NCBI RefSeq assembly: GCF_051058965.1 | Contig: NZ_CP183924.1 | Source of the DNA: Corallococcus exiguus | GTDB lineage: Bacteria; Myxococcota; Myxococcia; Myxococcales; Myxococcaceae | Direction: 5' to 3' (one strand) | DNA: 64,000 nucleotides | In this document: positions 1 to 64,000 of the stretch, in pieces | Layout of the letters: the number at the start of each line of letters is the position of its first letter | Position numbering within the stretch: position 1 is the stretch's first letter | Translations under genes and position numbers: made by a program | The notes under the pieces: generated by a model | Seen by the model: the letters and a program-made list of their open reading frames with translations, nothing else | The model's database searches: none | Told to the model about the DNA's origin: nothing

Positions 1-789
1 GCGAACTCGCCCATCTACGACCGGGCGCGCGCGTACGCCGCCGCCAATCCCAAGCGCGACGGTGGTTCGTGGAACCAGTGGTGCGGTTCGCTGATGGTCC
101 GCTTCGGGCAGCTTCCGGACTCCGCCGTGCGCCCCACCGCCATCGAGGCCTACCGCGCTTCGCGCATCGTCTCCACGGACGCGTCCAAGGCGCTGACCGG
201 GGCCTTCCACTGGTGGGACATCGGCTCCGCGGGCCACGTGGGCGCGGACCTGAACGGCGGCGGCGGCACGGTGTTCATGGCCACGTACAACCTCTCCCAG
301 TCGTGGGGGGATGCGATTGGCGTCAACAGCGTCTCCGGCTACTCGTCGAAGACGGGCGCGCGATACCTGGGCTGGTCCATGGACTACGCGGGCGGGAAGA
401 TCGCCGGCGGCGGCCAGTCTCCGGGCGGCGGTTCGAGCAGCCTGCCGCAGACGACCACCGAGTTCGACGGCATCCCGGGTGAAATCTATTACAAGCGCAT
501 CCAGACGGTGGGCAGGCGCGACTACGGCTACACGGGCCCCATCGACGGCGTAACGGGGCCGAACACGGAGAAGATCCGCGTGCGCATCACCGCGCGCGAA
601 CTGAACCGGCGCGGCGGCCCTCGCACCTCCTCCGAGGACGATGGCATCCCCGGCTCCATCTACTGGACCCGCGTGCAGACGGTGGGCCGGTCCTTTGGCT
701 ACACCGGCCCCATTGACGGCCTCCCCGGCGCGAACACGTACAAGGCCGAGCACATGATCTGCGCGTACGCCGTGAACCGCGCGTTCTGA
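1..789 (+). CDS. 5'-truncated secreted cell-wall hydrolase-like protein (CHAP/NlpC-P60-like Cys/His region followed by two degenerate peptidoglycan-binding-like repeats)
   Basis: The frame is open from nt 1 (ANSPIYDRARAYAAANPKRDGGSWNQWCGSLMVRF...) and reaches the stop at 787-789. GC3 is high. A conserved Cys (WNQWCGSL) and a His (SAGHVGADLNGGGG) are spaced as in a CHAP domain. Two copies of a DGIPGxIYxxRxQTVGRxxGYTGPIDGxxGxNT repeat resemble the GYxGxIDGxxGxxT core of PG_binding_1. Confidence 0.45.
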   Translation, partial: ANSPIYDRARAYAAANPKRDGGSWNQWCGSLMVRFGQLPDSAVRPTAIEAYRASRIVSTDASKALTGAFHWWDIGSAGHVGADLNGGGGTVFMATYNLSQSWGDAIGVNSVSGYSSKTGARYLGWSMDYAGGKIAGGGQSPGGGSSSLPQTTTEFDGIPGEIYYKRIQTVGRRDYGYTGPIDGVTGPNTEKIRVRITARELNRRGGPRTSSEDDGIPGSIYWTRVQTVGRSFGYTGPIDGLPGANTYKAEHMICAYAVNRAF

Positions 790-917
790 TGTCGCCCGGT
801 GCCCCACGGCGCGGTGCGTGATCCGCGCCGTGGAAAGCCTTGCCCCCTCTTCTCCCCGGTCGCCATTCGCGGCGGCCTCGGGGTAGCCTGCGGGCCTCTC
901 CACGGAAGAGGGGGCCC

Positions 918-3143
918 ATGAGAGTCGTGTCGTCCGTCCTGGAATCCGTCACCGTTCACGCCGAGGGCGCGCTGTGCACGCGCGCATTCGTGCTCTCGCC
1001 CGAGGACGGTCGCCTGCCCGGCCAGGTCCGCATCGACGGCCTGCCACTGTCCCTGCGCACGGGTTCGCTGCGCGCCCGGGTGGTGGAGGGGCCGTCGGAC
1101 CTCCTCGTCCGCGACCTCAAGCCCACGTTCGACGTGCGGATGCCGCCGGAGTCGGCGCTGCCCGCGGAGCAGCACGCGCTCGAAGCGGCGGAGGCCATCC
1201 TGGCGGCCGTGCATGGCCGGCTGGAGCGGGTTCGCGCGGAGATCTCGGCGCTGCGCGGGCTGACGCCCACCTGGCCGGCCCCGCGCAAGGGCCACCTCCC
1301 ACGCGAGGCGCCGCTGTCCTCGATGCTGTCCCTCACCGGCTTCGTGGACTCGGAGCTGGCGGAGTTGCAGGCCCAGGAGCTGGACCTGGCGCGCCAGCAC
1401 CGCGACGCCACGAACGAGCTGGAGCTGCGCCGCCGCCGCGTCCAGGAGCTGTCCTCCGCGAAGAGCGTGGACCGGACCCGGCTGTTCCGCGCGGCGCTGC
1501 TGACGCTGTCCGGCCCCATCGCCGCGAACGCGGACGCGCGGCTGGTGCTGGAGTACGCGGTGGCCGGTGCGCGCTGGGTGCCCACCTACGATCTGCGCCT
1601 GCCGCGCACGCTGGAGGAAGGCACGCTGCGCATGCGCGCCGCCGTCGTCCAGCGGACCGGCGAGGACTGGAGCGGTGTGCGGCTAGCGGTCTCCACCGCG
1701 AGCCTGGAGCGGCGCGCGGAGGTGCCGGAGCTGAAGTCGCTGCGCATCGGCCGCAGCCAGCCTGCCCCCGCGCGCTCGGGGTGGCGTGAACCCGCGCCGG
1801 GCCTGGAGGAGCTGTTCGCGGGCTACGACGCCCTGCACGTCGCCCGCCCGGAGCCGGTCCTTCCCAAGCCTCAGCCTCCGCCCGCGCCGATCATGAGTGA
1901 AGGCGCCTACGAGCAGGAGAAGCTCTACAAGGAGTCGGCCTCGTTCGGAGGCGCGCCAGGAGCAGCGCCCAGCATGTCCGCGCCTCCTCCGCCAGCGCCC
2001 ATGGCGCCGGCACCGAAGTCCTCGGGGGCTTTTCTGGGAGCGGTTCGTCCCTCGGCGTCCCGCCGCAACGTCACCGGCGCCATCCCGGCACAGGAAATGC
2101 CCGGGGCCCGCGGCGGTGGCGGCAGCGACCGCATGCGCAGCAAGAAGCGCGCGGTCGAGGAGGACGACCTCGATGGCGCCCCGATGGCGGACATGTCGAT
2201 GGACGAAGAAGAGGGTGGCGCCGACGATGAGCTCCGGAGCGCGGCCGGCCTGGAGCCGGCGGACCGTCTGTTCGACTACGACTCGCTGACGCTGGCCTCC
2301 GCGGCCTCCCAGGCGCAGCGCGGCCGGTTGCGTCCCCGCTCCGCGCTCGTCTCCCAGGCGATGCTGTCCATCACGTCGGTGAACGTGCAGGTGGAGGTGG
2401 TGCGCCTGGAGGCCCAGGCCTTCGTCATCGCCGAGTCCGTGAACAGCGTGGCGCCCCCCACCTGGGCCGTGCCGCCGCACGACTCCGCCCGCCACTTCGA
2501 TGCGCGCTTCGACTCGGACGCCGTCGCGGACGTGCCGTCCGATGGCGCGTGGCACACCGTGCCGATGCTGACGGTGCCCCTGGTGCTCAAGGCCGAATAC
2601 GTGTGCGTGCCCTCCGTGGAGCCGCGGGTCTTCCGCACGGTGCGCATGGACAACGCCTCGCCGCATCCGCTGCTCGCGGGGCCTGTGGACGTGACGCTCG
2701 GCGACGAGTTCCTGATGACGTCGCCCATGCCCACGCTGGGGCCGGGCGAGACGCAGCGGCTGGGCCTGGGCGTGGAGGAAGCGCTCCAGGTGGCGCGCAA
2801 CACCCGCTTCGACGAGGCCACGGGCGGCATGTTCGGCAACAGCACGGTGCTCACGCACCACGTCTCCGTGGAGGTGGCCAACCACCTCTCGCGCGCCGCG
2901 AACATCGCCATCTCCGAGCGGATCAGCGCGGTCCCCGAATCCCAGAAGGACATCAAGGTGGAGGAGGCGGAGGTGGCACCGCCCTGGCAGAAGGCCTCGC
3001 CGCTGCCGGGTGAAGAGGCGGTGGAGGGCGAGCGGGTGTGGCGCGTGAGCGTCCCCGCTGGAGAGAAGCGTTCGATGAAGGCGTCGTGGGTCGTGAAGCT
3101 GCCCGCCAGCAAGATGCTGAACGGCGGGAACCGGAGGACGTGA
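918..3143 (+). CDS. DUF4140/DUF4139 family protein (MuiA mucoidy-inhibitor-like, TIGR02231-like) with an internal Pro/Ala- and acid-rich low-complexity insert
   Basis: The track ORF is 840..3143. The preferred start is ATG at 918 (MRVVSSVLESVTVHAEGAL), preceded by GAAGAGGGGG. The N-terminus is DUF4140-like and the core carries a W-P-Y-D-L-R motif (ARWVPTYDLRLP). It is paralogous to the next gene. GC3 is high throughout. Confidence 0.7.
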   Translation: MRVVSSVLESVTVHAEGALCTRAFVLSPEDGRLPGQVRIDGLPLSLRTGSLRARVVEGPSDLLVRDLKPTFDVRMPPESALPAEQHALEAAEAILAAVHGRLERVRAEISALRGLTPTWPAPRKGHLPREAPLSSMLSLTGFVDSELAELQAQELDLARQHRDATNELELRRRRVQELSSAKSVDRTRLFRAALLTLSGPIAANADARLVLEYAVAGARWVPTYDLRLPRTLEEGTLRMRAAVVQRTGEDWSGVRLAVSTASLERRAEVPELKSLRIGRSQPAPARSGWREPAPGLEELFAGYDALHVARPEPVLPKPQPPPAPIMSEGAYEQEKLYKESASFGGAPGAAPSMSAPPPPAPMAPAPKSSGAFLGAVRPSASRRNVTGAIPAQEMPGARGGGGSDRMRSKKRAVEEDDLDGAPMADMSMDEEEGGADDELRSAAGLEPADRLFDYDSLTLASAASQAQRGRLRPRSALVSQAMLSITSVNVQVEVVRLEAQAFVIAESVNSVAPPTWAVPPHDSARHFDARFDSDAVADVPSDGAWHTVPMLTVPLVLKAEYVCVPSVEPRVFRTVRMDNASPHPLLAGPVDVTLGDEFLMTSPMPTLGPGETQRLGLGVEEALQVARNTRFDEATGGMFGNSTVLTHHVSVEVANHLSRAANIAISERISAVPESQKDIKVEEAEVAPPWQKASPLPGEEAVEGERVWRVSVPAGEKRSMKASWVVKLPASKMLNGGNRRT

Positions 3144-4702
3144 TGCGCACTTCCATTCTGTTGCCCCTGATCAAGGTGACGGTCCTGGAGGACCGGGCGC
3201 TCGTCGAGCGCAGCGGCACGGTGACGCTGCCGCCGGGTCCCTGCCGTCTCGTGGTGGACGGGCTGCCGGCGGTGGCGGTGGACCGCTCGCTCCAGGCGAA
3301 GCTCACCGGCGGCATGGTGACCCAGGCCAGCCTGCGCCGTTCCATGCGCGCGGTGCTGCCCGAAGCCCTGCGCGAGCACCACTCGGAGTTGGCCCGCCGC
3401 GCCTTCGAACGCGAGCAGGTGCTGGCGCGCGCCCAGGCGGAGGTGCGGCGCCTGGAGGCGAAGCACGGCCTGCTGGAGACCGCGCGCCGGGACATCCTCC
3501 GTTCCATCTCCGAGCGCACCGGAGCCGGTGAAGCGGATCCTGCGCGATGGAAGGAACAGCTCGCGACGGTCCGCCAGGAGCAGACCGCGACCGACGATCA
3601 ACTGCGGCAGGCCCGCCGTGAGCTGGGTCGCCTGGAGCGGCAGCACATCCAGGAGTCCCGCGACGTGCTGTCCCGCACGGAGATGCCGGAGCCCAGGCTG
3701 GACGTGCGCGCTGAACTGGACGTGAGCCACGCCGCGGGCGGTGAAGCGACATTGACGCTCAGCTACCTGGTGCCGTGCGCCGCGTGGCGGCCGGCCTACC
3801 GCGCGGTGTTGGGTCTCGCGGATGAGGCGTCCTCGGTGAAGTTGGAGTGCGAAGCCGTGGTCTGGCAGAACACCGGCGAGGCGTGGAAGGACGTGACCCT
3901 GGCCTTCTCCACGGCGCGGCCCACGCTGGGCGCCACGCCGCCCCGGCTCACGGAGGACTGGCTCTTCCTGCGGGAGAAGACGTCGCGCGAGAAGCAGGTG
4001 GTGGACGTCTCCATGCGCGAGGAGTCCCTCCAGGAGACGGGCGAAGCGGGAGCGACGAAGGCGGCGGACGCGCTGCCCGGCATGGACGACGGCGGCGAAG
4101 CGGTGACGCTGTCCGCGCCGCACAAGGCCACGGTGCCGTCGGACGGCGAGGCGCACCGCGTGGCGCTGTTCGCGTTCACGTCGCCGGCCACGTCGGAGCT
4201 GGTGGCCTGCCCGGAGCAGTCACCGCTGGTGCACCGCGTGGCGAAGTTCGACAACACGGGGCCGGCGGTGTTGCTCGCGGGGCCGGTGGACCTGGTGCGC
4301 AACAGCGGCTACGTGGGCCGCGCGCAGCTGAAGTTCGCGGGCCGGGGCGAGCGCGTGAAGCTGGGCTTCGGCAGCGAGGACTCGTTGCGCGTGTCGCGGC
4401 AGGTGGACGTGGGCGAGGAGGTCGCTCGCATCACCGGCCGGCGCACCCGCACGCAGAAGGTGAAGCTGTTCATCTCCAACATGGGCGCGAAGCCCACGGC
4501 GCTCGCGGTGGAGGAGCGCATGCCGGTGTCGGAGGTGGAGGCCGTGGAGGTGGCGCTGCTCAAGGACGCCGCGAAGCCCGCGCCCACGAAGGTGAGCGCC
4601 GAGGGCATCGTGCGCTTCGAATTGAACGTGCCAGCGCGCTCCCGGCAGACGGTGGACTTCGGCTTCACGGTGGCCCGCGCAGCGAAGGTCGCGGGCCTGT
4701 AG
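3143..4702 (+). CDS. DUF4140/DUF4139 family protein (paralog of the upstream gene)
   Basis: ATG at 3143 overlaps the upstream TGA by one nt (gTGATGc). The sequence starts MRTSILLPLIKVTVLEDRALVERSGTV and contains LSYLVPCAAWRPAYRAVL. The domain order matches the upstream paralog. Confidence 0.75.
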   Translation: MRTSILLPLIKVTVLEDRALVERSGTVTLPPGPCRLVVDGLPAVAVDRSLQAKLTGGMVTQASLRRSMRAVLPEALREHHSELARRAFEREQVLARAQAEVRRLEAKHGLLETARRDILRSISERTGAGEADPARWKEQLATVRQEQTATDDQLRQARRELGRLERQHIQESRDVLSRTEMPEPRLDVRAELDVSHAAGGEATLTLSYLVPCAAWRPAYRAVLGLADEASSVKLECEAVVWQNTGEAWKDVTLAFSTARPTLGATPPRLTEDWLFLREKTSREKQVVDVSMREESLQETGEAGATKAADALPGMDDGGEAVTLSAPHKATVPSDGEAHRVALFAFTSPATSELVACPEQSPLVHRVAKFDNTGPAVLLAGPVDLVRNSGYVGRAQLKFAGRGERVKLGFGSEDSLRVSRQVDVGEEVARITGRRTRTQKVKLFISNMGAKPTALAVEERMPVSEVEAVEVALLKDAAKPAPTKVSAEGIVRFELNVPARSRQTVDFGFTVARAAKVAGL

Positions 4703-4716
4703 GGAATCACCACGCC

Positions 4717-5481
4717 ATGCCCTTCGCGACGAAGTCCGGCCGCCGCATCCACTACGAGGTCCAGGGCCACGGCCCTCCCCTGCTGCTCCTGCACGGCCTG
4801 CTCCAGTTGGGCTCGCACTGGTCGCTCAAGGGATACCTGCCAGCGCTGACGGATGCGTACACGGTGGTGACGTTCGACTCGCTGGGGCATGGCCAGAGCG
4901 ACACGCCGCACGACCTGGAGGCCTATGCGCTGAAGCATCGCGTGGAGGACGCGCTGTCGGTGCTCGACACGCTCTCCATCGACCGGGCCCACGCGTGGGG
5001 CTACTCGATGGGAGGCTGGACGGTGTGTGGCCTGGCGTCCTTCGCGCCGGAGCGGCTGGCGTCCTACGTGGTGGGCGGCTGGGATCCGGTGGTGGGCCTG
5101 CCCGTGGCCTACGCGGCCATGGAGAAGCAGCTCAAGCCCGGTACCCGCGTGGACTGGTTCCAGGTGCTCCTGCTGGGAGCACGGCGCGCGCCGGAGCTGG
5201 CGGCGGCCATCGACGCGGGAGACCTGGACGCGCTCCGGCTGTGCATGAAGGCCTGTGAAACGTCGGCGGGCCTGGATGAGGCACTGGAGCAATCCGGCAA
5301 GCCGGGGCTGCTGTACTGCGGCGTGACGGACCCGTACCACGACTCCATGAAGGCCGTAGCGGAGCGGGCCGGCGCGGCGTTCGCGACCATCGAGCACGCC
5401 GACCACGGCGGCGCCTGGGCGAAGGCGCCCAAGGTGCTGCCCCACGTCCTGCCATTCCTCGACTCCGTCTCACGGTCCTGA
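4717..5481 (+). CDS. alpha/beta-fold hydrolase
   Basis: Starts MPFATKSGRRIHYEVQGHGPPLLLLHGL. It has the nucleophile elbow GYSMGG, a C-terminal HADHGG histidine, and the HG oxyanion motif. The stop is 5479-5481. Confidence 0.8.
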   Translation: MPFATKSGRRIHYEVQGHGPPLLLLHGLLQLGSHWSLKGYLPALTDAYTVVTFDSLGHGQSDTPHDLEAYALKHRVEDALSVLDTLSIDRAHAWGYSMGGWTVCGLASFAPERLASYVVGGWDPVVGLPVAYAAMEKQLKPGTRVDWFQVLLLGARRAPELAAAIDAGDLDALRLCMKACETSAGLDEALEQSGKPGLLYCGVTDPYHDSMKAVAERAGAAFATIEHADHGGAWAKAPKVLPHVLPFLDSVSRS

Positions 5482-5991
5482 TCAATTCGCGGATTGGATG
5501 GCGATCACCCGGACGTCGAAGTCCTTGCACCCGGCGTCCTTGCAGATGCCGTTGAGCCACGCTTCGCCCTGGCCGAACATCACGCCGTCGGCGTTGACGA
5601 AGAGGTCCGCGTAGCGCTGCCGGGTGATGACGTTGGCGATGGCCGGCGTGACGATGACGTCGTAGTGCCTCACGAACGCCGCGGCGTCGGGCAGCTTCAC
5701 CTTCCTGCCGCCCACGTTCGCGGTGAAGGGATACGCCACCAGGGCCGCGACCGCCTTCGCGTCGTGCGCGGCCACCGCTTTCTGGAACGCCGCGAAGGCC
5801 TGTTCGTACTTCGCGGGTTCTCCGAGGACGCTCTGGATGCGGGCGTTGACGTCTCCGGTTCCGGCATCCGGCGTACCGGTGACGACATTGGGAGCGACTG
5901 GCGGCGCGGTGGCTGCCGGTGTTTCAGCGCGTTGACAGGGAGCCGCTGACACAAGAACAAGGGCGGCAAGCCGCGTGGGCTTCGTCTGCAT
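5482..5991 (-). CDS. hypothetical secreted protein (signal peptide, possible lipobox)
   Basis: 169 aa. The N-terminus MQTKPTRLAALVLVSAAPC is hydrophobic. GC3 is high. It is convergent with and directly abuts the hydrolase gene. Confidence 0.5.
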   Translation of the reverse strand: MQTKPTRLAALVLVSAAPCQRAETPAATAPPVAPNVVTGTPDAGTGDVNARIQSVLGEPAKYEQAFAAFQKAVAAHDAKAVAALVAYPFTANVGGRKVKLPDAAAFVRHYDVIVTPAIANVITRQRYADLFVNADGVMFGQGEAWLNGICKDAGCKDFDVRVIAIQSAN

Positions 5992-6060
5992 GAGTTCCCC
6001 CCGCCAGGGCAGGCTGCTCGCTCTCCTGGCAAAGACAAACTCTATAGAGCCCGATACGTC

Positions 6061-7221
6061 TCAGCTCACGCCTTGGACCAGCGTCCATAGCTGGCGTCTC
6101 GCGGCCGACTGCGGGACTCGCCGGAATAGTGCATCACGGACAAAGCGCGCGGCTCGATTCTCCCACTGGGCCACACGTCCCACCTGATGTGAGCGCACGA
6201 CCAGCGCGTTGGCACGTTCCACCCGGCGGGATTCGTATGCACGCAGTGCGTCCTCCACGCTGCCCGGCGCCGCGAGACATTCCCCCAGCACCACGCCGTC
6301 CTCGATGGCCTGACAGCCGCCCTGCCCCAGGTTCGGCGTCATGGGATGCGCGGCGTCACCCAACAGCGTCACCCTGCCCCGGCTCCAGCGAGAGACCGGC
6401 GGACGGTCGTGGATGTCCGTGCGCAGGACGCGCTCGGGTGGCGTCGCCGCGAGCAGCTTCGCGATGGGCGCGTGCCATCCGGCGAAGCGCTCCTGGAGGA
6501 CGGCGAGCGTCTGACCCGGCGCATCCTCCGCCCCCGCGGGCGCGTTCAGCGTGGTGTACCAGTACACCTCGCCATGGCCGATGGGCACGATGCCGAAGCG
6601 GGCCCCGGGTCCCCACGTCTCGGTGAACTGGCCCGCCTCCACGAGGTCCGCCCCCGGGCAGACACCGCGCCAGCTGGTGTAGCCGGAGTAGCGCGTCGGC
6701 TGCGCGCCCAGCAGGCCGGTCCGCACGGCGGAGCGCAGGCCATCCGCGCCCACCAGGACGTCGCCGGTGACGGTCTCGCCAGTGGACAGCGTCACCGTCA
6801 CGCGGGCGCCGTCGTCCTCGAAGCGCGTCACGCTGACACCCAGCCGCACGGCCTCCTCCGGGCCCGCGTGGGCGCGAAGGACCGCCTGGAGGCGCGCGCG
6901 GTGCATGGCCACCATCGGGATATCCAACTCCTCCTGGAGCGAGCGCACATCGATGGCGGTGATACGAGCGCCCGTCGAATCGAGGATGAGTGTCCGCTCG
7001 GCTCGCTCGCCCTCCGCGACCACCGCGTCACACAAGCCGATGCGGCGCAGGGCGACCGCGGCGTTCATCTGCACGATGATGCCCGCGCCCACCGGGCGCA
7101 GCGCGTCGGCGCGTTCGAACACCGTGGCGCGAAGGCCCGCGCGCTGGAGGGCACAGGCCAGCGTGAGGCCTCCAATGCCTGCTCCGGCGATGAGGACGTG
7201 GCGGGTGGATGCGGACGTCAT
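6061..7221 (-). CDS. FAD-dependent monooxygenase (UbiH/salicylate-hydroxylase-like)
   Basis: An N-terminal Rossmann motif VLIAGAGIGGLTLACAL, a DG motif GADGLRSAVR, and a C-terminal GDAAH FAD-binding motif. Confidence 0.85.
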   Translation of the reverse strand: MTSASTRHVLIAGAGIGGLTLACALQRAGLRATVFERADALRPVGAGIIVQMNAAVALRRIGLCDAVVAEGERAERTLILDSTGARITAIDVRSLQEELDIPMVAMHRARLQAVLRAHAGPEEAVRLGVSVTRFEDDGARVTVTLSTGETVTGDVLVGADGLRSAVRTGLLGAQPTRYSGYTSWRGVCPGADLVEAGQFTETWGPGARFGIVPIGHGEVYWYTTLNAPAGAEDAPGQTLAVLQERFAGWHAPIAKLLAATPPERVLRTDIHDRPPVSRWSRGRVTLLGDAAHPMTPNLGQGGCQAIEDGVVLGECLAAPGSVEDALRAYESRRVERANALVVRSHQVGRVAQWENRAARFVRDALFRRVPQSAARRQLWTLVQGVS

Positions 7222-7250
7222 GGCGGCCTCCGGTCATGCCGGCGCCGCGG

Positions 7251-8099
7251 TCAACCGAACCAGCGGCCGGCGTCAGGAGCAAAGACTCGCACGCGTTCGA
7301 GCAGCGACGCCGGCAGACGGGCCTGGAGCGTCGCGTGGACCTGCGCGGGGCTGTAAGCCTGACTGAAGTGCATCAGGACCAGGGCCTCGTTCTGGAAGCG
7401 GTCCGCCATGGAGGCGATCTCCTCCAGGTGGATGTGGGCCCGCTCCTGCGCGTCGCGCACGGTGCGCTCCGCGTCGATGAACGTGCATTCGAGGATGAGC
7501 ACGCGGCTGTCGAACAACGACGGCTGGCGCTCCAGCACGTTGGAGAGGGTATCCGTGCAGTAGGCCAGCTCCAGCCGCTCGACTTCATCGAACAGCGGCT
7601 CACCGGCCTGGCGACGGCGGCCAATCTCCGCCGGAGGCAGCTCGCGGAACTCCGGCTTGAGCTTCGCGACGCGGCGGAGGAACTGGTAGCCCAGCGACGG
7701 CACGGGATGGTGCGTGCGAAAGGCACGGACCCACACGTCCTGCTGCACCTTCACGGTGTCACCGGGGCGCAGGGGAACGGTGCGGACCTCCGACTTCATC
7801 CGGTGCAGGCGCCCCAGGGCGGCGAGCGCCTCCTGCACGGGCGCTTCAATCTCCGCCGGCAGATAGACGAACGGCGGCCCCTTGCCCACGAGCGCGCGGA
7901 TGCCCAGCAGCGAGCCCAGCGCGCTCGCATGGTCCGCATGCCCGTGGCTGAGGAAGATGCGGTCCGTGGTGGCGAAGGAGCGGATGGGGATGCCCGCGTC
8001 GAGCAGCACCCCCAACTCCGGCACCAGGAGCGACGTGTACACGCCACCCACGGACACGCCGCGCACGGTATAGGGTCCCGCCTGCACCTCGGTCAGCAT
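7251..8099 (-). CDS. MBL-fold metallo-hydrolase (RNase Z/ElaC-like)
   Basis: A metal-binding HxHxDH motif (LSHGHADHASALG). The track ORF runs to 8165 with a GTG start. An internal ATG giving MLTEVQAGPYTVRG is the more likely start. Confidence 0.75.
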   Translation of the reverse strand: MLTEVQAGPYTVRGVSVGGVYTSLLVPELGVLLDAGIPIRSFATTDRIFLSHGHADHASALGSLLGIRALVGKGPPFVYLPAEIEAPVQEALAALGRLHRMKSEVRTVPLRPGDTVKVQQDVWVRAFRTHHPVPSLGYQFLRRVAKLKPEFRELPPAEIGRRRQAGEPLFDEVERLELAYCTDTLSNVLERQPSLFDSRVLILECTFIDAERTVRDAQERAHIHLEEIASMADRFQNEALVLMHFSQAYSPAQVHATLQARLPASLLERVRVFAPDAGRWFG

Positions 8100-8118
8100 G
8101 CGCGGAAGCCTACGCCGA

Positions 8119-9186
8119 TCAGTTCTTCGCGCGCTCGTACTGGTGCGGCCACAGCACATCCGCACGCAGCTCCTTCGCGGCGCGCAGCGGCCAGTACGGA
8201 TCCCTCAACAGCTCGCGCGCCAGGAAAACGACGTCCGCCTGGCCCGTGGCCAGGATGTGCTCGGCCTGGAACGCGGAGCGGATCATCCCCACCGCGCCCG
8301 TGAGCAAGCCTGTCTCCTTGCGCACCTGCTCCGAAAGCTGCGTCTGGTAGCCCGGCCCCACCGGAATCTTCGCGTACGGCACCACGCCGCCGGACGAGCA
8401 ATCCATCAGGTCCACGCCCTCCTTCGCCACCAGCCGCGCCAGCGCCACGGAGTCCTCCGGCGTCCAGCCGCCCTCCACCCAGTCCGTGGAGGAGATGCGC
8501 ATGAAGAGCGGCAGCGACTCCGGCCACTTCGACCGCACGGCGCGCGTCACCTCCAGCGCGAAGCGCGTCCGGTTCTCGAACGTGCCGCCGTACTTGTCCG
8601 TCCGCTTGTTCGACAGCGGCGACAGGAACTCGTGCAGCAGGTATCCGTGCGCCGCGTGCAGCTCGATGACCTGGAACCCCGCGGCCTTCGCCCGCACCGC
8701 CGCGTCCGCGAACGCCTTCACGATGCGCTGGATGCCCGCCTCGTCCAGCGCGGTGGGCACCGGGTAGCCCTCGTCGAACGCCTCCGTCGTGGGGCCCAGC
8801 ACCTGCCAACCGCCATGCTCCGGATCCACGCGCTTGCCCGCGTCCCACGGACGGGGCGTGGAGGCCTTGCGGCCCGCGTGTGCCAACTGCACGCCGGACG
8901 CGGCGCCGTTCTGGTGCATGAAGCGGTTGATGCGCGCCAGTTGCTCCACGTGCGCGTCCTTCCACAGCCCCAGGTCCTGCGGCGAGATGCGGCCCTCCGG
9001 CTCCACCGCCGTGGCCTCCGTCAGCACCAGGCCCGCGCCCCCCACCGCGCGGCTGCCCAGGTGCACCACGTGCCACTCGTTCGCGAAGCCGTCTTCGCTC
9101 GAGTACTGGCACATGGGCGAGACGACCACGCGGTTGCGCAGGGTGATGTCCCGCAGCTTCAAGGGGGAGAACAGCTTGCTGCTCAT
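8119..9186 (-). CDS. NADH:flavin oxidoreductase, Old Yellow Enzyme family (NamA-like)
   Basis: The OYE signature HAAHGYLLHEFLSP, plus VSPMCQY and the TIM-barrel pattern. Its start overlaps the def stop in an ATGA. Confidence 0.85.
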   Translation of the reverse strand: MSSKLFSPLKLRDITLRNRVVVSPMCQYSSEDGFANEWHVVHLGSRAVGGAGLVLTEATAVEPEGRISPQDLGLWKDAHVEQLARINRFMHQNGAASGVQLAHAGRKASTPRPWDAGKRVDPEHGGWQVLGPTTEAFDEGYPVPTALDEAGIQRIVKAFADAAVRAKAAGFQVIELHAAHGYLLHEFLSPLSNKRTDKYGGTFENRTRFALEVTRAVRSKWPESLPLFMRISSTDWVEGGWTPEDSVALARLVAKEGVDLMDCSSGGVVPYAKIPVGPGYQTQLSEQVRKETGLLTGAVGMIRSAFQAEHILATGQADVVFLARELLRDPYWPLRAAKELRADVLWPHQYERAKN

Positions 9187-9809
9187 GTCGGGTCCTTTCG
9201 GGGAAGCGAAGGGGTCTGCTCTGGCAGCCCCAGCGCCGTGCGCACCTGGGCCGTGCTCTTGCCCAGCCAGTGCCGTCGCTGGTTCTCCTGCGTCGTGAGG
9301 CTGCGCGTCTCCATGCGGTCCACGTAGAGCGTGCCGTCCAGATGATCCAGCTCGTGTTGGATGATGCGCGCGTACCAGCCGCGCGCGGACACCGACACCG
9401 GCCGCCCGTTCTCATCCAGCGCCTCCACCCGCACGCCACGCGCCCGGGCCACCAGCGCCGCGAAGCCGTTCACGCTCAGACAGCCCTCGTGGAACTCCAT
9501 CGGCGTGGGGTCCTCCACCACGAGCTTGGGGTTGATCAGCACGTGGAAGGCCACCGGCGAGCGCTCCCGCAGCGCCAGGTCCGCGGGCGCCGCGCCAGCC
9601 TGGTACTCGGCGCGGTCCTCGATGACCACCAGCCGCAGGCCCACGCCCACCTGGGGTGCCGCGAGCCCCACGCCGGGCGCGTCCCGCATCGTGTCGCGCA
9701 TCAGCTGGATGAGCTGCCGCGTCGCTTCGCTGCCGATTTCTTCCGGGGTCAGCTCCCGCGCGCGCTGGCGCAGCACCGGTTCCCCCGCCTGGACGATCTT
9801 GAGCACCAT
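9183..9809 (-). CDS. def: peptide deformylase
   Basis: All three PDF motifs are present: GVGLAAPQ, EGCLS and HELDH. Confidence 0.9.
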   Translation of the reverse strand: MVLKIVQAGEPVLRQRARELTPEEIGSEATRQLIQLMRDTMRDAPGVGLAAPQVGVGLRLVVIEDRAEYQAGAAPADLALRERSPVAFHVLINPKLVVEDPTPMEFHEGCLSVNGFAALVARARGVRVEALDENGRPVSVSARGWYARIIQHELDHLDGTLYVDRMETRSLTTQENQRRHWLGKSTAQVRTALGLPEQTPSLPRKDPT

Positions 9810-9947
9810 GGTGGCCCCACCGTAACAACCGCTCTCCCGCCGCGCCGCAACGCCGTGGGGCCGGCATGGGCCCGGCCGCCCGGCTCCTCACGAAGCGGGC
9901 GGCCCCTGGCGTGGAGGGGTACCACTGACGGTAGGCTGTGTCGCACC

Positions 9948-10445
9948 ATGGCTCGCCGCAAGAAGGCCGACGAAACCACCGCGCGCGTGCGCAACCTGCT
10001 CGCCCTCGACGCCGCCGGCATCATGCGCCGGCTGGCCGCACGCAAGGAGGACATGTTCCTCCTCTTCTCCCGCCTGCGCAGCCGCGACCCGCTGGTGGAG
10101 ACGGTGGCCTCGCGCTACGCGGACGGCGCCTTCGCCCAGCTCATCCACCTGACCGAACAGGAGCAGGCGGTGGTGGACCACTTCTACGGGCGCCTGGACG
10201 AGCTGCGCTGGTACTTCACCTACACCGAGGACATGCCCGGCACCGCGCACCAGACGTTCAACTCGCTGCACCGCCGCCTGGAGGAGAGCTACCGCCTCTT
10301 CGTGGACACCCTGGGGCTGCCCGTCCAACCTGACGGTGTACGCGTGGTGAACGCGGAGGCCGTGCGCCAGGAAGCCACGGCCTCGGAGGCCACGCCCGTG
10401 GCGCTCGCCCCGCTGCCCCGCCGCCGTCGCGCTCCGCCCGCCTGA
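9948..10445 (+). CDS. hypothetical protein
   Basis: 165 aa from MARRKKADETTARVRNLL. GC3 is high. It sits inside the longer track ORF 9270..10445, whose upstream part is Arg/His-rich junk antisense to def. Confidence 0.45.
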   Translation: MARRKKADETTARVRNLLALDAAGIMRRLAARKEDMFLLFSRLRSRDPLVETVASRYADGAFAQLIHLTEQEQAVVDHFYGRLDELRWYFTYTEDMPGTAHQTFNSLHRRLEESYRLFVDTLGLPVQPDGVRVVNAEAVRQEATASEATPVALAPLPRRRRAPPA

Positions 10446-10448
10446 CGC

Positions 10449-11600
10449 TCAGGCCGCGGAGGCCTCGGCGCGAGCGTCCGCGGCAGACATCCCGGGCGCC
10501 GCGGCCTTCACCAGCCGCTTCATGGACGCCTTGCCCACGACGACGTCCACCATCTTCCGCGCGCGCGTCCAGACGCTCTCCTGCACGTACGGGATGCCGT
10601 ACTTCTCGCAGAGGGCGCGCACGTGCGGCTGCGCCTCGCGGTACTTCAGCATCGGCAGGTCCGGCCAGAGGTGGTGCTCAATCTGGTAGTTCAGCCACAG
10701 GTGCGCGAAGTCGTTGAGGTCGCCGCCCGTGCGGTAGTTCGCGCTGCCCACCACCTGCTGCACCATGCGCTCCGCCTTGTTCGCGGGCGCGGAGTCGAAG
10801 CGGTACAGGTCCTCGCCGGTGTGGTTGGGGCCCACCACGAAGAACGTGTGCAGGTTGGTGACGACGTCCGCCAGCACGGAGTTGCAGAACACGCTGAACG
10901 CCGCCCACGGCCCCACCACCAGGAACGCCGCCGGATACAGCCCGAAGAAGACGGTCGCGTACGGCAGGTAGCAGCGCGTGAAGAGCTCCCACAGCTCCGT
11001 GCGCGTCAGCGCCCCACCCTCGCGGCGGCCCTTGCGGCGCAGCGAGCCCAGCGTCTCCGGCGCGTAGTAGCTCGCGCGCCAGGTGACGGCCAGCAGCGCC
11101 AGCTGCACGTAGCGCAGGGCCAGCGGCCGGCCGGTGTCACGCAGCGAGCCCTCCGCGTTGCGCTCCAGGAGGTCCGGATCCGCGTCCTCGCCGGTGTGCG
11201 AGTGGTGCAGCACGTTGTGCTCGAAGACCCACGCCTCCGGCAGCATCCAGTCCAGCCAGTCCACGAACCGGCGGTTCCCCTTCGCGAAGCCCTTGCTGGT
11301 GCGCGACGCGGGCATGCCCGGCACGCGGTCATAGCCCCGGTGCCCCACGTGGTGCATGAGCAGCCAGCGCGTGGAGCGGCCCAGGCCCAGCGCCACCGCG
11401 GAGAGTGGATTGGGAGCAATCCACGCCGTGGCCATGCCCAGCACTGAAGCCACCTTCCCCCACCGCTCCATCTTCCGCAGGTGCGCCTTGTCCGCTTCAC
11501 CCAGGTTCGCGTCCAGCTGGGCGCGCAGCGCCTTCAGCTCCGCGTAGAAGCCCTCCACGTCCACGGAGGCCAGGTCGAAGTCAGGGGGGGCGCGGGACAT
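10449..11600 (-). CDS. membrane fatty-acid desaturase (front-end type, QxxHH third His box)
   Basis: His boxes HHVGH, HNVLHH and QIEHH, plus several hydrophobic segments. Start chosen at MSRAPPDFDL. The track ORF extends to 11687. Confidence 0.8.
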   Translation of the reverse strand: MSRAPPDFDLASVDVEGFYAELKALRAQLDANLGEADKAHLRKMERWGKVASVLGMATAWIAPNPLSAVALGLGRSTRWLLMHHVGHRGYDRVPGMPASRTSKGFAKGNRRFVDWLDWMLPEAWVFEHNVLHHSHTGEDADPDLLERNAEGSLRDTGRPLALRYVQLALLAVTWRASYYAPETLGSLRRKGRREGGALTRTELWELFTRCYLPYATVFFGLYPAAFLVVGPWAAFSVFCNSVLADVVTNLHTFFVVGPNHTGEDLYRFDSAPANKAERMVQQVVGSANYRTGGDLNDFAHLWLNYQIEHHLWPDLPMLKYREAQPHVRALCEKYGIPYVQESVWTRARKMVDVVVGKASMKRLVKAAAPGMSAADARAEASAA

Positions 11601-11694
11601 GCGAAGGGACTCCTCGAGAGCGGGACGGGGACCACGGCCGATGCGGGCCGCACGGTAGCCTCCGCCAGCGCTCACGCAAAGCGTCACGTCCCGC

Positions 11695-12171
11695 TCACCC
11701 GCTCGCAGGGCGACGGGGCAGCACCAGCTTCGCGATGAGCACCTGCAGCACGTCGCCCTTCTGGTTGCGAGTTTCGCTGCGCACCGTGGCGATGCCCCGG
11801 TCCGGCCGCGTGCGGGAGGGAATGATCTCCAGCACCTCGCTCTCCACCTGGAGGATGTCTCCCGGGCGCGTGGGCCGGGGCCAGCGGATGTCGCCGCCCG
11901 CCCCCACGATGCCTCCCTTGAAGGGCAGACCGCTCTGGACGTTGAGCTTCATGGTGAGCGCCGCCGTGTGCCAGCCGCTCGCCGCCAGCCCTTCGAACAG
12001 CGTGTCCTTCGCCGCGGCGTCGTCCAGATGGAAGCCCTGCGGGTCGAACTCCCTCGCGAAGGCGATGATCTGCGCCGCGTCCAGCGCGTGCGTGTCACTG
12101 AAGAACTTCTGCCCCACGGACAGGTCGTCCAGGAACAACTCCTGGCGCCCGCCCTCTGCCGTCGATGCCAT
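11695..12171 (-). CDS. MaoC-like (R)-specific enoyl-CoA hydratase/dehydratase (hotdog fold)
   Basis: MASTAEGGRQELFLDDLSVGQKF...DPQGFHLD...GIVGAGGD. This has the hotdog-fold, MaoC-dehydratase pattern. It lies upstream of, and co-directional with, the desaturase. Confidence 0.75.
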   Translation of the reverse strand: MASTAEGGRQELFLDDLSVGQKFFSDTHALDAAQIIAFAREFDPQGFHLDDAAAKDTLFEGLAASGWHTAALTMKLNVQSGLPFKGGIVGAGGDIRWPRPTRPGDILQVESEVLEIIPSRTRPDRGIATVRSETRNQKGDVLQVLIAKLVLPRRPASG

Positions 12172-12383
12172 GCCCGCGTCCCTCCGGGACGGATGCCCGC
12201 CCACATTATGAGCATAATCCGTCCATGACCGGGGCGCTCGTCCGGGTGCCACTGTTCTCCAGGTCGCACGGGGGGCCGCCCCTCGGGTCGCTCCGGATGC
12301 CGAACGTTGAACATCGCGCGCCCGCACCGGCGGACACGCGTCGAAACAACCAGTGCCCACGGCCCGTGGAGTATGAGCAGTGC

Positions 12384-13781
12384 GTGCCGCTCTCCTGCTT
12401 TCGCCGTCACCTGTCCGTCCTCGCCTTGGCCCTGACGGGCCTGGCGGCCCCCGTCGCCCACGCCGACGAGGACACGCCCGTGTCCCCCATCGACCGCTCC
12501 CAGGTCGGAGAGGTGACGGTGGAGGGCGCGAACAAGACGACGTCCGGGACGGTGCGCTCGTTCGGACAGGTGGGCGTGGGCGACGAGGTGGACAGCGAGG
12601 AACTGGAGAAGGTGGAGCGGCGCCTGTTGGCCACCGGCCTCTTCCAGGAGGTCCGTGTCGGCACCGAGCCGATGCCCGACGGGCGCGTGCGGCTGGTGCT
12701 GCGGGTGAAGGACAAGGCGTCGTGGGTGGTGGCCCCCACGGTGGCGCTGTCCTCCGCGAACACCGGCGGCGGGCTGCTCTACGCGGAGAACAACCTGGGC
12801 GGCCGCGCGAAGAAGTTCGCCGTCGCGGCGCAGGTGAGCACCGGCGAGAGCGGCCTGTACGTGGGCTTCCTGGATCCGATCCTCTTCGGCCTGCCGCAGC
12901 TCAAGTTCAGCCTGGAGGGACAGCTGAAGAGCGACCGCGTGGACGAGTACAGCATGGACGCCAGTGAGGACGACCCGGAGATCCTCCGGCGGACGCGCTT
13001 CAACTCCGCGTCCATCAGCTCCGAACTGGGCTTCATCCTCTTCGAGCGCGTGCGCGCGGCGGCGAAGTACCGCCTGGCCAGCATCGACGCGAAGACTCCG
13101 GATCCGAAGATGCCGGTGACGGTGCCGCCGTTCTCCACCGGCCCCGCCATGCGAGACACGTCGCTGCGCCTCATGGTGGGCCTGGACTCGCGCCAGACGC
13201 TGCACGCGGTGACGGAGGGGCTCAACCTGGAGGCCTCCTACGAGGTGTCCACCCCGGGCGTGTGGAGCGAGTTCGACTACCGCAAGTTCGGCCTCCTCTA
13301 TCGCCACGGCATCCGCTTCTTCACGGAGAACAACCTGGTGCTGCGCGGGGAGCTGGTGCTGGGCAGGCACCTGCCCTTCCAACAGGAGCTGGTGATGGGC
13401 GGCAACACGCTGCGCGGCTTCCAGTACCGGCAGTTCCGCGGCGACAGCCGGCTCACCTTCACGGCCGAGTACCACTTCCCCCTCTTCAAGGTGCAGTCGC
13501 TGGCCTTCCGGGGCGTGGCCTTCTCCGACACGGGTGCCATCGCGTGGTGGGATGTGCCCGAGGACGGAAACCTGCGCGACGCCAACGGACGCGTCATCCG
13601 CAACTACCTGCGGGAGACGATCACGGGCCAGAACGCCGTCACCGTGGCCCAGGGCGTGGGCGGGGGCCTGCGGCTGTACCTCAACAACGTCGTGCTGCCC
13701 CTGTTGGGCGTGGACGTCGCCTACGCCGTCAACTCCGGCCAGGTGCGCTTCTACCTCGTGGCCGGAGTCACGCCCTCCTGA
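12384..13781 (+). CDS. Omp85/TamA-family (surface antigen D15-like) outer-membrane protein with a single POTRA domain
   Basis: A signal peptide (RRHLSVLALALTGLAAPVAHA), a POTRA-like segment (VTVEGANKTTSGTVRSFGQVGVGDEVDSEELEKVERRLLATGLFQEVRV), and a C-terminal region with alternating hydrophobic beta-strand pattern. The start is uncertain: GTG at 12366 or 12384. Confidence 0.6.
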   Translation: MPLSCFRRHLSVLALALTGLAAPVAHADEDTPVSPIDRSQVGEVTVEGANKTTSGTVRSFGQVGVGDEVDSEELEKVERRLLATGLFQEVRVGTEPMPDGRVRLVLRVKDKASWVVAPTVALSSANTGGGLLYAENNLGGRAKKFAVAAQVSTGESGLYVGFLDPILFGLPQLKFSLEGQLKSDRVDEYSMDASEDDPEILRRTRFNSASISSELGFILFERVRAAAKYRLASIDAKTPDPKMPVTVPPFSTGPAMRDTSLRLMVGLDSRQTLHAVTEGLNLEASYEVSTPGVWSEFDYRKFGLLYRHGIRFFTENNLVLRGELVLGRHLPFQQELVMGGNTLRGFQYRQFRGDSRLTFTAEYHFPLFKVQSLAFRGVAFSDTGAIAWWDVPEDGNLRDANGRVIRNYLRETITGQNAVTVAQGVGGGLRLYLNNVVLPLLGVDVAYAVNSGQVRFYLVAGVTPS

Positions 13782-13790
13782 TGCGGCTTG

Positions 13791-14747
13791 CTAGCCGGCG
13801 CGGGCAGCGTCCGCGTCCGGCTCAGGCTCCGGAGGCGGCACCACGCCGGGCCATGCCTCCGGCGGCAGGTCCAGGCTGAACGGCGGTGACTCGCCGCGCA
13901 CCGTCCACCAGAGCGCCTTGTCCGCGCACAGCGCCTGCGCGATGCGGCCGGACGTCGTGCGGACGCGCTCCACGACGGCCTGGTGCTCCTCGGGCGTCTG
14001 CGCCTCCAGCATCGCGACGACGTTGTCCCAGACGCGCTGCCGCCAGACGATGAGCATCCGCATCACCGCCCGCTCCACCACGGGGCGGCTGAAGGGCACG
14101 CGCAGGAGCAGCCGCGTGGACGCGCACCGGTAGCGCTCCGCGAGCAGGTCCACGCAGTCCGGGATGCACGAGCGGAGGATCTCGTTCACGTGGAAGTAGT
14201 CATGCCGGTAGCGCGCCATCCGGCGTGCATCCGCCGGCGGCGACTGGTGGGCGATGTTGTCGTAGACGACCATTCCCAGGTCGTGGTTGATGTGGGCGCT
14301 CACGCCCAGCAGCGCGTCCTGGTACGGCTGCGTGAGCCCCTGGGCCGGGTAGTGCGTCGCGAAGCGCCACGCCGCGGTGGGCAGCGGCAGGTTCTTCAGC
14401 GAGTCGCGCACCGCGATGAGCGCCTCCTCCGCGAAGCGGCCCGTCAGGTGAGACAGCCACTCGGGTTCGAGGAAGCCGCCCGCGTCATCGCGGCTCAGCA
14501 GGTGGACGACCTTCCGAGTGACGATGGCGTAGATGTCCAGGAAGATGGCGCGTGAGTCATCCCGCGCGTTCAGCCGGCCGAGGATCTTCTCCAGACCCTC
14601 CAGCGCCTCCTCCGCGTTGACCGGATTCCAGAGCACGTCATCCAACCGGATGGGCCCCTGCGCGTCCGGGGCCTTTGTCTCGTGGAGGTGAAGCGACTGG
14701 GAACGCTGCGACCGGTGAGCCGAGGGGGAAGCCGGTGAAACATTCAT
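13791..14747 (-). CDS. hypothetical cytoplasmic protein
   Basis: About 318 aa from MNVSPASPSAHRS. GC3 is high. I recognise no motif. Confidence 0.5.
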   Translation of the reverse strand: MNVSPASPSAHRSQRSQSLHLHETKAPDAQGPIRLDDVLWNPVNAEEALEGLEKILGRLNARDDSRAIFLDIYAIVTRKVVHLLSRDDAGGFLEPEWLSHLTGRFAEEALIAVRDSLKNLPLPTAAWRFATHYPAQGLTQPYQDALLGVSAHINHDLGMVVYDNIAHQSPPADARRMARYRHDYFHVNEILRSCIPDCVDLLAERYRCASTRLLLRVPFSRPVVERAVMRMLIVWRQRVWDNVVAMLEAQTPEEHQAVVERVRTTSGRIAQALCADKALWWTVRGESPPFSLDLPPEAWPGVVPPPEPEPDADAARAG

Positions 14748-14905
14748 GAAATGACGCTCCGCGGGGTGGGGGAACGACTTCACATGAAAGCTTATCTGAA
14801 CCGGTCCCTCGTGTGATGACACCCGCTCAGAAGAAATTCGATGTTTCACGAGGCCCCCCGCGTGTTGACACTCACGCGGGGGCCTTTGTCACATCGATGT
14901 CAAAC

Positions 14906-16159
14906 TCAGGGCGCGGTGCCTTCACTCACGGTGCCGCCCGTCTTGCCCAGGACGTACCTGGCGAGCGCGAGGGCGTTGTTCTCGTCGACGAGGGACTCGT
15001 AGGTGGGCATCTGCGTGCCGGGCTTGAAGGTCTCCGGGTTGCGGATCCACTTCGCCACTTCCTCCGGAGCCTTGCCCTTGGCGCCCTGGAGCTTGGCCTC
15101 GTAGGCCTTGCCGGGGGCGTGGCAGGTCGCGCAGCCCAGCGAGCTGAACATCTTCTCCGGGTCGCTGGAGGGCTCCGCCTTGGGGCGGCCACCGGCGGGC
15201 GGCGGCACGACCTTGTCGTTGGGCTTCATGGAGCGCAGGAAGGTGTAGAGGGCGGAGAGCTCCACGGCGTCCGCGTAGCGGTACTTGGGCATGGGCGCGC
15301 GCAGGATGTAGCCCCCGGGCGTGATGCCCGTGACCATGGCGTGATTGAACTCGTCCAGCGTCCACTTGCCGATGCCGGCCGTCTCGCTGGGGGTGATGTT
15401 GGGCGACAGCAGCTTGCCCTCGCCGCCCAGCGGCACCATGTCGAACTCGAAGCCGCCGCTCAGCAGCGTCTCCGGGTGCTGCATCTTCACCGCGCTGCTC
15501 TCCAGGCCGGGCGAGTGGCAGAAGGTGCAGTCGTAGACGCTGGAGGCCAGGTAGCGGCCGTACTCCACGGAGTCCGCCGCCTTCGCGGGCACGGGCACCG
15601 GCTCCGTGCGGCCCTTGTCGTTGATGCCCATGGCGAACGCGAACGCCATCCGGCCCGGGGGCGTCAGCTCGGAGCGCGGCGGCTGCTGCTTCTCCGGCGC
15701 GAAGTCCGGGTGCCCGGAGCGCATGAAGCCGATGACCGCCGCGATGTCCTTGTCACCCATGTTGGGGAACGGGGGCATGGGGCGGAAGTGGTGGTTCTTG
15801 TCGATGCCGTTGATCACCAGGCGGGCGATCTCCTGGTCCGTCCAGGCGCCCACGCCCTTCTCCATGTCGGAGGTGATGTTCGCCGAGTAGAACGTGCCCA
15901 GTTCGGCCGGGAAGTCGAACATCCGGCCGCCCACGGGCTTGGTGTTGCCTCCGCCCGCGTGACACTCGCCACACACCGCGCGGAACACCTGCTCACCGCG
16001 GGCAATGCCCTCAGGAGAGCTGTCCCGCGTGATGTTGGGCAGCGCGACATAGTCGTACGTCTTGTTGATCTTGTGGGTGGCCACGCCCATGGCGGAACCC
16101 GCGCCAATCAGGACCAGGGCGACCAACGCACCAATGGCGATCAGGATCTTCTTCATCAT
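14906..16159 (-). CDS. membrane-anchored tri-haem c-type cytochrome (alcohol/gluconate-dehydrogenase cytochrome-subunit-like)
   Basis: Three CXXCH motifs: CGECH, CTFCH and CATCH. There is an N-terminal TM helix (MMKKILIAIGALVALVLIGAG), and GGAG lies upstream of the ATG. Confidence 0.8.
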   Translation of the reverse strand: MMKKILIAIGALVALVLIGAGSAMGVATHKINKTYDYVALPNITRDSSPEGIARGEQVFRAVCGECHAGGGNTKPVGGRMFDFPAELGTFYSANITSDMEKGVGAWTDQEIARLVINGIDKNHHFRPMPPFPNMGDKDIAAVIGFMRSGHPDFAPEKQQPPRSELTPPGRMAFAFAMGINDKGRTEPVPVPAKAADSVEYGRYLASSVYDCTFCHSPGLESSAVKMQHPETLLSGGFEFDMVPLGGEGKLLSPNITPSETAGIGKWTLDEFNHAMVTGITPGGYILRAPMPKYRYADAVELSALYTFLRSMKPNDKVVPPPAGGRPKAEPSSDPEKMFSSLGCATCHAPGKAYEAKLQGAKGKAPEEVAKWIRNPETFKPGTQMPTYESLVDENNALALARYVLGKTGGTVSEGTAP

Positions 16160-16259
16160 GGGGAACGCTTCTCCGGATGAACGGGGACGGCACACGGCGC
16201 TCCGTCTGCTCCACGGGGGAGGAGTGGACAGAGCGCCGGTGTTGGGACGGGTGAGGCGG

Positions 16260-17390
16260 CTACTGGCCCGGCAGACAGGTGCTGGGCGGGGGAATCGAAG
16301 GCGTCGTCGAGGGCGTCTTGCTGTACATCTGGAGGCCAGCGAACGTCACGCTGCCCGGGGCCACGGGGAGATCCAGCGGCTGGAGCACCCACGGGCGCCC
16401 TTCCGGGTCGCTGGTGGTGGAGTCCACCGCTTCGTAGTGGACCACCGGCGGCGGCCCCATCGGCGGCAGCGGCAGCGGCGGGTGGACGACAGCGACGACG
16501 CCCAGGGAGCTGTTCGGCGCCGGCGGCCCCGGCGGGATGAAGAAGCCGCGCGTGGACTGGAACGGCGCCAGCGGCGGCGGCAGCGCGCCTGGGGGCGCCC
16601 ACTCGATGTTCAGCACGCGGCCCGCGCTGGCCACCACGGTGGTGTTCGCAGCTGGCACGCGGAAGACGGGGAAGCCCGGCCGGTACAGCCAGAACACCGT
16701 CACGCCGCCGAAGCGGGCCGGGTTGAGCAGGTCCGCCACCGTGGTGAGCGTGCCCTCGGTGGTCAGGTACTTCGCGACCGCCTCCAGGATGCCCTTGTCG
16801 CTCATCTGCAGGGCCTCCAGGCCCACGCAGGCGCTGTGCGCGGGCACCACCGGCCGCACCGTCAGCGTGGGCACGTAGTTGCCCTCCGGCACGGGAGGCA
16901 GCGGCGGCAGCGGCGGCCCCGCAGGGGCATTATTGGCCAGCGTGCCGCTCGGCACCCCTGGCAACGCCGACGACAGCACGAAGAACGGCGCGCCCCGGCG
17001 CGTGGGCACCTTGTCCAGCGTCCAGACGCCATGGGCGTCCGATGCAGCGAACACGCCGCTCTCCGCGAGCACCTGGCCCGTGGCGCTGTCCAGCAGGGTG
17101 ATGGGCGCGTTCTGAACCACCGCGCGCTGCAGGAGCGGGCTGAACTCCGCGTACAGCGGCGGCAGCGGGCACTGCGCGGGCGGCGGCGCGCAGGCCGCCA
17201 GGTTGAAGAAGTAGGCCTCCGGGTCCACGGTGAAGCCGTTCAGCCGGGAGGTGAGGCCCTCCGGCTCGCGGTTCTCATACGTGGGGCGCGGCGTGAAGGT
17301 CGACGCCGAGGGGTTGTTGGAGGATTCCTGGCAGCCGGCGTTCAGCAGGGCCGCGCCGAGGAGCGTTCCGACGAAGAGAGCTCTTTGCAT
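16260..17390 (-). CDS. Pro-rich lipoprotein
   Basis: A lipoprotein signal peptide with lipobox (LLNAGC) and PPLPPLPP tracts. It sits between the two cytochrome genes. Confidence 0.6.
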   Translation of the reverse strand: MQRALFVGTLLGAALLNAGCQESSNNPSASTFTPRPTYENREPEGLTSRLNGFTVDPEAYFFNLAACAPPPAQCPLPPLYAEFSPLLQRAVVQNAPITLLDSATGQVLAESGVFAASDAHGVWTLDKVPTRRGAPFFVLSSALPGVPSGTLANNAPAGPPLPPLPPVPEGNYVPTLTVRPVVPAHSACVGLEALQMSDKGILEAVAKYLTTEGTLTTVADLLNPARFGGVTVFWLYRPGFPVFRVPAANTTVVASAGRVLNIEWAPPGALPPPLAPFQSTRGFFIPPGPPAPNSSLGVVAVVHPPLPLPPMGPPPVVHYEAVDSTTSDPEGRPWVLQPLDLPVAPGSVTFAGLQMYSKTPSTTPSIPPPSTCLPGQ

Positions 17391-17405
17391 GGCGGGTTGC
17401 TTCCC

Positions 17406-19337
17406 CTACTTCGCGGGGAGGATGTGGCTGGCGGGAAGCTGATCGCCGCCGTGACAGGTCTGCGCGCAGTTGCCGAACCGGCTGGGCGTGCCGCGCTGGT
17501 TGAAGGCGATCTGGAAGAACTCGTCCCCGTGCTGGGAGATGTGGCACGAGCCGCACAGCGACAGGCTGGGACGCTCCGTGCTCTTGCGCGTCAGGTGGCA
17601 CACGGTGCAGTCCGCGCGGTTCGCCGGGTACGTGGGCGAGTTCATGTGGATGCGGTGCACCATCTCCTGCGTGCGGCCCACCGTGTCCGTGTCGTAGTGG
17701 TGGCAGACCTTGCAGCTCTCGATGTGGTCCACCGACAGGCCGTGGCGCAGGTTGTCCAGCGACAGCACGCCGCGGTGGCAGAGCTGGCAGTTGCCCACGT
17801 TGCCCGGGTACGTCGTCGACTCGTCCTGGCCCACCTGGAAGAAGAAGGGGTTCAGCTTCGCGACGCGCTCGCCCATGGCTCCACGGTTGAACTTCACCAG
17901 TGCCACGTAGGTGCCCGGCTTCGCGTTCGCGGGCAGCGAGAACGTCTGGCGGGTGGGCCACTTGTAGTCGATGAGGCCCGGCGTCAGCCCCGTGAGCGTG
18001 GCGTCATCCAGCGTCGCGAACGGGAACGGCTTGGCGAAGAACTGGGGCTTGTCGCTGGGGTTGCCCAGGACCTGGAGATCCTGGAGGGGGCCCGCGATGG
18101 CCACGTTGGAGATGGAGTCGTTCTCCGTGACGGACGCGATGACGCCGGGGACGAACGTCACGAGGCCGTTGGACTGGCCGCTGATGATCTCCCGCGCGCT
18201 GGGCAACAGGTCGCGCGAGTGCAGGTGGGCGCCCGCGCTGTCGCGCAGGTCCACGTAGACGCTCACGTCCTCGCCGGGCTTGTAGAAGCTGCCCTCCTTC
18301 GGGGGCGAGAACACCAGCCGCGAGTCCAGGCCCGGGTTGCACTGCACCGGGTTGCCGGCGTCGTCGGTGCAGGTGGACGGGCGATCATCCGGGATGACGT
18401 ACGTGACGGGGAAGAAGAACGGCTTGTCCGGCAGCTGGCTCCAGGTGGCCTTGAGCGCGCCGGGACCGGACAGGCGCGGCACGCGCAGCACCTTGAAGGG
18501 GTTGGTGCTGCCCACCCAGTCCACGCGCGCGATGGTGCGGGTGATGGCGCTCTGGTCCAGACCACCCGCGAAGCCCGTCACGGTGCCCGGGTCCTTGTCG
18601 CCGGGGAAGCGCGGCGGCTTCAGGTTCTCCGACCGCCAGGAGAAGCGGCTGTGGCCGGCGTAGGGCGAGGAGGCCAGCAGCTCCGAGCGCAGATACGTCT
18701 GGCTCGCGCGCGGGGTGCCCGACTCGTCCAGCACCTCCACGGTGATGGTGTCGTCCTTCACCTTCTGCCAGTTCGCGTTGCCGAACTGCACCTCGCGGGT
18801 CCAGCAGTCCTCCACCGCGCCCGCGAGGCTGTAGAAGCTCCACTCGTCCGGGCCCTGGTTGACGTTGGTCCAGTCCAGTCCCGAGAAGACGGACTGGTTC
18901 TTGATCCACGCCAGCGCGGCCGTCTGGTCGTTGGGATTGTTGTGCTGGTTGACCACGGTCTCCGACACGGAGAACTGGTTCAGGAAGTACTGGGTGTCCG
19001 ACAGGATCTGCAGCGTCCCCGTGGGAGGCGACTGCGTCAGCGGGTTCTGCGCGAGCGGCGTGACGCACACGTCCGGGTAGGTCACCGGGAGGTCGTTGTG
19101 CCTCAACGGCACGCCGTTCTTCGCCACCATCTGCCCGTTGGGCAGGAAGGCGCAGCCGTTGATGTACTGGAGGCTCAGCCGGATCGCGCCGGAGTTGAGG
19201 CCCTGGTACGGGTCGAACCGCTTGGCACCGCGGCCTGTGGTGGACCCCTCGTCATCAGTGACCTTGAGGAGGTTGCAGGACAGCAGGGGCACCAGCAGGG
19301 CGCACCACGCGCTCTTCAACAGGATTGAGCGATTCAT
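17406..19337 (-). CDS. lipoprotein with a C-terminal multihaem c-type cytochrome domain (4 CXXCH + 1 CX3CH)
   Basis: The signal peptide and lipobox is MNRSILLKSAWCALLVPLLSC. An N-terminal domain of about 480 aa is of unknown function. The C-terminus carries the haem motifs CQLCH, CKVCH, CTVCH, CGSCH and CAQTCH. Confidence 0.75.
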   Translation of the reverse strand: MNRSILLKSAWCALLVPLLSCNLLKVTDDEGSTTGRGAKRFDPYQGLNSGAIRLSLQYINGCAFLPNGQMVAKNGVPLRHNDLPVTYPDVCVTPLAQNPLTQSPPTGTLQILSDTQYFLNQFSVSETVVNQHNNPNDQTAALAWIKNQSVFSGLDWTNVNQGPDEWSFYSLAGAVEDCWTREVQFGNANWQKVKDDTITVEVLDESGTPRASQTYLRSELLASSPYAGHSRFSWRSENLKPPRFPGDKDPGTVTGFAGGLDQSAITRTIARVDWVGSTNPFKVLRVPRLSGPGALKATWSQLPDKPFFFPVTYVIPDDRPSTCTDDAGNPVQCNPGLDSRLVFSPPKEGSFYKPGEDVSVYVDLRDSAGAHLHSRDLLPSAREIISGQSNGLVTFVPGVIASVTENDSISNVAIAGPLQDLQVLGNPSDKPQFFAKPFPFATLDDATLTGLTPGLIDYKWPTRQTFSLPANAKPGTYVALVKFNRGAMGERVAKLNPFFFQVGQDESTTYPGNVGNCQLCHRGVLSLDNLRHGLSVDHIESCKVCHHYDTDTVGRTQEMVHRIHMNSPTYPANRADCTVCHLTRKSTERPSLSLCGSCHISQHGDEFFQIAFNQRGTPSRFGNCAQTCHGGDQLPASHILPAK

Positions 19338-19571
19338 GGAAGACGAGGCCGGAGGGAGTCGGGGGGAGGAAAAGGAGCAGGTGTCCTCACGCGCGGGCCC
19401 ACGCGACCCACCCTTCCCGACGCCGCCAGCGCTCCGCGACGCGGAGATGGTGAGGCCTGGTAAGGGTTGGGAGGAGAACACCTCATCGGTTCAAACTGAC
19501 CACATTATGAGAGTCCGCGCAATTCGTGGACTTCAGATCGCACAGAGGGAAGCACGCGCCCGCGCGCCGGA

Positions 19572-20498
19572 TCAGAGGCTCAGGCCCGCGGACAGGAGCA
19601 GCGCGAACACCAGCCCGAGCGCGGCAGTCTTCCCCAGGTGTGGGTTGAGCGCGCTGCCGTCCTCGCGCCAGATGGCGCGGATCTGCCGCACCGCGAGCGG
19701 CACGGCGACCAGGGTGAGGAGCCAGGCCCAGCGGTGCTCCGGCAGCACCGCCCAGGCAATCACTGGGAGCACGAACGCGCCCCCTACCGCCAGCGTGTAT
19801 TCCCACTGCCCGAAGCGCTGGCCGAAGCGCACCACCAGCGTGCGCTTGCCGGCGATCACGTCCGTCTTGCGGTCGCGCAGGTTGTTCACCGCGAGGATGC
19901 CCGCGGAGAAGAGCCCCATGGACAGCCCCGCCACCAGCACGGCCGGTGTGACGTGGTGCGTGAGCACCACATAGCTGCCGCTCACCCCCAGCAGCCCGAA
20001 GATGATCAGCACCAGCACGTCCCCCAGGCCCAGGTACCCCAGGGGCACGGGGCCCGCGGAGTAGAAGACCGCGCCCGCCAGGCAGAAGGCGCCGCCCGCG
20101 AACACCGGCCAGCCCTCCGCCTGGGTCAGCAGCAGCAGCGCGAGCGAGGATCCGGTGAACGCCAGCGCCGCGGCCGTCGCCACCTCGCGCGCCGTGAGCC
20201 AGCCCTTCTGCGTGACGCGCGCGGGCCCCAGACGCGCCTCGGTGTCCGCGCCCCGTTCGAAGTCCGCGTAGTCGTTCACCAGGTTGCTGACGATCTGCAT
20301 GAGCACGAAGCCCACCAGGAACGTCAGCGCCGGCGCGAGCCGCCAGTGGCCCTCCGCGTTCGCGAACGCCCAGCCCAGCAGCGTGGGGGCGACGGAGGCG
20401 GTCAGCGTCTTGGGCCGCAGCGCGAGCCACCAGACGCGGGCCAGAGGGGGTCTTGATTCAAGCGCGACACTCGACGACGGGAGACTCGGAGTGGCCAT
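19572..20498 (-). CDS. menA: 1,4-dihydroxy-2-naphthoate octaprenyltransferase (UbiA superfamily)
   Basis: The UbiA prenyltransferase motif NDYADFERGAD, multiple TM helices, and MenA-like length and topology. Confidence 0.8.
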   Translation of the reverse strand: MATPSLPSSSVALESRPPLARVWWLALRPKTLTASVAPTLLGWAFANAEGHWRLAPALTFLVGFVLMQIVSNLVNDYADFERGADTEARLGPARVTQKGWLTAREVATAAALAFTGSSLALLLLTQAEGWPVFAGGAFCLAGAVFYSAGPVPLGYLGLGDVLVLIIFGLLGVSGSYVVLTHHVTPAVLVAGLSMGLFSAGILAVNNLRDRKTDVIAGKRTLVVRFGQRFGQWEYTLAVGGAFVLPVIAWAVLPEHRWAWLLTLVAVPLAVRQIRAIWREDGSALNPHLGKTAALGLVFALLLSAGLSL

Positions 20499-20716
20499 GG
20501 ATATCCGGGGGAGGGCAGCAGGCGCACGGTAAAGCTACAGGCCCGCCGACCGCAAGAGGAGCCAATGCTTCACATCGGTTTTCCTCATGTATCACCTGTC
20601 TACACTCCGGCGGGCGGCTGCGTGACACAAAGCCAGACGCCAGTCCCCTCTCGGGCAAATTCCGGAACAATCAGAAATACAGGCCATCCGTGGCCGCCGG
20701 GTGATAGAAGGCTGCC

Positions 20717-21406
20717 ATGAACTCGACCTCCTTCCCTTCCTCCCCTTCCCTTTCGCGCCGGAGCGCCGTGACGCTGCTGGGCGCGTTCGTGCTCGCGCTC
20801 GCCGGGTGTCATCCGGTGCTCTCCATCGAGGATGCGCGCTCGCGCTCCAACGGTTCGGAGGTGGTGGTGGAGGGCGCGGTGACCGTGGCGCCCGGCACGT
20901 TCTCCTCCGCCCTGGGCGATGAGGGCTTCGCCATCCAGGACGACACCGGCGGCATCTACGTCAAGCTGGAGGAGAAGCTGTCCTTCGGGCTGGGGGCCCG
21001 CGTGCGCGTCTCCGGCACTCTGGACGAGCAGAACATGCTGCGCATCCTCAAGAGCGTGCCCGAGGACGTGGACCTGAAGTCGGGCACGGAGCAGGTGTCG
21101 CCCAAGGAAGTGACCACCGGCGGCGTGAACGAGTCCGTGGAGGGCCAGCTCATCCGCGCGAGCGGCGCCATCACCCAGGCTTTCCAGGACGACTCGCCCT
21201 ACGGCTACAAGCTCTACATCGACGACGGCACCGGCGAGGTGCAGGTGTTCGTCCACGTCTCCGCCGGCTTCGACAAGACCGCGCTCCAGGCCCTCACCGT
21301 GGGACAGCGCATCGCCGTGGTGGGGCTGGCCGCGCAGTATGAGACGACCTACGAGGTGGCGCCCCGCATGCCGGGCGACCTCTCGGTGCAGAGTGCCGCG
21401 CCCTGA
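20717..21406 (+). CDS. lipoprotein (unknown function)
   Basis: Lipobox LALAGC after a signal peptide. 229 aa. GC3 is high. Confidence 0.6.
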   Translation: MNSTSFPSSPSLSRRSAVTLLGAFVLALAGCHPVLSIEDARSRSNGSEVVVEGAVTVAPGTFSSALGDEGFAIQDDTGGIYVKLEEKLSFGLGARVRVSGTLDEQNMLRILKSVPEDVDLKSGTEQVSPKEVTTGGVNESVEGQLIRASGAITQAFQDDSPYGYKLYIDDGTGEVQVFVHVSAGFDKTALQALTVGQRIAVVGLAAQYETTYEVAPRMPGDLSVQSAAP

Positions 21407-21615
21407 CAGCAGCCAGGCGCCCCTGGGTATGTAGCACCCCAGACGCCAGACGCAGGGTCCGCGGGCCGTTGGCTTTCGTGCAGGGCTCCACATGTGTGCC
21501 TGGGGGCGGATGCACGAAAGCCAACGTGCGCCTGACAAGGGGACAGGCGGGCAGGTTCCAAGCGTACGCGCAGTGCCAATCCATCCGAGTCCCTGGCGGA
21601 CGAACGAGGGCTGGC

Positions 21616-24066
21616 ATGGACGGACTTCGAGGAACAGCAGCGGTCTTGCTTGCGTGCGCGGGCCTGTGGGCCCCGGGCACCGCGTGGGCACAGGCGCCCG
21701 ACGAGGACGACTCCGGCGACGTGATGTCGGAGGAGAAGCTGGAGGCCCTGCTCGACACGCCGACGGCGCAGCCCTCGCAGGACGAGGTGACGGCGGAGGC
21801 CTTCGGGCCGGAGCGGCTTTCGACCTACTTCGCGGAAGGCCTGCTGGCGAAGGCGAAGGCGGAGTTCGACCGCGGCCGGTACAAGTCCGCGCGGGCGCTG
21901 CTCGCGACGGAGTCTCCCCCTTCCCTCCCCGGCCGCTTCCTCCAGGCGCAGAGCGCGTTCCTCGCGCGGGACTTCACGACCGCCGCCGCGGAGTTCACCG
22001 CGCTCGCGGAGGACTACGTCCCGCTGCGCGACCACTGCCTGATGAAGGCCGCGCAGTCGCACGAACGGCTGCGCAAGCCGCTGCGCGCGGCGGAGCAGTA
22101 TGGCCTGGTGAGCCCGGGCTCACCGCTCTACCCGGAGGCCCGCTTCACCATGGCGCGCGTGCTCAAGCGCCAGCTGAAGATCCCCGAGGCGCTGGCCGCG
22201 CTCCAGGAGTTCATCGACAGCCGGCAGGCTCGCGGGCCGGACGCGCTGCGGATGAAGGCGCTGCTCGCGTACTGCGACCTGGCGCGCGCGGCGGGGCAGT
22301 ACAACGCCGAGCACCGCGCGCTGCTGGAGGTCTGGGCCACCGCACCCCTGTCGCCGGAGGCGGATCGCGCGAAGGCCCTGCTGCGCGACCTGCCCCTGCC
22401 CATGAAGTGGCGCGTGCGCCGCGCGGAGGCGCTGGTGGAGCTGCACCAGAACGTCCCGGCCATGAACATGCTGGCCCGCTCGGGGCCTCGCACGGAGCTC
22501 CCGGACGAGCTGGCCTGCCGCGCCCAGCTCACCCTGGGCCGCGCCCTGCGCAAGGAGCGTCAGCACCGCCGCGCCATCCAGGTGCTGGAGCCGGTGGCGC
22601 GCGAGTGCCAGTCGCCGGAGCAGCGGCCGCAGGCGCTCTACCTGCTCGCCTATTCGCAGTCCGTGGTGCAGCCCGAAGCGGCGGTGGAGACGTACGCCAC
22701 GCTGGCGCGGGACTACCCGGAGCACGGCTACGCGGACGACGCGCTGTTCTTCGAGGCCTGGACGCAGCAGCGCCTGGGCCGCGCGGACGAGGCGCTGGAG
22801 AACTACGAGGCGCTCGCGAAGCGCTACCCCGCCGGCAACTTCGCCGCCGAGGCCCTCTTCCGAGCCTTCTGGCTGCACCAGCGCAAGGGCGAGACGCAGC
22901 AGGGCCTGGCGTCGCTGATGTCGGTGGAGCAGCTGCCGGAGGCCGCGCGCACCGACGACGCCCTCTGGCGCGCGCGCTACTGGCAGGCGCGAGTCCAGGA
23001 GAACGCTGGCGCGCTGGACCCGGCGCTCGCGCGCTACGAGCTCATCGCCACCGAGCGGCCCACGGCCTGGTACGGGCTGCTGTCCCGCACGCGGCTGGCG
23101 CAGCACGCACCGGAGCGGCTGGCGCGGTTGACGGAAACCGCCGCGCAACCGGCCGTGGCGAAGACCTTGAACACCGCCGCGCCGGCCAACGACGAGGTCT
23201 GGCCCCTGCCCCCGGGCCCGCTCCAGAAGGATGCGCGCTTCGCGGCGGGCGTGGAGCTCTTGCGCCTGGGACAGCCGGGCGTGGTGGAGGAGCTGCTCGC
23301 GGTGGACACGCGCGGCCTGGCGGAAGCGCCCGCGCGGCTGCTCTACCAGACCATGCGCCGCACCGGCCGCGGCCGGGCCACGCGGCAGGTGGCCCGCGTG
23401 ACGCTGCGCCAGGAGGCGGCCGGGCCGCTCAGCGCCGCGTCCCGTCCGGTGTGGGAGGCGACGTGGCCGCTCGCGTTCCGGCCGCTCATCCAGAGCTATT
23501 CGAAGGCCGCTCGCGTGGACCCCGACCTCCTGCAGGGCCTCATCCGCGAGGAGAGCCGGTTCAACCCGCGCGCGCGTTCGTCCACCGGCGCGCTGGGGCT
23601 CGCGCAGCTCATGCCCACGACGGCGCAGGCGGTGGCGGACTCGCTCAAGCTGGCGTCGTTCGAGATGTCGTCGCTGCTCCAGCCCGCGCCGAACATCCGG
23701 CTGGGGGCGGCGTACCTGGGCTCGCTGCTCAAGCACTTCGACGGCAACCCCGCCTACGCGGTGGCCGCCTACAACGCAGGCCCCAATGCGGTGGAGCGCT
23801 GGCGCAAGGCCCTGCCCCAGGCGGAGCTGGACGAGTGGGTGGAGCACATCGCCTTCGACGAGACCCGCGACTACGTGAAGCGCGTGCTCAGCAGCTACAG
23901 CGCCTACAAGCTGCTCTACGCCAACGAAGTCCCCGCCTCCTTCGCGCCGGCCCGCAAGGCGCCGCTGGAGGCCGCGCGCACGCCCACGGTGAGCCCTGCG
24001 TCGGGTGTGGGCGGCAGCGGCCGGAATGCGGCGACGCCCACCTCCTCCGTCTCCGGGAGACGCTAG
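21616..24066 (+). CDS. soluble lytic murein transglycosylase (Slt70-like: TPR/superhelical N-domain + SLT catalytic domain)
   Basis: A signal peptide (MDGLRGTAAVLLACAGLWAPGTAWAQ) and the SLT motifs EESRFNP, LGLAQLMPTTA and AYNAGPNAV. Confidence 0.8.
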   Translation: MDGLRGTAAVLLACAGLWAPGTAWAQAPDEDDSGDVMSEEKLEALLDTPTAQPSQDEVTAEAFGPERLSTYFAEGLLAKAKAEFDRGRYKSARALLATESPPSLPGRFLQAQSAFLARDFTTAAAEFTALAEDYVPLRDHCLMKAAQSHERLRKPLRAAEQYGLVSPGSPLYPEARFTMARVLKRQLKIPEALAALQEFIDSRQARGPDALRMKALLAYCDLARAAGQYNAEHRALLEVWATAPLSPEADRAKALLRDLPLPMKWRVRRAEALVELHQNVPAMNMLARSGPRTELPDELACRAQLTLGRALRKERQHRRAIQVLEPVARECQSPEQRPQALYLLAYSQSVVQPEAAVETYATLARDYPEHGYADDALFFEAWTQQRLGRADEALENYEALAKRYPAGNFAAEALFRAFWLHQRKGETQQGLASLMSVEQLPEAARTDDALWRARYWQARVQENAGALDPALARYELIATERPTAWYGLLSRTRLAQHAPERLARLTETAAQPAVAKTLNTAAPANDEVWPLPPGPLQKDARFAAGVELLRLGQPGVVEELLAVDTRGLAEAPARLLYQTMRRTGRGRATRQVARVTLRQEAAGPLSAASRPVWEATWPLAFRPLIQSYSKAARVDPDLLQGLIREESRFNPRARSSTGALGLAQLMPTTAQAVADSLKLASFEMSSLLQPAPNIRLGAAYLGSLLKHFDGNPAYAVAAYNAGPNAVERWRKALPQAELDEWVEHIAFDETRDYVKRVLSSYSAYKLLYANEVPASFAPARKAPLEAARTPTVSPASGVGGSGRNAATPTSSVSGRR

Positions 24067-24072
24067 GCGGCA

Positions 24073-24100
24073 CGCCGGACGGGGCCGTGTTCCCGTCCGG
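24073..24100. terminator. GC-rich hairpin between convergent genes (putative bidirectional intrinsic terminator, no U-tract)
   Basis: A perfect 10-bp stem, gccggacggg / cccgtccggc, with an 8-nt loop. It lies between the slt stop (24066) and the stop of the convergent lipoprotein gene (24122). Confidence 0.4.
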
Positions 24101-24121
24101 CGCTTGGACCGCGGGTTCGCG

Positions 24122-24937
24122 CTACTTCACGCCCGTGGGCTGGGTGATGGACTCGGAGCGGATGGTGTACTCGCCAGCGATGGCGTTCGTGTCGATGCCC
24201 GTGAAGTGACGGTACGGGTACGCGCCATCCGCGACGGTCTCGATGAACTCCACCGAGTCACCGGTGACGGACTTGCCGTTGATGTCCACGGTGAAGGTGT
24301 TCTTCTCCGAGTCCAGGCGCCACACGCACGCGCCCACGTTCGTCTCCGCGGAGCCGGTGGACAGCCCGTCGATGTCGAAGTCGTTCAGGAAGTGGTGGTT
24401 CATCTCCGCCCAGCGGAGGAAGTCCCGCCAGTTGGTGAAGGTGATCATCAGCCCGGCCGGCTGGGGGCTGGAGCCCTGGAGCACGCCGCCCCGGTAGATG
24501 TTCATCCGGTACGCGGAGCCGCCCGGCGAGCCCGTGAACGTGGGCAGGATGTTGACCGTGTTCGCCTCGCGGCCCGGCGTCACCTTCAGCGTGCTGACGA
24601 CCTGATCGCCATCGCGCGCGGACAGCTGGTAGCCACCCTGCGCCCCCAGACGCGTCGCCACGCGCTGCTCCCACTTCACGGCCTGCGTGAAGCTGCTGGA
24701 GACGCCGTCCTTCTGGGTCGTGAGGTTGGACACCGCCAGCCCGTCAGCGACGGCATCCACCTTCGCGCGGCCCAGCGCGCAGCTGGTGATGCCTTCGAAC
24801 TTCTTCACGCACTGGGACGCCGCGGCTTCCTGCGCGTTCAGGGAACCGGAGGCCTGGCCGTCATCGGCACCGCCCGCGCAACCCGTGATGCTCAGCAGCA
24901 TGGAAGCCAGCAGGGAACCCGTGATCTTCAGATGCAT
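24122..24937 (-). CDS. lipoprotein (unknown function)
   Basis: Signal peptide with lipobox LSITGC. 271 aa. Confidence 0.6.
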   Translation of the reverse strand: MHLKITGSLLASMLLSITGCAGGADDGQASGSLNAQEAAASQCVKKFEGITSCALGRAKVDAVADGLAVSNLTTQKDGVSSSFTQAVKWEQRVATRLGAQGGYQLSARDGDQVVSTLKVTPGREANTVNILPTFTGSPGGSAYRMNIYRGGVLQGSSPQPAGLMITFTNWRDFLRWAEMNHHFLNDFDIDGLSTGSAETNVGACVWRLDSEKNTFTVDINGKSVTGDSVEFIETVADGAYPYRHFTGIDTNAIAGEYTIRSESITQPTGVK

Positions 24938-25117
24938 CCGTTACCTCATGGTGTGGGGTGTACTGCCCGCTGCCCCACTGCACCCCTCACGCCAACACCT
25001 GGAGCCCGTCTGTTTCACTCGTGTCATTCATTGATTGAGAAAACGGAGTAGCGGCGGATGTCACATGAAACACGCGATTTGTAGCAGGTCCGGTCTCACC
25101 CGGAGCCTCAGGACCCC

Positions 25118-25149
25118 TTACTCGCGGGCGGGGTCCTGAAACGGGGATT
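25118..25149. other. perfect 10-bp stem / 12-nt loop hairpin in a divergent intergenic region
   Basis: tcaggacccc ttactcgcgggc ggggtcctga. It lies between the divergent genes at 24937 (-) and 25255 (+). Confidence 0.3.
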
Positions 25150-25254
25150 CAAGGGATGAGCCGGACGCGGGCGGAACTTTGCCGTGGCGCACAACTCCCC
25201 AGGGGGTTCGGCGGATAATCTGGGGAGCGCTGTTCCTCCCCCGGACTCCCCACC

Positions 25255-26688
25255 ATGGCCTCGAAGATCAACGACAGCTCGCGTCCCCTCACCTCCGTCT
25301 CGCGGCTGTCCTCGCAGGACGCCCGGACGACGGATGCGAAGTCCCGGAACCGCCCTCTCGCATTCAAGGACGGCTTCGAGTCCTCCGGCAGCACGCGCCC
25401 CGCGCCCGGCCAGCTGCCGCGGCTGCCCGCGCCGCCTCCGATCCTGGGGCTGCCCGCGCCCACCACCCCGACGCCCGCGCCGACGACGCCGGTGCCTCCG
25501 GAGGCGCCCACCGAGCCGCCCGTTTCGGTCGACTCGGATCCGATGACGCACCTCGAGTACCTGGCCTCGGACGCGCTGCAGGGACGTGACAGCCCCTCCG
25601 CGGGCCTGGATGCCGCTTCCGTCTACGTGCAGGCCCACGCGGAGAAGTACGGGCTCGTGGGGCCCAACATCAACAACCCGGAGAACCCCTTCCAGCAGAA
25701 GTTCAACGTCTACTCGTGGCTGGGCGCGGAAAAGGCGGGCGAGACGGCGGGCGCGGCGCACGCAGGGCATGCCGAGCACAAACAGTTCGGCCACACGATG
25801 TTCCAGGAAGGCTTCTACCTGGACGAGAAGATGCCCAAGGACACGCTGAAGAAGCTCAACCAGCAGTACGAGCAGACGATGAAGGCGGCGGGCCAGTCGG
25901 TGGTGCCGGCGCGCGCGGGCAAGCAGCGCAGCGTGGAGGAGCTCAAGCAGGTGGCCGCCGCCACGGGCCAGGCGGTGAACACCATGGCCATGCTGCCCGG
26001 CACCGGCCCCCACAAGGACGAGGTCATCGTGGTGATGGCCCACCTGGACCACGTGGGCGTGGACCGCAAGGGCAACCCGTACAACGGCGCGGACGACAAC
26101 GCGTCCGGCAGCGCGGTGCTGATGGCGGCGGTGCCGGAGCTGGCGGAGGCCGCGAAGAACGGCAAGCTGGACCGCTCCGTGCTCTTCATCTGGACGGGCG
26201 CGGAGGAGAAGGGCCTGGTGGGCTCGCAGTACTTCGTGGACCACCCCATCCCCGGCCTGGAGCTGAAGAACATCGCCGGCGTCATCAACACGGACATGGT
26301 GGGCCGCTGGGATGATCAGCGCCTGTCCGTGGTGGACACCAACACCAAGGGCCAGCCCAACTACTTCCGTGACGTGGTGGACCAGGCGAACCAGCAGCTG
26401 GCGGATCCGTTCGACCGCATCAACCGCGACATCAACGTCTACCGCGACCGGCAGGACGGCGCGTCCTTCGGGCGCAAGGGCGAGGACGTCCTCTTCCTCT
26501 TCGAGGGCCTGTCCAACCCCGAGGGCGGCGGCGACCTCATCCCGGAGTACCACCGGCAGGATGACGACATCGACAAGATCATCGAGGACAACGGCGGCAA
26601 CAAGCCCCGCCGCGTGAAGGACCTGCTCCTCAACGTCATCAACATCGCGGCGAACCGCACGACGGAGCCGCAGCAGCAGCCGAAGTAG
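25255..26688 (+). CDS. M28-family zinc peptidase (aminopeptidase-like) with a Pro-rich N-terminal extension
   Basis: M28 metal ligand motifs HLDHVG and GADDNASG, plus NTDMVG. The first 95 aa or so are Pro/Thr-rich with no classical signal peptide. Confidence 0.8.
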   Translation: MASKINDSSRPLTSVSRLSSQDARTTDAKSRNRPLAFKDGFESSGSTRPAPGQLPRLPAPPPILGLPAPTTPTPAPTTPVPPEAPTEPPVSVDSDPMTHLEYLASDALQGRDSPSAGLDAASVYVQAHAEKYGLVGPNINNPENPFQQKFNVYSWLGAEKAGETAGAAHAGHAEHKQFGHTMFQEGFYLDEKMPKDTLKKLNQQYEQTMKAAGQSVVPARAGKQRSVEELKQVAAATGQAVNTMAMLPGTGPHKDEVIVVMAHLDHVGVDRKGNPYNGADDNASGSAVLMAAVPELAEAAKNGKLDRSVLFIWTGAEEKGLVGSQYFVDHPIPGLELKNIAGVINTDMVGRWDDQRLSVVDTNTKGQPNYFRDVVDQANQQLADPFDRINRDINVYRDRQDGASFGRKGEDVLFLFEGLSNPEGGGDLIPEYHRQDDDIDKIIEDNGGNKPRRVKDLLLNVINIAANRTTEPQQQPK

Positions 26689-26704
26689 CTGACCGCGGCA
26701 CCCT

Positions 26705-26729
26705 CCGCCGGAAGGAGCACTTCCGGCGG
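26705..26729. terminator. hairpin terminator downstream of the M28 peptidase gene
   Basis: A perfect 10-bp stem, ccgccggaag / cttccggcgg, with a 5-nt loop, 17 nt after the stop. Confidence 0.45.
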
Positions 26730-26805
26730 GAGCATCCAGCGGGGACAGCGGGACCGCTAGGACGTGTCCGCAAATAGTTCGAGTGGAGCCGGGTGTTAGG
26801 AGGGC

Positions 26806-27264
26806 ATGAGCCGAGGAGAGCTGACGGACGCCCAATGGGAGCGGCTGGCAGGACTGCTGCCGCCCCAGAAACCCGCGCGGGGCCGACCGAACAAGGACCA
26901 CCGCGAAGTGCTCGACGGAATCCTCTGGGTGCTGCGCACCGGAGCGCCCTGGCGCGACGTGCCTCGGGAGCAGTTCGGCAGTTGGAAGACGCTCAGCAGC
27001 CGATTCTACCGCTGGCAGGAGGCAGGCATCTGGGCGCGGGTGCTGCGGCAGTTGCAGGCCGAAGCGCACGAGGATGAGCACCTGGACTGGACGCTGCACT
27101 TCCTGGACGCCAGCGTCATCCGCGCCCACCAGCACGCAGCCGGCGCACGCGGCACGCCGGTAAAAGGGGGGAGGCTGAAGCGCTGGGTCGCAGCCAGGGA
27201 GGCTTCTCGACCAAGCTGCATGTCCGGGCGGAGGGCCAGGGGCGGCCGCTCGTCTTCGAGCTGA
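26806..27264 (+). CDS. IS5-family transposase OrfA (N-terminal part)
   Basis: MSRGELTDAQWERLAGLLPPQKPARGRPNKDHREVLDGILWVLRTGAPWRDVP matches the conserved IS5 N-terminal region. DASVIRAHQHAAGA is also present. Confidence 0.75.
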   Translation: MSRGELTDAQWERLAGLLPPQKPARGRPNKDHREVLDGILWVLRTGAPWRDVPREQFGSWKTLSSRFYRWQEAGIWARVLRQLQAEAHEDEHLDWTLHFLDASVIRAHQHAAGARGTPVKGGRLKRWVAAREASRPSCMSGRRARGGRSSSS

Positions 27265-27626
27265 CGGCAGGCCAACGCCATGAGACGCAGGCCTTCAAGG
27301 CGCTGATGGCGGGTGGCAGCGTGCCGCGCGCGCACTCACCGGGGGCGCCACGCCGCTTGCCCGACGCCCTCGCGGCGGACAAAGGCTACAGCTACCCCAG
27401 CCTCCGCGCCTGGTGCCGCGAACATGGGGTGCACGCCATCATCCCCACTCGCTCGGACCAGCCCCGGCAGCGCACCTTCCGGCGCGCGGCCTACCGCAAA
27501 CGCTGCCGGGTGGAGTGTCTCTTCAATCGCTTGAAGCAGAACCGGCGGGTGGCGACGCGCTATGAGAAGCGCGCCGCCAACTACCTGGCGATGGTCCATA
27601 TCGCCTCCATCCGCCTCTGGCTCTAA
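27171..27626 (+). CDS. IS5-family transposase OrfB segment (in -1 frame relative to orfA; OrfAB fusion expected by frameshifting at aaaagggggg, 27162-27171)
   Basis: The -1 frame reads EAEALGRSQGGFSTKLHVRAEGQGRPLVFELTAGQRHE...DKGYSYPSLRAWCREHGVHAIIPTRSDQ...RYEKRAANYLAMVHIASIRLWL. These are the IS5 DDE C-terminal motifs. The fused product would be about 274 aa. Confidence 0.65.
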   Translation, partial: EAEALGRSQGGFSTKLHVRAEGQGRPLVFELTAGQRHETQAFKALMAGGSVPRAHSPGAPRRLPDALAADKGYSYPSLRAWCREHGVHAIIPTRSDQPRQRTFRRAAYRKRCRVECLFNRLKQNRRVATRYEKRAANYLAMVHIASIRLWL

Positions 27627-27640
27627 TTTGCGGACACGCC

Positions 27641-28525
27641 CTAGGCGGCCAGCTTCTCCCCGCTGCCTTCCACGGGCCTGCCGGAGAGCGCGGCGACCTC
27701 GTGCTCGCTCAGCACGAGCTTCTCTTCAGAGCCGCTCCAGACGAACGGGATGCCCGGCTGGCGGTACAGGTTCGCGGGGATCTCCTGCGCCAGCTGCGCG
27801 TGCAGCTCCGGCAGCTTGGACCAGTGCAGACCGTGCCGCGTGTGATGCGCGGTGTGGTAGCCCAGGTTGCCCGTCATCAGGTTGTAGCCCTTGTGGAGGA
27901 TGTTGTACGAGGCCTCCGAGTGGTTGGCCGTCTCCAGGCCCACGTGGTGGAAGTACGTGGCCCAGGTCGTCACGTAGAGCGACGCCATCATGGGCAAGAG
28001 GAACACGAAGAGCGCGTTGTAGGGGTTCACCCAGAACAGGCCCGCCAGCAGCACCACCTGGAGCGCGGCCATCCACACGAACACGCGCAGCGCCTTGGGG
28101 TGATGCTTCTTCCCCACGTGGAACGCGCGCGAGTACGCGGTCAGCGCCGTGCTCAGCGAGTACTCCACCTCCCCCATCGTCGAGCCGTCATCCCGCTTCC
28201 AGCGCGACTCGTCCTGCGTCTGGTCCAGGTAGTTCTTGTGGTGGCCCAGCACGTGGTGGAGGAACCACGCCTGCGACGTCACGCCCGTCTGGAAGCCGAA
28301 GACGATCTCCAACAGGCGGTTGGGCAGCGCGTGCTTGAAGAAGGACAGGTGCTGGTGGTGGTGATTCCACGAGCAGATCCATCCCTTGGGGATGATGCCC
28401 AGCCCGAACCACAGCACCGGCACCCACCAACTGCGCGCCGTGAGGAACACCGTCAGGTCGAGCGCGAACACGCCAAGGAACATCAGGACCGGGATGCGAT
28501 CTTCAGGGTGCCGGAACAGGGTCAT
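27641..28525 (-). CDS. membrane fatty-acid desaturase / hydroxylase-family protein (three His boxes)
   Basis: His boxes HHHQH, HHVLGHH and HTAHHTRH, with TM segments. The start is MTLFRHPEDRIPVLMF. The stop codon TAG (27641-27643) lies inside the IS target duplication. Confidence 0.75.
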   Translation of the reverse strand: MTLFRHPEDRIPVLMFLGVFALDLTVFLTARSWWVPVLWFGLGIIPKGWICSWNHHHQHLSFFKHALPNRLLEIVFGFQTGVTSQAWFLHHVLGHHKNYLDQTQDESRWKRDDGSTMGEVEYSLSTALTAYSRAFHVGKKHHPKALRVFVWMAALQVVLLAGLFWVNPYNALFVFLLPMMASLYVTTWATYFHHVGLETANHSEASYNILHKGYNLMTGNLGYHTAHHTRHGLHWSKLPELHAQLAQEIPANLYRQPGIPFVWSGSEEKLVLSEHEVAALSGRPVEGSGEKLAA

Positions 28526-28681
28526 GGGCTTCCGAGACAAGTGGGCCGGGGAAAAAATGCCGCTTTTCCAACTGTAGGCTGCATTCCCCACCCCGAACAG
28601 CCCGCCCTTGTCCGCCTGCACGTTCCACACTGGCGGTAAACCACGTAGTCACGTTGAACTTGTATTTCCACATTTCCAAGA

Positions 28682-28702
28682 ATCACAGTCCTGCTTTGTG
28701 AT
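28682..28702. promoter_or_regulatory. imperfect palindrome ATCACAG-N7-TTGTGAT in an AT-richer divergent promoter region
   Basis: It sits in the 218-bp region between the divergent desaturase-like and HO-like genes. Six of seven positions form an inverted repeat. Confidence 0.25.
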
Positions 28703-28743
28703 AAACGCCGACCCAGCCCTTTTGGACCACCCTGGAGGCGGCA

Positions 28744-29406
28744 ATGCGGAACCAGACCATCGAGGCGGCACTGGCGAAGAATCCCCACCGTGAACAGCTG
28801 ATCAAGCACCGGTTCTTCGAGGTGGTGGACGAGAAGGCCTTCAGCCGCGACCAGGCGGAGCTGGTGCTGGGTCAGTGGTGGCACCCCCTGCACTATTTCC
28901 CCACCTTCCTGGGCAAGCTGATCGCCGTCTGCCCGCAGATGGAGATGAAGACGGCGGTGACGCACATCCTCAACCAGGAGGTGGGCGAGGGAGACCCGGC
29001 GCGCGCGCACGAGCGCTTCTTCATCCAGACGATGACGGACGCGGGCTTCACCCAGGCGGGCGTGTCCGAGGCGGACATGACGCCCGCGACGCGCCGGCTC
29101 ATCGACGGGTACCAGCGCTCCACGGACAGCCACCTCACCGGCCTGGGCTTCCTCTACGGCACGGAGGTGGCGGACCTCACCATGGTGGCCAAGCTGGGCA
29201 AGCTGGTGCGCCGCACCACGGGCCTCAAGTCCCTGCCCTGGGTGGACATCCACGTGAAGCAGGAGCCGGACCACGTGGAGACGGCCGGCCACACGATGGG
29301 GCTCGCGTACACGGACGAGGAGCTGGCCACCATCACCCGCGGCGCCGAGGAGATGTGGCAGCTGTGGGTGGGTTTCTTCGAGGAGCTGCGCAACCGCGTC
29401 GTCTGA
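28744..29406 (+). CDS. haem-oxygenase-like / TenA-PqqC-fold (iron-containing redox enzyme family) protein
   Basis: 220 aa, all-helical by composition. WWHPLHYFPTFL and EVGEG...HERFF segments are typical of the HO-like fold. The assignment is by fold family only. Confidence 0.55.
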   Translation: MRNQTIEAALAKNPHREQLIKHRFFEVVDEKAFSRDQAELVLGQWWHPLHYFPTFLGKLIAVCPQMEMKTAVTHILNQEVGEGDPARAHERFFIQTMTDAGFTQAGVSEADMTPATRRLIDGYQRSTDSHLTGLGFLYGTEVADLTMVAKLGKLVRRTTGLKSLPWVDIHVKQEPDHVETAGHTMGLAYTDEELATITRGAEEMWQLWVGFFEELRNRVV

Positions 29407-29488
29407 GCGGCCGCCTGCGTCAAGCGCCAACCCCTTGGAATCCGTGCGTTTTCACACGGAACACTGGCGAATCTCTCCAGGTAGGGTA

Positions 29489-29515
29489 GTCACTCCCGCG
29501 TCACGGGAGTGTCAC
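29489..29515. promoter_or_regulatory. near-perfect palindrome / hairpin between the HO-like gene and the DUF47-pitA operon
   Basis: gtcactcccg cgtca cgggagtg(t)cac. It could be a terminator for the upstream gene or an operator for the phosphate-transport operon. Confidence 0.25.
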
Positions 29516-29584
29516 CCCCTAGAGGCGCCACCACCCTCCCGCGGCTGACAGCTCCTGTCCCTCCAGGCGCCGAGGGAGATCCCC

Positions 29585-30211
29585 ATGCTCGAAAAGCTGA
29601 TGCCGAAGTCGGACGAGTTCTTCGACGACTTCGACGCGCAATGCGCCAGAACTGTCGAGGGAGCAAAGCTCCTACACGAGCTCCTGAGCGACTTCCGGGA
29701 CGTGCCCACGCGCGTCCAGGCCCTCAAGGACGTGGAGCACAAGGGCGACGAGGTCACCCACACGGCCTTCAACCGCCTCCACCAGCAGTTCATCACCCCG
29801 TTCGACCGGGGGCAGATCCACACGCTGCTGTCGCGCATCGACGACGTGCTGGACCTGACCAACGCGGCGGCGGCGCGCCTGCTGTACTACGAGATCGAAT
29901 CCACCCGGGCGGATGCCACGGAGCTGGCGCGGCTGCTGGTGCTCTCCACGCTGAAGGTGCAGGAGGTCGTCGCGGCGCTGCGGCTCATCAAGAAGCCGGA
30001 GCAGATCCTCGCGGGCTGCAAGGAGATCAAGCACCTGGAGTCCCAGGCGGACGAGGCGCTGCGCGCGGGCATGGGCCGGCTGTTCAAGAGCGGCGTGGAT
30101 ACCCTGACCATCATCAAGTGGAAGGAGATCTACGACCTCATCGAGACGGCCACGGACAAGTGCCAGGGCGTGGCCAACGTCATCGAGGGCGTCGTGCTGG
30201 AGCACAGCTGA
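29585..30211 (+). CDS. DUF47 (PhoU-like, Pit accessory) protein
   Basis: A helical protein of 208 aa, placed 1 nt upstream of pitA, which is the conserved gene order. It starts MLEKLMPKSDEFFDDFDAQ. Confidence 0.8.
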   Translation: MLEKLMPKSDEFFDDFDAQCARTVEGAKLLHELLSDFRDVPTRVQALKDVEHKGDEVTHTAFNRLHQQFITPFDRGQIHTLLSRIDDVLDLTNAAAARLLYYEIESTRADATELARLLVLSTLKVQEVVAALRLIKKPEQILAGCKEIKHLESQADEALRAGMGRLFKSGVDTLTIIKWKEIYDLIETATDKCQGVANVIEGVVLEHS

Positions 30212-30212
30212 G

Positions 30213-31238
30213 ATGCTGCTCGCAGCGGTCGTCGCCATCGTCATCGTCGCGCTCATCTTCGACTTCATCAACGGCTTCCACGACGCGGCGAACTCCATCG
30301 CCACCGTGGTGTCCACGCGCGTGCTGTCGCCGAACCTGGCTGTCGCCTGGGCCGCGTTCTTCAACTTCATCGCGGCCTTCGCGGGCGGCGTGCACGTGGC
30401 CAACACCATGGGCAAGGGCATCATCAACTTCGAGATGCTCCGCGCCGCCGGCCCCGCCGCGGTGCTGATGGTCATCTTCTCGTCGCTGATGGGCGCCATC
30501 GTCTGGAACCTGCTCACCTGGTGGTGGGGGCTGCCCTCGTCCTCCTCGCACGCGCTGGCGGGCGGGATGATTGGCGCCACCCTGCCCGTGCTGGGCTTCG
30601 AGGGCCTGGTGGGCAGCGGCATCGCGCGCATCGCGGCCTTCATCGTGCTGTCGCCGCTCATCGGCATGACGCTGGGCATCGGGATGATGCTGGCCAGCAC
30701 CTGGGCGGTGCACCGTCAGACGCCGCTGCGCGTGGACACCTGGTTCCGCCGGCTGCAGCTGGTGTCGTCCGCCATCTTCTCCTTCAGCCACGGCACCAAC
30801 GACGCGCAGAAGGTCATGGGCATCATCGCGGTGGTGCTCTTCGGCACCATCTGGCGCGACCGCCCGTTCCACATCGACTGGTGGATGATCATCTCCTGCC
30901 ACGCCGCCATCGCGATGGGCACGTTCTTCGGCGGCTGGCGCATCATCCGCACCATGGGCCACAGCCTCACGAAGCTGGCGCCCATTGGCGGCTTCAGCGC
31001 GGAGACGGGCGGCGGCGTCACCATCATCGCGCTGGCGGAGCTGGGCATCCCCGTCTCCACCACGCACACCATCACCGGCGCCATCGTCGGCGTGGGGTCC
31101 ACGCGCGGCTGGCGGGCCGTGAAGTGGGGCACCGCCGGCCGCATCATCTGGGCGTGGGTGTTCACCATCCCCGCGGCCGCGCTGGTGTCCGTCATCGTCT
31201 ACGGAATCACGCTGGCCGTGGTTCGGATGGTGGGCTGA
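30213..31238 (+). CDS. pitA: inorganic phosphate transporter, PiT family
   Basis: The PHO4 signature GFHDAANSIAT appears once and the second repeat (GTNDAQK) is also present. There are about 10 TM helices. Confidence 0.85.
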   Translation: MLLAAVVAIVIVALIFDFINGFHDAANSIATVVSTRVLSPNLAVAWAAFFNFIAAFAGGVHVANTMGKGIINFEMLRAAGPAAVLMVIFSSLMGAIVWNLLTWWWGLPSSSSHALAGGMIGATLPVLGFEGLVGSGIARIAAFIVLSPLIGMTLGIGMMLASTWAVHRQTPLRVDTWFRRLQLVSSAIFSFSHGTNDAQKVMGIIAVVLFGTIWRDRPFHIDWWMIISCHAAIAMGTFFGGWRIIRTMGHSLTKLAPIGGFSAETGGGVTIIALAELGIPVSTTHTITGAIVGVGSTRGWRAVKWGTAGRIIWAWVFTIPAAALVSVIVYGITLAVVRMVG

Positions 31239-31292
31239 AGAAAGCCCGGGCGCGGGGGAGCAGTCCCCCGCGCCACCTGCTGCTGCCCTGCC

Positions 31293-33080
31293 CTACTGCA
31301 CGACCCGGACGTTGAGGGACGACGACGGTCCACCCACGGCCGGCGGCACCCAGGGCACCACCTTCTTGTTCTGCCACTGGACCAGCTTCAGCGACGGGTC
31401 CTCCAGCGGCACATCGAAGGTGTAGGAGATGCGCGTGGGTCCTTCCGCGTCCGCCTCCTCGATGCGCACCATCATGCCCTTCATGTCGAACTCGTCGCCC
31501 TTGTGCACCGGGTGGCGCGCGGCGCGGTGGATGCGCTCCTCCACGGAGTCCAGGAAGTGGCCACCCTTGGTGAGCTCCAGCTCCACCGAGTTGGGGCCGG
31601 TGCGCGTCACCTTCTGCTCATAGAGCGAATAGGACAGCACCCACCAGGCCTTCGGCAGCGGATTGCCCGAGGACCACCAGCGCACGGAGCCGTAGATGCC
31701 GATGATGCCGTTGGGGGCGTTGAGCACCACCACGCGCTGATTGGAGAGCTTCGTCTGGTCAAACGCCTCCTCGTAGCGCGCCTGCACGCGCCCCATGAGC
31801 GCGTCCGCCTGGGAGTACTGCTCCATGGTCTGCCACCAGAGGTACGGCGAGCCCACGACGTGGATGAGGGCCATCACCGCCGCGCCGGCCAGCACCGCGC
31901 CCGCGCGCAACGTCTTCGCCCGCCCCTTCCACGCGTGGCGCAGCACCACGGCCAGTCCCACCGCCATGCCCAGGCTGGGCACGATGAGCGTGCGCGAGCC
32001 GGCGAAGGCGGAGTTGGACATCCACGTGGCCACGAACGCGCCCGTCAGCATCCAGCCCACCGTGCGGCGCTCCGCGGCCTCCAGCCGGGGCCACACGCCC
32101 CACACCAGCAGCGCGAACAGCGTGAAACCCACCGCGCCCAGGAGGGTGAAGAGGGGCACCAGGGACTGGTCGAAGATGAAGTCCGGAGGCGCGTTCAGCG
32201 TCAGGCCCGCGATGGCGGCCGGGACGCGCCCGAGCATCGCCTGGAACCACGCCACGGGCGTGCCCAGGGCGTCCAGGTACATGTCCGAGCCGCCCGCGCC
32301 GTAGCCCATGGCCCGGTACGCCGCGAAGTAGATGGCCATCAGCACGCCGAAGGGGATGAGCCCCTTGAGCTTGTCCTTCGCCTGCCCCGGGCCGGAGAAG
32401 GCCTCGTAGGCCAGCACGTACGGGCTGAGGATGACCATCGTCTCGCCGCACAGGAGCGCCAGCGCGAAGGACACCAGCGCGCCCACCAGGGTGCTCGTGC
32501 GCTTCTCCTCCCGCCACTTCACGTGGAGGAAGATGCCGAGGACGCCGAAGAGCAGCGACATCACCACGCTGCGGTAGGACAGCCAGCCCAGCACCGCCGC
32601 GTGCGAGCCCCAGATGGCGAAGAGGAACATCGCCACGCCCGCCACCGCCGTGGGCAGCACGCGCTTGAGCAGCACGCCCGCCAACACCACCAGGCCCACG
32701 TACCAGAGCAACGAGTGGAACTGGTAGGCCACCGCCACGCGGTTGTAGAGCACGTGGTCCAGTCCGTAGAGCAGGCTGCCCAGGGGCCGGAAGAACGCGA
32801 CGCGCACGGTGGGCTCCACCCACCACGGGAAGACGCCCACCTGCGCCAGGTGCAGCGTGTGCTCCGGGATGCCCGTGGCCGTGCGGTACACGTCCAGGGG
32901 CGTGTTCCCCAGCGGCGCGGGCGGCGGAATGTTGTCCCAGACGCCCAGCCAGATGAAGTCATCCGGCATGAATCCCGAGCGCAACGCGAGCGCGCCCAGC
33001 GCCACCGCGAACACGATGGAAATCCAGAAGTAACGCTTAAACGGCCAACCCGGGGCGGCTGGCGAAGGAGAAGTATCCAT
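31293..33080 (-). CDS. polytopic integral membrane protein (unknown function; possibly a membrane glycosyltransferase-like protein)
   Basis: 595 aa with at least 12 hydrophobic helices in the first 430 aa and a C-terminal soluble domain. GC3 is high. Confidence 0.55.
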   Translation of the reverse strand: MDTSPSPAAPGWPFKRYFWISIVFAVALGALALRSGFMPDDFIWLGVWDNIPPPAPLGNTPLDVYRTATGIPEHTLHLAQVGVFPWWVEPTVRVAFFRPLGSLLYGLDHVLYNRVAVAYQFHSLLWYVGLVVLAGVLLKRVLPTAVAGVAMFLFAIWGSHAAVLGWLSYRSVVMSLLFGVLGIFLHVKWREEKRTSTLVGALVSFALALLCGETMVILSPYVLAYEAFSGPGQAKDKLKGLIPFGVLMAIYFAAYRAMGYGAGGSDMYLDALGTPVAWFQAMLGRVPAAIAGLTLNAPPDFIFDQSLVPLFTLLGAVGFTLFALLVWGVWPRLEAAERRTVGWMLTGAFVATWMSNSAFAGSRTLIVPSLGMAVGLAVVLRHAWKGRAKTLRAGAVLAGAAVMALIHVVGSPYLWWQTMEQYSQADALMGRVQARYEEAFDQTKLSNQRVVVLNAPNGIIGIYGSVRWWSSGNPLPKAWWVLSYSLYEQKVTRTGPNSVELELTKGGHFLDSVEERIHRAARHPVHKGDEFDMKGMMVRIEEADAEGPTRISYTFDVPLEDPSLKLVQWQNKKVVPWVPPAVGGPSSSLNVRVVQ

Positions 33081-33301
33081 GTTTCAAAGATCTATCAGCA
33101 CGGCCCCCACACGAGATAGGTCCTCCTGGGTCGTCCGCTGCCACCGGAAACACGCGGAGTGCGGCGCGTGCGATGGAGATCCTTTGCCACCGCCCGGACT
33201 CCGGGTGATCCTCCGCCGACGAAGGGGGACGCGGTCCGGCAGGTGAAAACACGAATGCGAGCGCGCCTCGTTTCGTCCGCGCCGCCGCCGGGCCCGCACG
33301 C

Positions 33302-34717
33302 ATGCGCATCGCCATCATCGCCACGTACACCCATCCGACCCGGCTGCGAATCAAGGAACCCTCCATCATGCAGTCCTCCGTGCCGGAGCTCATCGCGGGC
33401 CTGTGCCCGGAGCACGCGGAGGTGGAGATCTTCAACGAGAAGGAGGCGGAGCTGCCGTTGGACCGGCACTGGGACCTCGTCTTCTTCTCGTACCTGCACT
33501 CGTACTACGAGCACACCAAGGTCCTCTCCACCCTCTTCCGTCAGCGCGGCATGACGACGGTGGCGGGAGGCCGGCACGCGGGCCACTTCCCCGACGACGC
33601 GGCGAAGTACTTCGACGCGGTCATCACCGGGGAGCCGGAGTCCAACGTGCCCGCGCTCATCGCGGACTTCGAGAAGGGCGAGCTGAAGCCCCGCTACAGC
33701 CTGCCGTCACAGGGCGCCGCCGCCATCCGGCCGTACCGCTACGAGCTCATCGACTTCAAGCACAACAAGGTGCGCCTGCCGGGCATCGAGGCGTCCCGCG
33801 GCTGCCCCTTCACGTGCAACTTCTGCGTGCTCACCGGCCACGAGCGCTACCGCTTCCGTCCCATCCCGGAGGTCATCGACGAAATCCAGACGCGCATGCG
33901 CTGGAACCCGAACTTCCTGGGGCTGATGGGGGACGCGTTCGTCTTCCTGGACAACAACCTGGGCGGCTCGCCCAAGTACCTGCGCGCGCTGTGTGAAGCG
34001 CTCATCCCGTTGAAGAAGACGTGGGGCTGCGCGCTCACCTTCAACGTGCTGAAGGACGACTCGCTGGTGAAGCTGATGGCGAAGGCGGGCTGCCGCTACG
34101 TCTACACCGGCCTGGAGTCGCTCAACCCGGAGTCGCTCAAGGCGATGAACAAGGGCCAGAACAAGCTGTCGGAGGTGGACGCCGTCATCCGCCGCGTCTT
34201 CTCCGCCGGCATCCTGCTGTCCTTCGGGCTCATCGTCGGCTCGGACGGCGACACCAACGAGTACCTGCACCGGCTGCCGGACTACCTGGCGGACCTGAAG
34301 TACTTCTCCGTCACGTTCCTGGGCATCGTGTGCCCGTATCCGGAGACGCCCTTCTTCCGCGAGCTCAAGGCCGAGGACCGGCTGCTGCCCGGCACCACCA
34401 GCCGCGACTACGACGGCTACACGCTGTGCCACCGGCCCAAGCAGATGCACGCGTCGGAGGTGGTGGAGCACTTCCAGCGGCTGTGCCACACGCTGGGCAG
34501 CCTGCCCAACATCGCGCGGCACTACGCGTCCAAGCTGATGATGAGCGACCTGCCCCGCTACAAGCAGACCATCCTCTTCTCCGGGCCGGAGATCGTCAGC
34601 ATCCGCAACCCGGTGAAGAACAAGGAGCGCCGCTACATCGCGGGACTGGACGCCATCGAGGCGTGGGACGCGGAGCGGATGCCCGCGCTGGGCCTCACGC
34701 CGCAGGTCCTGACCTGA
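33302..34717 (+). CDS. B12-binding radical SAM protein (class B rSAM)
   Basis: An N-terminal cobalamin-binding-like Rossmann segment, then the rSAM cluster motif CPFTCNFC (CxxxCxxC). Confidence 0.85.
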   Translation: MRIAIIATYTHPTRLRIKEPSIMQSSVPELIAGLCPEHAEVEIFNEKEAELPLDRHWDLVFFSYLHSYYEHTKVLSTLFRQRGMTTVAGGRHAGHFPDDAAKYFDAVITGEPESNVPALIADFEKGELKPRYSLPSQGAAAIRPYRYELIDFKHNKVRLPGIEASRGCPFTCNFCVLTGHERYRFRPIPEVIDEIQTRMRWNPNFLGLMGDAFVFLDNNLGGSPKYLRALCEALIPLKKTWGCALTFNVLKDDSLVKLMAKAGCRYVYTGLESLNPESLKAMNKGQNKLSEVDAVIRRVFSAGILLSFGLIVGSDGDTNEYLHRLPDYLADLKYFSVTFLGIVCPYPETPFFRELKAEDRLLPGTTSRDYDGYTLCHRPKQMHASEVVEHFQRLCHTLGSLPNIARHYASKLMMSDLPRYKQTILFSGPEIVSIRNPVKNKERRYIAGLDAIEAWDAERMPALGLTPQVLT

Positions 34718-35525
34718 TCCGGGACGGCAGGCGCACGTCCCACGCCAGCCCCAGGACCTGGAGCGCTCGGATGAAGAGCCAACCCGGGTCCCACTGCCAC
34801 CACACCCAACCGTGCCGCGCGGACGCGGGGAAGGCGTGGTGGTTGTTGTGCCAGCCCTCGCCCAGCGCGAGCACGCTCACCCACCACACGTTGCGGCTGT
34901 GGTCGCGCGTGTCGTGGACGCGCTTGCCGAACGCCGCGTGGCACACGGAGTTCACCGCGTAGGTGCTCTGCATCCAGCACACCACGGGCAGGAAGAAGTA
35001 CGCGGGCACCGTGCGCCAGCCGAACGTCAGCCCCACGAAGAGCACCCCCAGCACCTGCGGCGCGATGCGGTAGCGCAAGAGCCAGTGGTAGTAGCCGTCG
35101 TCCGCCATGTCGCGGCACCAGGTGCGCCAGCCGTCCTCTTCCGTGGAGGACTCGTTGAGGATCCACCCCATGTGCGCGTACCAGAAGCCGCGCAGCGGCG
35201 AGTGCACGTCCCCGTCCACGTCCGCCTTCGCGTGGTGCAGCCGGTGGTTCGCGGCCCACAGGAGCGGACTGCCCTGCGCGGTGAGCATGGCCACCGACAC
35301 CAGCGCGTACTCCACCCAGCGGGGGCACGCGAAGGCGCGGTGGCACAGGAGCCGGTGCAGCCCCACCGTCGTGCCCAGACCAATGGACACGTACACGGCC
35401 AGCGCCACCGGCAGCGCGTACGGCGGCCAGGGCAGGAAGAACGCCAGCGCGGCCAGCCCGTGGACCACGAGCATGTAGATGACGATGACGGGACTGAGCT
35501 GGAAGCGGAGCGGCGCGGTGATCAT
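34695..35525 (-). CDS. acyl-CoA (stearoyl-CoA-type) fatty-acid desaturase
   Basis: His boxes HRLLCH, HRLHH and HNNHHAFP, with four TM helices. Its 3' end overlaps the rSAM gene by 23 nt in convergent orientation. Confidence 0.85.
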   Translation of the reverse strand: MITAPLRFQLSPVIVIYMLVVHGLAALAFFLPWPPYALPVALAVYVSIGLGTTVGLHRLLCHRAFACPRWVEYALVSVAMLTAQGSPLLWAANHRLHHAKADVDGDVHSPLRGFWYAHMGWILNESSTEEDGWRTWCRDMADDGYYHWLLRYRIAPQVLGVLFVGLTFGWRTVPAYFFLPVVCWMQSTYAVNSVCHAAFGKRVHDTRDHSRNVWWVSVLALGEGWHNNHHAFPASARHGWVWWQWDPGWLFIRALQVLGLAWDVRLPSRIRSGPAA

Positions 35526-35619
35526 GGCCCGGTGCGTGAGGTCGAAGGAGAAGCACGCAGTCTAGGGGCCCCGCCTGACGGGACAAGGAATGCGTCAGGC
35601 GCGTCACATCACGCGAGCG

Positions 35620-38600
35620 TCACGGGACCTTGAGGCCTGGGGAGCAACGAGCGCCTCCACCGGCGGGGCCTGGAGGGTGGGTGGCCTGGAAGCGGTCCAT
35701 GCGGCGCAGCTCCGCGCGGGCCTCCACCTCCGTGAAGATGGCGCGCGCTCGGGCGAGGAAGTCCTCGCGCCGGTTCGGCAGCGCCACCGCCGCGTCGAAG
35801 TAGGCCACGCCCGTCTCCCAGCGGTTGGGGCTCTTCTCCAGGACGGCGATGGCCTCCAGGAACACGGGCTCCGCGGCCTTGGGTCCCTTGCGCAGGGCCA
35901 GCGAGCGCGCTGTCACGCGCAGCGCCGGACCCTTCAGGTACGGATAGAGCCTCGCGATGACGCGCGCCTTGAGGCAGGACAGCCGCACGACCTTCAGCAG
36001 CTTCTTGCGCGGCACCACCGTGGCGCCCTCCTCCAGCGCGAAGAGGGCCGCCTCCGCCGCGTCCACCAGCCCCACCTGGAGGAAGGGCACCAGCACCTGA
36101 TAGCTCCAGATGCTCTCGAAGCATCGCACCGCGACGAGCGCCGCCTCCTCCACCTGGTGCTCGCGCACCGTGACGTTGGCCAGGTGGTTGAGGCTGGCGC
36201 ACTGGTTGGCCAGGTCCGCCACCTCTTCGCTGATGCGCAGGCCCTGCTCCAGCTCCGCGCACAATTCGCCCACGTCACCTTCGCCCAACAGGTAGCGGCA
36301 CATGGGCGCCCACGAGTGCGCCCAGCCCTGGTGCATCAGCGCGTTGAGCTCCACGCCAATGGTCCCCATCTGCTCGTAGAGCGCCACCGCCGTGCGGAAG
36401 CGCGAGTGGAGGAACTCGCCCGTGGCCTGCATCATCAGCGACGTCTGGCGCTCCCAGCGCTCGCCCACCTGGCGCAGCGTGGAGACGGCCTCCTCCTGGA
36501 ATTCGCGCGCTCGCTCCAGCTCGTTGGCGAAGAAGGCCTGGATGCCCAGGCGGCTGAGCGCGAGCCCCTCCGCCACCGGGTCCTTGGAGCGGCGCGCGTA
36601 CTCCAGCGCCTTCTCACAGTGGTAGCGCGAGCGCTTGAGCAGCCCCGCTCCGAACAAGAGCGTGCCGTAGTAACCGCGCGCCATGCTCATGGCGTAGTCG
36701 TTGCGCGAGCGCTCCGCCATGTTGGTGGACACCAGCGTCGCCCAGGTGAGCTTGGTGATGTCCGCGAAGTAGTAGATGCGGATGAGAGAGTTGAGCGTGG
36801 ACAGCTGCTGCAGGTAGTTGCCCAGCCTCGCCGCCGGCAGCGGACGCAAGATGAAGGGCAGCAGCGTCGCGAGCCCCCGGAGCACCAGGTTCGCCAGCGT
36901 GCGCAGGCCCAGCGCGGCCAGGCTCCCGGGGAGGCTGCGGCCCCTCAGCACCAGCGACTTCTCCAGGTGCTGCGTGGCGAGCGCGGACTCGCCCTTCTCC
37001 TGGTGCGCGCGGCCCAGGCCCAGGTGCAGCTCCGCCTGGCGAGGGGGCTCCTCCTCGTCCACCAGGCACTGCTCGAACATCAGGATGGCGTTGGCGTAGT
37101 GGCCTGCCTGGAGCAGCGTCTCCGCCAGCTCCTGCATCACCCGGCGCGTCTGGAGCAGCGTCACCTCCGGGTCCACCGGAACGACGGTGCCCAGCAGCTC
37201 CAGGCCCCGGTTGTAGTGGTAGAGCGCGTCGTCGTTCGCGTATTGCGCCCGCGCGCTGCGGGCCGCCATCAGCGTGTACGCCAGGCCCTTGTCCTCCACG
37301 TTGCCCGCGAGGAAGTGGAACGCGAGCAGACCCGCGGAGGCCGCGAGGTTGTCGTTGGCGCGGGCCTCCAGGTAGCGCGCGAGCCGGCGGTGCAGGTCCT
37401 CACGCGCGGACACCAGCAGCGTGTTGTAGGCCACGTCGCGGATGACGATGTGCTTGAAGAGGCAGGTGTACGGCTCCTCCGTCTCCAGCAGGATGAGGCC
37501 CAGGCGCTGGAGCGTGTCCATGGCCTCGCGCAGCACGCCGTGGCCCAGGGTGGGCACCAGCGCCGCCACCGCGTCCAGCGTGAAGATGCGCCCGATGACG
37601 GACGCCACCTTCACCACCAGCTTCTCCGTCTCGCTGAGCAGGTCGATGCGCGACAGCACCACGTCCTGGATGGAGTCCGGCAGCAGCAGGTCCTGGAGGC
37701 CGCGCTTCAGCTCCATCCGCTGCGATCCGGGCTCCACCGGTCCCAGGTAGCCCTGCTCCGCCAGGCCCTCCACGATGGATTCGATGAAGAACGGGTTGCC
37801 CTGCACCTTCGCGAGTAGCCGGTCCTCCAGCGCGACGTCCGGCGGCGACAGGCGCAGGTGCAAGCGCAGGAGCGCCCGCGTGTCCTCTTCGTCCAGGCTC
37901 GTCAGGTCCACCGGGACGAACTCCGGCAGGTCGCGCAGCCCGCGGAGCTGGTCGCCCGGGCGCATCGTCGCCAGCACCATGATGCGGTGCGAGCCCACGC
38001 GCACCGCCAGGTACTGGAGCAGATCCAACGAGATGTAGTCCGCCCAGTGCAGGTCCTCGAAGAAGAGCAGCAGCGGCTGCGCGCGGCTGAGCTTTTCCAG
38101 GAGCTGGAAGACGATCTGGAACACCTTCTGCTGCTTGCGCCGCGCGTCCATCCCCGCCGTGGCGGACGTCTCCTCCAGCGACATGCCGAGGATGCCCGCG
38201 ACCACGGGAATCCACTCCGGCCCCACGTCCTCCAGGCCGTCCAGCCCCTGCCGCAGGCGCGTGAGCTGCGCCTCGGTGTCGTCCGAGTCGTGCAGACCGA
38301 AGGCCTGGAGCAGCACCTCCTTCCAGGGGAAGAAGGGGGTGAAGGCTTCGTAGGAGTAGCAGACGCCGTACAGCGCCCGGGCGCCGCCCTCCTCCGCGTC
38401 CTCCAGCACGCGCGCGCCCAGCCGCGACTTGCCGATGCCCGCCTCGCCGGACACCACGCTCACGCGGCCCTGGCCGGCGAAGGCCGCGTTGAGCGACGCG
38501 TGCAGCACGTTGAGCTCGCGGCTGCGGCCGATGATGTCGCCCCGGCCCTTGATGAAGAGGCTGCGGCGCGTCTCCCCCAAGAGCCGGTATACCGGCACCG

Positions 38601-39237
38601 AACGCGAGACGCCCTTGAGCTTCGCGTCCTCCACGAACTCCGTGGCGAAGCCGCCCTGCTGCGAGCGCGCCTGGGTGTTGGCGCACAGGTGCACGCCGTC
38701 CTGGTGTCCGCCGTGCGTCATCAGGCGCGCGGCCATGTTCACGACCTCGCCCAGCGCCGAGTAGCCCTTGCGCGTGGGCGAGCCCATGTCCCCGCAGTAG
38801 GCGTGGCCGGTGGCGATGCCGATCTGCAGCTCATCCAGGAAGGGGAACTGCGCCCGGGCCTTGAGCAGCTTGCAGGCCAGCCGGCACGCCAGCACCTCCT
38901 TGTTCTGCTGGGCGGTGGGCGCGCCGAACAGGACGTAGAGCACGTTGCCCTTGTCCGTGAAGTCCGTCATCAGCAACACGCCGCCGTGGTGGGCGGACTC
39001 GCGCTGGACGTATTCGTAGTAGGCGTTGAGGTCGTGGGTGAACGCGTCCGGATCCGTGTCCGCCCGCGCGTGGGTGAAGCGCACGAAGAAGCAGGTGACG
39101 TCGCGGAAGTCGCCCGCGAACTCCTGGTGCGCGGTGGTGATCTTCGTGAAGAGCACCGGGTGCAGGAGCAGCGCGCACCGGCCCACCAGCTCCGCCCCAC
39201 CCGTGGGCGCGGGCAGCGGGCGCTTCACCGACTCCAC
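35620..39237 (-). CDS. adenylate/guanylate cyclase (CHD) domain - P-loop NTPase - TPR signalling protein (downstream portion of a frame-disrupted two-CHD gene)
   Basis: A CHD domain (FAGDFRDVTCFFVRFT...HGGVLLMTDFTDKGNVLYVLFGAP...GEVVNMAARL), a Walker A motif GEAGIGKSRL, and a long TPR/helical C-terminus. The ORF opens with GTG at 39237. Confidence 0.7.
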   Translation of the reverse strand: MESVKRPLPAPTGGAELVGRCALLLHPVLFTKITTAHQEFAGDFRDVTCFFVRFTHARADTDPDAFTHDLNAYYEYVQRESAHHGGVLLMTDFTDKGNVLYVLFGAPTAQQNKEVLACRLACKLLKARAQFPFLDELQIGIATGHAYCGDMGSPTRKGYSALGEVVNMAARLMTHGGHQDGVHLCANTQARSQQGGFATEFVEDAKLKGVSRSVPVYRLLGETRRSLFIKGRGDIIGRSRELNVLHASLNAAFAGQGRVSVVSGEAGIGKSRLGARVLEDAEEGGARALYGVCYSYEAFTPFFPWKEVLLQAFGLHDSDDTEAQLTRLRQGLDGLEDVGPEWIPVVAGILGMSLEETSATAGMDARRKQQKVFQIVFQLLEKLSRAQPLLLFFEDLHWADYISLDLLQYLAVRVGSHRIMVLATMRPGDQLRGLRDLPEFVPVDLTSLDEEDTRALLRLHLRLSPPDVALEDRLLAKVQGNPFFIESIVEGLAEQGYLGPVEPGSQRMELKRGLQDLLLPDSIQDVVLSRIDLLSETEKLVVKVASVIGRIFTLDAVAALVPTLGHGVLREAMDTLQRLGLILLETEEPYTCLFKHIVIRDVAYNTLLVSAREDLHRRLARYLEARANDNLAASAGLLAFHFLAGNVEDKGLAYTLMAARSARAQYANDDALYHYNRGLELLGTVVPVDPEVTLLQTRRVMQELAETLLQAGHYANAILMFEQCLVDEEEPPRQAELHLGLGRAHQEKGESALATQHLEKSLVLRGRSLPGSLAALGLRTLANLVLRGLATLLPFILRPLPAARLGNYLQQLSTLNSLIRIYYFADITKLTWATLVSTNMAERSRNDYAMSMARGYYGTLLFGAGLLKRSRYHCEKALEYARRSKDPVAEGLALSRLGIQAFFANELERAREFQEEAVSTLRQVGERWERQTSLMMQATGEFLHSRFRTAVALYEQMGTIGVELNALMHQGWAHSWAPMCRYLLGEGDVGELCAELEQGLRISEEVADLANQCASLNHLANVTVREHQVEEAALVAVRCFESIWSYQVLVPFLQVGLVDAAEAALFALEEGATVVPRKKLLKVVRLSCLKARVIARLYPYLKGPALRVTARSLALRKGPKAAEPVFLEAIAVLEKSPNRWETGVAYFDAAVALPNRREDFLARARAIFTEVEARAELRRMDRFQATHPPGPAGGGARCSPGLKVP

Positions 39238-39337
39238 CGGCGCGTCGAGCGCCAGCCGGTGGTTGCCGCCCTCGCGTGGATCGCCCCTGCGCGCGGACTC
39301 CGGCAGCGCCGCCCAGGCGCGCGGGCTGAGGACGATC

Positions 39338-39907
39338 CGACACCGTGGCCTGCTTCTCCGCGCCCACCGCCTGCGCCAGCGGCTCTCCCACGAGCGCCGG
39401 GTGCATCCACAGGCCGGTGGTGCCCATCACGATGCGGGTGGCCTCACCAAAGCCGATGCCGATGCGCGACGACACGCCGAAGCGCTGGCCCAACAGCTCC
39501 AGCCGGGCGAAGCGCGCGAGCCTGCGCTGCACGCCCAGCGCGCACACCGCCGCTCGCTGCACGACGTCCGCGTCCGCTTCCTCGGGCGCGGACTCGAAGC
39601 ACGCGAGGATGGAGTCGCCGGCGAACTGGTAGATGTCCCCGCCGTGGTCGCGGACGACGTCGATCATCTCCGTGTAGTAGTTCGTCAGCAGGCGCTGGAG
39701 CGCGTCGATGCCGCGAGGGCCCGCGCCGCTCAGCCCCACCACGATGGGCGTGAAGCCCGCGATGTCCAGCAGCAGGATGGCGCCCCGCACGCCCTCCACC
39801 CGGGGCAGCGCGTCCGCATCCTGGCTCCCAAGCCGCGCGAGGATGGCCGCCGGCATGTACGGGGCCAGCATCGCGACAGCGGGATCAATGGGCTGCGTGG
39901 AGGGCAT
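39338..39907 (-). CDS. N-terminal CHD (class III cyclase) segment, frame-disrupted relative to the downstream ORF
   Basis: ILLLDIAGFTP...HGGDIYQFAGDSILACF...IGIGFGEATRIVMG is a complete cyclase homology domain. The track ORF continues to 38831, but past about 39335 its GC3 drops and the residues become Gly/Ala/Arg junk. The +1 frame, that of the downstream ORF, becomes coding there. Confidence 0.55.
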
Positions 39908-39925
39908 CCTTAAGGGGCTTTCCGC

Positions 39926-40327
39926 TCAGGACAGGTTGGCGAAGCGCAGGTACAGGGCGCCCAGGCACATGGCGCCGTAGAGGGGGATTTCCGCCGTCTC
40001 CGGCCAGGGCTGCTGCTTGCGCACCGCGCCCCAGACGTGCACCGCCGTCATCAGTCCACCGATGAGGCCGATGAGCTCGAAGATGACCAGGTGGCTCTTG
40101 GGGTCCGGGATGAACTGCACCACCGCGATGATGACGGACAGCGCCAGGCCGCCCAGGCAACGCGCGAAGTAGACCGTCAAGTCGTTGTTGCCCGTGGGCA
40201 GCTCCCACCCGAACCAACGCGCCCAACGCAGCGGGATGAACAGCAACGGCAACGCGTAGACGACCAGGAAGACCGAGGTGGAGACCGCGAGGAACCAGCT
40301 GGCCAACGGATAGTCGGGGTTGATCAT
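39926..40327 (-). CDS. small integral membrane protein (4 TM), unknown function
   Basis: 133 aa from MINPDYPLASWFLAVSTSVFLVVYALPLLF. The track ORF extends to 40372. Confidence 0.5.
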   Translation of the reverse strand: MINPDYPLASWFLAVSTSVFLVVYALPLLFIPLRWARWFGWELPTGNNDLTVYFARCLGGLALSVIIAVVQFIPDPKSHLVIFELIGLIGGLMTAVHVWGAVRKQQPWPETAEIPLYGAMCLGALYLRFANLS

Positions 40328-40461
40328 GATGGCGGACGTGATGGGTGACGGACGTGCACGCGCGGTGCACACCCCTCCCCACGACGTCCATCCTAGAATC
40401 TTTTGCCACCCCGTGGGGCGGCTTCCCCTTCACCAAGGCCCTGCTTGAGCCCGCCTGCCGC

Positions 40462-40992
40462 CTAGCGGGTGGCGGCCAGGAGGAACTCGGCCACCCGCTC
40501 CAGGGAGGTGGTGCGCTCGGCCTCCACCGGGAAGCGCCGGAACAGCTCCGGTGGCCCGTGCAGGATGAGCGGCTTGCCATAGCGCAAGGCCAGGACGGCC
40601 TCCGCCGCGGTGCCGGCGCCCCCGGGCAGCGCGACCAGGGCATGCGGCGTCAGCACGTTGATGTGGTTGCGGCTCATGGGGTCCGTGCCCTGCTCCCCGC
40701 TGAGCGGCAGGTGGGTGTAGATGGGGATTTCGATGTCCGTGTTCGGGTAGCCGGCCCGGGGCTGGTAACGGCCGTCCGCGCCCACGGTGCCGGGGATGAT
40801 GCCGATGGCCGCCCCCCGCCGCCCCTCCACCTGGACGAAGGCCCCCGCCGCCACGCTCATGACGCCGCCACCCGCGCCGGTGAGCAGGTCGAACCCGGCC
40901 TCCGCAATCCACCGCGCCAGGGGGACGACCCACTCGTCGTGGGAGTGCGCCCCGGAGCCGAACACTCCGATGATGCGGCGGTGTCTGCGCAT
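40462..40992 (-). CDS. TIGR00725-family / LOG-like (SLOG superfamily) Rossmann-fold protein
   Basis: IGVFGSGA...PGG...GTAAE is the LOG/SLOG pattern. 176 aa. Confidence 0.7.
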   Translation of the reverse strand: MRRHRRIIGVFGSGAHSHDEWVVPLARWIAEAGFDLLTGAGGGVMSVAAGAFVQVEGRRGAAIGIIPGTVGADGRYQPRAGYPNTDIEIPIYTHLPLSGEQGTDPMSRNHINVLTPHALVALPGGAGTAAEAVLALRYGKPLILHGPPELFRRFPVEAERTTSLERVAEFLLAATR

Positions 40993-41234
40993 GACTGCGT
41001 CCTCCCCGAAAAACTGGAACTACGTGAGCCCCTGTTCCATGCGAATCCCCGGCCAACGCCGCAAGGGCTCACGGACCGGCGTGCGTCCTGATTCCCGTCC
41101 ACCCGTGGAAGGTGCGTGGCGCGAGCGTCGGCCAGCCGTCGCTTCCCTCCTCCCGGAGCGCCAGACGTTCCCGCACGACCCGTGATGTCGGACCCCTCCT
41201 CTACCTTCCTCGCAGGTGAGCAAGGAGGCTGCCC

Positions 41235-41540
41235 ATGTTCGACGCCTGTGGAGGTTGTGAGCGCCGTGGCACCGCCGGAGAGGTGTTCGACTGGTGCGCG
41301 CACTGCGAATTGTCCCTGTGTCCCGAGTGCCTCGTGCGCGGCTGCTGCGGCAGCGCACCCGCGGACTCCGGGCGGGGCGCCCCCAAGGAGCTGCCCGACC
41401 CGCCACCTCCCGAGCGCGAAGTCCTCCCGGAGGACTTCGGGGGCCGGTGCTGCACGCATGCCCGCGCGGTGGCCTGCTCCTGCGCCTTCCACTGGGTCTG
41501 CACGCGCCACGGCGACCTGCACGTGGGCACCCACGACTGA
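41235..41540 (+). CDS. small cysteine-rich protein (13 Cys in 101 aa; putative zinc-ribbon / treble-clef metal-binding protein)
   Basis: A strong SD, AAGGAGG, lies 7 nt upstream of the ATG. GC3 is very high. The cysteine pattern is CGGC...CAHCELSLCPECLVRGCC...CC...CSC...C. Confidence 0.6.
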   Translation: MFDACGGCERRGTAGEVFDWCAHCELSLCPECLVRGCCGSAPADSGRGAPKELPDPPPPEREVLPEDFGGRCCTHARAVACSCAFHWVCTRHGDLHVGTHD

Positions 41541-41627
41541 GGGCGTTGACACACGGGCGGCCTGTCCACGAGGTTTCCGCCTTCTTTCAGGCATTCCCGC
41601 CCGGACACAGCACGGAGCACGAACACC

Positions 41628-42020
41628 ATGGGTCTCGCCGAACGGTCGGAGATGGCCGCGTTCAAGAACGACACCTTCGCCTCGAAGGTGGCGGAGCTGA
41701 AGGGGGCCGCGGCGGGCGCGGACATCCAGGTGACGCTGGACGAGGCGAGCTTCACCACCGTGGCCGCCATCCAGATGCTCTCCAACGGCGTCTTCGACCG
41801 GCTCATCGACGACATGAAGTCCGTCTGTAGCGACGCCATCGGAAAGCAGGCCGTCCGGGAAGGCATCCAGACGTTGCACATCGTCCACACGGACGCGCCG
41901 GGATTCACGCTGGACCTGACGGACGGCACGCTCACCCTGCGCGCGAAGGTGGACGGCTCGCTCGGCGAGGACCTGCCGGGCTACGGCACGTACCGGGCCT
42001 TCCTGCTGAAGAAGCTGTAG
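41628..42020 (+). CDS. hypothetical protein
   Basis: 130 aa. GC3 is high and GGAG lies upstream. I recognise no motif. Confidence 0.5.
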   Translation: MGLAERSEMAAFKNDTFASKVAELKGAAAGADIQVTLDEASFTTVAAIQMLSNGVFDRLIDDMKSVCSDAIGKQAVREGIQTLHIVHTDAPGFTLDLTDGTLTLRAKVDGSLGEDLPGYGTYRAFLLKKL

Positions 42021-42093
42021 GCCCCGCACGGCCTCACCGACCGGAGGGCCGCTTTGTCAGCGGTGTCCTCCGGCACGGGACATTCCGTCCGGC

Positions 42094-45000
42094 TCAGGGC
42101 ACGTCCAGCACGACGCCCTGCCCCGGAACGGCCATCACCCAGCGGACGACGTCGGGCTTGCCGCCGCAGGTGACGCGCACCTCGAACTCGCGCCCCGCGG
42201 GCATCTGGTTGGACAGGGGCGTCTGGCCCTCCAGCACCTGCGAGCCCAGCGCCACGCGGCAGCCCTGGGCACCGGTGATGCTGAGCATGCCCCGGGCCTC
42301 CGCCTGGGGCGGGGCGTCCGCGAGCGTGCGCAGGTCGATGTGCTCCGACCTCGGCACCTTGCCGAAGCGGTGCAGCTTGCCGTCCACGGCCGTGGAGATG
42401 AGCCAGCCGGCGTTGCCTTCGGGCAGGCCCTGGCTCGCATCCAGCAGGACGCCGGACACGTAGACGCGCTCACCCTCCTGGGCGTTGCGCACCTCCACGC
42501 CGCCCTTGGGCAGCAGGAACACCAGCGCGAGCCCCGCGAGCACCAGGCCCACACCGCCCACGATGAGCCCCTTGCGCTGACCGGGCGTCAGTCCCTTCCC
42601 CGTCGCTTCGGCGCCGGGCACCGGAGCCGTGGGGGAGACCGCGTGGACGGGGGCCGGCGGCGCGGCCACGGGAGCCGCCGGAGGCCGCGCGGGCGGGGCC
42701 ACGGGGGCGGACACCGGCGGAGCATGCGGGGCAGCCACGTGCGGCGGCGGCGCGGCCACGGGGTGGTGTCCCCCATAGGCCGCGTGGGAGCCGGTCGGCG
42801 GCGGCGCATGGTGCCCCAGCGGCGGCGGCGGGGCGCTTCCCTGCTGCGCGTGGGCGGCCCCGTATTGCGCGTGGGTGCCCCCATGCGACGGGGGCGCTGC
42901 CACGGGGTGCGGCTGCGGAGCCGCGGTCAGCGGGGCGACAGAGGGCACCGCCACCGACGGACGCGCGGGCGCCTGCGGCGGAGGCCCCACGCGCGTGGGC
43001 ACGTTGGCGGACGCCGCGGGGCGCACCGCGGTGGGCGGCGGCATCGGCGACGTGGGCGGAGGCGCGGCCGGGCGCGACGGACGGGGCGCGGCGGCCACGG
43101 GCGGTGCAACCGGAGGCGCGGAGGCCATGGGCGGCCCGTTGACGGAAACGACCTCGGTGCCCCGCTCGGCGGGCTCCGGCGGGGAAGCCACCGGGGGCGG
43201 CTCCATCCGGGGCATGCTGCCGGAACCGCCGCGCACGGGCGGACGGGACAGGTCCGACGGGGCCCGCATGTCGCTGCCCGAGCCCGTGCTCACGTTGCGC
43301 GAGTGCGAGCCCGTGCCCGGCATCAGCGCCCGGGGGTTGGAGCCCGTCCCCGGGCCGGCGATGGACGACGGCGCGTACTCGGAGAGCCGGTCGCCCAGCG
43401 TCTCCTTGAAGAACTGCGCCACCGACGCGGGCGACGAGGACAGCCGGTGGTGCGTGATGACGGCTTCAATCTCCTCGCGCATCGCCGCCGCGGAGGGCGT
43501 GCGCCGCGCCGGGTCCTTCACCAGCGCGCGCAGGATGAGGTCCGACACGTCCTGCGGGATGTGGGGCCGCAGCTGCGAGGGCACCGGCGCGGGCTCGCGC
43601 ACGATGGCCGCGAGCGTGGCCGCGTCATGGTCCCGGCGGAACGGCAGCTGGCCGGTGAGCAGTTCGAAGAGCACCACGCCCAGCGCGAACACGTCGTTGC
43701 GCCAGTCCAGCGGGCGGCCGCTGGCGGCCTCCGGGGAGAGGTACGAAATCTTCCCCTTGATGACGCCCGCCTGCGTGTGCTCCTCGCCCTGCACCTTGGC
43801 GATGCCGAAGTCCGACAGCTTGATGGCGCCGTCCAGCGACACCAGCACGTTGTGGGGGCTGACGTCGCGGTGCACCACCGGGTGCGCCGTGCCGGAAGGG
43901 TCCACGTAGCTGTGCGCGTAGTGCAGGCCCGCGGCGACCTCCGCCACGATGCGCAGCGCGTGCTCCAGCGGCAGCGCCATGCCCTTGCGGCGCAGCTCCG
44001 TGAGCAGGCGCTTCAGGTCCGGGCCGCGCACGTACTCCATCAGGATGTACGCCACGCCGTCCGTCACGCCCACGTCGAAGGTCTGCACGACGTTGGGGTG
44101 CGTGAGGCGCGCGTTGGCGCGGGCCTCCGCGAAGAGCATGTCGACGAACTCAGGATTCTCAGCGAACTGCGCGAGAATCTTCTTCATCACCACGAACTTC
44201 TCGAAGCCCTTCACGCCCTGCTGCTTGGCGAGAAACACTTCCGCCATGCCGCCCTGCCCCAGCCGGCGGATGATCTGCAGCCGCGCGCCGCTGGTGTGCG
44301 TGTCCGTGGCTGACGAGCCCCGGGCGCCGGGGTCCGTGTTGGTGGAGCCGAAGAGGTACTGACTGAGCGCGCGCTGCTCCAGCGCCTCGATGTCCTCCAG
44401 CGGCTTGTCGGTGAGCGGCGTGCGCGCGAGCAGCCCCTGGAACTGCGCGAGCGCCGGAGCCCGGGAGCTGCCGCCGCAGACGGGGCACACGCGCTCCATG
44501 GTGCCCTTGGCGCGCAGCACCTCCAGGTACTCGGAGGTCTGGATGCGCTGGTGGGTGACCTGGCCGCAGTTGCGGCAGTCACACGGCAGCCACAGCGTGG
44601 CCAGCTTCGCGGGCAGCGTCTTGGTGGACTTCGCCAGCACGGCCAGCAGCGGCGGCGGCACGCGGCAGAGCACCACCTGGGCGCCCTGCGCGGCCACCTC
44701 CAGCACCTGTTCGATGCGCGGCAGCGCTTCCTGCTCCACCACGCTCACGTGGCAGCAGTCGAACGCGACGCGCCCCTCCAGGCCGGACGCCAGCCGGCGC
44801 ACGTTGAGGTCGCCCTTGAGCGTACTGGCCAGGGTGATGAAGGTGATGTCGTCCTGGACGATCTTCAGGTGCGACGAGAGCTCGGACGGCTCCGACGGGA
44901 TGCCGGAGCGCAGGTAGCGCAGCACCGCGGGATCCACCGCGGAGAACTGCTGGCGGCGCGCGAAGTCGAAGAACTCCGTGGGCTCGTCCGCGAACTCCAG

Positions 45001-45438
45001 CGGCTGGGAGCACACCGGGCACTGGTGCGGCGGGGCCCCGCCCTGCTCCAGCACCTTCGCCTCCTCCACCAGGCGGACCAGCCGCAGCCGGTCCTCCTTG
45101 CAGAAGCGGCACGTGTACGGCGCCAACAGCGAGAGCACGCGCGCGACGCCCGCGAAGCCCTCCACCATGTTGAGCTGATCCACCACCACCGGCGGCGCGT
45201 TGACGACGTACAGCCCCGACACGCCCTGCGGCGGGTGGCCGGCGAACTCGATCCACCGGCGCACGCCGAAGGAGCTGATCCGCTCCACCAGGCCCAGGTC
45301 CACCACCACCAGGCCCTGGATGCCCTTGGAGGCTGGCGTGAGGGGGAAGGTTTCGTCGATCACCCCGGCCACGCGCACGTGGGTCAGACTGCCCACGCGC
45401 AGGGAGGTGATGCTGGCATTGGAAGTTTGGCTCTCCAC
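42094..45438 (-). CDS. membrane Ser/Thr protein kinase with two N-terminal STAS (anti-sigma-antagonist-like) domains, each followed by a CxxC...CxxC zinc ribbon, and a C-terminal periplasmic domain
   Basis: Hanks motifs: GQGGMAEVFLAK, VVMKKI, HRDVSPHNVLV, DFG and SYLSPE. STAS1 is SLTHVRVAGVIDETF...VVDLGLVERISSFGV, followed by CRFC...CPVC. STAS2 is followed by CDCRNCG...CPVCG. After the kinase come a Pro/Ala-rich linker, a TM helix (LIVGGVGLVLAGLALVFLL) and a periplasmic domain of about 170 aa. The preferred start is GTG at 45438, with GAGGG upstream. The track ORF runs to 45519. Confidence 0.8.
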   Translation of the reverse strand: MESQTSNASITSLRVGSLTHVRVAGVIDETFPLTPASKGIQGLVVVDLGLVERISSFGVRRWIEFAGHPPQGVSGLYVVNAPPVVVDQLNMVEGFAGVARVLSLLAPYTCRFCKEDRLRLVRLVEEAKVLEQGGAPPHQCPVCSQPLEFADEPTEFFDFARRQQFSAVDPAVLRYLRSGIPSEPSELSSHLKIVQDDITFITLASTLKGDLNVRRLASGLEGRVAFDCCHVSVVEQEALPRIEQVLEVAAQGAQVVLCRVPPPLLAVLAKSTKTLPAKLATLWLPCDCRNCGQVTHQRIQTSEYLEVLRAKGTMERVCPVCGGSSRAPALAQFQGLLARTPLTDKPLEDIEALEQRALSQYLFGSTNTDPGARGSSATDTHTSGARLQIIRRLGQGGMAEVFLAKQQGVKGFEKFVVMKKILAQFAENPEFVDMLFAEARANARLTHPNVVQTFDVGVTDGVAYILMEYVRGPDLKRLLTELRRKGMALPLEHALRIVAEVAAGLHYAHSYVDPSGTAHPVVHRDVSPHNVLVSLDGAIKLSDFGIAKVQGEEHTQAGVIKGKISYLSPEAASGRPLDWRNDVFALGVVLFELLTGQLPFRRDHDAATLAAIVREPAPVPSQLRPHIPQDVSDLILRALVKDPARRTPSAAAMREEIEAVITHHRLSSSPASVAQFFKETLGDRLSEYAPSSIAGPGTGSNPRALMPGTGSHSRNVSTGSGSDMRAPSDLSRPPVRGGSGSMPRMEPPPVASPPEPAERGTEVVSVNGPPMASAPPVAPPVAAAPRPSRPAAPPPTSPMPPPTAVRPAASANVPTRVGPPPQAPARPSVAVPSVAPLTAAPQPHPVAAPPSHGGTHAQYGAAHAQQGSAPPPPLGHHAPPPTGSHAAYGGHHPVAAPPPHVAAPHAPPVSAPVAPPARPPAAPVAAPPAPVHAVSPTAPVPGAEATGKGLTPGQRKGLIVGGVGLVLAGLALVFLLPKGGVEVRNAQEGERVYVSGVLLDASQGLPEGNAGWLISTAVDGKLHRFGKVPRSEHIDLRTLADAPPQAEARGMLSITGAQGCRVALGSQVLEGQTPLSNQMPAGREFEVRVTCGGKPDVVRWVMAVPGQGVVLDVP

Positions 45439-45442
45439 CCGC

Positions 45443-46285
45443 CTACCCTCGTTCCAGACTGAACAGCAGCGACTTGGGCTGCGCGGCCCGGCGGCGACCG
45501 TCGCCCAGGTCCACTCCACAGGCGAACTGTGTGCGCTTTCCCGGAGTCACCCGCACCGCCACTGCGTCGCTGTGCTCCAGGATGCGCCGCAGACCCAGGC
45601 CCGCGCCACCACCCGAAGCATCTACCTGCGCCTTCTCACCCCAGGCCTTCACCACCCGCACCAACGGTGACACCGACAGGCGGCCGAAGCGGTCCGTCGC
45701 CTCCAGCCACGCCCTGCCGTCCGCCACCGCCCACGACACCAGGCAGCGGTCTTCATCCGCCACCGCCTGCACCTGGCCGCGCCGGTGGGCGTACTTCGGC
45801 TCGCCGCTTCCGTCCACTGGCGCGTCGAGCAGCGCGTTCACGCCAATCTCATGGACGACATCCGCCACCCGGCTGGCCGCGCCCTTGGAGCCGCCAGCCT
45901 GGAGGACGGCCTCGGCCGCGCGCTCGCCCACGGCCGTCACCTCCGCCACGCTGCCCAGCCACGCCACGGACGTGGCTGCCTCCTTGGGGATCATGGGCTC
46001 GCCGCGCAACAGCGCGCTCAACAGCCGCGCCTCCCAGGCGGACGGCTGGCCGCCCTCACGGGTGGCCAGCAGCAGCGCCGGGGGACGGCGTTCCAGGAGC
46101 GCGGCGTGGGCGGGAGTGAACCGCCCGTCGAACAGCACCAGCTGCGGCGCCGCGTCGTCACCGCGCCCCAACAACAGGCCGTCCCGGGCCAGCACTCCGG
46201 AGGCCTTCTCCAGCGCCTCCGGCGTGAGCGTCGTGTCCGGCGTCAACTTCAGGGGAGCATCCTTCACGGCGGCGACGGTATCCAA
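45443..46285 (-). CDS. GHKL-ATPase (HATPase_c) protein, RsbW/SpoIIAB-like anti-sigma-factor kinase candidate
   Basis: An N-box-like HEIGVNAL and a G2-box GGGAGLGL. It lies 4 nt upstream of the STAS-kinase gene and 8 nt downstream of the TonB-dependent receptor gene. Confidence 0.55.
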   Translation of the reverse strand: MDTVAAVKDAPLKLTPDTTLTPEALEKASGVLARDGLLLGRGDDAAPQLVLFDGRFTPAHAALLERRPPALLLATREGGQPSAWEARLLSALLRGEPMIPKEAATSVAWLGSVAEVTAVGERAAEAVLQAGGSKGAASRVADVVHEIGVNALLDAPVDGSGEPKYAHRRGQVQAVADEDRCLVSWAVADGRAWLEATDRFGRLSVSPLVRVVKAWGEKAQVDASGGGAGLGLRRILEHSDAVAVRVTPGKRTQFACGVDLGDGRRRAAQPKSLLFSLERG

Positions 46286-46293
46286 ACAGCGCC

Positions 46294-48813
46294 CTAATAA
46301 TGGAGTCGAACTTCTGTGAAGACGCCCAGCGGCGGTGCGGGGAAGCCGTGGGACTCCTCGTACTTCGCGTTGAAGAGGTTCGTGCCCAACAGTGACACCG
46401 CCACGCGCTCGTGGACGTTGAAGCCCACGCGCGCGGTCGCGGTGATGTAGCTGGGCAGCTTCACGCGGGTGGTGGTGCCGGCGTTCTCGTCCACCACGAA
46501 GCCCGGATCATACCGGGCGCCCACGAACAGGCCGTAGAGCTCCACGAAGGCGAACTTGCCGATGTTGGTGCGGCCGCGCAGGTAGACGCGGTGGCTGGGC
46601 GCGTAGTCCAGCGGGTAGCCGGATCCGCCGCCCACCGGCAGCGCCTGGGCGTCCAGGAACTGGTAGGCCACGTCAAAGGACGAGTTGAGGGACGGCACCT
46701 GCGCCGCCGCTTCCGCCTCGAAGCCCGCCACGCGCGCGTCGCCCAGGTTCTTGAACTGGGACGTGGAGCCGAAGAGGAGCTCCTGATTGATGAAGTTGCG
46801 GGCGCGGTTGTAGAAGCCCGTGCCCGTCAGGCGCACCCTGCGGTCCAGCGGCCAGAAGTCCACCGCCGCCTCCACCGTGTCCAGCGTCTCCGCGCGCAGG
46901 GACGGGTTGCCCAGGAGCGTCGCGGCGTACATCTGCTGGTTGATGGCCAGCTCCGCCAGCGTGGGCGCGCGGAAGGCGCGGCCGTAGTTGGTGCGCAGCG
47001 TGAGCAGCTCCGGGATGGCGTGGAACACGACGCTGGCGCGCGGGGACACCTGATCCGTCTTCGCCTCCCAGACCTTGGAGGGGATCTGGTAGTTGTCGTA
47101 GCGAGCGCCCGCGCCCACCACCAGCCGGTCCGTGATGCGGTACTCCGCGTCCACGAAGCCGCCCAGGATGGTCTGCTTCGTGTCGTCCAGGGTCAGGCCG
47201 GGCAGGATGTTCTGGTTGTTCACCTGGTCGGCCTTCACGTCGCCGCCGACGGTGACGGAGAGCTTGTCCAGGGAGAACAGCGCGCGCGCCTCACCGCCCA
47301 GGCGGCTGCGCTTGCCCAGCGTGTCCTCCAGGGCGCCGGTGATTTCATTCTCCAGCGTCACGTTGCGGCGCTTGAAGAAGGCGTAGGCCTGGGCGAACAC
47401 GCGCACGTTGTCCGTCACCTGCTGATCCAGCTGCAGGGCGGTGTTCAGGTTCTGGACGTGCTCGTTGTCCTGCGCGGTGTAGTGGCAGCGGCCGCAGTTG
47501 CCCACGGTGGAGATGTTCTGACCACCGGGCCGGCCGATGTTGCCGTCCGTGAAGTCCGCGTCCAGCGCGAGAGGACCCACGCGGACCTTGCCGTTCACCT
47601 GGTGGACCAGCGAGTCCTCGTTGGTGTCCGTCTGGTTCAGCTGCGGGTTGTTGAAGAGCTGCGGGCCGTCCGAGCCGAAGCCGTAGTAGCCGAGCAGCGC
47701 CTCCACCGGGCCGCCGCGGCCGGCGACGTTGGTCTGCAGGCGCCAGGTCTTGTCCTGGCCCGCGAGGATGCGCGCGTCGGCGCCCACGTTCTGGCCCTTG
47801 GCGATGAGGTCCGCGGGCTGGCGCTCGATGATGTTGATGACGCCGCTGAAGGCGTTGGAGCCGTAGAGCGACGAGCCCGGGCCGCGGATGACTTCCACCT
47901 GCTTCAGGTTGGTGAGCGGCGTCGTCTCATCCGCGTAGAACTGGCCCGTCCAGGGGTCCGTCAGCGGACGGCCGTCCTTGAGGAGCAGGAGGCGGTTGGA
48001 CAGGTAGTTGGAGCCCAGGCCGCGCGCGCTCACCGCCGCCTTGCGCATGGAGCCCCGGCGGCACTCCATGCCGGGGAAGTACTGGATGGCCTCGCAGAGC
48101 GAGAACTGGCCGGTGCCCTCCAGTTCCTCCGCGGGGATCCACGACACCGTGAGGGGCACGTCGGAGATGCGCTGGCTGCGCTTGGACGCCGTGGTGACGA
48201 CGGCCTCGCTCAGCGCCCTGTTGATGTTCTGCTCCAGGTCGTCGCCACCGCCCAGGTCCGGGCCGTCCAGGCCGGAGAGGCTGGAGGGCGGCGGCAGCGC
48301 GCGGTCGGAGGTGGGCTCCGTGAAGGGCGCGCGGTCCGGGACGTTGTCCGCCGTGCGCGGCTGTGACGACGGGAGCACCGCGCCGGCACCCAGCGTGGGC
48401 GCGGGCGGCGGGTTGGACGGGATGTCCGAAGTCAGCGGCCCGTCATACGGCGACGGCGAGGCCACGGGCAGCGGATCCGAAACGGACGGGCCAGGGCCGG
48501 CCACGGGGGCGAGCGGCGCGGGCGGCGGCTCGGTGGCGAGCGCCGGCGGCTGCGCGGCGGGCTCGTCCCCGGGAATGGGCTCCACGTCCGTCGGCGGGGG
48601 CTGCGCCTTCGCGCCCCGGCGCGTCTTCGCCGTGCGCGGAGGCTTCGCGCCGGGCGTGGCGGCCTTGGCACCCGGCGTGGTCGCCGCGCGCTTGCGGGGG
48701 GCCTTGGTCCGCGTCTTGGGGGCGGGCTCCTGGGCCTCCTGGGCCTGGGCCGTCTCCACCGCGAAGAGGGACAGGGCGCAAACCACCAGGGTCAGGCACG
48801 CGCGCGCGCCCAT
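46294..48813 (-). CDS. TonB-dependent outer-membrane receptor with a long Pro/Ala/Lys-rich N-terminal extension
   Basis: A signal peptide (MGARACLTLVVCALSLFAVETAQA), about 170 aa of low-complexity extension, a plug domain (VVTTA, IRGPGSSLYGSNAFSGVINI), and a barrel ending in the aromatic ...EVRLHY. An internal CGRCH motif is present. Confidence 0.85.
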   Translation of the reverse strand: MGARACLTLVVCALSLFAVETAQAQEAQEPAPKTRTKAPRKRAATTPGAKAATPGAKPPRTAKTRRGAKAQPPPTDVEPIPGDEPAAQPPALATEPPPAPLAPVAGPGPSVSDPLPVASPSPYDGPLTSDIPSNPPPAPTLGAGAVLPSSQPRTADNVPDRAPFTEPTSDRALPPPSSLSGLDGPDLGGGDDLEQNINRALSEAVVTTASKRSQRISDVPLTVSWIPAEELEGTGQFSLCEAIQYFPGMECRRGSMRKAAVSARGLGSNYLSNRLLLLKDGRPLTDPWTGQFYADETTPLTNLKQVEVIRGPGSSLYGSNAFSGVINIIERQPADLIAKGQNVGADARILAGQDKTWRLQTNVAGRGGPVEALLGYYGFGSDGPQLFNNPQLNQTDTNEDSLVHQVNGKVRVGPLALDADFTDGNIGRPGGQNISTVGNCGRCHYTAQDNEHVQNLNTALQLDQQVTDNVRVFAQAYAFFKRRNVTLENEITGALEDTLGKRSRLGGEARALFSLDKLSVTVGGDVKADQVNNQNILPGLTLDDTKQTILGGFVDAEYRITDRLVVGAGARYDNYQIPSKVWEAKTDQVSPRASVVFHAIPELLTLRTNYGRAFRAPTLAELAINQQMYAATLLGNPSLRAETLDTVEAAVDFWPLDRRVRLTGTGFYNRARNFINQELLFGSTSQFKNLGDARVAGFEAEAAAQVPSLNSSFDVAYQFLDAQALPVGGGSGYPLDYAPSHRVYLRGRTNIGKFAFVELYGLFVGARYDPGFVVDENAGTTTRVKLPSYITATARVGFNVHERVAVSLLGTNLFNAKYEESHGFPAPPLGVFTEVRLHY

Positions 48814-49109
48814 CCGACCGGCAAACCCCTTCACCGCGTTGGTGCGCGATCCACCGTACTCAGTCGAGTCCATCGTTCTCAATTCCACGAGGGGAAGCAG
48901 GGGGTATCCGCGGTTCTAGCGCCAGGAACCAGAGCCGGTGCGGCTGGCAATTGTTCTCAGGGATGAGTTTCCACCCCTGAACGGTGGCGTTCCGCTCGAC
49001 TTCTCAAATTACCGCAATAACTCGCCTTAGGCCAAGTCATGGCTGTCGATCGCGGTGAAACACGCGCACGGCGGTGGAAACCCCGTGCGCGGATCAGCTC
49101 ACGGCGCAA

Positions 49110-50036
49110 TCAGTCATCCGGCTGTTCGGCGGAGACGGCCAGGTCGTCCACGAACGGCGGGAGGGCGGGACCCAGCGACTCGGATTGGACGAGCACGGGC
49201 GTCTCCACCCGCAGGTCGGGAGAGTCCGCGAGGACGGGCTGACGGCGCGGGGGGCCCTGGGTGACGAGCTTGCGGAAGTCCTCGAACTCGCGGCCCTGGA
49301 TGCGGGCGAAGGCGTCGAACGGGGCGACCGCACCCACGGAGGACAGGGACTGGGACAACGCGTCTCCCCCGCCCTTCAGGTCCACCAGCACGGCGCCCGG
49401 CACCCGGCTGCTCTTGAAGAGCACCCGCATGTCCTTGGGCACGTGCGCCACCGGAACGAGCGCGGCCTCCGCGCCCTTGGCCTCCAGCATCTTCACCGCC
49501 GACTCCACGTTGGGCACCGGCACCAGCTTGAAGTGCTTCTGGGCATCCAGGTCGCCGCCCAGCACGACGTGGGAGACGAACTTCGGATCCGCGGAGCCCG
49601 CGCCCTTGACCAGCGCCATGCGCTTGCCGGCGAGGTCCTTCACGGTGCCCTTCTGGAGGGAGATGATGGCCCAGCGCTGCTGCGTCTCACCGGCGCGCGG
49701 CGCGTACGCCACCGGCTCCGCCTTGGAGCCCAGCTGCACCGCGGCCCAGCCGTCCACCACGGCGAAGTCGATCTGCCCCTCCCCCACTGCCTTGGAGAAG
49801 TCCTCGTAGCGGCCAAAGCTCTTGGCGCCAACGGGGCGGCCCAGGCTGGCCTCCAGCTTCTGGGCGAGCGCCTCCGCGTACTGGAAGCGCTCCTGACCGT
49901 CCGACAGCGTCGTGGCGAGGAACACGCCCAGCGTGGCCTTTTTCGGCGCGGCGGACGCGGGGCTGGCAACGGAAACGGCGAACAGCACGGCGGCGAGCAG
50001 GAGGCTCCCCCGCGCGACAAGGGATGGCGTCTTCAC
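49110..50036 (-). CDS. periplasmic substrate-binding protein, PhnD/SsuA-like (phosphonate-type ABC SBP fold)
   Basis: A signal peptide (MKTPSLVARGSLLLAAVLFAVSVASPASA) and a two-lobe SBP-like composition. It overlaps the upstream TPR gene by 4 nt (ATGA). Confidence 0.6.
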   Translation of the reverse strand: MKTPSLVARGSLLLAAVLFAVSVASPASAAPKKATLGVFLATTLSDGQERFQYAEALAQKLEASLGRPVGAKSFGRYEDFSKAVGEGQIDFAVVDGWAAVQLGSKAEPVAYAPRAGETQQRWAIISLQKGTVKDLAGKRMALVKGAGSADPKFVSHVVLGGDLDAQKHFKLVPVPNVESAVKMLEAKGAEAALVPVAHVPKDMRVLFKSSRVPGAVLVDLKGGGDALSQSLSSVGAVAPFDAFARIQGREFEDFRKLVTQGPPRRQPVLADSPDLRVETPVLVQSESLGPALPPFVDDLAVSAEQPDD

Positions 50037-52558
50037 GGCGTCTCCTCCGCGACCCCGGTGGCCGGCGTGACGCCCTGCGCGTCACCCAGTCCATAGAGGC
50101 CCTGCAGGCGGTCCTTCCATTCCCGCACCTGGGCAGCGCGGGGGCCCGCGCCAGCGGCCAGGTAGCGGCGCCAGGCGTCCACGGCCTCGGCGGGTTCATG
50201 CCGTCGCTCCTGCGCGTCGATGCCCAGGTTGAGCGAGGCGACAGGTACGGCGGTCTCCAGGCGCTTCCACGTCGCGAGCGCCGAAGCGCTGTCGCCCTGG
50301 CGCCACCCCACGCACGCCAGGTTGTGCTGCACCAGCGCGTCGTCGGGCGTCGCGGCGAGCGCGGCCTTCAGCGCCTTCTCCGACGCCTTCATGTTGCCAG
50401 AGGCGTACGCGAGCGCCGCCTCACGCCGCAGCAGCGCGCCGGTGAGGTTGCCCATCCACTTCGGCTGCCCGGGCATGGGCTTCTTCTGCGCGGCGGTGAG
50501 CAGCTTGCGCGAGGGCGCGACCTTGCCCTGACGGTAGAGCACCCACGCGTCCGCGAGCGCGCGCGTGTTGGGCCACGACCATTCCGGCGCGGGCGTGAGG
50601 GAGCGCTTGAGGCCCGCGGTGGCCTCCGCGAACTTCCCTTCTTCCGCGCGCGTGAGCGCCCGGGCGAAGGCGGCCAGCTTCGCCACGTCCGCGCGCTTGC
50701 CGGTGCCCAGGCGGTCCACCGCGTCCAGGTCCCGGTTCGCCGCGGCGGCGTCGCCCGTCTCCAGCTTCGCCAGGGCCCGGCGCACCAGCACGCGAGGCAG
50801 GTTCGCCTCCGCCACCTTCGCGGCCGTCTTGGAGGGCCCCGCGTCCGTCAGCCGCTGCACGGCGGCGTCCACCTGGCCCAGCTCCACTTCCGCGAGCGCG
50901 GCGCCCGCGGACGCTTCCGCGCGCTGATCCGGCTCCTGCGTGGCCTCACCAGACTGGGTGAACGCGGCGAGCGCGGCCTGCGCATCGCCACCGCCCAGCC
51001 GGGCGTAGCCGAGCAACAGGTGCTCGCGCCAGGTCGCGCCCGGCAGCGTCACCGCGCCCTCCATCACCTTGCGGGCCTCCGCGAACTGGTGGCTGTCCAG
51101 GAGCGCCGCGCCCAGCCGGCGGGCCATGGGCACGGAGCGGTCCAGGTCATACGCGCGGCGCAGGTCACGCACGGCGTCTTCCAGGCGCTGGGTGCCGGCG
51201 CGATCTCTCGCGCGGTGGGCCAGGGCCCGGGCCAGCCACTGCTTCGCGCCGGGGTGGTTGGGTTCCACCTGGAGCGCGCTGCCGTAGTCCTCGATGGCCT
51301 GATCCCACTGGCCGGTGGCGAAGTGATCCGCGCCCAGCAGCACGTGGCCCAGCGCCTGGCGCGGGGCCATCTCCACCACGCGCCGGTGCACCTCCACCGC
51401 GCGCTGGTAGCGGCCGGCGCGGCGGTTGACGGAGCCCAGCGTCGCCCACAGCTCCAGGCTGCCGCCGCCCGACTTCACGGCGGACTCCAGGAACTGGATG
51501 GCCTCCTCGTGGCGCGCCTGCGCCTGGAGCGCCTTGCCCACGGCGATCTGTCCCAGGAGCAGGCCCGGCTGCAGCTCCAGCACCTTGCGGAACTCCGCTT
51601 CCGCCTGCGCGGGCTGCTTCTGCGCGAGCCGCACGTCACCCATCAAGAGGTGCGCGGCGGGCGTGGAGCCCAGCTTCATCAGGGCGGTGGCCTGCAGGTC
51701 CGCGCGCGGCACGTCGCCCGCGGCCAGGTACAGGCGCGCGAGGCGCTCCTTCGGCTCCGCCACCTGCGGGAACTTCGTCACCAGCCGCTCCAGGAGCGCG
51801 CGGGACTCCGGCACGTGGCCTTCCATCTCCAGCACGGCCGCGAGGCCGATCTGCGCCGTCGCGGACTCGGCCCGCCCGGCCTGCGCCTTCTCGAACGAGG
51901 CGCGCGCGGCGACAGCGTCCCGGCGGATGAGATGCGCCTTGCCCAGCAGCTCGTGGATCTGGAAGTCGTTGCCCGCGAGCTTCTCCGGGCGCAGCGTCAG
52001 GTAGCGCTGCAGCCGCGTCACGGCGCGGTTCCCGTCCTGGACGTACAGGTAATAGCTGGCCAGGTAGTAGTGGACGATGAGGTGGTCCGGCTGATCCGCG
52101 GCGGCCACCTGCTCCAGCACCGGCACCGCCTCCTGGAAGCGGCGCAGCTTGAAGTACGCGGTGCCCAGCGGGTACGCGAGCGACAGCTCCTGCGGGTTCT
52201 GCGCGAACACCGGCGCAAGGCGCGTCACCGTTCGCTGGAAGTCCTGGAGCGCGTTGGCGGCGCTGCCCAGGCCCGCGGCGGCGAACACGGACTGGGGCTC
52301 CTGCGTGAGCGCCTGCTCGAAGAGCTGGAGCGCCTTCTTGAACTTCTCCTCCGCCTCCTTCTTGTCACCCTTGGAGGCGGCGGCGTTGGCGGACACGAGG
52401 GCCTGCTCGCCCTGCTCCGTCATGCGCTGCGCCTCGGTGGCGGGCGGCGGGCGGAACTGGGCGAGCGCCGCCGGCGGACCGGACAGGGTGGCCAGCAGGG
52501 CGAGCGCGGTGGAGACGCGGCGCGGGGAACGAAGGAATGGGCGCATGCGATTCGTCAA
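50033..52558 (-). CDS. secreted tetratricopeptide-repeat protein (about 20 TPR units)
   Basis: A signal peptide followed by many W/Y-L-G-A-Y TPR-like repeats. Its start ATG overlaps the upstream PP2C stop (ATGA). Confidence 0.75.
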   Translation of the reverse strand: MTNRMRPFLRSPRRVSTALALLATLSGPPAALAQFRPPPATEAQRMTEQGEQALVSANAAASKGDKKEAEEKFKKALQLFEQALTQEPQSVFAAAGLGSAANALQDFQRTVTRLAPVFAQNPQELSLAYPLGTAYFKLRRFQEAVPVLEQVAAADQPDHLIVHYYLASYYLYVQDGNRAVTRLQRYLTLRPEKLAGNDFQIHELLGKAHLIRRDAVAARASFEKAQAGRAESATAQIGLAAVLEMEGHVPESRALLERLVTKFPQVAEPKERLARLYLAAGDVPRADLQATALMKLGSTPAAHLLMGDVRLAQKQPAQAEAEFRKVLELQPGLLLGQIAVGKALQAQARHEEAIQFLESAVKSGGGSLELWATLGSVNRRAGRYQRAVEVHRRVVEMAPRQALGHVLLGADHFATGQWDQAIEDYGSALQVEPNHPGAKQWLARALAHRARDRAGTQRLEDAVRDLRRAYDLDRSVPMARRLGAALLDSHQFAEARKVMEGAVTLPGATWREHLLLGYARLGGGDAQAALAAFTQSGEATQEPDQRAEASAGAALAEVELGQVDAAVQRLTDAGPSKTAAKVAEANLPRVLVRRALAKLETGDAAAANRDLDAVDRLGTGKRADVAKLAAFARALTRAEEGKFAEATAGLKRSLTPAPEWSWPNTRALADAWVLYRQGKVAPSRKLLTAAQKKPMPGQPKWMGNLTGALLRREAALAYASGNMKASEKALKAALAATPDDALVQHNLACVGWRQGDSASALATWKRLETAVPVASLNLGIDAQERRHEPAEAVDAWRRYLAAGAGPRAAQVREWKDRLQGLYGLGDAQGVTPATGVAEETP

Positions 52559-54147
52559 GGCGAGGGGGCGGGGCTGAATTCGGCGACGATGACGGTGATG
52601 TCGTCGCGCTGGGGCTGGCCGGCGCTGTACGCGCGCACGTCCGCGAGGAGCGCGTCGCGAAGGGCGTCGGCGGGGAGGTGGGCGTGGGTCTGGAGCGCGG
52701 CGGCCAGCCGCTGCGTGCCGTAGAGCCGGTTGGCACCGTCGCGCGCCTCGGTGAGGCCGTCCGTGTACCAGACGACGATGTCACCGGGGCTCAGCTGCGC
52801 CTGGCGCGACGTGAACTGCGACGCCACGTTCGCGCCCAGCAGCGGACCGCGCGCCGGCAGCGACGAAATCTGCCGCGTGTTCCGGTTGTAGACGGCCGCC
52901 GCCGGGTGGGCGCCCGCCGCGTAGTCAATCTGGCCGCTGTACACGTCGATGACCGCGAGCGCGCTGGACATCTGGTGCTCGCCGCGGCCCACGTTGGCCA
53001 GCGTCACGTTGAGCGCGGTGATCAGCATCTGCGCGTGCACCTGCGACGGCTCACGCAGCGTCATGGCGGAGGCGAAGCCGCTGGTGGCGCTGGTGGCGAC
53101 CAGCGACGTGGACAGGCCGTGGCCCGTCACGTCTCCGATGCCAATCACCACGCGCCGGTCGTCCAGCGCGGCGCGGAACCACCAGTCGCCGCCGCACGCG
53201 TCCGCGGGCACCACCAGCCCGGCCAGCCGCAGCGGGCCCACCGTCACGGCCTCGCGGCCCGGCAGGAGCGTCTCCTGCACCGTGCGCGCGAGCGACACCT
53301 CGCGCTCCAGCTGCGCCTTGGCGCGCACGTCCTCCAGCAGGACCTTGATGCGCTCCGCCATGTGGTTGAACACCACGCCCAGCGTCGTCACCTCGCGGCC
53401 CGCGCCCGGCGCAGTGCCCGCGCGAGCGCCCAGGTCACCGGCGGCCAGCTGCATCACGCGGTGGGTGAGCACGCCCAGCGGCTTGGTGATGCGGCGGCTC
53501 TGGAAGGCGGCCAGCACGCCGGCCAGGACGACGAAGCCCACGCCCAGCCCGACAATGCGCAGCGTGTTGGCGCGCACCGCGGCGCGGTTGGTCTCCTCCA
53601 ACTCATGCAGCTGCTTCTGCAGGTCCTCCAGCGAGTAGCTGATGACGACCACGCCCTTGCCGGCCTGCGAGCCGTAGTCGAGCGGCTCCTGGAACTCGAA
53701 GACGGGCTGGCCCTGGAAGAAGGCGCTGGCCCAGCGGCGCTCCGCGGTGCGGCCTCCGGAGGACTCGCCCAGCTTGGCGGACGGGTCGCTGTCCGCGACG
53801 AGCTGCCCGTCCGCGTCGAACATCTGCACGCGCAGGATGTTTCGGTTGTCCGCGATGATGGAGCGCGCCACTTCCGTGAGGAACGCGTAGTTGTTGTCGC
53901 GCAGGCTGGTGGCGGAGGTGAGCGCCAGCGTGTGGCTCACCGTCTGGCCCAGTTCGCGCGCCTGGGACTGGAGCCGCTGCGTGAAGCGGTCCGACGTCGC
54001 GGTGAGCTGCGCCTCCGTCGTCTTCGCGGACAGCGCGGCCAGCAGGCCCACGATCACGATGACCAGCGCGCCCGTGGTGAGCAGCAGCAGCTGATCCAAC
54101 CGGAGCCCGCGGATGGCCGCCACGTTGGGCAGCTCTCCGGCCTCCAT
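52555..54147 (-). CDS. membrane sensor Ser/Thr phosphatase: periplasmic sensor domain - HAMP - PP2C (SpoIIE/RsbU family)
   Basis: TM1 (LLLLTTGALVIVIVGLLAAL), a periplasmic region of about 150 aa, TM2, HAMP (ITKPLGVLTHRVMQLAAGDL), and the PP2C motifs IGDVTGHG and DGLTE. Confidence 0.8.
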   Translation of the reverse strand: MEAGELPNVAAIRGLRLDQLLLLTTGALVIVIVGLLAALSAKTTEAQLTATSDRFTQRLQSQARELGQTVSHTLALTSATSLRDNNYAFLTEVARSIIADNRNILRVQMFDADGQLVADSDPSAKLGESSGGRTAERRWASAFFQGQPVFEFQEPLDYGSQAGKGVVVISYSLEDLQKQLHELEETNRAAVRANTLRIVGLGVGFVVLAGVLAAFQSRRITKPLGVLTHRVMQLAAGDLGARAGTAPGAGREVTTLGVVFNHMAERIKVLLEDVRAKAQLEREVSLARTVQETLLPGREAVTVGPLRLAGLVVPADACGGDWWFRAALDDRRVVIGIGDVTGHGLSTSLVATSATSGFASAMTLREPSQVHAQMLITALNVTLANVGRGEHQMSSALAVIDVYSGQIDYAAGAHPAAAVYNRNTRQISSLPARGPLLGANVASQFTSRQAQLSPGDIVVWYTDGLTEARDGANRLYGTQRLAAALQTHAHLPADALRDALLADVRAYSAGQPQRDDITVIVAEFSPAPSP

Positions 54148-54699
54148 GGGCGCGATGACCGTGCTCGTGGGCTCCGTCGCCGGCAGCCCCACCGAGCCCG
54201 TCAGCCGGGTGGCCGTGTTCTCCCCACGCAGCCCGGTGAGCTCCCGGGAATGGGTGCCGGTGTACTCCGGTGGAGGAGGCGGGGTGCCGGGCGCCGCATC
54301 GGATGCATCAGGTGATTCGGGCACGGGATCGAGGCGCGGGTTCGTACGGGACAAAGGCACACCTGGGGGAGCCCGCGTCGGAGAACGCGGTCGGGGCGGG
54401 GCGGACTGTATCTCACTTCCTGATTGACGCGAGGAGTCCACCTGTCGGGCTATTCCTCGCGGTCGCCCCCTCACCCGCCCCCCCAACGGCCGTGCGATCA
54501 GCCCGGACCGGGAGCGTCCAACCGCCTCCTGGAAGCAGCACGTCACGAGGGCATGGATGAGTTCCGCTCATTGCCGCGTCGCGCCACCCGGGGGCAGAAA
54601 GGTGCTGGCGAACACCCGTGACATCAGGGTCCTTGAGTCGGGAGGCCGCGTTCGGAGTATAGGGGCGTCCCTTTCTTTCCCCTTCGAGGTCGTCCGCCC

Positions 54700-55707
54700 G
54701 TGTCTCGGCCCCGGTTGATCAAAGAGAACTCCGCGCCGCTCTCCCTGCCCCGAGAGCAGCTCATTCGCATCCATGACCTGATGGTGAAGGCGCGCGTCCT
54801 GGAGGAGCGCCTGATCCAGATGTACAAGCAGGGCCACGGCTACTTCTGGATCGGCGGCCCCGGTGAGGAGGCGTTCAACGTCCCCCTGGGCATGCTGATG
54901 AAGGTCGGCGAGGGCCCGGCCTACGACTACCTGCACGCGCACTACCGTCAGTCCGCGACGCTGCTCGCCATGGGCGAGGAGCCCATCGGGGCGCTGCGGC
55001 AGATGAAGAACACGGCCACGGACCCCTACTCCGGCGGCCGCAACTTCGCGGGCCACTTCAGCCGGCGCTCGAAGAACATCGCGCCCGTCACCTCCCCCAT
55101 CGAGGTGCAGTACGCCGTCGCGCCGGGCACGGCCATGGCCCAGAAGCGCCACGGCGGCGACGGCATCACCATCGTCACCGGCGGCGACGCGGGCACGGCC
55201 GAGGGCGATTTCGCCAGCTGCCTCATCTGGAGCAGCCGTCCGGCCAACCCGCTGCCCATCCTGATCATCGTCACCAACAACAAGTGGGGCATCAGCACCA
55301 CTTCGGACGGCCAGCACGGCGAGACGAACATCAGCGACCGCGCGCGCGCCTTCAACATCCAGGCGAAGACCATCAACGGCAATGATCCGGTGGAGTCCTA
55401 CCAGGAGATCCAGGCCGCGATGGAGTACGTGCGCAAGGAGCGCAAGCCCTTCTTCATCGAGGCTCGCGTGTCCCGCCTGTACGGGCACTCGTCCGCGTCC
55501 GGCGCCAACTTCGTGAACGAGGAGCAGGACTGCCTGCGCCTGTTCGAGGCGCGGCTGGAGCAGGAAGGCGTCCTCAACCGCGAGCAGATGGACGAGGCGC
55601 GCACCCGGTATTCAGAGGAGCTGGCCGCCGCCGCGCGCACCGTGCGCGACGAGCCGCAGCCCTCTGGCGACTCCATCTGGGAACACATCTACGCGGAGAA
55701 GAAATAA
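54700..55707 (+). CDS. 2-oxo-acid dehydrogenase E1 component alpha subunit (TPP-dependent)
   Basis: The TPP-binding GDG-X(~28)-N motif (TGGDAGTAEGDF...VTNNKWGIS). The start is GTG at 54700 and is uncertain. Confidence 0.85.
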   Translation: MSRPRLIKENSAPLSLPREQLIRIHDLMVKARVLEERLIQMYKQGHGYFWIGGPGEEAFNVPLGMLMKVGEGPAYDYLHAHYRQSATLLAMGEEPIGALRQMKNTATDPYSGGRNFAGHFSRRSKNIAPVTSPIEVQYAVAPGTAMAQKRHGGDGITIVTGGDAGTAEGDFASCLIWSSRPANPLPILIIVTNNKWGISTTSDGQHGETNISDRARAFNIQAKTINGNDPVESYQEIQAAMEYVRKERKPFFIEARVSRLYGHSSASGANFVNEEQDCLRLFEARLEQEGVLNREQMDEARTRYSEELAAAARTVRDEPQPSGDSIWEHIYAEKK

Positions 55708-55709
55708 CC

Positions 55710-56765
55710 ATGGCGAACATGGCACAGGCCATCCGCATGGCCCTGCACTACGCGGAAGAGAACCTGGGCGTCACCGACATCTTCGGCGAGGACGTGGGTG
55801 CCCCGCTGGGCGGCGTCTTCACCTGCACGCAGGGCCTGAAGACGGCGTGGAACAGCCCCCTGGACGAGCGCGGCATCATCGGCGCGGCCATGGGCCTGGC
55901 GATGGCGGGCCACCGCCCCGTCGCGGAGATCCAGTTCTGCGACTACATCTACAACACCATCGACCTGCTCAAGCTCGTGGGCAACACGCACTGGTCCACG
56001 AACGGTGACTGGTCCGTGCCCATGGTGGTGCGCACGCCCGTGGGCAGCGGCATCCGCGGGTCGCTGTACCACTCGCATTCCTTCGACGCGACGATGACGC
56101 ACATCCCCGGCTGGAAGGTCGTCATGCCCTCCACGCCACTGGACGCGTACGGCCTGCTCATCTCCGCGTGCCAGGAGCCCAACCCCGTCATGTTCCTGGA
56201 GCCCAAGGCGCTCCTGCGCGTGAAGGGCGACGAGCGCATCCCCGGCGAGCCCGACGACGACCGCGCGCTGTCGAAGATGATCGACGCGCCCCTGGGTGAC
56301 CGCTCGCAGTGGAAGCCCCAGTGGCCCCTGGTGGAGGCGTTCGCCATCCCCATTGGCAAGGGCAAGCTCGTGCGCGAGGGCACCCAGGCCACGGTCATCA
56401 GCTACGGCCGCACCATGCCCCTGTGCATCAAGGCCGCCGCCCAGTTGGAAGAAGAGGGCCTGAGCGTGGAGGTCATCGACCTGCGCTCGCTCTGGCCGTA
56501 CGACTGGGAGATGATCAAGGCCTCCGTCCAGAAGACGGGCCGCGTGCTCTTCGTCAACGAGGACACGGAGGTCACCAACTTCGGCGAGCACCTGGTCCGG
56601 CGCACCGTGGAGGAGCTGTTCTACTCGCTGCTCGCGCCGCCCCGGCTGGTCGCCGGCAAGTTCGTCCCGGGCATCGGCCTGGCGGACGCGCTGGAGATGG
56701 CGTCCGTGCCGCAGCAGAACGACGTCACCACCGCCCTGCGCAACCTCTGCCGCGAGCAGCCGTAG
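55710..56765 (+). CDS. 2-oxo-acid dehydrogenase E1 component beta subunit (transketolase-like)
   Basis: Transketolase pyrimidine-binding and C-terminal domains. It lies 2 nt after the E1 alpha stop. Confidence 0.9.
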   Translation: MANMAQAIRMALHYAEENLGVTDIFGEDVGAPLGGVFTCTQGLKTAWNSPLDERGIIGAAMGLAMAGHRPVAEIQFCDYIYNTIDLLKLVGNTHWSTNGDWSVPMVVRTPVGSGIRGSLYHSHSFDATMTHIPGWKVVMPSTPLDAYGLLISACQEPNPVMFLEPKALLRVKGDERIPGEPDDDRALSKMIDAPLGDRSQWKPQWPLVEAFAIPIGKGKLVREGTQATVISYGRTMPLCIKAAAQLEEEGLSVEVIDLRSLWPYDWEMIKASVQKTGRVLFVNEDTEVTNFGEHLVRRTVEELFYSLLAPPRLVAGKFVPGIGLADALEMASVPQQNDVTTALRNLCREQP

Positions 56766-56806
56766 GCGCTGGCCCGGGTTTCCGCCTACACCGCAGAAAG
56801 ACATCC

Positions 56807-56839
56807 GGGCCGCCGTTCCTCTTTGGAGGCCGGCGGCCC
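56807..56839. terminator. hairpin downstream of the E1 beta gene
   Basis: A 9-bp GC stem, gggccgccg / cggcggccc, with a 15-nt loop. Confidence 0.3.
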
Positions 56840-56882
56840 AGTCGTTAGAATCCCAACTTCCGTGTCCCAGCCCATCGTCCGC

Positions 56883-57356
56883 ACCATGACCCCCGCCCCA
56901 GACGCCAACGCCTTCCGCATCCGCCGCGCGCGTCGCGGTGACGCCGAGGTCATGGCCCAGCTGCTGCGCGAGCTGGGCTACCCCCAGGGCACCGATCAGC
57001 AGACGGTGCACTGGGTCATCAGCCATCCGGAGATTGAAATCTTCGTCGCGGGAGACCCCCAGGACCGCGCGGTGGGAATGGTGTCCTTCTCCCACCGGCC
57101 GCAGCTGCGGCTGCGCGGGCGGGTGGCCACCGTGGACGAGCTGGTGGTGTCCGAAGGCTGGCGCCGCCGGGGCGTGGGCCGCGCGCTGCTCGCGCAGGTG
57201 GCCCAACGGGGCAAGGTGCTGAGCGTGAAGCAGTTGCAGCTCATCGCCCCCATCAACGTCACCGAGGAGACGCGCGCCTTCTACCGGGCGTGCGGCTACG
57301 TGGAAGGTGACTCCGGGGTGTTCCGCCACGCGGAGTACGAGCAGCCCCAGCGGTAG
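56883..57356 (+). CDS. GNAT-family N-acetyltransferase
   Basis: The acetyl-CoA-binding motif VSEGWRRRGVGRALL. Start chosen at MTPAPDANAFRIRRA. Confidence 0.7.
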   Translation, partial: TMTPAPDANAFRIRRARRGDAEVMAQLLRELGYPQGTDQQTVHWVISHPEIEIFVAGDPQDRAVGMVSFSHRPQLRLRGRVATVDELVVSEGWRRRGVGRALLAQVAQRGKVLSVKQLQLIAPINVTEETRAFYRACGYVEGDSGVFRHAEYEQPQR

Positions 57357-57415
57357 CGGGAAGCGTCCGCGAGGGCCCGGCGTCCTGGCCGGGCTCCTTC
57401 GCGGAGTGAAGCGTT

Positions 57416-57772
57416 TCAGCGCTTGAAGCTCGCGATGACGCGGCGCAGGCGCTCGTGGTCCTCTTCGCTCACGTCGATGAAGCGCACGCCGATGGCCTCC
57501 GCCTCGTCGCGCACCCATGCGACGACGGCGGTGAGGTGGAAGTCCTCCCCGTCGATGACCATGGCCAGCCGCACCTGCGCGCCCACGTCGTAGGACTTGC
57601 GCGTGCGCAGGCACAGACCGCCAGCGGACACATTCAGGGAGTAGGCCCGCAGCGCGCGCGCCGCGTCCTCCATCTGCTCGAAGCGCACTTCGAACCGCGC
57701 CGCCACGCGCTCCTCGGCGCGACGGTTCATGTACGGGTCTGGCTCCACCGGCCCATCCAACTTCGTGTTCAT
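57416..57772 (-). CDS. PilZ-domain (c-di-GMP-binding) protein
   Basis: RRAEERV (the RxxxR motif) and NVSAGG (the D/NxSxGG motif). Start chosen at MNTKLDGPV. Confidence 0.65.
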   Translation of the reverse strand: MNTKLDGPVEPDPYMNRRAEERVAARFEVRFEQMEDAARALRAYSLNVSAGGLCLRTRKSYDVGAQVRLAMVIDGEDFHLTAVVAWVRDEAEAIGVRFIDVSEEDHERLRRVIASFKR

Positions 57773-57899
57773 GCGCACCCTGACCCCCTCGGTTCTCGGA
57801 CCGGAAGTGTCGGCTGGTTTCCAGGCCCGGTTCAAGGGCCCACGGACTACGGAATGGCTCGTGTAAGTCCCAGGCTACTTCGAAGCCAGGAGTTTCCGG

Positions 57900-58793
57900 A
57901 TGAGTGCACGTCTCGTGTTGTTGGGTGGAGCCCTGATGTTGGGGCTGTGGGTGGCGGGCTGCGATGACGGAGAAACTGTCCGCCCGCCAACGGATGGGGG
58001 CACGTCCCTGGATTCCGGGACCGATGGCGGAGATTCCGGGACTGTCGATGCTGGCGATGGCGGCGGCGGTGGAGGCTCCGACTTCGCGTGCAACGTGGCG
58101 AAGCAGGAGGGCTGTGCCGCGGGCCAGAGCTGTCTCTACTCGGACCTGGCGGATGGCGGCACGGGCAGTCAGTGCTTCGCGGCCGCGTGCGACGTGGTTC
58201 GCCAGGACTGTCCGTCCGGACAGCGGTGCACCTACGTGGGAACGGACGGAGGCACCACCGCGCGCCAGTGCGTCGCCGCGGGCACCTCCACGGAGGGCGC
58301 GCCGTGCACGCTGGCCGAGTCGCCTCCGGGCCAGACGTATGACACGTGCGCCGCGGGCCTGTACTGCAAGGACGAGTCGCAGGACGACGGCGGCACGGGC
58401 TTCTTCTGCCGCAAGCTGTGCCACGCGCCGTCCGACTGTGGCTCCGGCGAGTGCAACACCGTGCTGCGGCTGAACGGCACGCGAGAGCTGCCGCTGGTGT
58501 GTGGCCCCGCGTCCGCGCGGTGCGATCCGTTCGCGCAAGACTGCGAGAGCCCGCTGGCCTGCTACCCGGCCGCCAACGGCGCGGTGTGCGCGGGCCAGGG
58601 TTCGCTGCCGGAAGGCGCCGCGTGCGAGTTCAGCAACCAGTGTTCACAAAGCAGCACCTGCGTGATGACCGGCGGCAGCGGCACATGCCGGACGCTGTGC
58701 CGCCTGCCCGCGGGCTCACCGGGGTGTGCGAACGGCGCGACCTGCCGGGCCATCAACAACAACAACGGCGACGTGGGGGCCTGCGTCCCGTAG
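57900..58793 (+). CDS. cysteine-rich repeat lipoprotein (secreted, Gly/Asp/Cys-rich modules)
   Basis: Lipobox LWVAGC, then repeated C-x-x-G-x-x-C and DCxSG modules. There are about 40 Cys. Confidence 0.65.
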   Translation: MSARLVLLGGALMLGLWVAGCDDGETVRPPTDGGTSLDSGTDGGDSGTVDAGDGGGGGGSDFACNVAKQEGCAAGQSCLYSDLADGGTGSQCFAAACDVVRQDCPSGQRCTYVGTDGGTTARQCVAAGTSTEGAPCTLAESPPGQTYDTCAAGLYCKDESQDDGGTGFFCRKLCHAPSDCGSGECNTVLRLNGTRELPLVCGPASARCDPFAQDCESPLACYPAANGAVCAGQGSLPEGAACEFSNQCSQSSTCVMTGGSGTCRTLCRLPAGSPGCANGATCRAINNNNGDVGACVP

Positions 58794-59009
58794 GCAGCGG
58801 ATTGCCCACGGAAGGAAGCGTCCCCACCCGGGGTGGCGAGCGCGCGGGTCCGCCAGGGGCCCGGCCCGCCACCTCGTGGGGGAAGTCCTGCGCCGTCCGT
58901 GCCCGGCTGTTGGAAGTTCACGGTCCGTGGCGATTGGCTCGCGCCATGAATCCCCGGGTCGCCACGCGGGCACATCGTGCACATTGTCTTGCGCCGGGAG
59001 GTCGTGGGC

Positions 59010-60287
59010 ATGGGTCTGAGGATGGCGCTGCGCTGGGGGTGTTTCGGTGCCCTGAGCGTGCTGGTGGGGTGTGGAGGCATGGATGACGGCCGCTCGCCCG
59101 AGGAGTCCTCCGGGCCGGGCCGCACGGACGCGGAAGTGAACGCGCCCGCCGCCACGGAGTCCGTGGAGGCCGCCCCCACGCTGACGCTGCACGACGGACA
59201 CCAGGTGCAGGCCACTCCGCCCGTGGCGCCCCTGCCCACGCAGTTCCAGCCCGCCTTCCATCAGTCGCTGCGCGAATCCGTCTCCGTGGGGAGCTTCACC
59301 ACGTACCGGATCAAGGTGCCCCTGGGGCGCGCGGGCAGCCGCGTGCGCGTCACCTTCCGCTCCGGCGACGGCAGCCTGACGCTGCAGCGGGCCACGGTGG
59401 CGAAGGCCGGCGCCAATGGCGCGCTGGGCTCCGCGCCGGTGGCGCTCACCTTCGGCGGACAAGCGGGCTTCACCACGGGCACGCGCACGCTGGTGACGTC
59501 GGATCCCATCGCCTTCCCGGTGGGCTTCCGAGACGAGGTGGCCATCTCCTTCGAGGTGAAGGGCGCGCTGGGCAAGAGCCGCATCCAGGCGTTCCCGGAC
59601 AGCTGGATGAGGACCGGCGCCTTCGCGACGACGCAGGGCGCGCTGGGCGGCCAGACCTGGGAGTACGCCACGGGCGTTGCGACGGTGGACGTGGAAGGAG
59701 CGCCGGGCCGGGCCTTCGTCGCCATTGGAGACAGCATCACCGAGGGCTACACGGGCACGTGGAACGACACGCGCAACGCGTGGCCGTCCCGGGTGGAGAA
59801 GCAGCTCGGGGTGCCGGTGGTGAACTCGGGCGCGTCCGGGCAGGGCTTCTGGGACGCGACCCTCCAGCTGCCGCAAGAGGTGCTCTCCCTGCAGGGCGTC
59901 ACCGACTGCGTCGTCCTGCTGGGCGTCAACGACCTGGCCGCGGAGGGCATGACGGTGCCGAAGCTGCAGCAGCGCATGACGCAGCTGCTGGATCAGCTCC
60001 AGCCCATGTGCAAGCTGTGGGTCAGCACGCTGCTGCCCAAGGAGAAGATGGGCGCGGACGGCGGTGACTTCGAGCTGATGAAGGCCCAGCGCCACGAGTT
60101 CAACGCGTGGCTGCGCTCCCTGACGCGCGCGCAGATCATCGACCTGGAGGCCGTGACGCGGCAACCGGGCAACGTGGACCTCTTCATCGACGGACTGGAG
60201 GTGGACGGCATCCACCCGTCCGTGGAAGGCCACCGGGTCATGGCGGACGAGGCGGCGCGGACCCTCAAGGCGAAGGGCGGTCTGTAG
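59010..60287 (+). CDS. SGNH/GDSL-family hydrolase lipoprotein
   Basis: Lipobox LVGCG, SGNH block I AIGDSITEG, and block V DGIHPS. Confidence 0.8.
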   Translation: MGLRMALRWGCFGALSVLVGCGGMDDGRSPEESSGPGRTDAEVNAPAATESVEAAPTLTLHDGHQVQATPPVAPLPTQFQPAFHQSLRESVSVGSFTTYRIKVPLGRAGSRVRVTFRSGDGSLTLQRATVAKAGANGALGSAPVALTFGGQAGFTTGTRTLVTSDPIAFPVGFRDEVAISFEVKGALGKSRIQAFPDSWMRTGAFATTQGALGGQTWEYATGVATVDVEGAPGRAFVAIGDSITEGYTGTWNDTRNAWPSRVEKQLGVPVVNSGASGQGFWDATLQLPQEVLSLQGVTDCVVLLGVNDLAAEGMTVPKLQQRMTQLLDQLQPMCKLWVSTLLPKEKMGADGGDFELMKAQRHEFNAWLRSLTRAQIIDLEAVTRQPGNVDLFIDGLEVDGIHPSVEGHRVMADEAARTLKAKGGL

Positions 60288-60387
60288 CGCCTGCCCGGCT
60301 GGAAACCGCACGGAGGATTTGAATAGGTTCGCGGCCGTTGCGTCCAGGCGGTGTTCCCGTCTTTCACAACTCCCGGAGCTTTCCCCC

Positions 60388-60741
60388 ATGCGCGCCCTTC
60401 CCACCGCCCTCGTCGTCGCCTGCCTCGCCCTGCCCTCGCTCGCCCACGCGGCGTCGCTGCGGTGTGGCAACAAGCTCGTGTCGGAGGGGGCGTCGCAGGC
60501 GGACGCGGTGGCGAAGTGCGGCCAGCCCGTGTCGACCGAGACCAAGCGCGAGCGCGTGACCAACAAGTCCCGGGAAGGCAGGCGGGACGGGTCGCGCCGC
60601 GGGGATTCCTCCACGGAGTTCTCGACCTCGACCTCCGTGGAGGAGTGGACCTACAACTTCGGGCCCAACCGGCTGTTGCAGGTGGCCATCTTCCGCGACG
60701 GCCTGCTGGTGGACGTGCGCAGCGGCGGCTACGGCTACTGA
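60388..60741 (+). CDS. DUF2845-family small secreted protein (copy 1)
   Basis: A signal peptide (MRALPTALVVACLALPSLAHA) and the conserved LRCGNKLVSEGASQ...EEWTYNFGPNRL...IFRDGLLVDVRSGGYGY. Confidence 0.65.
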   Translation: MRALPTALVVACLALPSLAHAASLRCGNKLVSEGASQADAVAKCGQPVSTETKRERVTNKSREGRRDGSRRGDSSTEFSTSTSVEEWTYNFGPNRLLQVAIFRDGLLVDVRSGGYGY

Positions 60742-60840
60742 GTCCAGCGCCGCGCGATCGGGTCTTGGCGGTTGAATAGCTTCGGGTCCGCCACGTCCAG
60801 GCCGTGTTCCCTGCCTTTTCTCATCCTCGGAGCGTCCCCC

Positions 60841-61194
60841 ATGCGCGCCCTTCCCGCCGCCCTCGTCGTCGCCGGCCTCGCCCTGCCCTCCCTCGTCCAC
60901 GCGTCCGCGCTGCGCTGTGACAACAAGATCGTGTCGGAAGGAGCTTCGCAGTTGGACGCGCTGGCCAAGTGTGGGCAGCCCGCGACGAAGCAGAGCAGGA
61001 CGGAGTACGTGACCCACAAGGTCAAGGAAGGGGCGCGGGGTGAGACGCGCTACGGGGAGTCCTCCACGGAGGTCACGACCTCCACGACCGTGGAGGAGTG
61101 GACCTACAACTTCGGGCCCCACCGGTTGATACAGGTGGCCATCTTCCGTGACGGCCGGCTGGTGGACGTGCGCAGCGGTTCCTACGGCTACTGA
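60841..61194 (+). CDS. DUF2845-family small secreted protein (copy 2)
   Basis: About 75 % identical to copy 1 and 453 bp downstream. The upstream 70 bp is also duplicated. Confidence 0.65.
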   Translation: MRALPAALVVAGLALPSLVHASALRCDNKIVSEGASQLDALAKCGQPATKQSRTEYVTHKVKEGARGETRYGESSTEVTTSTTVEEWTYNFGPHRLIQVAIFRDGRLVDVRSGSYGY

Positions 61195-63098
61195 GGCCCC
61201 AGGTACTGCTCCAGTTGTTGGCGCATGATCTCCGGCCGCCGGATCAGCGCTGACCGGAAGAACAGGAGGTTCTCGCGCCAGCCCTCCATGGAGGCCGGCT
61301 GGCTCCAGCGCGCCACCTGGTCGGGCATCTCCAGCTCGAGCGCCTCCGCCGCCGCGTCCAGGGCCGCCGTCACCCGCTCCTCGGCGAAGGTGTGCTCGAT
61401 GTGCCAGAGGAAGCGCTCGATGAAGCGGGCCTTGAACTCCGGCGACTGGAGCAGGCCCCTCAAGAGCAGCGTGGACCAGGCCCCCGCATCCGACGTCTCG
61501 TCCAACACGCGCCCCAGGCTGTCGTGGTCCGGACCGTGGAACAGGGCGGCGTCCAGGTCGTACACGAGCCAGCGCCAACGGCCGTCGTGTCCAAGGGCCG
61601 CGCCCGGCTCCAGCTTCTTCGTGCGCAGCCGCCAGAACTTCACGTTGTTCTGCGGCCAGTCCGAGTTGCCCAGGTAGAGCTGCGCGACCTGGTATTCGAT
61701 GAAGTCCTCCACGTCCATCCGCGCGCGCACCCAGGCGGAGTGCTCCGGCACCGACAGGTCGTGCGTCGCCACGTAGTCGATGAGCTCCTGATAGGGCTGC
61801 TCGTCTCCCTCCTCCCCCACGTCCAGGACCCCGGCGTTCTCCAGGATGACCGCCTTCTTCCGGTCCACGCCGTAGTGTGACGCCAGGTAGTACTCGTCCA
61901 GGCGCTCGCGCAGCTCGTGCAGGCCCCAGTACTCGCCATTGAGGAACACGAGCGTGGGACGGCAGGCCTGGATCGCGAGCCGCGTCTCGGCCAGCAGGCC
62001 CTGAAGCATGCAGTCACGCAGCTTGGTGACGCCCTGGTCCTGTCCGGACGTGCGCGCGATCAGCCGGGTGAACTCCGTCACCGGGGAGCCGGGGAACACC
62101 GGCCCCGCGAACGTCTTCGGGCCATAGTCCTCCTTCGCGTACAGCCGCAGGCTCTTCTGCGGAAACGCCGCGCTGCCAGAACCGTGGATGCGCACGCCCG
62201 CGTCCTGGGCGAACACGCGCTGGCCGGAGGTTTCGAACCACTCCACGTGGACGGGGCGCTCCCACTCCTTGCCGTTCTGCATGTAGTTGGCCGCGAGCGG
62301 ATCATCAGGCCGGGCCTCGGCGGCGAGGCCGGGGACGTAGATGCCCGTCTCCGGGTCGAAGAAGTTCGCCGCGTCGGTGACGAGCGACAGCACCGGCAGC
62401 GTGTACGGCGCCCGGCCAATGACGAACGTGCGCGTGCGGACCGGGCCCACCGGCTCCGCGCCCGCGAACTGCCGGTAGCGCACCACCGCGACCTGGGGCG
62501 GCTCCTCCAGCGGCGCGACCCACCGCAGGACTTCCGGGGCATCCAGCGGCGTCGTGGGAACGAAGGACCACCGCGCCGGAGGCGTGGAGCGCGCCAGCAG
62601 CGCGATGGGGGCCGTGTAGCGCGACGACTCGGGCGTGGGCGTGGAGCCGTCCCGCGTGAAGTACGTCCGCAACCCCTGGGCCGTGGGCAACGCCAGCAGC
62701 GTCTCCGGTTGATAGAGCCCGGGCCGTGCGTCGAACGTCAGGTGCTGGAAGTCGACGCGGGCCCGCGCCTCGGCCCCCTGCCTGTCGCGCGCCACCACCT
62801 CCAGCGACAGCGCGCGCCGGCCCGGCCACCAGGGCAGGCTCCAACGGCCACTGTCGATGTCGGCATGGCCCAGGAAGCGCCCGTCCTCGTACACCTGCAC
62901 CCGTGACGGCCCGGCGTCGCTCGCCACCGCGCCGAACAGCCGGTGCGTGTCCGGTTCGTGCCCGTCGATGGTGACGCGAGGCCCGGAGGGCGGTGGAAGC
63001 TCGGCCTCATTCAGCCGCCGCTCGGGGGCGGGCTCACAGCCGGCCCCGGCGAGGAGGAGGAGACCCAGGACGAAGGACGCGAAGTGACGGAGACGCAT
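61188..63098 (-). CDS. CotH-kinase-family lipoprotein
   Basis: Lipobox LLLAGAGC, a CotH-like core (FLNGEYWGLHELRE...DDPLAANYMQNGKEWERPV), and about 630 aa, typical for the family. Its 3' end overlaps DUF2845 copy 2 by 7 nt in convergent orientation. Confidence 0.7.
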   Translation of the reverse strand: MRLRHFASFVLGLLLLAGAGCEPAPERRLNEAELPPPSGPRVTIDGHEPDTHRLFGAVASDAGPSRVQVYEDGRFLGHADIDSGRWSLPWWPGRRALSLEVVARDRQGAEARARVDFQHLTFDARPGLYQPETLLALPTAQGLRTYFTRDGSTPTPESSRYTAPIALLARSTPPARWSFVPTTPLDAPEVLRWVAPLEEPPQVAVVRYRQFAGAEPVGPVRTRTFVIGRAPYTLPVLSLVTDAANFFDPETGIYVPGLAAEARPDDPLAANYMQNGKEWERPVHVEWFETSGQRVFAQDAGVRIHGSGSAAFPQKSLRLYAKEDYGPKTFAGPVFPGSPVTEFTRLIARTSGQDQGVTKLRDCMLQGLLAETRLAIQACRPTLVFLNGEYWGLHELRERLDEYYLASHYGVDRKKAVILENAGVLDVGEEGDEQPYQELIDYVATHDLSVPEHSAWVRARMDVEDFIEYQVAQLYLGNSDWPQNNVKFWRLRTKKLEPGAALGHDGRWRWLVYDLDAALFHGPDHDSLGRVLDETSDAGAWSTLLLRGLLQSPEFKARFIERFLWHIEHTFAEERVTAALDAAAEALELEMPDQVARWSQPASMEGWRENLLFFRSALIRRPEIMRQQLEQYLGPQ

Positions 63099-63175
63099 GA
63101 GGGCCTCCGTCCTGTAGCAGACAATGCTTTGACCTCACACCGCCCTATGACACAGCGCGGCGGGAGCCCCCACCC

Positions 63176-63898
63176 TCAAGCGGGGGGCGCGGTGGCTTCG
63201 AGCAGGCCGTGCTTCTGGAGGAGCGCGGCCAGCGCGGGCGGCGCGAGCATCCAGTCCTCGCGCGTGGGCACCCAGCGCACGGGGGCTCCGGCGGCGGCGA
63301 GCCGCGCGTTCACCTCCGCGATCATCGGGGCGAAGGTGGGCTGGGGCACGTCCCAGCTCCCCACGCCGGCCTGGACCTCCACGGCGCCGGGCTCCACGCG
63401 CACCGCGGGCTGGCCCTGCACCGGCTGGATGACGAACCCCGGCAGGTACGGCTGCATGGCGGCGGACAGGCGCTCCAGCAGCGTCGGGTCCTCGAAGGGG
63501 TGGGCGCCCTCCAGGTCGAAGAAGGTGGGCAGCTGCGCCTGGAGCTCGTCGCGCAGCGGGTTGTCCTTGCTGTCGCGCCAGGCGTGCTCGGCCAGGACGC
63601 GGGCCTCGTGGGGGATGCGGATCTCCCAGCGCTCCAGCAGCGCGAGCAGCTCCGCCACGCGCTCCACCTCCTCCCAGGGCGGCTCCACGCGCGTGAGCCA
63701 GGACACCTCCGACACCGTCTCCCCCCGGCGAAGGCCCGTCACCCGGTCCCCCTTGCGCAGCTGGAAGGGCGGAGCCTGGGTGAACTCCGGATCCGGATAG
63801 AGGGCGGTGTGCAGCAACCCCGTCCCCTCTTCCGGGCGCACGCGCGCGAAGCCGTGCTTGGGGTTGATCTCCTCCACGACGAACGTGTCCTGGGCCAT
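63176..63898 (-). CDS. hypothetical protein
   Basis: 240 aa. GC3 is high and it starts MAQDTFVVEEINPKHGF. Confidence 0.5.
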   Translation of the reverse strand: MAQDTFVVEEINPKHGFARVRPEEGTGLLHTALYPDPEFTQAPPFQLRKGDRVTGLRRGETVSEVSWLTRVEPPWEEVERVAELLALLERWEIRIPHEARVLAEHAWRDSKDNPLRDELQAQLPTFFDLEGAHPFEDPTLLERLSAAMQPYLPGFVIQPVQGQPAVRVEPGAVEVQAGVGSWDVPQPTFAPMIAEVNARLAAAGAPVRWVPTREDWMLAPPALAALLQKHGLLEATAPPA

Positions 63899-63911
63899 GG
63901 TCTCTTCTCTA

Positions 63912-64000
63912 ACCGGTGTTCCGCATGCCCGCAGCGATGCCGTTGAGCGCCAGGAGGAGCGGCCGGTCGCACTCCGCGTCCCCGTCCCGCTTGCGCTTGA
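63912..64000 (-). CDS. 3' end of a gene continuing beyond the window (C-terminus ...DAECDRPLLLALNGIAAGMRNTG*)
   Basis: The frame is open to the window edge. The stop (cta on the plus strand) is at about 63909-63911. This is only a short fragment. Confidence 0.25.

Follow-up and report, generated by a model that had tools for sequence, protein, structure and literature searches.

The outer-membrane multihaem cytochromes MtrC, OmcA, MtrF and UndA of Shewanella carry 10-11 haems in two pentahaem domains, which in MtrC and OmcA alternate with two beta-barrel domains, and lipoproteins of the MtrC/OmcA type are a hallmark of metal-respiring anaerobes. In known membrane-bound dehydrogenases, it is a trihaem cytochrome subunit that passes electrons to the membrane quinone. 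In Listeria, the locus for flavin-based extracellular electron transfer contains dmkA, a menA-like gene, and encodes the surface redox lipoprotein PplA. The locus described here lies in a stretch of 64,000 nucleotides of Corallococcus exiguus (contig NZ_CP183924.1; hereafter the window) and encodes a conserved lipoprotein with a single pentahaem domain that appears remotely related to MtrC and OmcA. Its occurrence in aerobic soil predators points to an unstudied redox activity of the envelope in a well-studied model group. The features of the locus are the following:

19572..20498, minus strand: menA, 1,4-dihydroxy-2-naphthoate polyprenyltransferase (308 aa; PF01040 UbiA, TIGR00751 and exact match to C. 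exiguus MenA)
19338..19530, minus strand: conserved non-coding leader that precedes the MHC gene; probable promoter and structured 5' UTR (conservation, indels, RNAalifold)
17406..19337, minus strand: MHC, lipoprotein (643 aa from MNRSILL) with tether, beta-sandwich domains and C-terminal pentahaem domain
17451..17789, minus strand: pentahaem region of MHC (CQLCH, CKVCH, CTVCH, CGSCH, CAQTCH; motifs, invariance, PF22113)
16260..17390, minus strand: PRL, Pro-rich lipoprotein (376 aa), haem-free neighbour of MHC
14906..16159, minus strand: cytC3, trihaem class I cytochrome c (417 aa from MMKKIL) with N-terminal hydrophobic anchor or signal (PF13442, PF00034, PDB relatives)
14852..14884, minus strand: GC-rich hairpin, likely transcript end (22 nt past the cytC3 stop; RNA fold)

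All four open reading frames were confirmed as co-directional on the minus strand, with a GC3 of 0.93-0.95 that reflects the codon bias of the right frame, and their products of 643, 376, 417 and 308 aa are exact matches to deposited Corallococcus exiguus proteins. MenA scores 192.6 bits against the menA model TIGR00751, above its cut-off of 102.15, and contains the UbiA domain PF01040 (1.6e-32). The gene identities that had been assigned from the sequence are borne out. A longer reading frame for MHC from GTG 19481 (691 aa) was rejected, given that its upstream part contains frame-breaking indels between species and that the deposited protein has 643 aa. The genes of MHC and PRL are separated by only 15 nt, and no men gene besides menA was found in the window.

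The gap between menA and the other three genes is of 234 nt in this genome and holds a nearly invariant non-coding leader of approximately 190 nt, which suggests that the cassette has a promoter of its own, apart from that of menA. This weakens the original view of the four genes as one cassette. The leader is nearly invariant over nine Corallococcus-type loci, with a variable stretch directly after the menA stop, and its 23-mer core occurs as a single copy in the window and elsewhere only in Corallococcus-type loci. Indels of 1 nt and 3 nt among the leader sequences indicate that it is not coding. The consensus fold obtained with RNAalifold has -59 kcal/mol and 56 pairs, four of them with compensatory changes, and the leader is probably a promoter plus a structured 5' UTR. 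A scan with the sigma-70 consensus found no promoter. GEMM-type riboswitches control Geobacter cytochromes, but in Rfam no family matched the leader at the gathering threshold, with nothing above noise when the limit was relaxed to E 10, and a known riboswitch, for example of the GEMM type, was rejected. On the downstream side, the hairpin past the cytC3 stop is strong (-31.7 kcal/mol; z = -4.7 versus shuffles, with none of 200 shuffles equally stable) and is likely the transcript end, so that the cassette has signs of a transcription unit on both sides.

MHC has the lipobox LLSC with Cys21, a residue that is nearly invariant in the family, as in a lipoprotein signal peptide. Its haem motifs are found at positions 517 (CQLCH), 542 (CKVCH), 577 (CTVCH), 595 (CGSCH) and 624 (CAQTCH). 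Across 31 homologues with identities as low as 39%, all five motifs are invariant, and so are five other histidines (532, 561, 564, 603 and 638), which are candidate distal ligands. This invariance is far beyond chance. The lipoprotein status and the haem counts claimed from the sequence alone were correct, and the five motifs are indeed C-terminal in MHC, although they span the last ~130 aa and not the 170 aa that had been given. The N-terminal domain had been described as large and of unknown function, and its match to a known enzyme had been named beforehand as a finding that would speak against the system being new. No known enzyme and no enzyme fold was found for it by structure prediction and profile comparison, and what is predicted, in place of a hidden catalytic domain, is an array of stacked Ig/macroglobulin-like beta-sandwiches.

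The haem domain itself is poorly modelled (pLDDT 50-65), and its relation to MtrC and OmcA is indicated by three lines of evidence that are each weak but agree with one another. PF22113 aligns to residues 515-631 of MHC over profile positions 7-165 of 176, with 22.2 bits, below the gathering score of 30. The same profile is found at E<0.01 in 30 of the 31 family members, with a best value of 2e-6, and the sole match of the family profile in the PDB is MtrF, at E 0.0045. All of these MtrC-like signals lie below curated thresholds (22 versus 30 bits for PF22113 and 15 versus 209 bits for TIGR03507, the model of the MtrC/OmcA family), and the haem domain of MHC may be called remotely MtrC/OmcA-like. 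It differs from that group in having one pentahaem domain with five haems and no alternation with beta-barrel domains, in one motif of the CX3CH form, in an N-terminal beta region of ~300 aa that is specific to the MHC family, in the lack of mtrA and mtrB partners, in the obligate, haem-free lipoprotein partner PRL, and in its hosts, which are Myxococcia and not Shewanella.

PRL contains 16.5% proline, and its lipobox is LNAGC (Cys20); haem motifs are absent. Its only fold matches are transthyretin/CnaB/pilin-like beta-sandwiches, and neither a known enzyme nor another fold was matched, so that no enzyme fold was found in either lipoprotein. In the sorting of M. xanthus lipoproteins, Lys at position +2 is the inner-membrane signal and Ala at position +7 is the matrix signal (PMC3222651). 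The mature N-termini CNLLKVT and CQESSNN have neither +2 Lys nor +7 Ala, and the outer membrane is the predicted destination of MHC. PRL may be a structural or docking partner of MHC.

A location at the outer membrane raises the question of whether the locus encodes a true extracellular conduit. In it, cytC3 would take electrons from menaquinol, these would be carried across the outer membrane, and a complex of MHC and PRL exposed at the surface would use minerals, humics or components of prey cells as electron acceptors (or donors). The remote homology of MHC to MtrC, OmcA, MtrF and UndA, which are surface-exposed lipoproteins, the beta-sandwich folds of both lipoproteins, which are like those of adhesins and pilins and typical of surface proteins, and the linkage to men genes are all consistent with it. 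Nonetheless, no genes for an MtrB-type porin or an MtrA-type periplasmic multihaem protein were found within 10 kb, either here or in 47 related loci, whatever the clade, and the sole barrel gene nearby, of the Omp85/POTRA type, is on the opposite strand and syntenic only within Corallococcus. Five haems are also too few to span the outer membrane, and the hosts are aerobic predators. The conduit across the outer membrane that had been proposed for this locus is not borne out by its gene content, and this reading is considered unlikely.

The cytochrome cytC3 contains the motifs CGECH (63), CTFCH (211) and CATCH (343), each followed downstream by a candidate methionine in a PMP or QMP motif, and matches PF13442 and PF00034. 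Its best solved relatives are the glucose dehydrogenase beta subunit 8hdd_B (E 1.4e-22, aligned over residues 39-348), the fructose dehydrogenase cytochrome subunit 7w2j_C (1e-18) and subunit II of the PQQ-dependent alcohol dehydrogenase, 8gy2_B (2e-14), and cytC3 shares with them both the three class I haem c domains and the order of these. This supports its assignment to the dehydrogenase cytochrome-subunit type. The C-terminal part of these subunits has no match in cytC3, which has an N-terminal hydrophobic segment of ~23 residues. The predicted trihaem nature is confirmed, while the transmembrane anchor is only one option, given that this segment may be a signal-anchor or a cleavable signal peptide. 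A fusion of the 'Rosetta-stone' kind between cytC3-type and MtrC-type domains in P0355/P0356 was considered and rejected, because the PF22113 matches are CXXCH fragments of ~20 residues and hhalign gives a probability of 1% against the MHC family. Genes for a catalytic (PQQ or FAD) dehydrogenase subunit were found neither in this cluster nor in related loci, and because no catalytic subunit is encoded, electron transfer is the most likely role and a defined chemical catalysis is unlikely.

Synteny was counted over 47 genome loci. PRL adjoins MHC in 45 of them, 21 have a neighbouring gene for a di- or trihaem cytochrome c, and men genes flank the cassette in 14, in four arrangements. The conserved core is the pair of MHC and PRL and not the set of four genes that had been taken as the unit, given that the cytochrome c partner varies (a dihaem lipoprotein in Myxococcus, none at the locus in Archangium) and that most loci have no men gene close by. 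The link to menaquinone was nonetheless strengthened by the comparison, since this cassette also occurs inside or beside the men cluster, in differing arrangements, in Hyalangium and in MAGs related to it; in Hyalangium and a Myxococcaceae MAG it lies between menF and menD-H-A-C-E. The cytochrome of the Hyalangium cassette is 43% identical to cytC3. The loci with men linkage could all go back to a single ancestral arrangement. Direct quinone contact is not a constant feature of the cassette, because the partner cytochrome in Myxococcus is a dihaem lipoprotein and not a membrane-anchored trihaem protein.

These counts also bear on the possibility that MHC, PRL and cytC3 are an ordinary set of periplasmic c-type carriers without a particular link to menaquinone, with the adjacency of menA a historical accident and the electrons of cytC3 and MHC passing through bc1 or ACIII and the terminal oxidases. 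There is no men gene within 10 kb in 33 of the 47 loci, menA is set apart in this genome by a region with its own conserved leader, the third domain of cytC3 is similar to the cytochrome c domain in subunit II of caa3 oxidase (2yev_B, E 1e-4), and cytC3 homologues also stand alone in other Myxococcota. However, the men genes abut the cassette in their four arrangements across three subclades, a pattern not easily accounted for unless there is selection or decay is very slow, and cytC3 has its best solved relatives among quinone-reactive subunits. An ordinary carrier set is regarded as improbable, and even if the module were only a periplasmic carrier, the annotation would still be useful for about 60 clusters of 'hypothetical proteins'.

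The reading preferred here is that MHC, PRL and cytC3 make up a lineage-specific electron-transfer module of the cell envelope of Myxococcia, a proposal for which the chances appear evenly balanced. The module would be a probable variant of the MtrC-like kind. In it, cytC3 would be a membrane-tethered trihaem class I cytochrome facing the periplasm, of the type that connects haem c to the quinone pool in membrane dehydrogenases, and we infer that it exchanges electrons with the menaquinone pool or the respiratory chain. MHC, with a putative bis-His pentahaem domain that may be a remote relative of domains II and IV of MtrC and OmcA, set on non-catalytic beta-sandwich domains, would be the distal electron carrier. 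The module would most likely give electrons to, or take them from, a redox-active protein or substrate located at the outer membrane or in the periplasm. The recurrent embedding in men clusters gives a concrete and testable hypothesis for the source of these electrons.

The MHC family counts 185 representatives in a set of 1.84 billion proteins and is found throughout Myxococcus, Corallococcus, Archangium and Hyalangium; its named members are all from Myxococcota and are annotated as hypothetical or as generic cytochromes. The homologue in M. xanthus is MXAN_1612, and MXAN_1610-1613 are absent from the searchable literature and from two searchable sets of proteome supplementary files. Distant paralogues are located among genes for NRPS/PKS, P450, luciferase-like monooxygenases and Rieske/VanA-type oxygenases, and relatives of the second tier are encoded singly, in unrelated contexts.

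Such surroundings would fit a non-respiratory role, in which MHC and PRL take part in the redox chemistry of secondary metabolites or xenobiotics, or serve in the envelope as a sensor based on haem, a peroxidase or a store of iron. Yet these contexts are not conserved across clades, and the invariant candidate distal histidines for all five haems argue for electron transfer rather than catalysis. The Rieske/VanA-type oxygenase beside the Myxococcus and Archangium copies is not supported as a catalytic partner, because it has no signal peptide and would be cytoplasmic, in a different compartment. Such a role is very unlikely.

A wider form of the proposed envelope module is that the aerobic, predatory Myxococcia have an unrecognised, porin-independent exchange of electrons that links the menaquinone pool to the outside of the cell, with the MtrC-like pentahaem lipoprotein and its obligate beta-sandwich partner on the surface, fed by the tri- or dihaem cytochrome c or by men-derived naphthoquinone shuttles of the DHNA type. 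This would explain the repeated embedding of the cassette in men clusters, and is put forward as an unlikely, speculative extension. The likeness to the Listeria locus is one of genomic logic only, with a DHNA prenyltransferase gene beside genes of extracytoplasmic redox lipoproteins, and homology is not claimed. The cofactor of the lipoprotein is haem c here and flavin in Listeria, and Ndh2, EetA/B and FmnB are absent from the present locus. Unlike the Listeria case, the menA gene of this locus passes the model of the housekeeping menA, and the menA of Hyalangium is part of a full men operon.

Four co-directional genes on the minus strand had been described in the original prediction as menA, two lipoproteins and a trihaem cytochrome c, and this description is correct, given that the open reading frames, the codon bias of real genes (GC3 0.93-0.95), the menA identity, the lipoboxes and the haem motifs are all present:

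19572-20498, minus strand: menA, passing the TIGR00751 equivalog cut-off
17406-19337, minus strand: MHC, a multihaem lipoprotein of 643 aa with lipobox LLSC and five haem motifs
16260-17390, minus strand: PRL, a lipoprotein of 376 aa that is 16.5% Pro and lacks haem motifs
14906-16159, minus strand: cytC3, a trihaem cytochrome c of 417 aa with the motifs CGECH, CTFCH and CATCH and, at the N-terminus, a long hydrophobic segment

The G+C content of the window is 70%, and its proteins match Corallococcus exiguus proteins exactly, with 84-94% identity to homologues in other Corallococcus species.

The haem motifs of MHC (CQLCH, CKVCH, CTVCH, CGSCH and CAQTCH) span residues 517-629. Together with His 532, 561, 564, 603 and 638 they are invariant in 31 homologues with identity down to 39%, a pattern that fits five putative bis-His electron-transfer haems. 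In the AF2 model (pLDDT 76, pTM 0.76) residues 22-48 form a disordered tether and residues from about 50 to 505 an all-beta region (pLDDT 85-95), whose last beta-sandwich directly precedes the haem domain; that C-terminal domain is helical and poorly modelled. For the N-terminal domain, to which the original prediction gave no function, no enzyme fold was found in the model, and Foldseek concurs. PF22113 (MtrC/MtrF domains II/IV) is matched, below or near threshold, by 30 of the 31 family members, and MtrF is the only match (E 0.0045) when the PDB is searched with the family profile; because of these matches MHC is, as judged from its sequence, remotely related to the MtrC/OmcA clan, with a single pentahaem domain. 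As an MtrC-like multihaem lipoprotein it differs from the known kind in architecture, partner and host physiology. Membership of the decahaem MtrC/OmcA family was ruled out by TIGR03507 (15 bits versus a cut-off of 209).

An invariant Cys pair, C323-x9-C333 (window 18339-18371, minus strand), lies just before the last beta-sandwich of MHC, and its short loop is reminiscent of the redox-active CX8C of MtrC domain III; C62/C91 form a second invariant pair. The tether carries the motif E-x4-GRGA-x2-FDPY (residues 30-44; window 19206-19250, minus strand), found in 31/31 homologues, and its conservation within a flexible segment suggests a docking or sorting peptide.

Lipoproteins of M. xanthus with Lys at +2 are retained in the inner membrane and those with Ala at +7 are sent to the matrix, the others going to the outer membrane (PMC3222651). 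Given that the mature N-termini of MHC (CNLLKVT) and PRL (CQESSNN) have neither signal, both are predicted to reside in the outer membrane. A true trans-outer-membrane conduit, as originally proposed, is considered unlikely: the porin and the periplasmic cytochrome by which such a conduit is defined are missing.

Each haem motif of cytC3 is followed downstream by Met-Pro, and among solved structures it is closest (1.4e-22 to 2e-14) to the trihaem cytochrome subunits found in FAD-glucose, fructose and PQQ-alcohol dehydrogenases. Such subunits of glucose, fructose and alcohol dehydrogenases reduce membrane quinone. No dehydrogenase subunit genes were found near cytC3, and stand-alone homologues occur in Sandaracinus, Archangium gephyra and one Myxococcales MAG. 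The best-supported reading, to which we give about an even chance, is that the MHC-PRL-cytC3 cassette is an envelope electron-transfer module. In such a module the MHC-PRL pair would be placed at the outer membrane, and cytC3 would form the link to the menaquinone pool or the respiratory chain.

Across 47 genome loci, PRL lies directly downstream of MHC in 44 and directly upstream in one, and a tri- or dihaem cytochrome c lies adjacent in 21. Genes for menaquinone synthesis (men) occur within 10 kb in 14/47 loci, which belong to three subclades and show four gene orders:

Corallococcus: menA>MHC>PRL>cytC3
Hyalangium versicolor and a Myxococcaceae MAG: menF>cytC>MHC>PRL<SnoaL, followed by menD>H>A>C>E beside shikimate genes
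One MAG: <menA cytC>MHC>PRL>menF
Another MAG: <SnoaL cytC>MHC>PRL>menF

That the linkage has outlasted rearrangement counts as moderate evidence that the cassette is functionally tied to menaquinone. The men-linked subclades are interleaved with loci lacking men genes, and the simplest history is either an embedding that was ancestral and has been lost repeatedly, or paralogy. That the cassette is an electron-carrier set with no tie to menaquinone appears improbable. More distant MHC paralogues sit among NRPS/PKS and tailoring genes. A non-respiratory role of the cassette itself is judged very unlikely.

In Hyalangium versicolor (L001:1-6536) the men cluster around the cassette abuts a shikimate block (DAHP synthase, shikimate kinase, chorismate synthase, DHQ synthase and EPSP synthase), the two together making a chorismate-to-menaquinone supercluster that has the cytochrome cassette in its middle. 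One metagenome contig (L004:6930-15861, a region also covered by L005) carries two paralogues of MHC, both surrounded by genes for NRPS/PKS, luciferase-like monooxygenase and thioesterase. The first comes after genes for two FtsX proteins, a LolA-like protein (TP_0789) and a dihaem cytochrome c; the second is divergent from a PRL-like gene.

In Myxococcus and Citreicoccus the MHC-PRL pair is preceded, in this order, by genes for a cytoplasmic oxygenase of the Rieske/VanA type (VanA_C) and a dihaem cytochrome c lipoprotein with lipobox LSAC; Archangium and Vitiosangium lack the cytochrome c at the locus, and their Rieske gene directly precedes MHC. These layouts are those of L036:7899-9886 (M. 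xanthus), L034, L038, L039, L051 and L028-L033, and PmbA/TldD genes come next on the opposite strand.

The intergenic gaps are 234 nt (menA/MHC), 15 nt (MHC/PRL) and 100 nt (PRL/cytC3), and a GC-rich hairpin (14852-14884; -31.7 kcal/mol, z = -4.7) lies 3' of cytC3. In nine Corallococcus-type loci the region directly 3' of the menA stop varies, and the last ~190 nt before the MHC start (19338-19530, minus strand) are nearly invariant. This leader carries frame-breaking indels between loci and is non-coding; it contains a -10-like element, CATAAT, and folds into a conserved predicted structure with four compensated pairs, one hairpin changing from CTCCGCG..CGCGGAG to CTTCGCG..CGCGAAG in two species. 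A search of Rfam with the leader returned no family match. We read it as a dedicated promoter and leader of MHC-PRL-cytC3, and menA is probably a separate transcription unit.

A word-indexed search gave 58 MHC homologues, the named ones all from Corallococcus, Hyalangium, Archangium or Myxococcaceae MAGs. Among 1.84 billion representatives, an exhaustive search with the profile detected only 185 matches at E up to 1e-3, of which some 14 are full-length. Second-tier relatives, the named ones being Stigmatella and Pendulispora proteins annotated 'cytochrome c', have in common only the last beta domain and the haem domain. The homologue in M. xanthus DK1622, MXAN_1612, is annotated hypothetical, and no mention of MXAN_1610-1613 was found in the searchable literature or in two sets of proteome supplementary files. 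The MHC family is uncharacterised, is confined to one lineage and occurs in a genetically tractable model group.

Beyond the cassette lie genes for an Omp85/POTRA outer-membrane protein (12165-13781, plus strand) and a DUF5995 protein (13791-14849, minus strand), probably unrelated to it because their synteny with it is found only within Corallococcus. Divergent from menA is a lipoprotein gene (20717-21406, plus strand) with DUF5818/OB-fold matches, followed by an SLT-domain/TPR lytic transglycosylase gene (21469-24066), and this synteny is kept in most Corallococcus loci.

Follow-up and report, generated by a model that had tools for sequence, protein, structure and literature searches.

A complete, probably active IS5-family insertion sequence with a split transposase at the stop codon of a Corallococcus desaturase gene

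In a 64,000-nucleotide stretch of DNA (hereafter the window), whose host would be a Corallococcus exiguus-like myxobacterium, a transposase encoded in two overlapping reading frames lies between two convergent genes, and the element that carries it is bordered by the very stop codon of one of them, a fatty-acid desaturase gene. Such an arrangement raises two questions: whether the split transposase belongs to a working insertion sequence (IS) or to a dead one, and why the element should have come to rest on a stop codon. Judging from the sequence and its relatives, the reading that we consider very likely is that of a complete, probably active IS of the IS5 family with IS427 architecture, which would produce its transposase across two frames and would have been inserted recently into a CTAG at the desaturase stop.

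The features of the locus are collected in Table 1. The initial annotation had described an 880-bp element with imperfect inverted repeats of 17-18 bp and a CTAG at each side, and this description was borne out by the coordinates and by a repeat search, in which the pair was the longest inverted repeat reported. The two repeats (17 and 18 bp) match ungapped at 15 of 16 positions before a single indel, the only exact occurrences of their 13-mer core in the 64-kb window are these two ends, and they are conserved in nine complete and several partial copies of the element. The end of the minus-strand open reading frame (ORF) confirmed that the right CTAG supplies the TAG stop of the desaturase gene (the complement of 27641-27643) with the frame preserved, and the insertion does separate two convergent genes, as had been proposed, the spacer between them being 68 bp in the allele that lacks the element. 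The hairpin past the M28 peptidase gene, initially described as a terminator, is indeed a perfect one, but it has no T-run and was not called by a terminator scan; since it is without a U-tract, a role in termination is unproven. A longer, 329-aa version of the desaturase ORF with a GTG start had no exact match on look-up, and the annotated protein begins at the ATG at 28525.

Table 1. Positions in the window of the insertion sequence, its coding regions and its neighbours.
Feature	Position	Strand	Remarks
M28 family peptidase, 477 aa	25255..26688	+	convergent; from the ORF list and Pfam
Perfect 10-bp GC-rich hairpin	26705..26729	+	from the repeat search; 17 nt past the peptidase stop, 31 nt before the element
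Left CTAG	26757..26760		TA at 26758-26759, probable left copy of the target duplication; G at 26760, probable first base of the element
Element	26761..27640		880 bp between the two CTAGs; 882 bp if the terminal G and C are counted as element
Left terminal inverted repeat	26761..26777	+	gacgtgtccgcaaatag, = GACGTGTCCGCAAATAG
orfA, 152 aa	26806..27264	+	DUF4096 DNA-binding region and first catalytic Asp, D101
A4G6 recoding site	27162..27171	+	AAAAGGGGGG; from the orfA frame to the -1 frame
orfB part, -1 frame	27165..27626	+	D192, E237 and the Y(2)R(3)E(6)K signature
Right terminal inverted repeat	27623..27640	-	ctaatttgcggacacgcc; + strand reading = CTAATTTGCGGACACGCC
Right CTAG	27641..27644		C at 27641, probable last base of the element; TA at 27642-27643, probable right copy of the duplication
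Fatty-acid desaturase, 294 aa, WP_121751432.1	27641..28525	-	PF00487 (FA_desaturase), 2.7e-28

That the element is a newcomer at this site was supported by comparisons with other genomes, in which both an empty-site allele and further copies, as predicted in the initial annotation, were located. Two conspecific Corallococcus exiguus assemblies (GCA_003668965.1 and GCA_012985235.1) have the empty site ...gggaccgCTAGgcggccagc..., with a single CTAG; their flanks share 99.6-99.75% identity with the window, in two alignments that meet at the CTAG, and both assemblies encode the identical desaturase, the coding sequence of which was left unaltered by the insertion. A copy of the element that is 100% identical adjoins a PD40-repeat gene at another locus (SRR28060074). 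Related copies occupy at least 12 other sites, every one of them flanked by CTAG, and copies 82-97.5% identical were found in C. carmarthensis, C. exercitus, C. praedator, Corallococcus sp. RDP092CA, an Archangium metagenome-assembled genome, Cystobacter fuscus and C. soli, while collapsed contigs of 787-888 bp with high coverage indicated several copies per genome. The element was inserted recently, and its presence varies within the species; the locus is a clean, dated polymorphic IS in Corallococcus, with its filled site, empty site and sister copy all known, that is usable as a strain marker.

The empty site agrees with the initial description of a duplicated CTAG in that it contains that tetranucleotide once, but the duplication is probably 2 bp (TA), judging by relatives, and not 4 bp as proposed. 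Because every flank of the Corallococcus-type element is CTAG, a palindrome for which 2-bp and 4-bp duplications give identical sequence (as they do for the empty site), the decision between the two rests on relatives, and the informative ones have 30-65% protein identity. Six of them read xTA, then an inner G...C, then TAy, with x and y varying and the G...C constant: tTAG..CTAc in L052, cTAG..CTAt in L068 and L073, tTAG..CTAg in L038 and L020, and cTAG..CTAc in L069. A metagenome scan for the element ends (TANRNCGTGTCCGCAAA) returned 120 stretches, of which one was a real element, and it too was CTAG-flanked. Direct repeats reported for the IS427 group range from 2 to 4 bp, those of the elements captured in Paracoccus being mostly 2 bp (PMC3281130, Table 2) and those of ISPaes2 being TA (PMC3832669). 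Based on this analysis, the duplication is probably TA, and the G...C probably belongs to an element of 882 bp.

A true 4-bp CTAG duplication, with an element of exactly 880 bp and ends GAC.../...GCC, is the less favoured alternative, and we regard it as unlikely. It is consistent with CTAG on both sides of the element and once in the empty site, with CTAG...CTAG around 14 of 14 insertions of this element type, with the constancy of CTAG where the base just inside it varies between variants (G or A), and with the 4-bp direct repeat reported for ISPha1, also of the IS427 group (PMC3281130, Table 2). However, the unlike tetranucleotides on the two sides of the six relatives, around a constant inner G...C, are impossible with a 4-bp duplication, and the Paracoccus precedents just cited point the same way. 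With a TA duplication, the element would recognise CTAG, cut around its central TA with a presumed 2-bp stagger and duplicate the TA, and its 5'-G...C-3' termini would rebuild CTAG at both sides.

The assignment of the transposase to the IS5 family, made in the initial annotation, was upheld by profile searches. The fused protein of 273 aa scored 293.5 bits against NCBIfam NF033580, "IS5 family transposase" (cutoff 110), covering positions 2-258 of the 258 in the model, while its scores against other IS5-family NCBIfam models were under their cutoffs; Pfam searches gave DUF4096 (PF13340, 1.2e-30), DDE_Tnp_1 (PF01609, 1e-15) and DDE_Tnp_1_2 (PF13586, 4e-12). The Y(2)R(3)E(6)K signature, which defines the IS5 family, could be read off the sequence as YRKRCRVECLFNRLK. 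The layout of orfA and an orfB in the -1 frame, joined at the A/G run, was also as first described, and although the string quoted for that run at the time ('gtaAAAAGGGGGGag') had one A in excess, its designation as A4G6 was correct. The zero-frame codons at the run are GTA AAA GGG GGG, and the -1 frame stays open between 27078 and a TAA at 27624-27626 that falls within the right inverted repeat. The complete DDE triad exists in the fusion only (D101 from orfA, D192 and E237 from orfB), and the fusion aligned colinearly with single-ORF homologues, with D101, D192, E237, Y230 and K244 invariant. Neither of the two fusion proteins that the junction allows (...VKRGEAE... and ...VKGGEAE...) had an exact match in the protein collection. 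A sigma-70 promoter scan of 26500-27900 made no call, such a scan being uninformative for a myxobacterium.

Whether the break between the frames is programmed or a defect was addressed by comparison of relatives. The -1 arrangement was present at 30 loci from several phyla, and at 28 of these the junction has an A(3-7)G(1-7) run. Taken by itself, the conserved motif counts for little as evidence, because the run in part encodes a conserved Lys-Gly-Gly and some single-ORF relatives have it too. At dS of up to about 1, dN/dS was 0.02-0.21 in the first 120 codons of orfA and 0.07-0.15 in the -1 frame past the junction, while the zero-frame tail of orfA past codon 120 had a dN/dS of at least 1.8, or zero synonymous changes, and is a tail without selection. 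With dN/dS of about 0.1 both before the run, in orfA, and after it, in the -1 frame, the frameshift is a programmed one and no defect. Judging from these ratios, purifying selection acts on the trans-frame fusion, and the selected frame switches at the A4G6 run; the split arrangement noted at the outset is conserved among relatives and agrees with descriptions of IS427-group elements (PMC3281130). Translation would begin at 26806 and move to the -1 frame at the run, and the 273-aa product would unite the N-terminal DUF4096 region and first Asp of orfA with the second Asp and the Glu of orfB. When no shift occurs, the 152-aa orfA product would be made alone, presumably as a regulator.

The frame change would occur by ribosomal slippage or by the addition of one nucleotide by RNA polymerase, and the second route, realignment on the A4G6 run in part of the transcripts, seems to us improbable, though it has points in its favour. 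The run is a homopolymer pair, its zero frame is a misfit for a tandem X XXY YYZ site, and no significant stimulatory RNA structure was found 3' of the slip site (z = -0.48 for the window fold against shuffles); a consensus fold past the site had one compensatory pair among 22 and was rejected as evidence. An A AAA G motif, on the other hand, permits -1 slippage of a single tRNA(Lys) and is used in this way in IS3-type elements, and at 4-6 bases such runs are short for RNA polymerase to slip on efficiently. Transcriptional realignment has been reported in some insertion sequences (PMC5009743), but the literature on the IS427 group presumes translational frameshifting (PMC3281130).

It is far less probable still that the frameshift is an inactivating homopolymer indel and this copy a dead relic. 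Homopolymer runs are hot spots for indels, and a single-ORF relative is present in C. soli, but that single ORF is due to an extra G about 30 nt downstream, with the A4G6 run still in place; lineages at dS of about 0.5-1 all retain the -1 layout with both frames intact and under the constraint described above, and the element has an identical copy at a second site and is polymorphic among nearly identical strains. The annotation of the probable source genome might seem to speak for a relic: the peptidase (XWU93524) and the desaturase (XWU93525) have consecutive protein accessions there, which suggests that no protein was assigned to the transposase between them, so that the annotation there may treat it as a pseudogene. 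A split transposase of this kind is to be entered as a programmed-frameshift gene instead.

The closest precedents for a programmed arrangement of this kind are in the IS427 group, represented by ISPaes2, IS1248 and ISPam4 of Paracoccus and by ISSoc13. The Paracoccus elements are similar in size (832-865 bp, versus 880 or 882 bp here), and they share with the window element short imperfect inverted repeats, two overlapping ORFs, a conserved frameshift motif and a DDE triad that is complete in the fusion only (PMC3281130). The TA duplication that is probable here is the one reported for ISPaes2 (PMC3832669), while the myxobacterial host is a difference. A Nostoc plasmid element annotated by its depositors as "ISSoc13, transposase orfB" has 56% protein identity over 96% of the window transposase, ends of the form CTAG followed by GGGCGTGT..., and an A5G5 run at the same junction, and an ISfinder output table (PMC9670130) places ISSoc13 under IS5/IS427. 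Membership in the IS427 group would follow from this architecture and from the likeness to the depositor-annotated element, an indirect link. A tblastn search of 90 kb of P. aminophilus plasmids for a captured IS427-group reference gave no match, and no close named ISfinder reference was seen: the C. soli relative (WP_193428485.1, 273 aa, 90% identical) bears only the generic RefSeq/GenBank name "IS5 family transposase". That relative, in having a single ORF, resembles ISPha1 of Paracoccus halophilus, a natural single-ORF variant within the IS427 group (PMC3281130), in contrast to the two-ORF copy in the window.

More distant comparisons were also instructive. The ISMra2-type elements of Methylobacterium have transposases 57-65% identical and ends of the same form (CTAG followed by GGGCGTCTCTGCAAAG), but their orfB is in the +1 frame, with the junction ATC GGG GGG TGA, and RefSeq annotates an 838-nt CDS with a protein accession. 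IS5 of Escherichia coli, about 1.2 kb long and the representative here of the IS5 group, is of the same family and shares a DDE transposase and a CTAG-like target with the window element. Four-base CTAG direct repeats have been described as typical of IS5-group elements (PMC9241763). The one ORF of these elements and their true duplication of 4 bp set them apart from the window element, in which a TA duplication is probable. The element is an ordinary small IS of a known kind, of little import beyond annotation.

What remained was its location on a stop codon. The window contains nine CTAGs where 173 would be expected from base composition, a depletion of about 19-fold, and four of the nine native sites are the TAG stops of Pfam-supported genes. 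Of 14 insertions of this element type, 7 are on the TAG stop of a Pfam-supported gene, and two variants were inserted independently, in opposite orientations, into one orthologous CTAG. The landing on a stop codon is a side effect of the element's target choice in a 70% G+C genome, in which CTAG is very rare and often lies at TAG stops. The insertion entered the lone CTAG that closes the desaturase gene, which ends ...GCC TAG in minus-strand reading, within the convergent spacer, and with the stop codon regenerated the desaturase protein is the same as before.

It is possible, although we hold the idea only tentatively and think it rather doubtful, that such a "stop-codon safe harbour" has been selected for in the IS427-type lineage and is more than a side effect. 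With G...C termini and a TA duplication, CTAG is restored at each end of the element, and a TAG stop on either strand therefore survives insertion. The setting for such selection would be the 70% G+C myxobacterial genomes, in which CTAG is so depleted and about half of the remaining sites are stops; if the idea is true, insertions are nearly neutral, and independent ones are funnelled into the same few orthologous sites. That the position is itself functional, the element being retained for changing the 3' end, termination or antisense regulation of the desaturase or peptidase, is very unlikely: two convergent genes were parted from a shared spacer and the only hairpin was displaced about 0.9 kb from the desaturase stop, but that hairpin is not a canonical terminator, two conspecific strains with genes otherwise near-identical do without the insertion, and target preference by itself accounts for the position. 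CTAG targeting puts such elements at gene ends in high-G+C genomes, with coding sequences undamaged.

The element between the convergent M28 peptidase and desaturase genes is an ordinary and recently inserted insertion sequence of the IS5/IS427 type. The initial annotation had described a CTAG on both sides, inverted repeats, and a transposase split into orfA and a -1 frame (orfB), and all of these were seen at the locus, with 880 bp between the two CTAGs; its overall interpretation was correct and needs only minor corrections, to the target duplication, the role of a hairpin, and the stop-codon position, which is a matter of target preference. The terminal pair GACGTGTCCGCAAATAG/CTAATTTGCGGACACGCC was the longest inverted repeat that a repeat search reported in the region, and in the 64-kb window exact matches to its 13-nt core occur at the element's two ends only.

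Features of the element, its flanking genes and related sites (window coordinates unless stated)
Feature	Position	Strand	Details
Left CTAG	26757-26760		
Right CTAG	27641-27644		
Left terminal inverted repeat	26761-26777		imperfect; GACGTGTCCGCAAATAG
Right terminal inverted repeat	27623-27640		imperfect; CTAATTTGCGGACACGCC
orfA	26806-27264		152 aa
-1 frame (orfB), open	27078 to TAA 27624-27626		TAA inside right repeat
A4G6 run, overlap of the two frames	27162-27171		AAAAGGGGGG
Fatty-acid desaturase, ORF end	27641-27643	minus	PF00487, 2.7e-28
M28 peptidase, ORF end	26688	plus	domain search
Perfect 10-bp hairpin	26705-26729		
CTAG sites in window	1683, 13791, 24063, 26757/27641, 29519, 35562, 40393, 40462, 48916		
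Single-ORF variant, L084/L085 (Corallococcus soli / ZKHCc1 1396)	1501-2322 (locus coordinates)		

The hairpin exists, but the terminator role given to it earlier remains an assumption, as it has no T-run and was not called by the terminator scan. A sigma-70 scan did not find a promoter inside the element's left end, so part of the transposase expression could come from read-through of the same-strand M28 peptidase gene. Only 2 nt separate an AGGAGG Shine-Dalgarno-like sequence (26798-26803) from the orfA ATG (window 26796-26808). The desaturase on record has 294 aa and starts at the ATG at 28525; its minus-strand ORF can be extended mechanically upstream by 35 codons (28526-28630) to a GTG.

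That the transposase belongs to the IS5 family, as first proposed, was borne out by fusing orfA and the -1 frame at the A4G6 run (correctly named at the outset, although the string quoted for it was one A too long). The resulting 273-aa fusion covered the whole of NCBIfam model NF033580, 'IS5 family transposase', at 293.5 bits (cutoff 110), matched DUF4096, DDE_Tnp_1 and DDE_Tnp_1_2 in Pfam, and could be aligned colinearly with homologues of other phyla that have a single ORF, with D101, D192, E237, Y230 and K244 invariant. Its motif YRKRCRVECLFNRLK is the superfamily's Y(2)R(3)E(6)K signature. Since D101 is encoded in orfA, and D192 and E237 in orfB, the predicted catalytic product can only be the trans-frame fusion; the same split, with catalysis possible for the fusion only, has been described in IS427-group elements (PMC3281130).

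At 30 loci among the relatives retrieved, in Myxococcota, Alphaproteobacteria, Actinomycetota, Chloroflexota and Planctomycetota, orfB lies in the -1 frame, and an A(3-7)G(1-7) run lies exactly at the junction in 28 of them. Taken alone, this conservation is a weak argument for a programmed frameshift, because the run also encodes a conserved Lys-Gly-Gly and is carried by some single-ORF relatives. Stronger evidence came from a selection test on Corallococcus lineages (dS 0.5-1.0) in all of which the gene is split: dN/dS was 0.02-0.21 over the first 120 codons of orfA and 0.07-0.15 in the -1 frame past the run, whereas the zero-frame tail of orfA had either a dN/dS of 1.8 or more or no synonymous change whatever. 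Purifying selection thus follows the trans-frame path; the split gene is functional and the frameshift programmed. Work on recoding recognises IS5-family frameshifting (PMC5009743). The frame could be changed by ribosome slippage, at A AAA G or at the G run, or by RNA polymerase adding one base; a search for a stimulatory RNA structure downstream of the slip site found nothing convincing.

The age of the insertion could be judged from two conspecific NCBI assemblies, GCA_003668965.1 and GCA_012985235.1, found by exact look-up of the 294-aa desaturase (proteins named Corallococcus exiguus / Corallococcus spp.). In both, desaturase and peptidase are 68 bp apart and the site reads ...gggaccgCTAGgcggccagc..., with one CTAG only, exactly the empty allele that had been predicted. 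Both assemblies match the window at 99.6-99.75% identity in the flanks, with the two blocks of the alignment meeting at the CTAG, so the insertion is a recent polymorphism within one species.

Copies elsewhere, also anticipated, included one that was 100% identical, found by exact orfA look-up at a different locus, on a 1.2-kb contig of run SRR28060074 adjoining a PD40-repeat protein gene. In a scan with each species represented by one genome, copies at 82-97.5% identity came from C. carmarthensis (three complete, plus a collapsed contig of 888 bp with high coverage), Corallococcus sp. RDP092CA, C. exercitus and C. praedator; an Archangium MAG had a complete copy (~84%), and Cystobacter fuscus had the element's final 161 nt (91%). 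CTAG flanks all nine complete copies and every partial end. In C. praedator (locus L012, 3314-3547), a partial inverted copy of ~234 nt, 85% identical to the element's 3' end, lies ~1 kb from the complete one.

The CTAG was rightly placed on both sides, and occurs once in the empty site, but the 4-bp size first given to the duplication probably does not hold. CTAG is palindromic, so that its duplication and a 2-bp TA duplication by a G...C-ended element give the same filled and empty sequences. In six relatives at a greater distance the flanks are not palindromic: tTAG...CTAc, cTAG...CTAt (twice), tTAG...CTAg (twice) and cTAG...CTAc. Every one of them keeps the inner G...C while the outer base differs, which excludes a 4-bp duplication for them. 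Functionally captured IS427-group elements have 2-bp repeats (PMC3281130, Table 2), which in ISPaes2 are TA (PMC3832669). By analogy, the duplication of the window element is probably TA; a metagenome scan for more Corallococcus-type ends produced one true element only, also CTAG-flanked, so for the window element this stays inferred. The element would then span 26760-27641 (882 bp), and the desaturase stop codon would be a hybrid, its TA coming from the target and its G from the element's last base.

The stop-codon position needs no special explanation and follows from target choice, given the scarcity of CTAG and the share of stop codons among both sites and insertions. With the element removed, the window (70% G+C) holds nine CTAGs against 173 predicted from base composition, a ~19-fold under-representation, and four of these sites form the TAG stop codon of a Pfam-supported gene (DUF5995, SLT-domain protein, desaturase and SLOG-cluster4 protein). 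Half of the insertions of the window-type element (7/14) lie exactly on such a stop: those of desaturase, PD40 protein, diadenylate cyclase, WD40 protein and pseudouridine synthase genes, and of a convergent Poly_export/SLBB and inositol monophosphatase pair, whose stops have one CTAG in common. This orthologous CTAG is occupied in C. carmarthensis (L008) and C. exercitus (L010) by two oppositely oriented variants that share only 82% identity, within flanks 95% identical; the two insertions into this one site were independent.

In size, ends, two-ORF -1 layout, probable TA duplication and CTAG flanks, the element matches the IS427 group. A protein 56% identical to the window transposase is encoded by an element on a Nostoc plasmid, annotated 'ISSoc13, transposase orfB', which has ends of the form CTAG followed by GGGCGTGT... 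and carries A5G5 at the junction where the window has A4G6; an ISfinder output table (PMC9670130) gives ISSoc13 as IS5/IS427. In C. soli, the relative WP_193428485.1 has its 273 aa in a single ORF, owing to an extra G ~30 nt past an A4G6 run that is retained, a parallel to ISPha1 of Paracoccus (PMC3281130); the variant sits between paralogous Ser/Thr kinase genes, with flanks 79% identical to each other. In ~14 Methylobacterium relatives of the ISMra2 type (among the Methylobacterium/Methylorubrum loci L028-L045), orfA ends ...ATC GGG GGG TGA and a conserved continuation (GEGTVEG.GEALGRS) lies in the +1 frame, a layout similar to the +1 frameshifting that prfB undergoes at a stop codon; at Methylobacterium loci L021 and L049 the 'TG' is missing and the -1 frame is used. 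The RefSeq CDS at one such locus (L206; NC_010510.1 406864-407701) is 838 nt long, not a multiple of 3, and has a protein accession, so RefSeq annotators already treat the Methylobacterium element as recoded.

Follow-up and report, generated by a model that had tools for sequence, protein, structure and literature searches.

A membrane His-box desaturase gene and a gene for a haem-oxygenase-like di-iron oxidase (HDO) lie head to head in Corallococcus exiguus, within a 64,000-nt stretch of DNA that was analysed as a whole (the window). It is rather likely that these are two intact, independently evolving genes which have become neighbours by chance in one genus. Rather than a two-enzyme lipid pathway, the pairing is probably an accident of local gene order; this is suggested by its restriction to Corallococcus and by the position of related oxidase genes elsewhere, which adjoin peptide-synthetase (NRPS) genes. 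A sequence-only reading of the same DNA had described a divergent arrangement around a 218-bp spacer, and this is borne out by the open reading frames on the minus and plus strands (Table 1).

Table 1. Features of the desaturase-HDO locus, with coordinates in the window
Feature	Coordinates	Strand	Description
Membrane His-box desaturase/hydroxylase-family gene	27641..28525	-	294 aa, Pfam FA_desaturase, three His boxes
Divergent intergenic region	28526..28743	.	218 bp, lowest-GC stretch of window
HDO-proximal conserved block	28654..28706	+	Near-invariant across nine Corallococcus species
Reported palindrome, ATCACAG-N7-TTGTGAT	28682..28702	.	Perfect only as ATCACA-N9-TGTGAT; chance level
Haem-oxygenase-like di-iron oxidase (HDO) gene	28744..29406	+	220 aa, PF14518
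PhoU_div (DUF47) and PHO4 phosphate-transporter pair (context only)	29585..31238	+	Pfam
IS5-family insertion sequence, directly 3' of desaturase stop codon, strain-specific	26762..27640	+	DUF4096 and DDE_Tnp_1_2 ORFs

The sequence-only reading assigned the 294-aa product to the His-box desaturases and the 220-aa product to the haem-oxygenase-like (HO-like) proteins, and placed both in O2-activating di-iron enzyme classes. Pfam profile HMMs confirm the two families; for the 220-aa protein, class membership is further supported by fold and ligand set. The 220-aa protein matches Haem_oxygenas_2 (PF14518) at 96.9 bits (cutoff 28.9; E 1.6e-27). Structure prediction, which the earlier reading had proposed together with a search for a six-ligand E/H di-iron site, gives a confident seven-helix HO-like bundle (AlphaFold2, pLDDT 92, pTM 0.90); its helix order matches the aux1/aux2/core1/aux3/core2/core3/aux4 scheme of PMC13133933. 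The six-ligand site is also present. Core helix 1 carries E79 and H89, core helix 2 E141, and core helix 3 the motif H170-x3-E174-x2-H177; all six residues are invariant in 41 clade sequences, and H47 and H50 are also invariant. The predicted 3-His/3-carboxylate set is complete; its geometry is deduced from the alignment and the assignment of helices. The protein would be a soluble di-iron oxidase with a full site of this kind.

Ligand spacing (+10, +62, +29, +4, +3) mirrors that of SznF (E215/H225/E281/H311/D315/H318) and RohS (E124/H134/E190/H218/D222/H225; PMC13133933). N-oxygenating HDOs of the SznF and RohS type carry a seventh Glu ligand on auxiliary helix 2, ~26 residues N-terminal to the first core Glu (PMC13133933, PMC7848743). 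In the clade alignment and the model, no conserved Glu or Asp is found at HDO residues 35-62, which cover this helix; an invariant Pro occupies position 53, and the surrounding auxiliary helix is uninterrupted in the model. Since the seventh Glu is missing, the Corallococcus protein is placed among the substrate-triggered HDOs that activate C-H or C-C bonds (UndA, BesC, AetD). Its dN/dS of 0.07-0.23 indicates that the gene is still under purifying selection; together with the intact ligands, this led to rejection of the idea that it is a decaying pseudogene.

A Foldseek search with the HDO model returns CADD, PolF, BesC and UndA, all at probability 1.00, with TM 0.75-0.80. The best PDB match by sequence profile is BesC (4-chloro-allylglycine synthase, PDB 7TWA; E 6e-9 over residues 17-189), a substrate-triggered HDO whose substrate is a free amino acid. 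The alignment pairs all six ligand positions, among them the H-x3-E-x2-H motif of core helix 3; TM is ~0.78, but identity is only 18-20%. Like the Corallococcus enzyme, BesC is without the seventh Glu (PMC13133933). It differs in that the Corallococcus locus has no Bes-pathway neighbours, and the invariant motifs WWHPLHYFP and YGTEVADL belong to the HDO clade alone.

CADD-type 4-aminobenzoate synthases (PDB 1RCW, 8VA9, 9PJ4; TIGR04305) have the same size and helix order as the HDO. 8VA9 is the top Foldseek match (TM 0.78-0.80) and 9PJ4 is found by profile at E 1.3e-7; in contrast, identity is 14-16%, and the genomic context of the HDO's relatives is NRPS, not folate metabolism. Against the CADD-family pABA synthase model TIGR04305 the protein scores 43 bits, below the curated cutoff of 200. 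PolF (azetidine amino-acid synthase) and UndA (fatty-acid decarboxylase) share the fold (TM 0.7-0.79, identity 12-17%); they belong with the HDO to the 3-His/3-carboxylate di-iron class, and aliphatic C-H activation is common to this group. The profile match to PolF is limited to a C-terminal stretch (E 0.2), and UndA gives no match at E<=10 in the PDB profile search. A single-sequence PDB search with the HDO returned nothing meaningful.

The HDO belongs to a clade of ~60 clusters at 50% identity, with ~50% identity across phyla. NRPS-linked members occur in Acidobacteriota, Eisenbacteria, Xanthomonadales, Kofleriaceae and Pyxidicoccus. Outside Corallococcus and Citreicoccus, 49 of 70 loci carry an NRPS gene no further than 500 bp from the HDO gene, and 63 carry one within 5 kb; the NRPS neighbour was confirmed by Pfam in Pyxidicoccus and Dyella, and in Acidobacteriota gene tables. 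Dyella tabacisoli and Pyxidicoccus caerfyrddinensis are examples in which the HDO gene and a C-A-T-C-A-T-TE NRPS make up a compact cluster. Reduced neighbour clustering found no neighbours common across clades besides NRPS fragments. The Corallococcus and Citreicoccus HDOs fall inside this NRPS-associated clade by sequence (50-59% identity) and are orphans by gene context. The HDO tree has the form (Pyxidicoccus,(Citreicoccus,Corallococcus)); the NRPS-linked state is therefore basal. In the Citreicoccus/Corallococcus lineage the HDO gene appears to have parted from any NRPS and now lies upstream of PhoU_div/PHO4; the desaturase gene would have become its upstream neighbour in Corallococcus only.

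Because clade members are almost always encoded beside NRPS genes, the HDO substrate is expected to be amino-acid-like. The di-iron site would most likely bind an amino-acid-like carboxylate, whose side chain the enzyme would oxidise to give a non-proteinogenic product. Many of the NRPSs that adjoin clade HDOs begin with a fatty-acyl-AMP ligase module, so a fatty-acyl substrate, as for UndA, is a possible alternative. The A-domain specificity residues of neighbouring NRPSs were compared by an approximate residue mapping on GrsA numbering. By this mapping, a first A domain of a proline-like "DVQ..." type is common to the HDO-neighbour NRPSs of Dyella, Kofleriaceae, Pyxidicoccus and Sulfotelmatobacter, and Thermoanaerobaculia have a basic-residue-like "DAE/DTE..." type. 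The DVQ type is also found in NRPS proteins of Archangium and Myxococcus, neither of which is among the HDO-bearing genomes returned; for this reason no HDO substrate can be deduced from the A domains.

The range of unusual amino-acid chemistry traced to HDOs is growing fast (PMC13185094, PMC7848743). A tentative extension, with perhaps a modest chance of being right, is that the clade carries out an undescribed HDO reaction on an amino-acid or acyl substrate for non-ribosomal peptides, and that the Corallococcus enzyme has been freed from its NRPS for a stand-alone role, possibly with the desaturase. The useful remainder of the original observation is a pointer for enzyme discovery: the analysis delimits a compact, highly conserved HDO clade with no characterised member. 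The Corallococcus protein, which is small, soluble and stand-alone and comes from an organism that can be cultivated, should lend itself to expression and screening.

Alternatively, an NRPS encoded at another place in the genome could receive a modified amino acid in trans from the Corallococcus HDO. This is unlikely, even though it would accord with the strong NRPS linkage across the clade and the purifying selection on the HDO. Corallococcus has many NRPSs, including a three-module protein (~3,440 aa) with 58-59% identity to the HDO-linked NRPS of Pyxidicoccus. However, the only clear orthologue of the Pyxidicoccus NRPS (96%) is in another strain, Pyxidicoccus sp. MSG2, and the Corallococcus matches at 59% have counterparts in Myxococcus and Archangium, the genera absent among the HDO-bearing genomes returned. 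In addition, the 64-kb window contains no NRPS-sized ORF, and no A domain is common to all HDO-linked NRPSs in the approximate signature comparison.

The 294-aa protein matches Pfam FA_desaturase (PF00487) at 100.8 bits (cutoff 29.7; E 1.4e-28). It resembles the PF00487 desaturase / alkane hydroxylase superfamily in its HX3H, HX3HH and HX2HH boxes, its two hydrophobic helix pairs and a Pfam score above gathering. The three His boxes (HHHQH at 55-59, HHVLGHH at 90-96 and HTAHH at 224-228; 8 His) are conserved in 21 aligned sequences. Hydrophobic blocks lie at approximately residues 9-45 and 143-190 (Kyte-Doolittle windows >=1.5), and by this hydropathy estimate four predicted transmembrane helices flank the boxes. 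NCBIfam has no family match for the protein; no meaningful solved relative was found in the PDB by single-sequence search, and none with the desaturase profile.

The desaturase ORF starts at an ATG (MTLFRH...). A longer ORF, from a GTG at 28630, was rejected as coding; frame-breaking indels between species in the extra stretch mark this extension as non-coding. Homologues in Corallococcus, Cystobacter, Archangium, Myxococcus, Pyxidicoccus and Hyalangium form an unbroken range from 92% to 71% identity, and dN/dS among Corallococcus species is 0.21-0.48. The protein is a predicted four-helix, three-His-box membrane di-iron desaturase/hydroxylase, and its gene has probably been inherited vertically in Myxococcaceae and Archangiaceae. 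Its family points to desaturation or hydroxylation of a lipid acyl chain as the most likely reaction, with O2 and an external electron donor.

The sequence-only reading proposed that the two enzymes form a lipid-modifying or small-molecule pathway under common regulation. In its fullest form, this would be a lipid pathway with a shared, operator-controlled divergent promoter, in which, for example, a UndA-like HDO acts on a fatty acyl chain made or modified by the desaturase. Such a pathway is improbable, and the claim does not hold as stated. The desaturase gene adjoins the HDO gene in all eight Corallococcus species loci with enough flank (8/8), but the pairing is confined to the one genus. 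The expected co-conservation across myxobacteria was not found: no desaturase gene lies next to the HDO gene in Citreicoccus (L023, HDO 86% identical) or Pyxidicoccus (L024, 81%), and tblastn and the desaturase-family HMM found none in the 70 HDO loci outside Corallococcus and Citreicoccus (0/70).

Conversely, desaturase homologues in other genera are without an HDO neighbour. None was present at the four homologue loci examined in other myxobacteria; the relatives in Myxococcus and Pyxidicoccus parkwayensis are part of a lipoxygenase/P450 cluster (LOX-LOX-P450-DES), and those in Cystobacter and Archangium are in other gene contexts. A lipid pathway would fit the requirement of both enzymes for O2 and reducing equivalents, the presence of UndA among the Foldseek matches, the lipo-initiating NRPSs that often adjoin clade members, and, in Pyxidicoccus caerfyrddinensis, a remote FA_desaturase paralogue (23% identity) whose gene lies 5 kb upstream of the HDO gene. 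However, sequence profiles detect BesC and CADD-like enzymes and not UndA, and the two genes differ in dN/dS regime. Since adjacency is stable in all Corallococcus species examined, a genus-specific functional link between the two enzymes may exist. A literature search on PF14518, on HDOs in myxobacteria and on the Myxococcus desaturase and lipoxygenase found nothing specific.

The spacer was described as far more AT-rich than its surroundings, and a GC scan of the 64-kb window agrees. Its GC content is 56.4%, against an average of 70.1% for the window; a value this low occurs in only 0.2% of 218-bp windows, and the minimum (55.0%) is located at this spacer. Two conserved blocks lie within the spacer: one near the desaturase gene (...TTTTCCAACTGTAGG...) and the HDO-proximal one. 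The latter includes TTGAAC-N18-AAGAAT, a possible -35/-10 pair, and a direct repeat, ATTTCCA-N1-ATTTCCA (28664-28678), which is followed by TTGTGATAAAC. In Corallococcus sp. CA053C and C. llansteffanensis the two blocks are parted by a ~120-bp insertion; the HDO-proximal block is recognisable upstream of the Citreicoccus and Pyxidicoccus HDO genes despite a different upstream gene there. That the blocks can be parted, and that one of them travels with the HDO gene, counts against a shared promoter. In the AT-rich spacer, each gene would have its own promoter-proximal block, separable from that of the other.

Neither sigma-70 sites (at 9 of 12 matches) nor terminators were found in scans of 28400-29700, so the assignment of the HDO promoter is putative. 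Rfam gave only a sub-threshold chance match on 28450-29650. On the minus strand, the conserved TGGAACGTGCAGGC was considered by eye as a sigma-54-like site and rejected, as the GG-to-GC spacing is off by one.

The spacer had also been said to contain an operator-like palindrome. The reported sequence is present at its position, but its operator status is not supported: it occurs at chance level and is asymmetrically conserved, which also weighs against the lipid pathway. The two 7-mers are complementary at 6/7 positions, and the perfect repeat has 6-bp arms. The intergenic region contains two perfect 6-bp inverted repeats (spacer 0-12), compared with a shuffle mean of 0.61 (P(>=2) = 0.14). The right arm, TTGTGATAAAC, is the same in all nine Corallococcus species compared; in the left arm the fourth base is A, G or T, and the third and sixth vary in single species. 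No compensating changes or symmetric conservation of the arms were seen among these species. The palindrome is probably a chance feature that overlaps the HDO promoter or 5'-leader.

It is very unlikely that the HDO is functionally tied to, and co-transcribed with, the downstream phosphate-transport genes: the HDO-PhoU_div-PHO4 order is kept on one strand in Corallococcus and Citreicoccus, with no terminator-like site between them in the scan and with similar dN/dS values, but no other clade member has these neighbours, and the 178-bp HDO-PhoU_div spacer is itself 85% conserved, which suggests a control region belonging to the transporter genes. HDO chemistry is not known to involve phosphate, and this too counts against such a tie.

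Two further features lie near the desaturase gene. A second desaturase, of the Delta9 type and a different subfamily, is found 6 kb away. The IS5-family element is an 879-bp insertion at CTAG relative to assembly L003 and is missing in L001-L007; its inverted ends are GGRCGTGTCCGCAAAT.

Two divergently transcribed genes in the window encode a membrane desaturase and a haem-oxygenase-like di-iron oxidase (HDO); the sequence-only reading joined them in a two-enzyme lipid-modifying or small-molecule pathway under common regulation. Both genes are real and correctly typed, and the HDO has a predicted di-iron site. The desaturase scores 100.8 bits against Pfam FA_desaturase (cutoff 29.7) and has two hydrophobic helix pairs and three canonical His boxes (HHHQH 55-59, HHVLGHH 90-96, HTAHH 224-228), which bears out its assignment as a His-box membrane enzyme. 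The HDO scores 96.9 bits against Haem_oxygenas_2 (PF14518; cutoff 28.9). Its AlphaFold2 model is confident (41 homologues; pLDDT 92, pTM 0.90) and has the helix order aux1/aux2/core1/aux3/core2/core3/aux4 described for HDOs (PMC13133933). Both proteins are additions to families already known.

The pairing is a genus-specific juxtaposition and not a conserved module. Using one genome per species (GTDB) and clade-specific peptide patterns, 80 HDO loci were collected and searched for the desaturase by tblastn and with an HMM of its family. Each of the eight Corallococcus species loci with enough flank has the desaturase adjoining the HDO. Citreicoccus inhibens keeps the order HDO-PhoU_div-PHO4 (HDO 86% identical) and has, on its upstream side, a flavin monooxygenase and an amidohydrolase in place of the desaturase. 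In Pyxidicoccus caerfyrddinensis the HDO (81% identical) lies in an unrelated genomic place, in the order HDO-MFS-NRPS. Neither search found the desaturase in any of the other 69 HDO loci. In a neighbour-joining HDO tree, Pyxidicoccus is the basal branch to a group of Citreicoccus and Corallococcus. Linkage to an NRPS is therefore likely the ancestral condition, with the arrival of the desaturase next to the HDO as the latest step.

A joint lipid pathway consequently has low probability. In its favour, the adjacency is stable within Corallococcus; many HDO relatives lie beside NRPSs with fatty-acyl initiation, making an acyl substrate possible; and in P. caerfyrddinensis (L024 3800-9914) a distant FA_desaturase paralogue, 23% identical to the window desaturase, lies 5 kb upstream of the HDO, separated from it by an acyl-CoA dehydrogenase and a DUF5916 gene. 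These points are outweighed by the absence of co-conservation outside Corallococcus, which the sequence-only reading had itself named as counting against the pathway.

The desaturase has its own history. Its homologues form an unbroken gradient from 92% to about 70% identity across Corallococcus, Cystobacter, Archangium, Myxococcus, Pyxidicoccus and Hyalangium, which indicates vertical inheritance; HDO identity, by contrast, falls from 80% straight to 59% (Acidobacteriota). In Myxococcus sp. SDU36 (L094 247-6846) and Pyxidicoccus parkwayensis (L096 379-6867), a 72-73% identical homologue ends a likely oxylipin operon of lipoxygenase, lipoxygenase (PLAT), P450 and desaturase, whose last two genes overlap, P450 stop with desaturase start. 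In Cystobacter fuscus the homologue is found amid polysaccharide genes with an M28 peptidase a few kb away, and that of Archangium violaceum has a different context again. No HDO was found near the homologue in any of these four loci. The neighbouring lipoxygenase and P450 genes speak for a fatty-acyl substrate of the desaturase family and have no bearing on the HDO.

Of the 70 loci outside Corallococcus and Citreicoccus, 49 have an NRPS gene no more than 500 bp from the HDO and 63 have one within 5 kb; of the six loci that lack an NRPS, five are short contigs. The HDO clade marks NRPS clusters, apparently uncharacterised ones, in several phyla (L024-L093; examples are L034 9215-16708, L078 7189-19603 and L061 5614-18356). 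Thermoanaerobaculia loci carry giant NRPSs (>6000 aa) whose first module is a fatty-acyl-AMP-ligase, with an adjacent Abhydrolase_2 gene. Dyella, Rudaea, Paraburkholderia and Kofleriaceae have C-A-T-C-A-T-TE enzymes; the Dyella, Kofleriaceae and Paraburkholderia clusters also contain methyltransferase, SDR and sulfotransferase genes. Candidatus Angelobacter clusters include an MFS_3 exporter, a Zn-ADH, a CmlA-like beta-hydroxylase and a B12-radical-SAM gene. The Pyxidicoccus HDO-linked NRPS has its sole clear orthologue (96%) in another Pyxidicoccus strain. Three-module NRPSs in Corallococcus are 58-59% identical to it; counterparts of these also occur in Myxococcus and Archangium, two genera absent from the HDO-bearing genomes that the scan returned. 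When A-domain signatures were compared, no A domain was shared by every HDO-linked NRPS.

Foldseek matches of the HDO model in the PDB are CADD, PolF, BesC, UndA, TenA-like proteins and HrmI (TM 0.7-0.8, 12-20% identity), in agreement with the proposed haem-oxygenase-like identity. A sequence profile of the clade matches BesC (7TWA, E 6e-9), a CADD-like pABA synthase (9PJ4, 1.3e-7), FlcD (3BJD) and CADD, while UndA is not among its matches. The HDO shares its fold with CADD but is not a member of that family, scoring 43 bits against TIGR04305 (cutoff 200). E79, H89, E141, H170, E174 and H177 are invariant and align with the ligand positions of BesC, as anticipated for a six-ligand E/H site. 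They also reproduce the spacing of the six conserved ligands in RohS and SznF (E215, H225, E281, H311, D315 and H318 in the latter; PMC13133933).

A seventh, auxiliary-helix Glu is the mark of N-oxygenating HDOs and renders O2 activation substrate-independent (PMC13133933, PMC7848743). The window HDO differs: in alignment and model, residues 35-62 form one uninterrupted helix with no conserved acidic residue. By the published criterion it would therefore fall among the substrate-triggered enzymes (UndA, BesC, AetD), whose metal site is completed by the carboxylate of the substrate. Two invariant motifs are specific to the clade and have no counterpart in BesC: QWWHPLHYFP (residues 44-53) and YGTEVADL (138-145). 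The former contains H47 and H50, both placed on auxiliary helix 2, which might serve as additional ligands for metal or substrate.

The clade is compact: among 1.84 billion representative proteins it has about 60 representative clusters at E<=1e-30, and no characterised member was found. Because its members so consistently accompany NRPS genes, it is a reasonable place to look for new enzymes. HDOs as a group specialise in the chemistry of amino acids (PMC13185094), and many superfamily clusters are unassigned (PMC7848743). The window's HDO gene is maintained by selection: in pairwise comparison with eight Corallococcus species its dN/dS is 0.07-0.23, which equals the low level of the phosphate-transporter genes and is below the desaturase (0.21-0.48), and all its ligands are intact. 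Several NCBI Corallococcus assemblies encode the identical protein.

Features of the desaturase-HDO locus
Feature	Position	Strand	Remarks
M28 peptidase	25255..26688		upstream context
IS5-family insertion sequence	26762-27640		879 bp; two ORFs (DUF4096 and DDE transposase); inverted ends GGRCGTGTCCGCAAAT
Desaturase ORF	27641..28525	-	294 aa; N-terminus MTLFRH
Desaturase-HDO spacer	between the two ORFs		218 bp
HDO-proximal block	28654..28706		within the spacer
Palindrome	28682..28702		ATCACAG-N7-TTGTGAT
HDO ORF	28744..29406	+	220 aa; GGAGG ribosome-binding site a few bases 5' of ATG
HDO-PhoU_div spacer	29407-29584		178 bp
Hairpin	29491-29511		CACTCCCG-CGTCA-CGGGAGTG
PhoU_div (DUF47)/PHO4 phosphate-transporter pair	29585..31238		downstream of HDO
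Membrane protein	31293-33080	-	595 aa; no Pfam match; beyond PhoU_div/PHO4
Radical-SAM gene	33302-34717	+	
Second desaturase, Delta9 type	34695-35525	-	HRLLCH...HNNHH; subfamily differs from the 294-aa desaturase

A longer desaturase ORF, from a GTG at 28630, was rejected: the added stretch contains frame-breaking indels between species and is thus not coding. A frameshift probably links the two ORFs of the IS5-family element. The element occurs in this strain only, is missing from seven near-identical Corallococcus assemblies, and has as its insertion point precisely the CTAG that includes the stop codon of the desaturase.

The spacer between the two genes is, as first described, much richer in AT than its surroundings (56.4% GC against 70.1% for the window); only 0.2% of 218-bp windows are equally low, and the window minimum falls here. 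Such low GC is ordinary where promoters diverge in a genome of 70% GC. The palindrome reported there is present, but is not credible as an operator. Its 7-mer arms pair at six of seven positions, the perfect repeat being ATCACA-N9-TGTGAT, and two such 6-bp inverted repeats per 218 bp arise in 14% of shuffles. An operator is expected to be conserved symmetrically. In a nine-species Corallococcus alignment the left arm varies at its fourth base (A, G or T) and the right arm, TTGTGATAAAC, is unchanging; this is unlike an operator.

Two blocks of the spacer are conserved, one proximal to the desaturase (around TTTTCCAACTGTAGG) and one to the HDO. The latter consists of TTGAAC-N18-AAGAAT, with the direct repeat ATTTCCA-N1-ATTTCCA inside, followed by the unchanging right arm. 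C. sp. CA053C and C. llansteffanensis have an extra GC-rich stretch of about 120 bp between the blocks (L019 and L021, about 9790-9910; alignment A2 columns 98-223). The HDO-proximal block is recognisable 5' of the HDO in Citreicoccus and Pyxidicoccus despite the different upstream gene. The simplest reading gives the HDO a promoter of its own, back to back with a second one; since a consensus scan finds no sigma-70 site at its threshold, we infer these promoters rather than observe them.

The HDO-PhoU_div spacer has 85% column identity, and large parts are kept in Citreicoccus; this conservation suggests that PhoU_div and PHO4 are controlled from a region of their own. It contains a perfect hairpin with an 8-bp stem and matches no Rfam family.

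Corallococcus (L001 858-6829) and a Thermoanaerobaculia MAG (L011 9050-11760) both have a DUF5818 protein and an M28 peptidase within a few kb of the HDO; this may be coincidence or the trace of a transferred block. The 595-aa membrane protein is very fast-evolving: its amino acid identity among Corallococcus species is 63-94%, against 94-98% for its neighbours, and its dN/dS reaches 0.9. The radical-SAM gene and the Delta9-type desaturase are convergent and overlap by ~20 bp, an arrangement kept across the Corallococcus loci with gene tables returned (L001-L008).

Follow-up and report, generated by a model that had tools for sequence, protein, structure and literature searches.

In the window, i.e. 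the whole 64,000-nucleotide stretch of Corallococcus exiguus DNA that was analysed, two ORFs lie on the minus strand at 38831..39907 (358 aa) and 35620..39237 (1205 aa). The frame of the second is +1 with respect to the first; coordinates and frames agree with a previous sequence-only reading. The codon bias changes frame at about 39,340-39,400. The GC3 of the upstream frame is 0.87-1.00 until about 39,400 and 0.3-0.6 thereafter, and the GC3 of the +1 frame goes up to 0.93-1.00 from about 39,340. Codons 1-190 in the original frame (39338..39907(-)), which encode an N-terminal helical segment and most of the first cyclase homology domain (CHD1, C1-like), have A or T in 5.8% of their third positions, as compared to 54% in the 169 codons that follow. 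Both measures confirm the simultaneous drop and rise of GC3 that had been noticed before. The tail from 38831 to 39337(-) is rich in Gly, Ala, Arg and Pro, overlaps the true frame and runs to a stop codon; with its GC3 of 0.3-0.6 and 54% A/T third positions it is non-native protein. The +1 frame is open 5' of the GTG at 39237 up to 39426, contains the previously quoted ...IVLSPRAWAALPESARRGDPREGGNHRLALDAPVESVKRP... and continues without a break into the 1205-aa ORF. The two ORFs are pieces of one gene (35620..39907(-)), an orthologue of intact Corallococcus cyclase/AAA/TPR proteins of 1428-1433 aa. Such a split-gene pattern is far beyond chance.

The sequence-only reading had proposed that a frameshift at about 39,330-39,345 had broken up a single gene with two CHDs, an NTPase and TPRs. 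Comparison with relatives bears this out. Among 48 genome stretches that were fetched, 46 span the junction, and in every one of them the gene is continuous; a pair of genes with a corresponding boundary was seen in none, so that a genuine two-gene arrangement was rejected. Seven of the 46 are conspecific C. exiguus assemblies with DNA identities of 98.3-99.2%. The C. exiguus assembly GCA_009909105.1 has the same synteny and 99.25% DNA identity across 22 kb, and the joined translation shares 99.6% identity with the C. exiguus protein P0122 (1428 aa). Furthermore, 98-99% of its length aligns with single Myxococcaceae proteins of 1413-1442 aa.

An alignment to orthologues, which had been recommended in the earlier reading, placed the frame switch at 39335/39336. 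There frames -1 and -2 join in tblastn, and the window is the only sequence that is split at this point. A single-base insertion or deletion had been assumed; the lesion is instead a 2-bp deletion at 39335..39336(-), where the window has TCGGA^TCGTC and the relatives have TCGGAGGTCGTC. The GG missing between 39336 and 39335 (TCGGA[GG]TCGTC) is present in L001 and in all of L042-L048, and makes up position 3 of codon E191 and position 1 of codon V192. It has the context GGAGG and lies outside any long homopolymer; no repeat tract or phase-variation motif was found at the deletion site. When GG is re-inserted after 39336, an ORF of 1429 codons with zero internal stops results, which differs from that of the nearest strain, L042, by 24 synonymous and two nonsynonymous codons. 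Therefore, the lesion is either very recent or an artefact.

In the frame-corrected protein two Guanylate_cyc stretches were detected by Pfam, while the upstream ORF alone gave no Pfam match at E<=0.01. CHD2 (C2-like, 38572..39111(-)) matches Guanylate_cyc with E=2e-9. In a PDB sequence search CHD1 was related to C1 of human soluble adenylyl cyclase (sAC) with E=3.5e-11, and the best match of CHD2 was sAC C2 (E=2e-11). Alignments with sAC and with the orthologues identify the metal-binding Asp residues of CHD1 as D48 in LLLDIAGFT (39749..39775(-)) and D98 in QFAGDSI (39608..39628(-)). CHD2 is devoid of this Asp pair, as it has VTCFFVRF at 39076..39099, and keeps the Lys in DKGNV (within 38932..38955) as well as the Asn and Arg in GEVVNMAARL (38722..38751). 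D48, D98, K320, N391 and R395 are invariant in the 18-25 orthologues aligned. The first 190 residues or so had been taken for a complete CHD, but the domain runs about 30 residues further. The sAC C1 alignment extends past the break (SEVVLSPRAW corresponds to NDVILSPNCW), and an AF2 model of the N-terminus of an intact orthologue (pLDDT 86, pTM 0.83), for which human sAC occupies the 24 top ranks among the PDB matches (TM 0.75-0.82), has a strand at residues 191-194, a helix at 196-201 and strands at 209-211 and 217-219, which are the last four C1 elements. This C-terminal part of CHD1 (residues 192 to ~219) is now encoded in the +1 frame at 39253..39335(-). Alignment and model thus locate the break within the C1 domain after residue 190, and the catalytic residues are divided between C1 and C2.

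Downstream of CHD2 lies an AAA_16 or STAND-type P-loop NTPase domain (37975..38532(-); Pfam AAA_16, E=1.8e-23, 84 bits versus a cut-off of 32.6) with the Walker A motif GEAGIGKS (38425..38448(-)) and a Walker B-like LLLFFEDLHWAD (38038..38073(-)). The C-terminal helical-repeat (TPR-like) region, including the stop codon, extends over 35620..37140(-) and was assigned from Pfam TPR and PDB matches. TPR_12, TPR_2, TPR_7 and TPR_1 match the long ORF within residues 700-922, in each case with a score under the Pfam curated cut-off (26.4 versus 30.1 for TPR_12), and in colinear orthologues this region bears a TPR annotation. When the ATPase-TPR part was searched against the PDB, only TPR proteins matched (consensus TPR proteins and G-protein-signaling modulator 2), so that no solved STAND relative emerged. 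Of the features that had been ascribed to the 1205-aa ORF, the second CHD was recovered by Pfam, the Walker A motif lies within the AAA_16 domain, and the TPR domain gave matches below threshold. NCBIfam gave sub-threshold matches only (TOMM_kin_cyc, 221 bits versus a cut-off of 706).

In the intact protein of ~1429 aa the two CHDs would fold against each other to form a single active site, to which C1 would contribute the two metal-binding Asp residues and C2 the substrate Lys and the transition-state Asn and Arg. From the architecture, the ATPase/TPR part presumably gates this cyclase core on a ligand or partner. The deletion after codon 190 would replace the last C1 strands and helix with a nonsense tail of 169 codons, and disconnect C1 from the C2, ATPase and TPR parts downstream. 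Because of the division of labour between C1 and C2, the break is expected to be inactivating and not a mere splitting of the protein. We infer that no active product arises from the locus, which, as sequenced, represents a predicted loss-of-function allele or pseudogene that is a family member by descent.

It had been suggested that CHD2-NTPase-TPR could still be made from the GTG at 39237 (39235..39237(-)), the earliest potential start codon of the +1 frame. This hypothetical restart is unsupported. By inspection, the upstream bases gctcgacgcgccg contain no purine-rich Shine-Dalgarno motif, and a promoter/terminator scan detected no sigma-70-like promoter nearby, which is weak evidence as myxobacterial promoters differ. 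In addition, both metal-binding Asp residues are found only in CHD1, so that the C2-ATPase-TPR product, as predicted from its residues, could not cyclise alone. A functional split, in which this product and the CHD1 fragment reassemble, or a programmed +1/-2 ribosomal frameshift could make use of the GTG 5' of CHD2, or of the fact that the +1 frame is open from 39426 and a shift anywhere near would read through. Yet we regard both as highly improbable, since not one of the 46 junction-spanning relatives is split or would need recoding. Moreover, the stop of the upstream ORF is located 400 nt past GTG 39237, which makes termination-reinitiation coupling impossible, and the CHD1 fragment is without its last four structural elements. 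As inspection of GTGTCGGATCGTCC revealed no slippery heptamer, stop-codon-stimulated +1 motif or A/T run that could cause transcriptional slippage, and none of the 46 stretches is shifted, programmed frameshifting was rejected.

The analysis upholds the two alternatives named in the sequence-only reading, a genuine pseudogenising mutation or a sequencing error. The locus is one conserved gene minus GG, and the deletion is probably a real, very recent and strain-specific mutation; this is favoured because the remainder of the gene still appears fully selected. On balance, we also expect the living strain to carry the GG deletion. Alternatively, the strain might have TCGGAGGTCGTC and an intact 1429-codon gene, two bases having been dropped from the consensus during sequencing or assembly, which we consider possible rather than probable. 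A well-preserved remainder would be equally expected from an assembly or consensus error, and the gene is flawless once GG is restored, with its 24:2 ratio of synonymous to nonsynonymous differences. Isolated consensus indels are a common origin of 'frameshifted' annotations in genomes with 70% GC. The deletion allele was found in none of the other fetched genome stretches or the JGI metagenome contigs, and an exact look-up of both ORF products in the protein collection gave no record; the deletion is therefore independently unconfirmed. On the other hand, it is the sole frame-breaking indel in the 64 kb and in the direct comparison over 22 kb with L042, where the remaining indels are an in-frame one of 21 bp, an in-frame one of 3 bp and an intergenic one of 1 bp. 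A frame-plot scan of the full 64 kb found no second frame switch without a stop codon; here, GC3 was combined with GC1>GC2, since antisense shadow frames also have a high GC3, which makes GC3 alone useless. Accordingly, the assembly is not indel-prone. Furthermore, long-read or 454 errors are typically 1-bp changes within homopolymer runs, unlike the loss of 2 bp seen here, which lies outside a long homopolymer.

Throughout the family the gene lies at a conserved site of the core chromosome. In the majority of the Myxococcaceae-type stretches examined, it forms an adjacent trio on one strand with the genes for a SLOG (LDcluster4) protein and for a small membrane protein. An IS insertion at a distance of 12 kb is also private to the strain and marks it as a distinct lineage with recent changes of its own, which speaks for a real mutation. 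PADLOC yielded no match to defence genes among the neighbours, and an assignment of the cyclase as an anti-phage cyclase (Pycsar PycC) was rejected, as the PADLOC matches were weak and at the domain level (E=1e-10, 39 bits). It is conceivable but rather unlikely that the deletion is a real, natural knockout and that the trio forms a dedicated nucleotide second-messenger circuit. In such a circuit the STAND/TPR part would sense a cue, the C1-C2 core would make a cyclic nucleotide, and the SLOG protein would bind or process it and work with the membrane protein. If so, the frameshift strain would be a ready tool to find the phenotype. A verified null allele together with seven near-identical intact strains would allow for a clean comparison of cAMP/cGMP levels, predation and development. 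Frameshifts confined to one strain are commonplace in conserved genes, and the practical effect is one of annotation: the locus should be recorded as a single frameshifted pseudogene (or one gene if the reads disagree) and not as two genes. With its small strain-specific indel in a conserved, selected gene and a tail of atypical codons, it resembles ordinary bacterial frameshift pseudogenes or annotation artefacts, from which nothing distinctive sets it apart.

By homology and domain order, the gene appears to belong to the soluble tandem-CHD/AAA/TPR cyclase family described for LA_4008 (Leptospira interrogans), MXAN_4545, COCOR_04748 and STAUR_4866 (Lehmann et al. 2013, PMC3789758). The repaired protein has the two N-terminal tandem CHDs followed by an AAA-type P-loop ATPase that are features of this family, and it is colinear over 98-99% with proteins of 1400-1440 aa from Myxococcus xanthus (69%), Stigmatella hybrida (59%) and Leptospira santarosai (34%). 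Whereas the frame is uninterrupted in the LA_4008 family, the copy in the window is interrupted by the 2-bp deletion. LA_4008 has been proposed to raise cAMP in host cells, a role that is unsupported for a soil predator with the gene at a conserved chromosomal locus. In a literature search, no work that characterises the myxobacterial orthologues turned up other than PMC3789758. According to the same paper, Rv0386 of Mycobacterium tuberculosis has a reminiscent architecture, and it likewise joins a class III cyclase to an AAA_16/STAND ATPase and helical repeats. In the protein studied here, two differentiated CHDs reside in one chain, and no HTH was detected by Pfam. Rv0386, in contrast, has a single CHD, is an obligate homodimer and ends in a C-terminal LuxR-type HTH.

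The best match of both catalytic domains, in sequence as well as in fold, is sAC (ADCY10), with C1 corresponding to C1, C2 to C2 and the same division of catalytic residues, albeit at a core identity of only ~20%. The bicarbonate site of sAC (Lys95 and Arg176) aligns with Gln94 (invariant) and Val181, and for this reason activation by bicarbonate is unlikely. In full-length sAC, C1-C2 are followed by a predicted STAND domain that contains a P-loop, and the role of the C-terminal part of sAC is not established even in mammals (PMC12802110). The C-terminal extension of the myxobacterial protein has an analogous architecture, although the sAC entries returned from the PDB were those of the catalytic core only. 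With its complete C1-C2-STAND-TPR arrangement, the intact gene would represent a bacterial equivalent of mammalian sAC.

The upstream ORF (38831..39907, minus strand, 358 aa) and the long ORF (35620..39237, minus strand, 1205 aa, shifted by +1 with respect to the upstream one) agree in coordinates, lengths and frame with the sequence-only reading, which took them for one gene split by a frameshift near 39,330-39,345. Since the G+C content of the window is 70%, third-position GC (GC3) marks coding frames sharply. Between 39907 and about 39,400 the upstream frame has a GC3 of 0.87-1.00, beyond which the value falls to 0.3-0.6; the +1 frame reaches 0.93-1.00 at about 39,340 and keeps this level throughout the long ORF. 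The codon bias thus changes frame at about 39,400-39,340. Third-position A/T makes up 5.8% in codons 1-190 versus 54% in the next 169 codons, and the out-of-frame tail of the upstream ORF is rich in Gly, Ala and Arg (SDRPQPARLGGAAGVR...). The +1 frame is free of stops back to 39426, with the translation IVLSPRAWAALPESARRGDPREGGNHRLALDAPVESVKRP. Pfam assigned Guanylate_cyc (residues 46-214), AAA_16 (236-421) and several sub-threshold TPR models to the long ORF, and gave no match at E<=0.01 for the short ORF alone; in the joined N-terminus it found two Guanylate_cyc stretches.

A search with the conceptually joined protein returned single proteins of 1413-1442 aa spanning 98-99% of its length, with identities of 96% in Corallococcus, 70% in Pyxidicoccus, 69% in Myxococcus xanthus, 61% in Hyalangium, 59% in Stigmatella and 34% in Leptospira santarosai. 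Within the 90% cluster, identity amounts to 99.6% for P0122, a C. exiguus protein of 1428 aa from three assemblies, and to 98.8% for P0121 (1433 aa, from four assemblies). At the DNA level the window shares 99.25% identity over 22 kb and an identical gene order with C. exiguus DSM 14696 (GCA_009909105.1), and therefore derives from another C. exiguus strain or a very close relative.

An alignment of the DNA revealed that exactly GG is missing from the window, between 39336 and 39335. On the minus strand the window has TCGGA--TCGTC, compared with TCGGAGGTCGTC in the related stretch L001 and in all seven conspecific stretches; the reading across the site is TCGGATCGTC in the deletion allele and TCGGAGGTCGTC in the intact one. 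The predicted site was thus correct, but the lesion is a 2-bp deletion rather than a single-base indel, shifting the frame just as a 1-bp insertion would. When the junction region was compared with every fetched stretch by tblastn, 46 of 46 relatives had a continuous frame and kept the motif [S/G]-E-V-x-L-S. Only the window has a split frame, with a change between frames -1 and -2 at 39335/39336; in the full-length frame the peptide spanning the junction reads ...QATVSEVVLSPR...

Together with the full-length orthologues, these continuous frames support a single broken gene. To the extent that comparison allows, two genuine genes and programmed recoding can both be excluded: no relative shares the split or has two genes with an equivalent boundary, and the site lacks a slippery motif and an A/T run. 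With GG restored, the gene becomes a 4290-nt ORF of 1429 codons without internal stop (predicted product about 155 kDa), which differs from the conspecific stretch L042 by 24 synonymous and 2 nonsynonymous codons and, in the C-terminal tail, by a single in-frame 3-nt indel. This pattern indicates that purifying selection was active until essentially the present. Therefore, the deletion either arose very recently or is not real.

Besides a real mutation, only one explanation is still live: an error of assembly or consensus that dropped GG from a gene that is really intact. This would fit the uniqueness of the deletion allele, which recurred neither in any of the 48 fetched genome stretches nor in JGI metagenome contigs, and exact protein look-ups, in which neither ORF product is on record. 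Against it, when all 64 kb were scanned by frame plot (GC3>=0.85 and GC1>GC2), each other same-strand frame change coincided with a stop codon, the deletion site being the sole exception, and none of the remaining indels relative to conspecific DNA over 22 kb (21-bp in-frame, 3-bp in-frame and 1-bp intergenic) breaks a reading frame. Moreover, loss of GG in a GGAGG context is not a classic homopolymer error. We consider the artefact a serious possibility, though short of an even chance, and the deletion probably a real mutation. In either case, the finding is an ordinary one: a recent frameshift confined to this strain, or a consensus error, in a gene whose family is known.

The best solved relative of both cyclase domains is human soluble adenylyl cyclase (sAC, ADCY10), C1 matching C1 (residues 14-202 to 17-198, E=3.5e-11) and C2 matching C2 (262-449 to 283-468, E about 2e-11). 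For the intact orthologue P0001, residues 1-475 were modelled with AlphaFold2 from an 18-sequence alignment, reaching a pLDDT of 86 and a pTM of 0.83. Human sAC catalytic cores account for all of the model's best 24 PDB matches (TM 0.75-0.82, E down to 1.6e-29), and C1-C2 modules of membrane cyclases come next. C1 has the metal-binding aspartates D48 (LLLDIAGFT) and D98 (FAGDS) and no Asn/Arg pair; C2, without the Asp pair (VTCFFVRF), has Lys320 (DKGN), Asn391 and Arg395 (GEVVNMAARL). None of these five residues varies in alignments of 18-25 orthologues. As sAC and the mammalian membrane cyclases share out their catalytic residues in the same way, the intact protein would form one intramolecular C1-C2 active site.

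The upstream ORF had been thought to encode a complete cyclase domain. In the model, however, residues 191-219 (strand 191-194, helix 196-201, strands 209-211 and 217-219) complete the C1 fold, and the sAC alignment runs unbroken through the lesion (SEVVLSPRAW vs NDVILSPNCW), so that the 358-aa product consists of a truncated C1 followed by 169 nonsense residues. A restart at GTG 39237, suggested as a source of a C2-NTPase-TPR product, would yield the linker, C2, ATPase and TPR region (N-terminus VESVKRP). Yet the 13 preceding bases (gctcgacgcgccg) contain nothing resembling a Shine-Dalgarno motif, a promoter scan gave no promoter-like site for this product, and termination-reinitiation coupling is excluded because the upstream ORF stops 400 nt beyond the GTG. 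Even if made, C2 alone has no metal ligands and would be inactive as a cyclase. The allele as it stands in the sequence is predicted to be null for cyclase activity. With roughly 3.2 kb of its mRNA left untranslated, it could also lower expression of the fatty-acid desaturase gene (34695..35525, same strand) 95 nt downstream.

Other strain differences were observed as well. At about 35680..35690, 3-nt and 4-nt strain indels in a CCAC/CCACC repeat give the last 15-20 cyclase residues two unrelated versions (1428-aa form ...THPPGPAGGGARCSPGLKVP; 1433-aa form ...LQAPPPEVLVPPQAARAHDARVM); unlike the C1 site, the extreme C-terminus tolerates frameshifts. The 1-nt indel at 29428 relative to L042-L044 (GGTTGGCG vs GGTT-GCG), the only other one in 22 kb that is not a multiple of 3, is non-coding and lies between PhoU_div and haem-oxygenase-like genes. 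The 21-bp deletion relative to L042 at about 48680 (minus strand), in the N-terminal region of a TonB-dependent receptor gene, falls within a short direct repeat (CCACGCCGGG...) and appears to be an in-frame length polymorphism. About 880 bp at 26762..27640, missing from the conspecific stretches L042 and L043, are a strain-specific IS5-family insertion just past the stop codon that ends a fatty-acid desaturase gene. The element is bounded by inverted repeats of about 19-29 nt (26747-26775 / 27626-27654) and has its transposase in two frames, as usual for this IS group (26806..27264, DUF4096, E=5e-31; 27306..27626, DDE_Tnp_1_2 / DDE_Tnp_1). Two fetched records look mislabelled or contaminated: L017, titled 'Comamonas sp. 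KCTC 72670', carries a Myxococcus-type cyclase gene with SLOG and membrane-protein neighbours (72% identity), and L024, titled 'Corallococcus terminator BB12-2', has the junction peptide of Myxococcus eversor (L022), unlike C. terminator CA054A (L010).

The side observations, the conserved gene neighbourhood included, may outweigh the frameshift itself in worth. Directly upstream of the cyclase gene lie a small membrane-protein gene (39926..40372, minus strand) and a SLOG/LDcluster4 gene (40462..40992, minus strand; PF18306, E=2.4e-23), neither of which had a PADLOC match. Counting only loci with enough fetched upstream flank, the order SLOG, predicted membrane protein of about 133-148 aa and sAC-like cyclase on one strand is widely conserved, namely in Corallococcus, Myxococcus, Pyxidicoccus, Citreicoccus, Hyalangium and related MAG loci; two loci (L023, L041) have a SLOG match only, and the Spirochaetia locus L038 has neither partner. 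The conserved order suggests a functional module, e.g. a nucleotide producer with a nucleotide-binding partner.

Regarding regulation, Lys95 and Arg176, the bicarbonate site of sAC, align with Gln94 and Val181, making bicarbonate control unlikely. The cyclase family has been described before: Lehmann et al. listed MXAN_4545, COCOR_04748 and STAUR_4866 as orthologues and pointed to a resemblance to Rv0386 (PMC3789758). A literature search turned up no work on the function of the myxobacterial genes; for the cyclase gene, PADLOC returned generic PycC cyclase-domain matches only and NCBIfam no match above cut-off. C2 is followed by an AAA_16/STAND P-loop ATPase (Walker A 38425..38448, minus strand) and about 500 residues of TPR-like repeats, which, by analogy with STAND proteins, may form a regulatory or sensing part. 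Likewise, full-length mammalian sAC has been described as carrying, besides C1-C2, a predicted STAND domain with a P-loop (PMC12802110).
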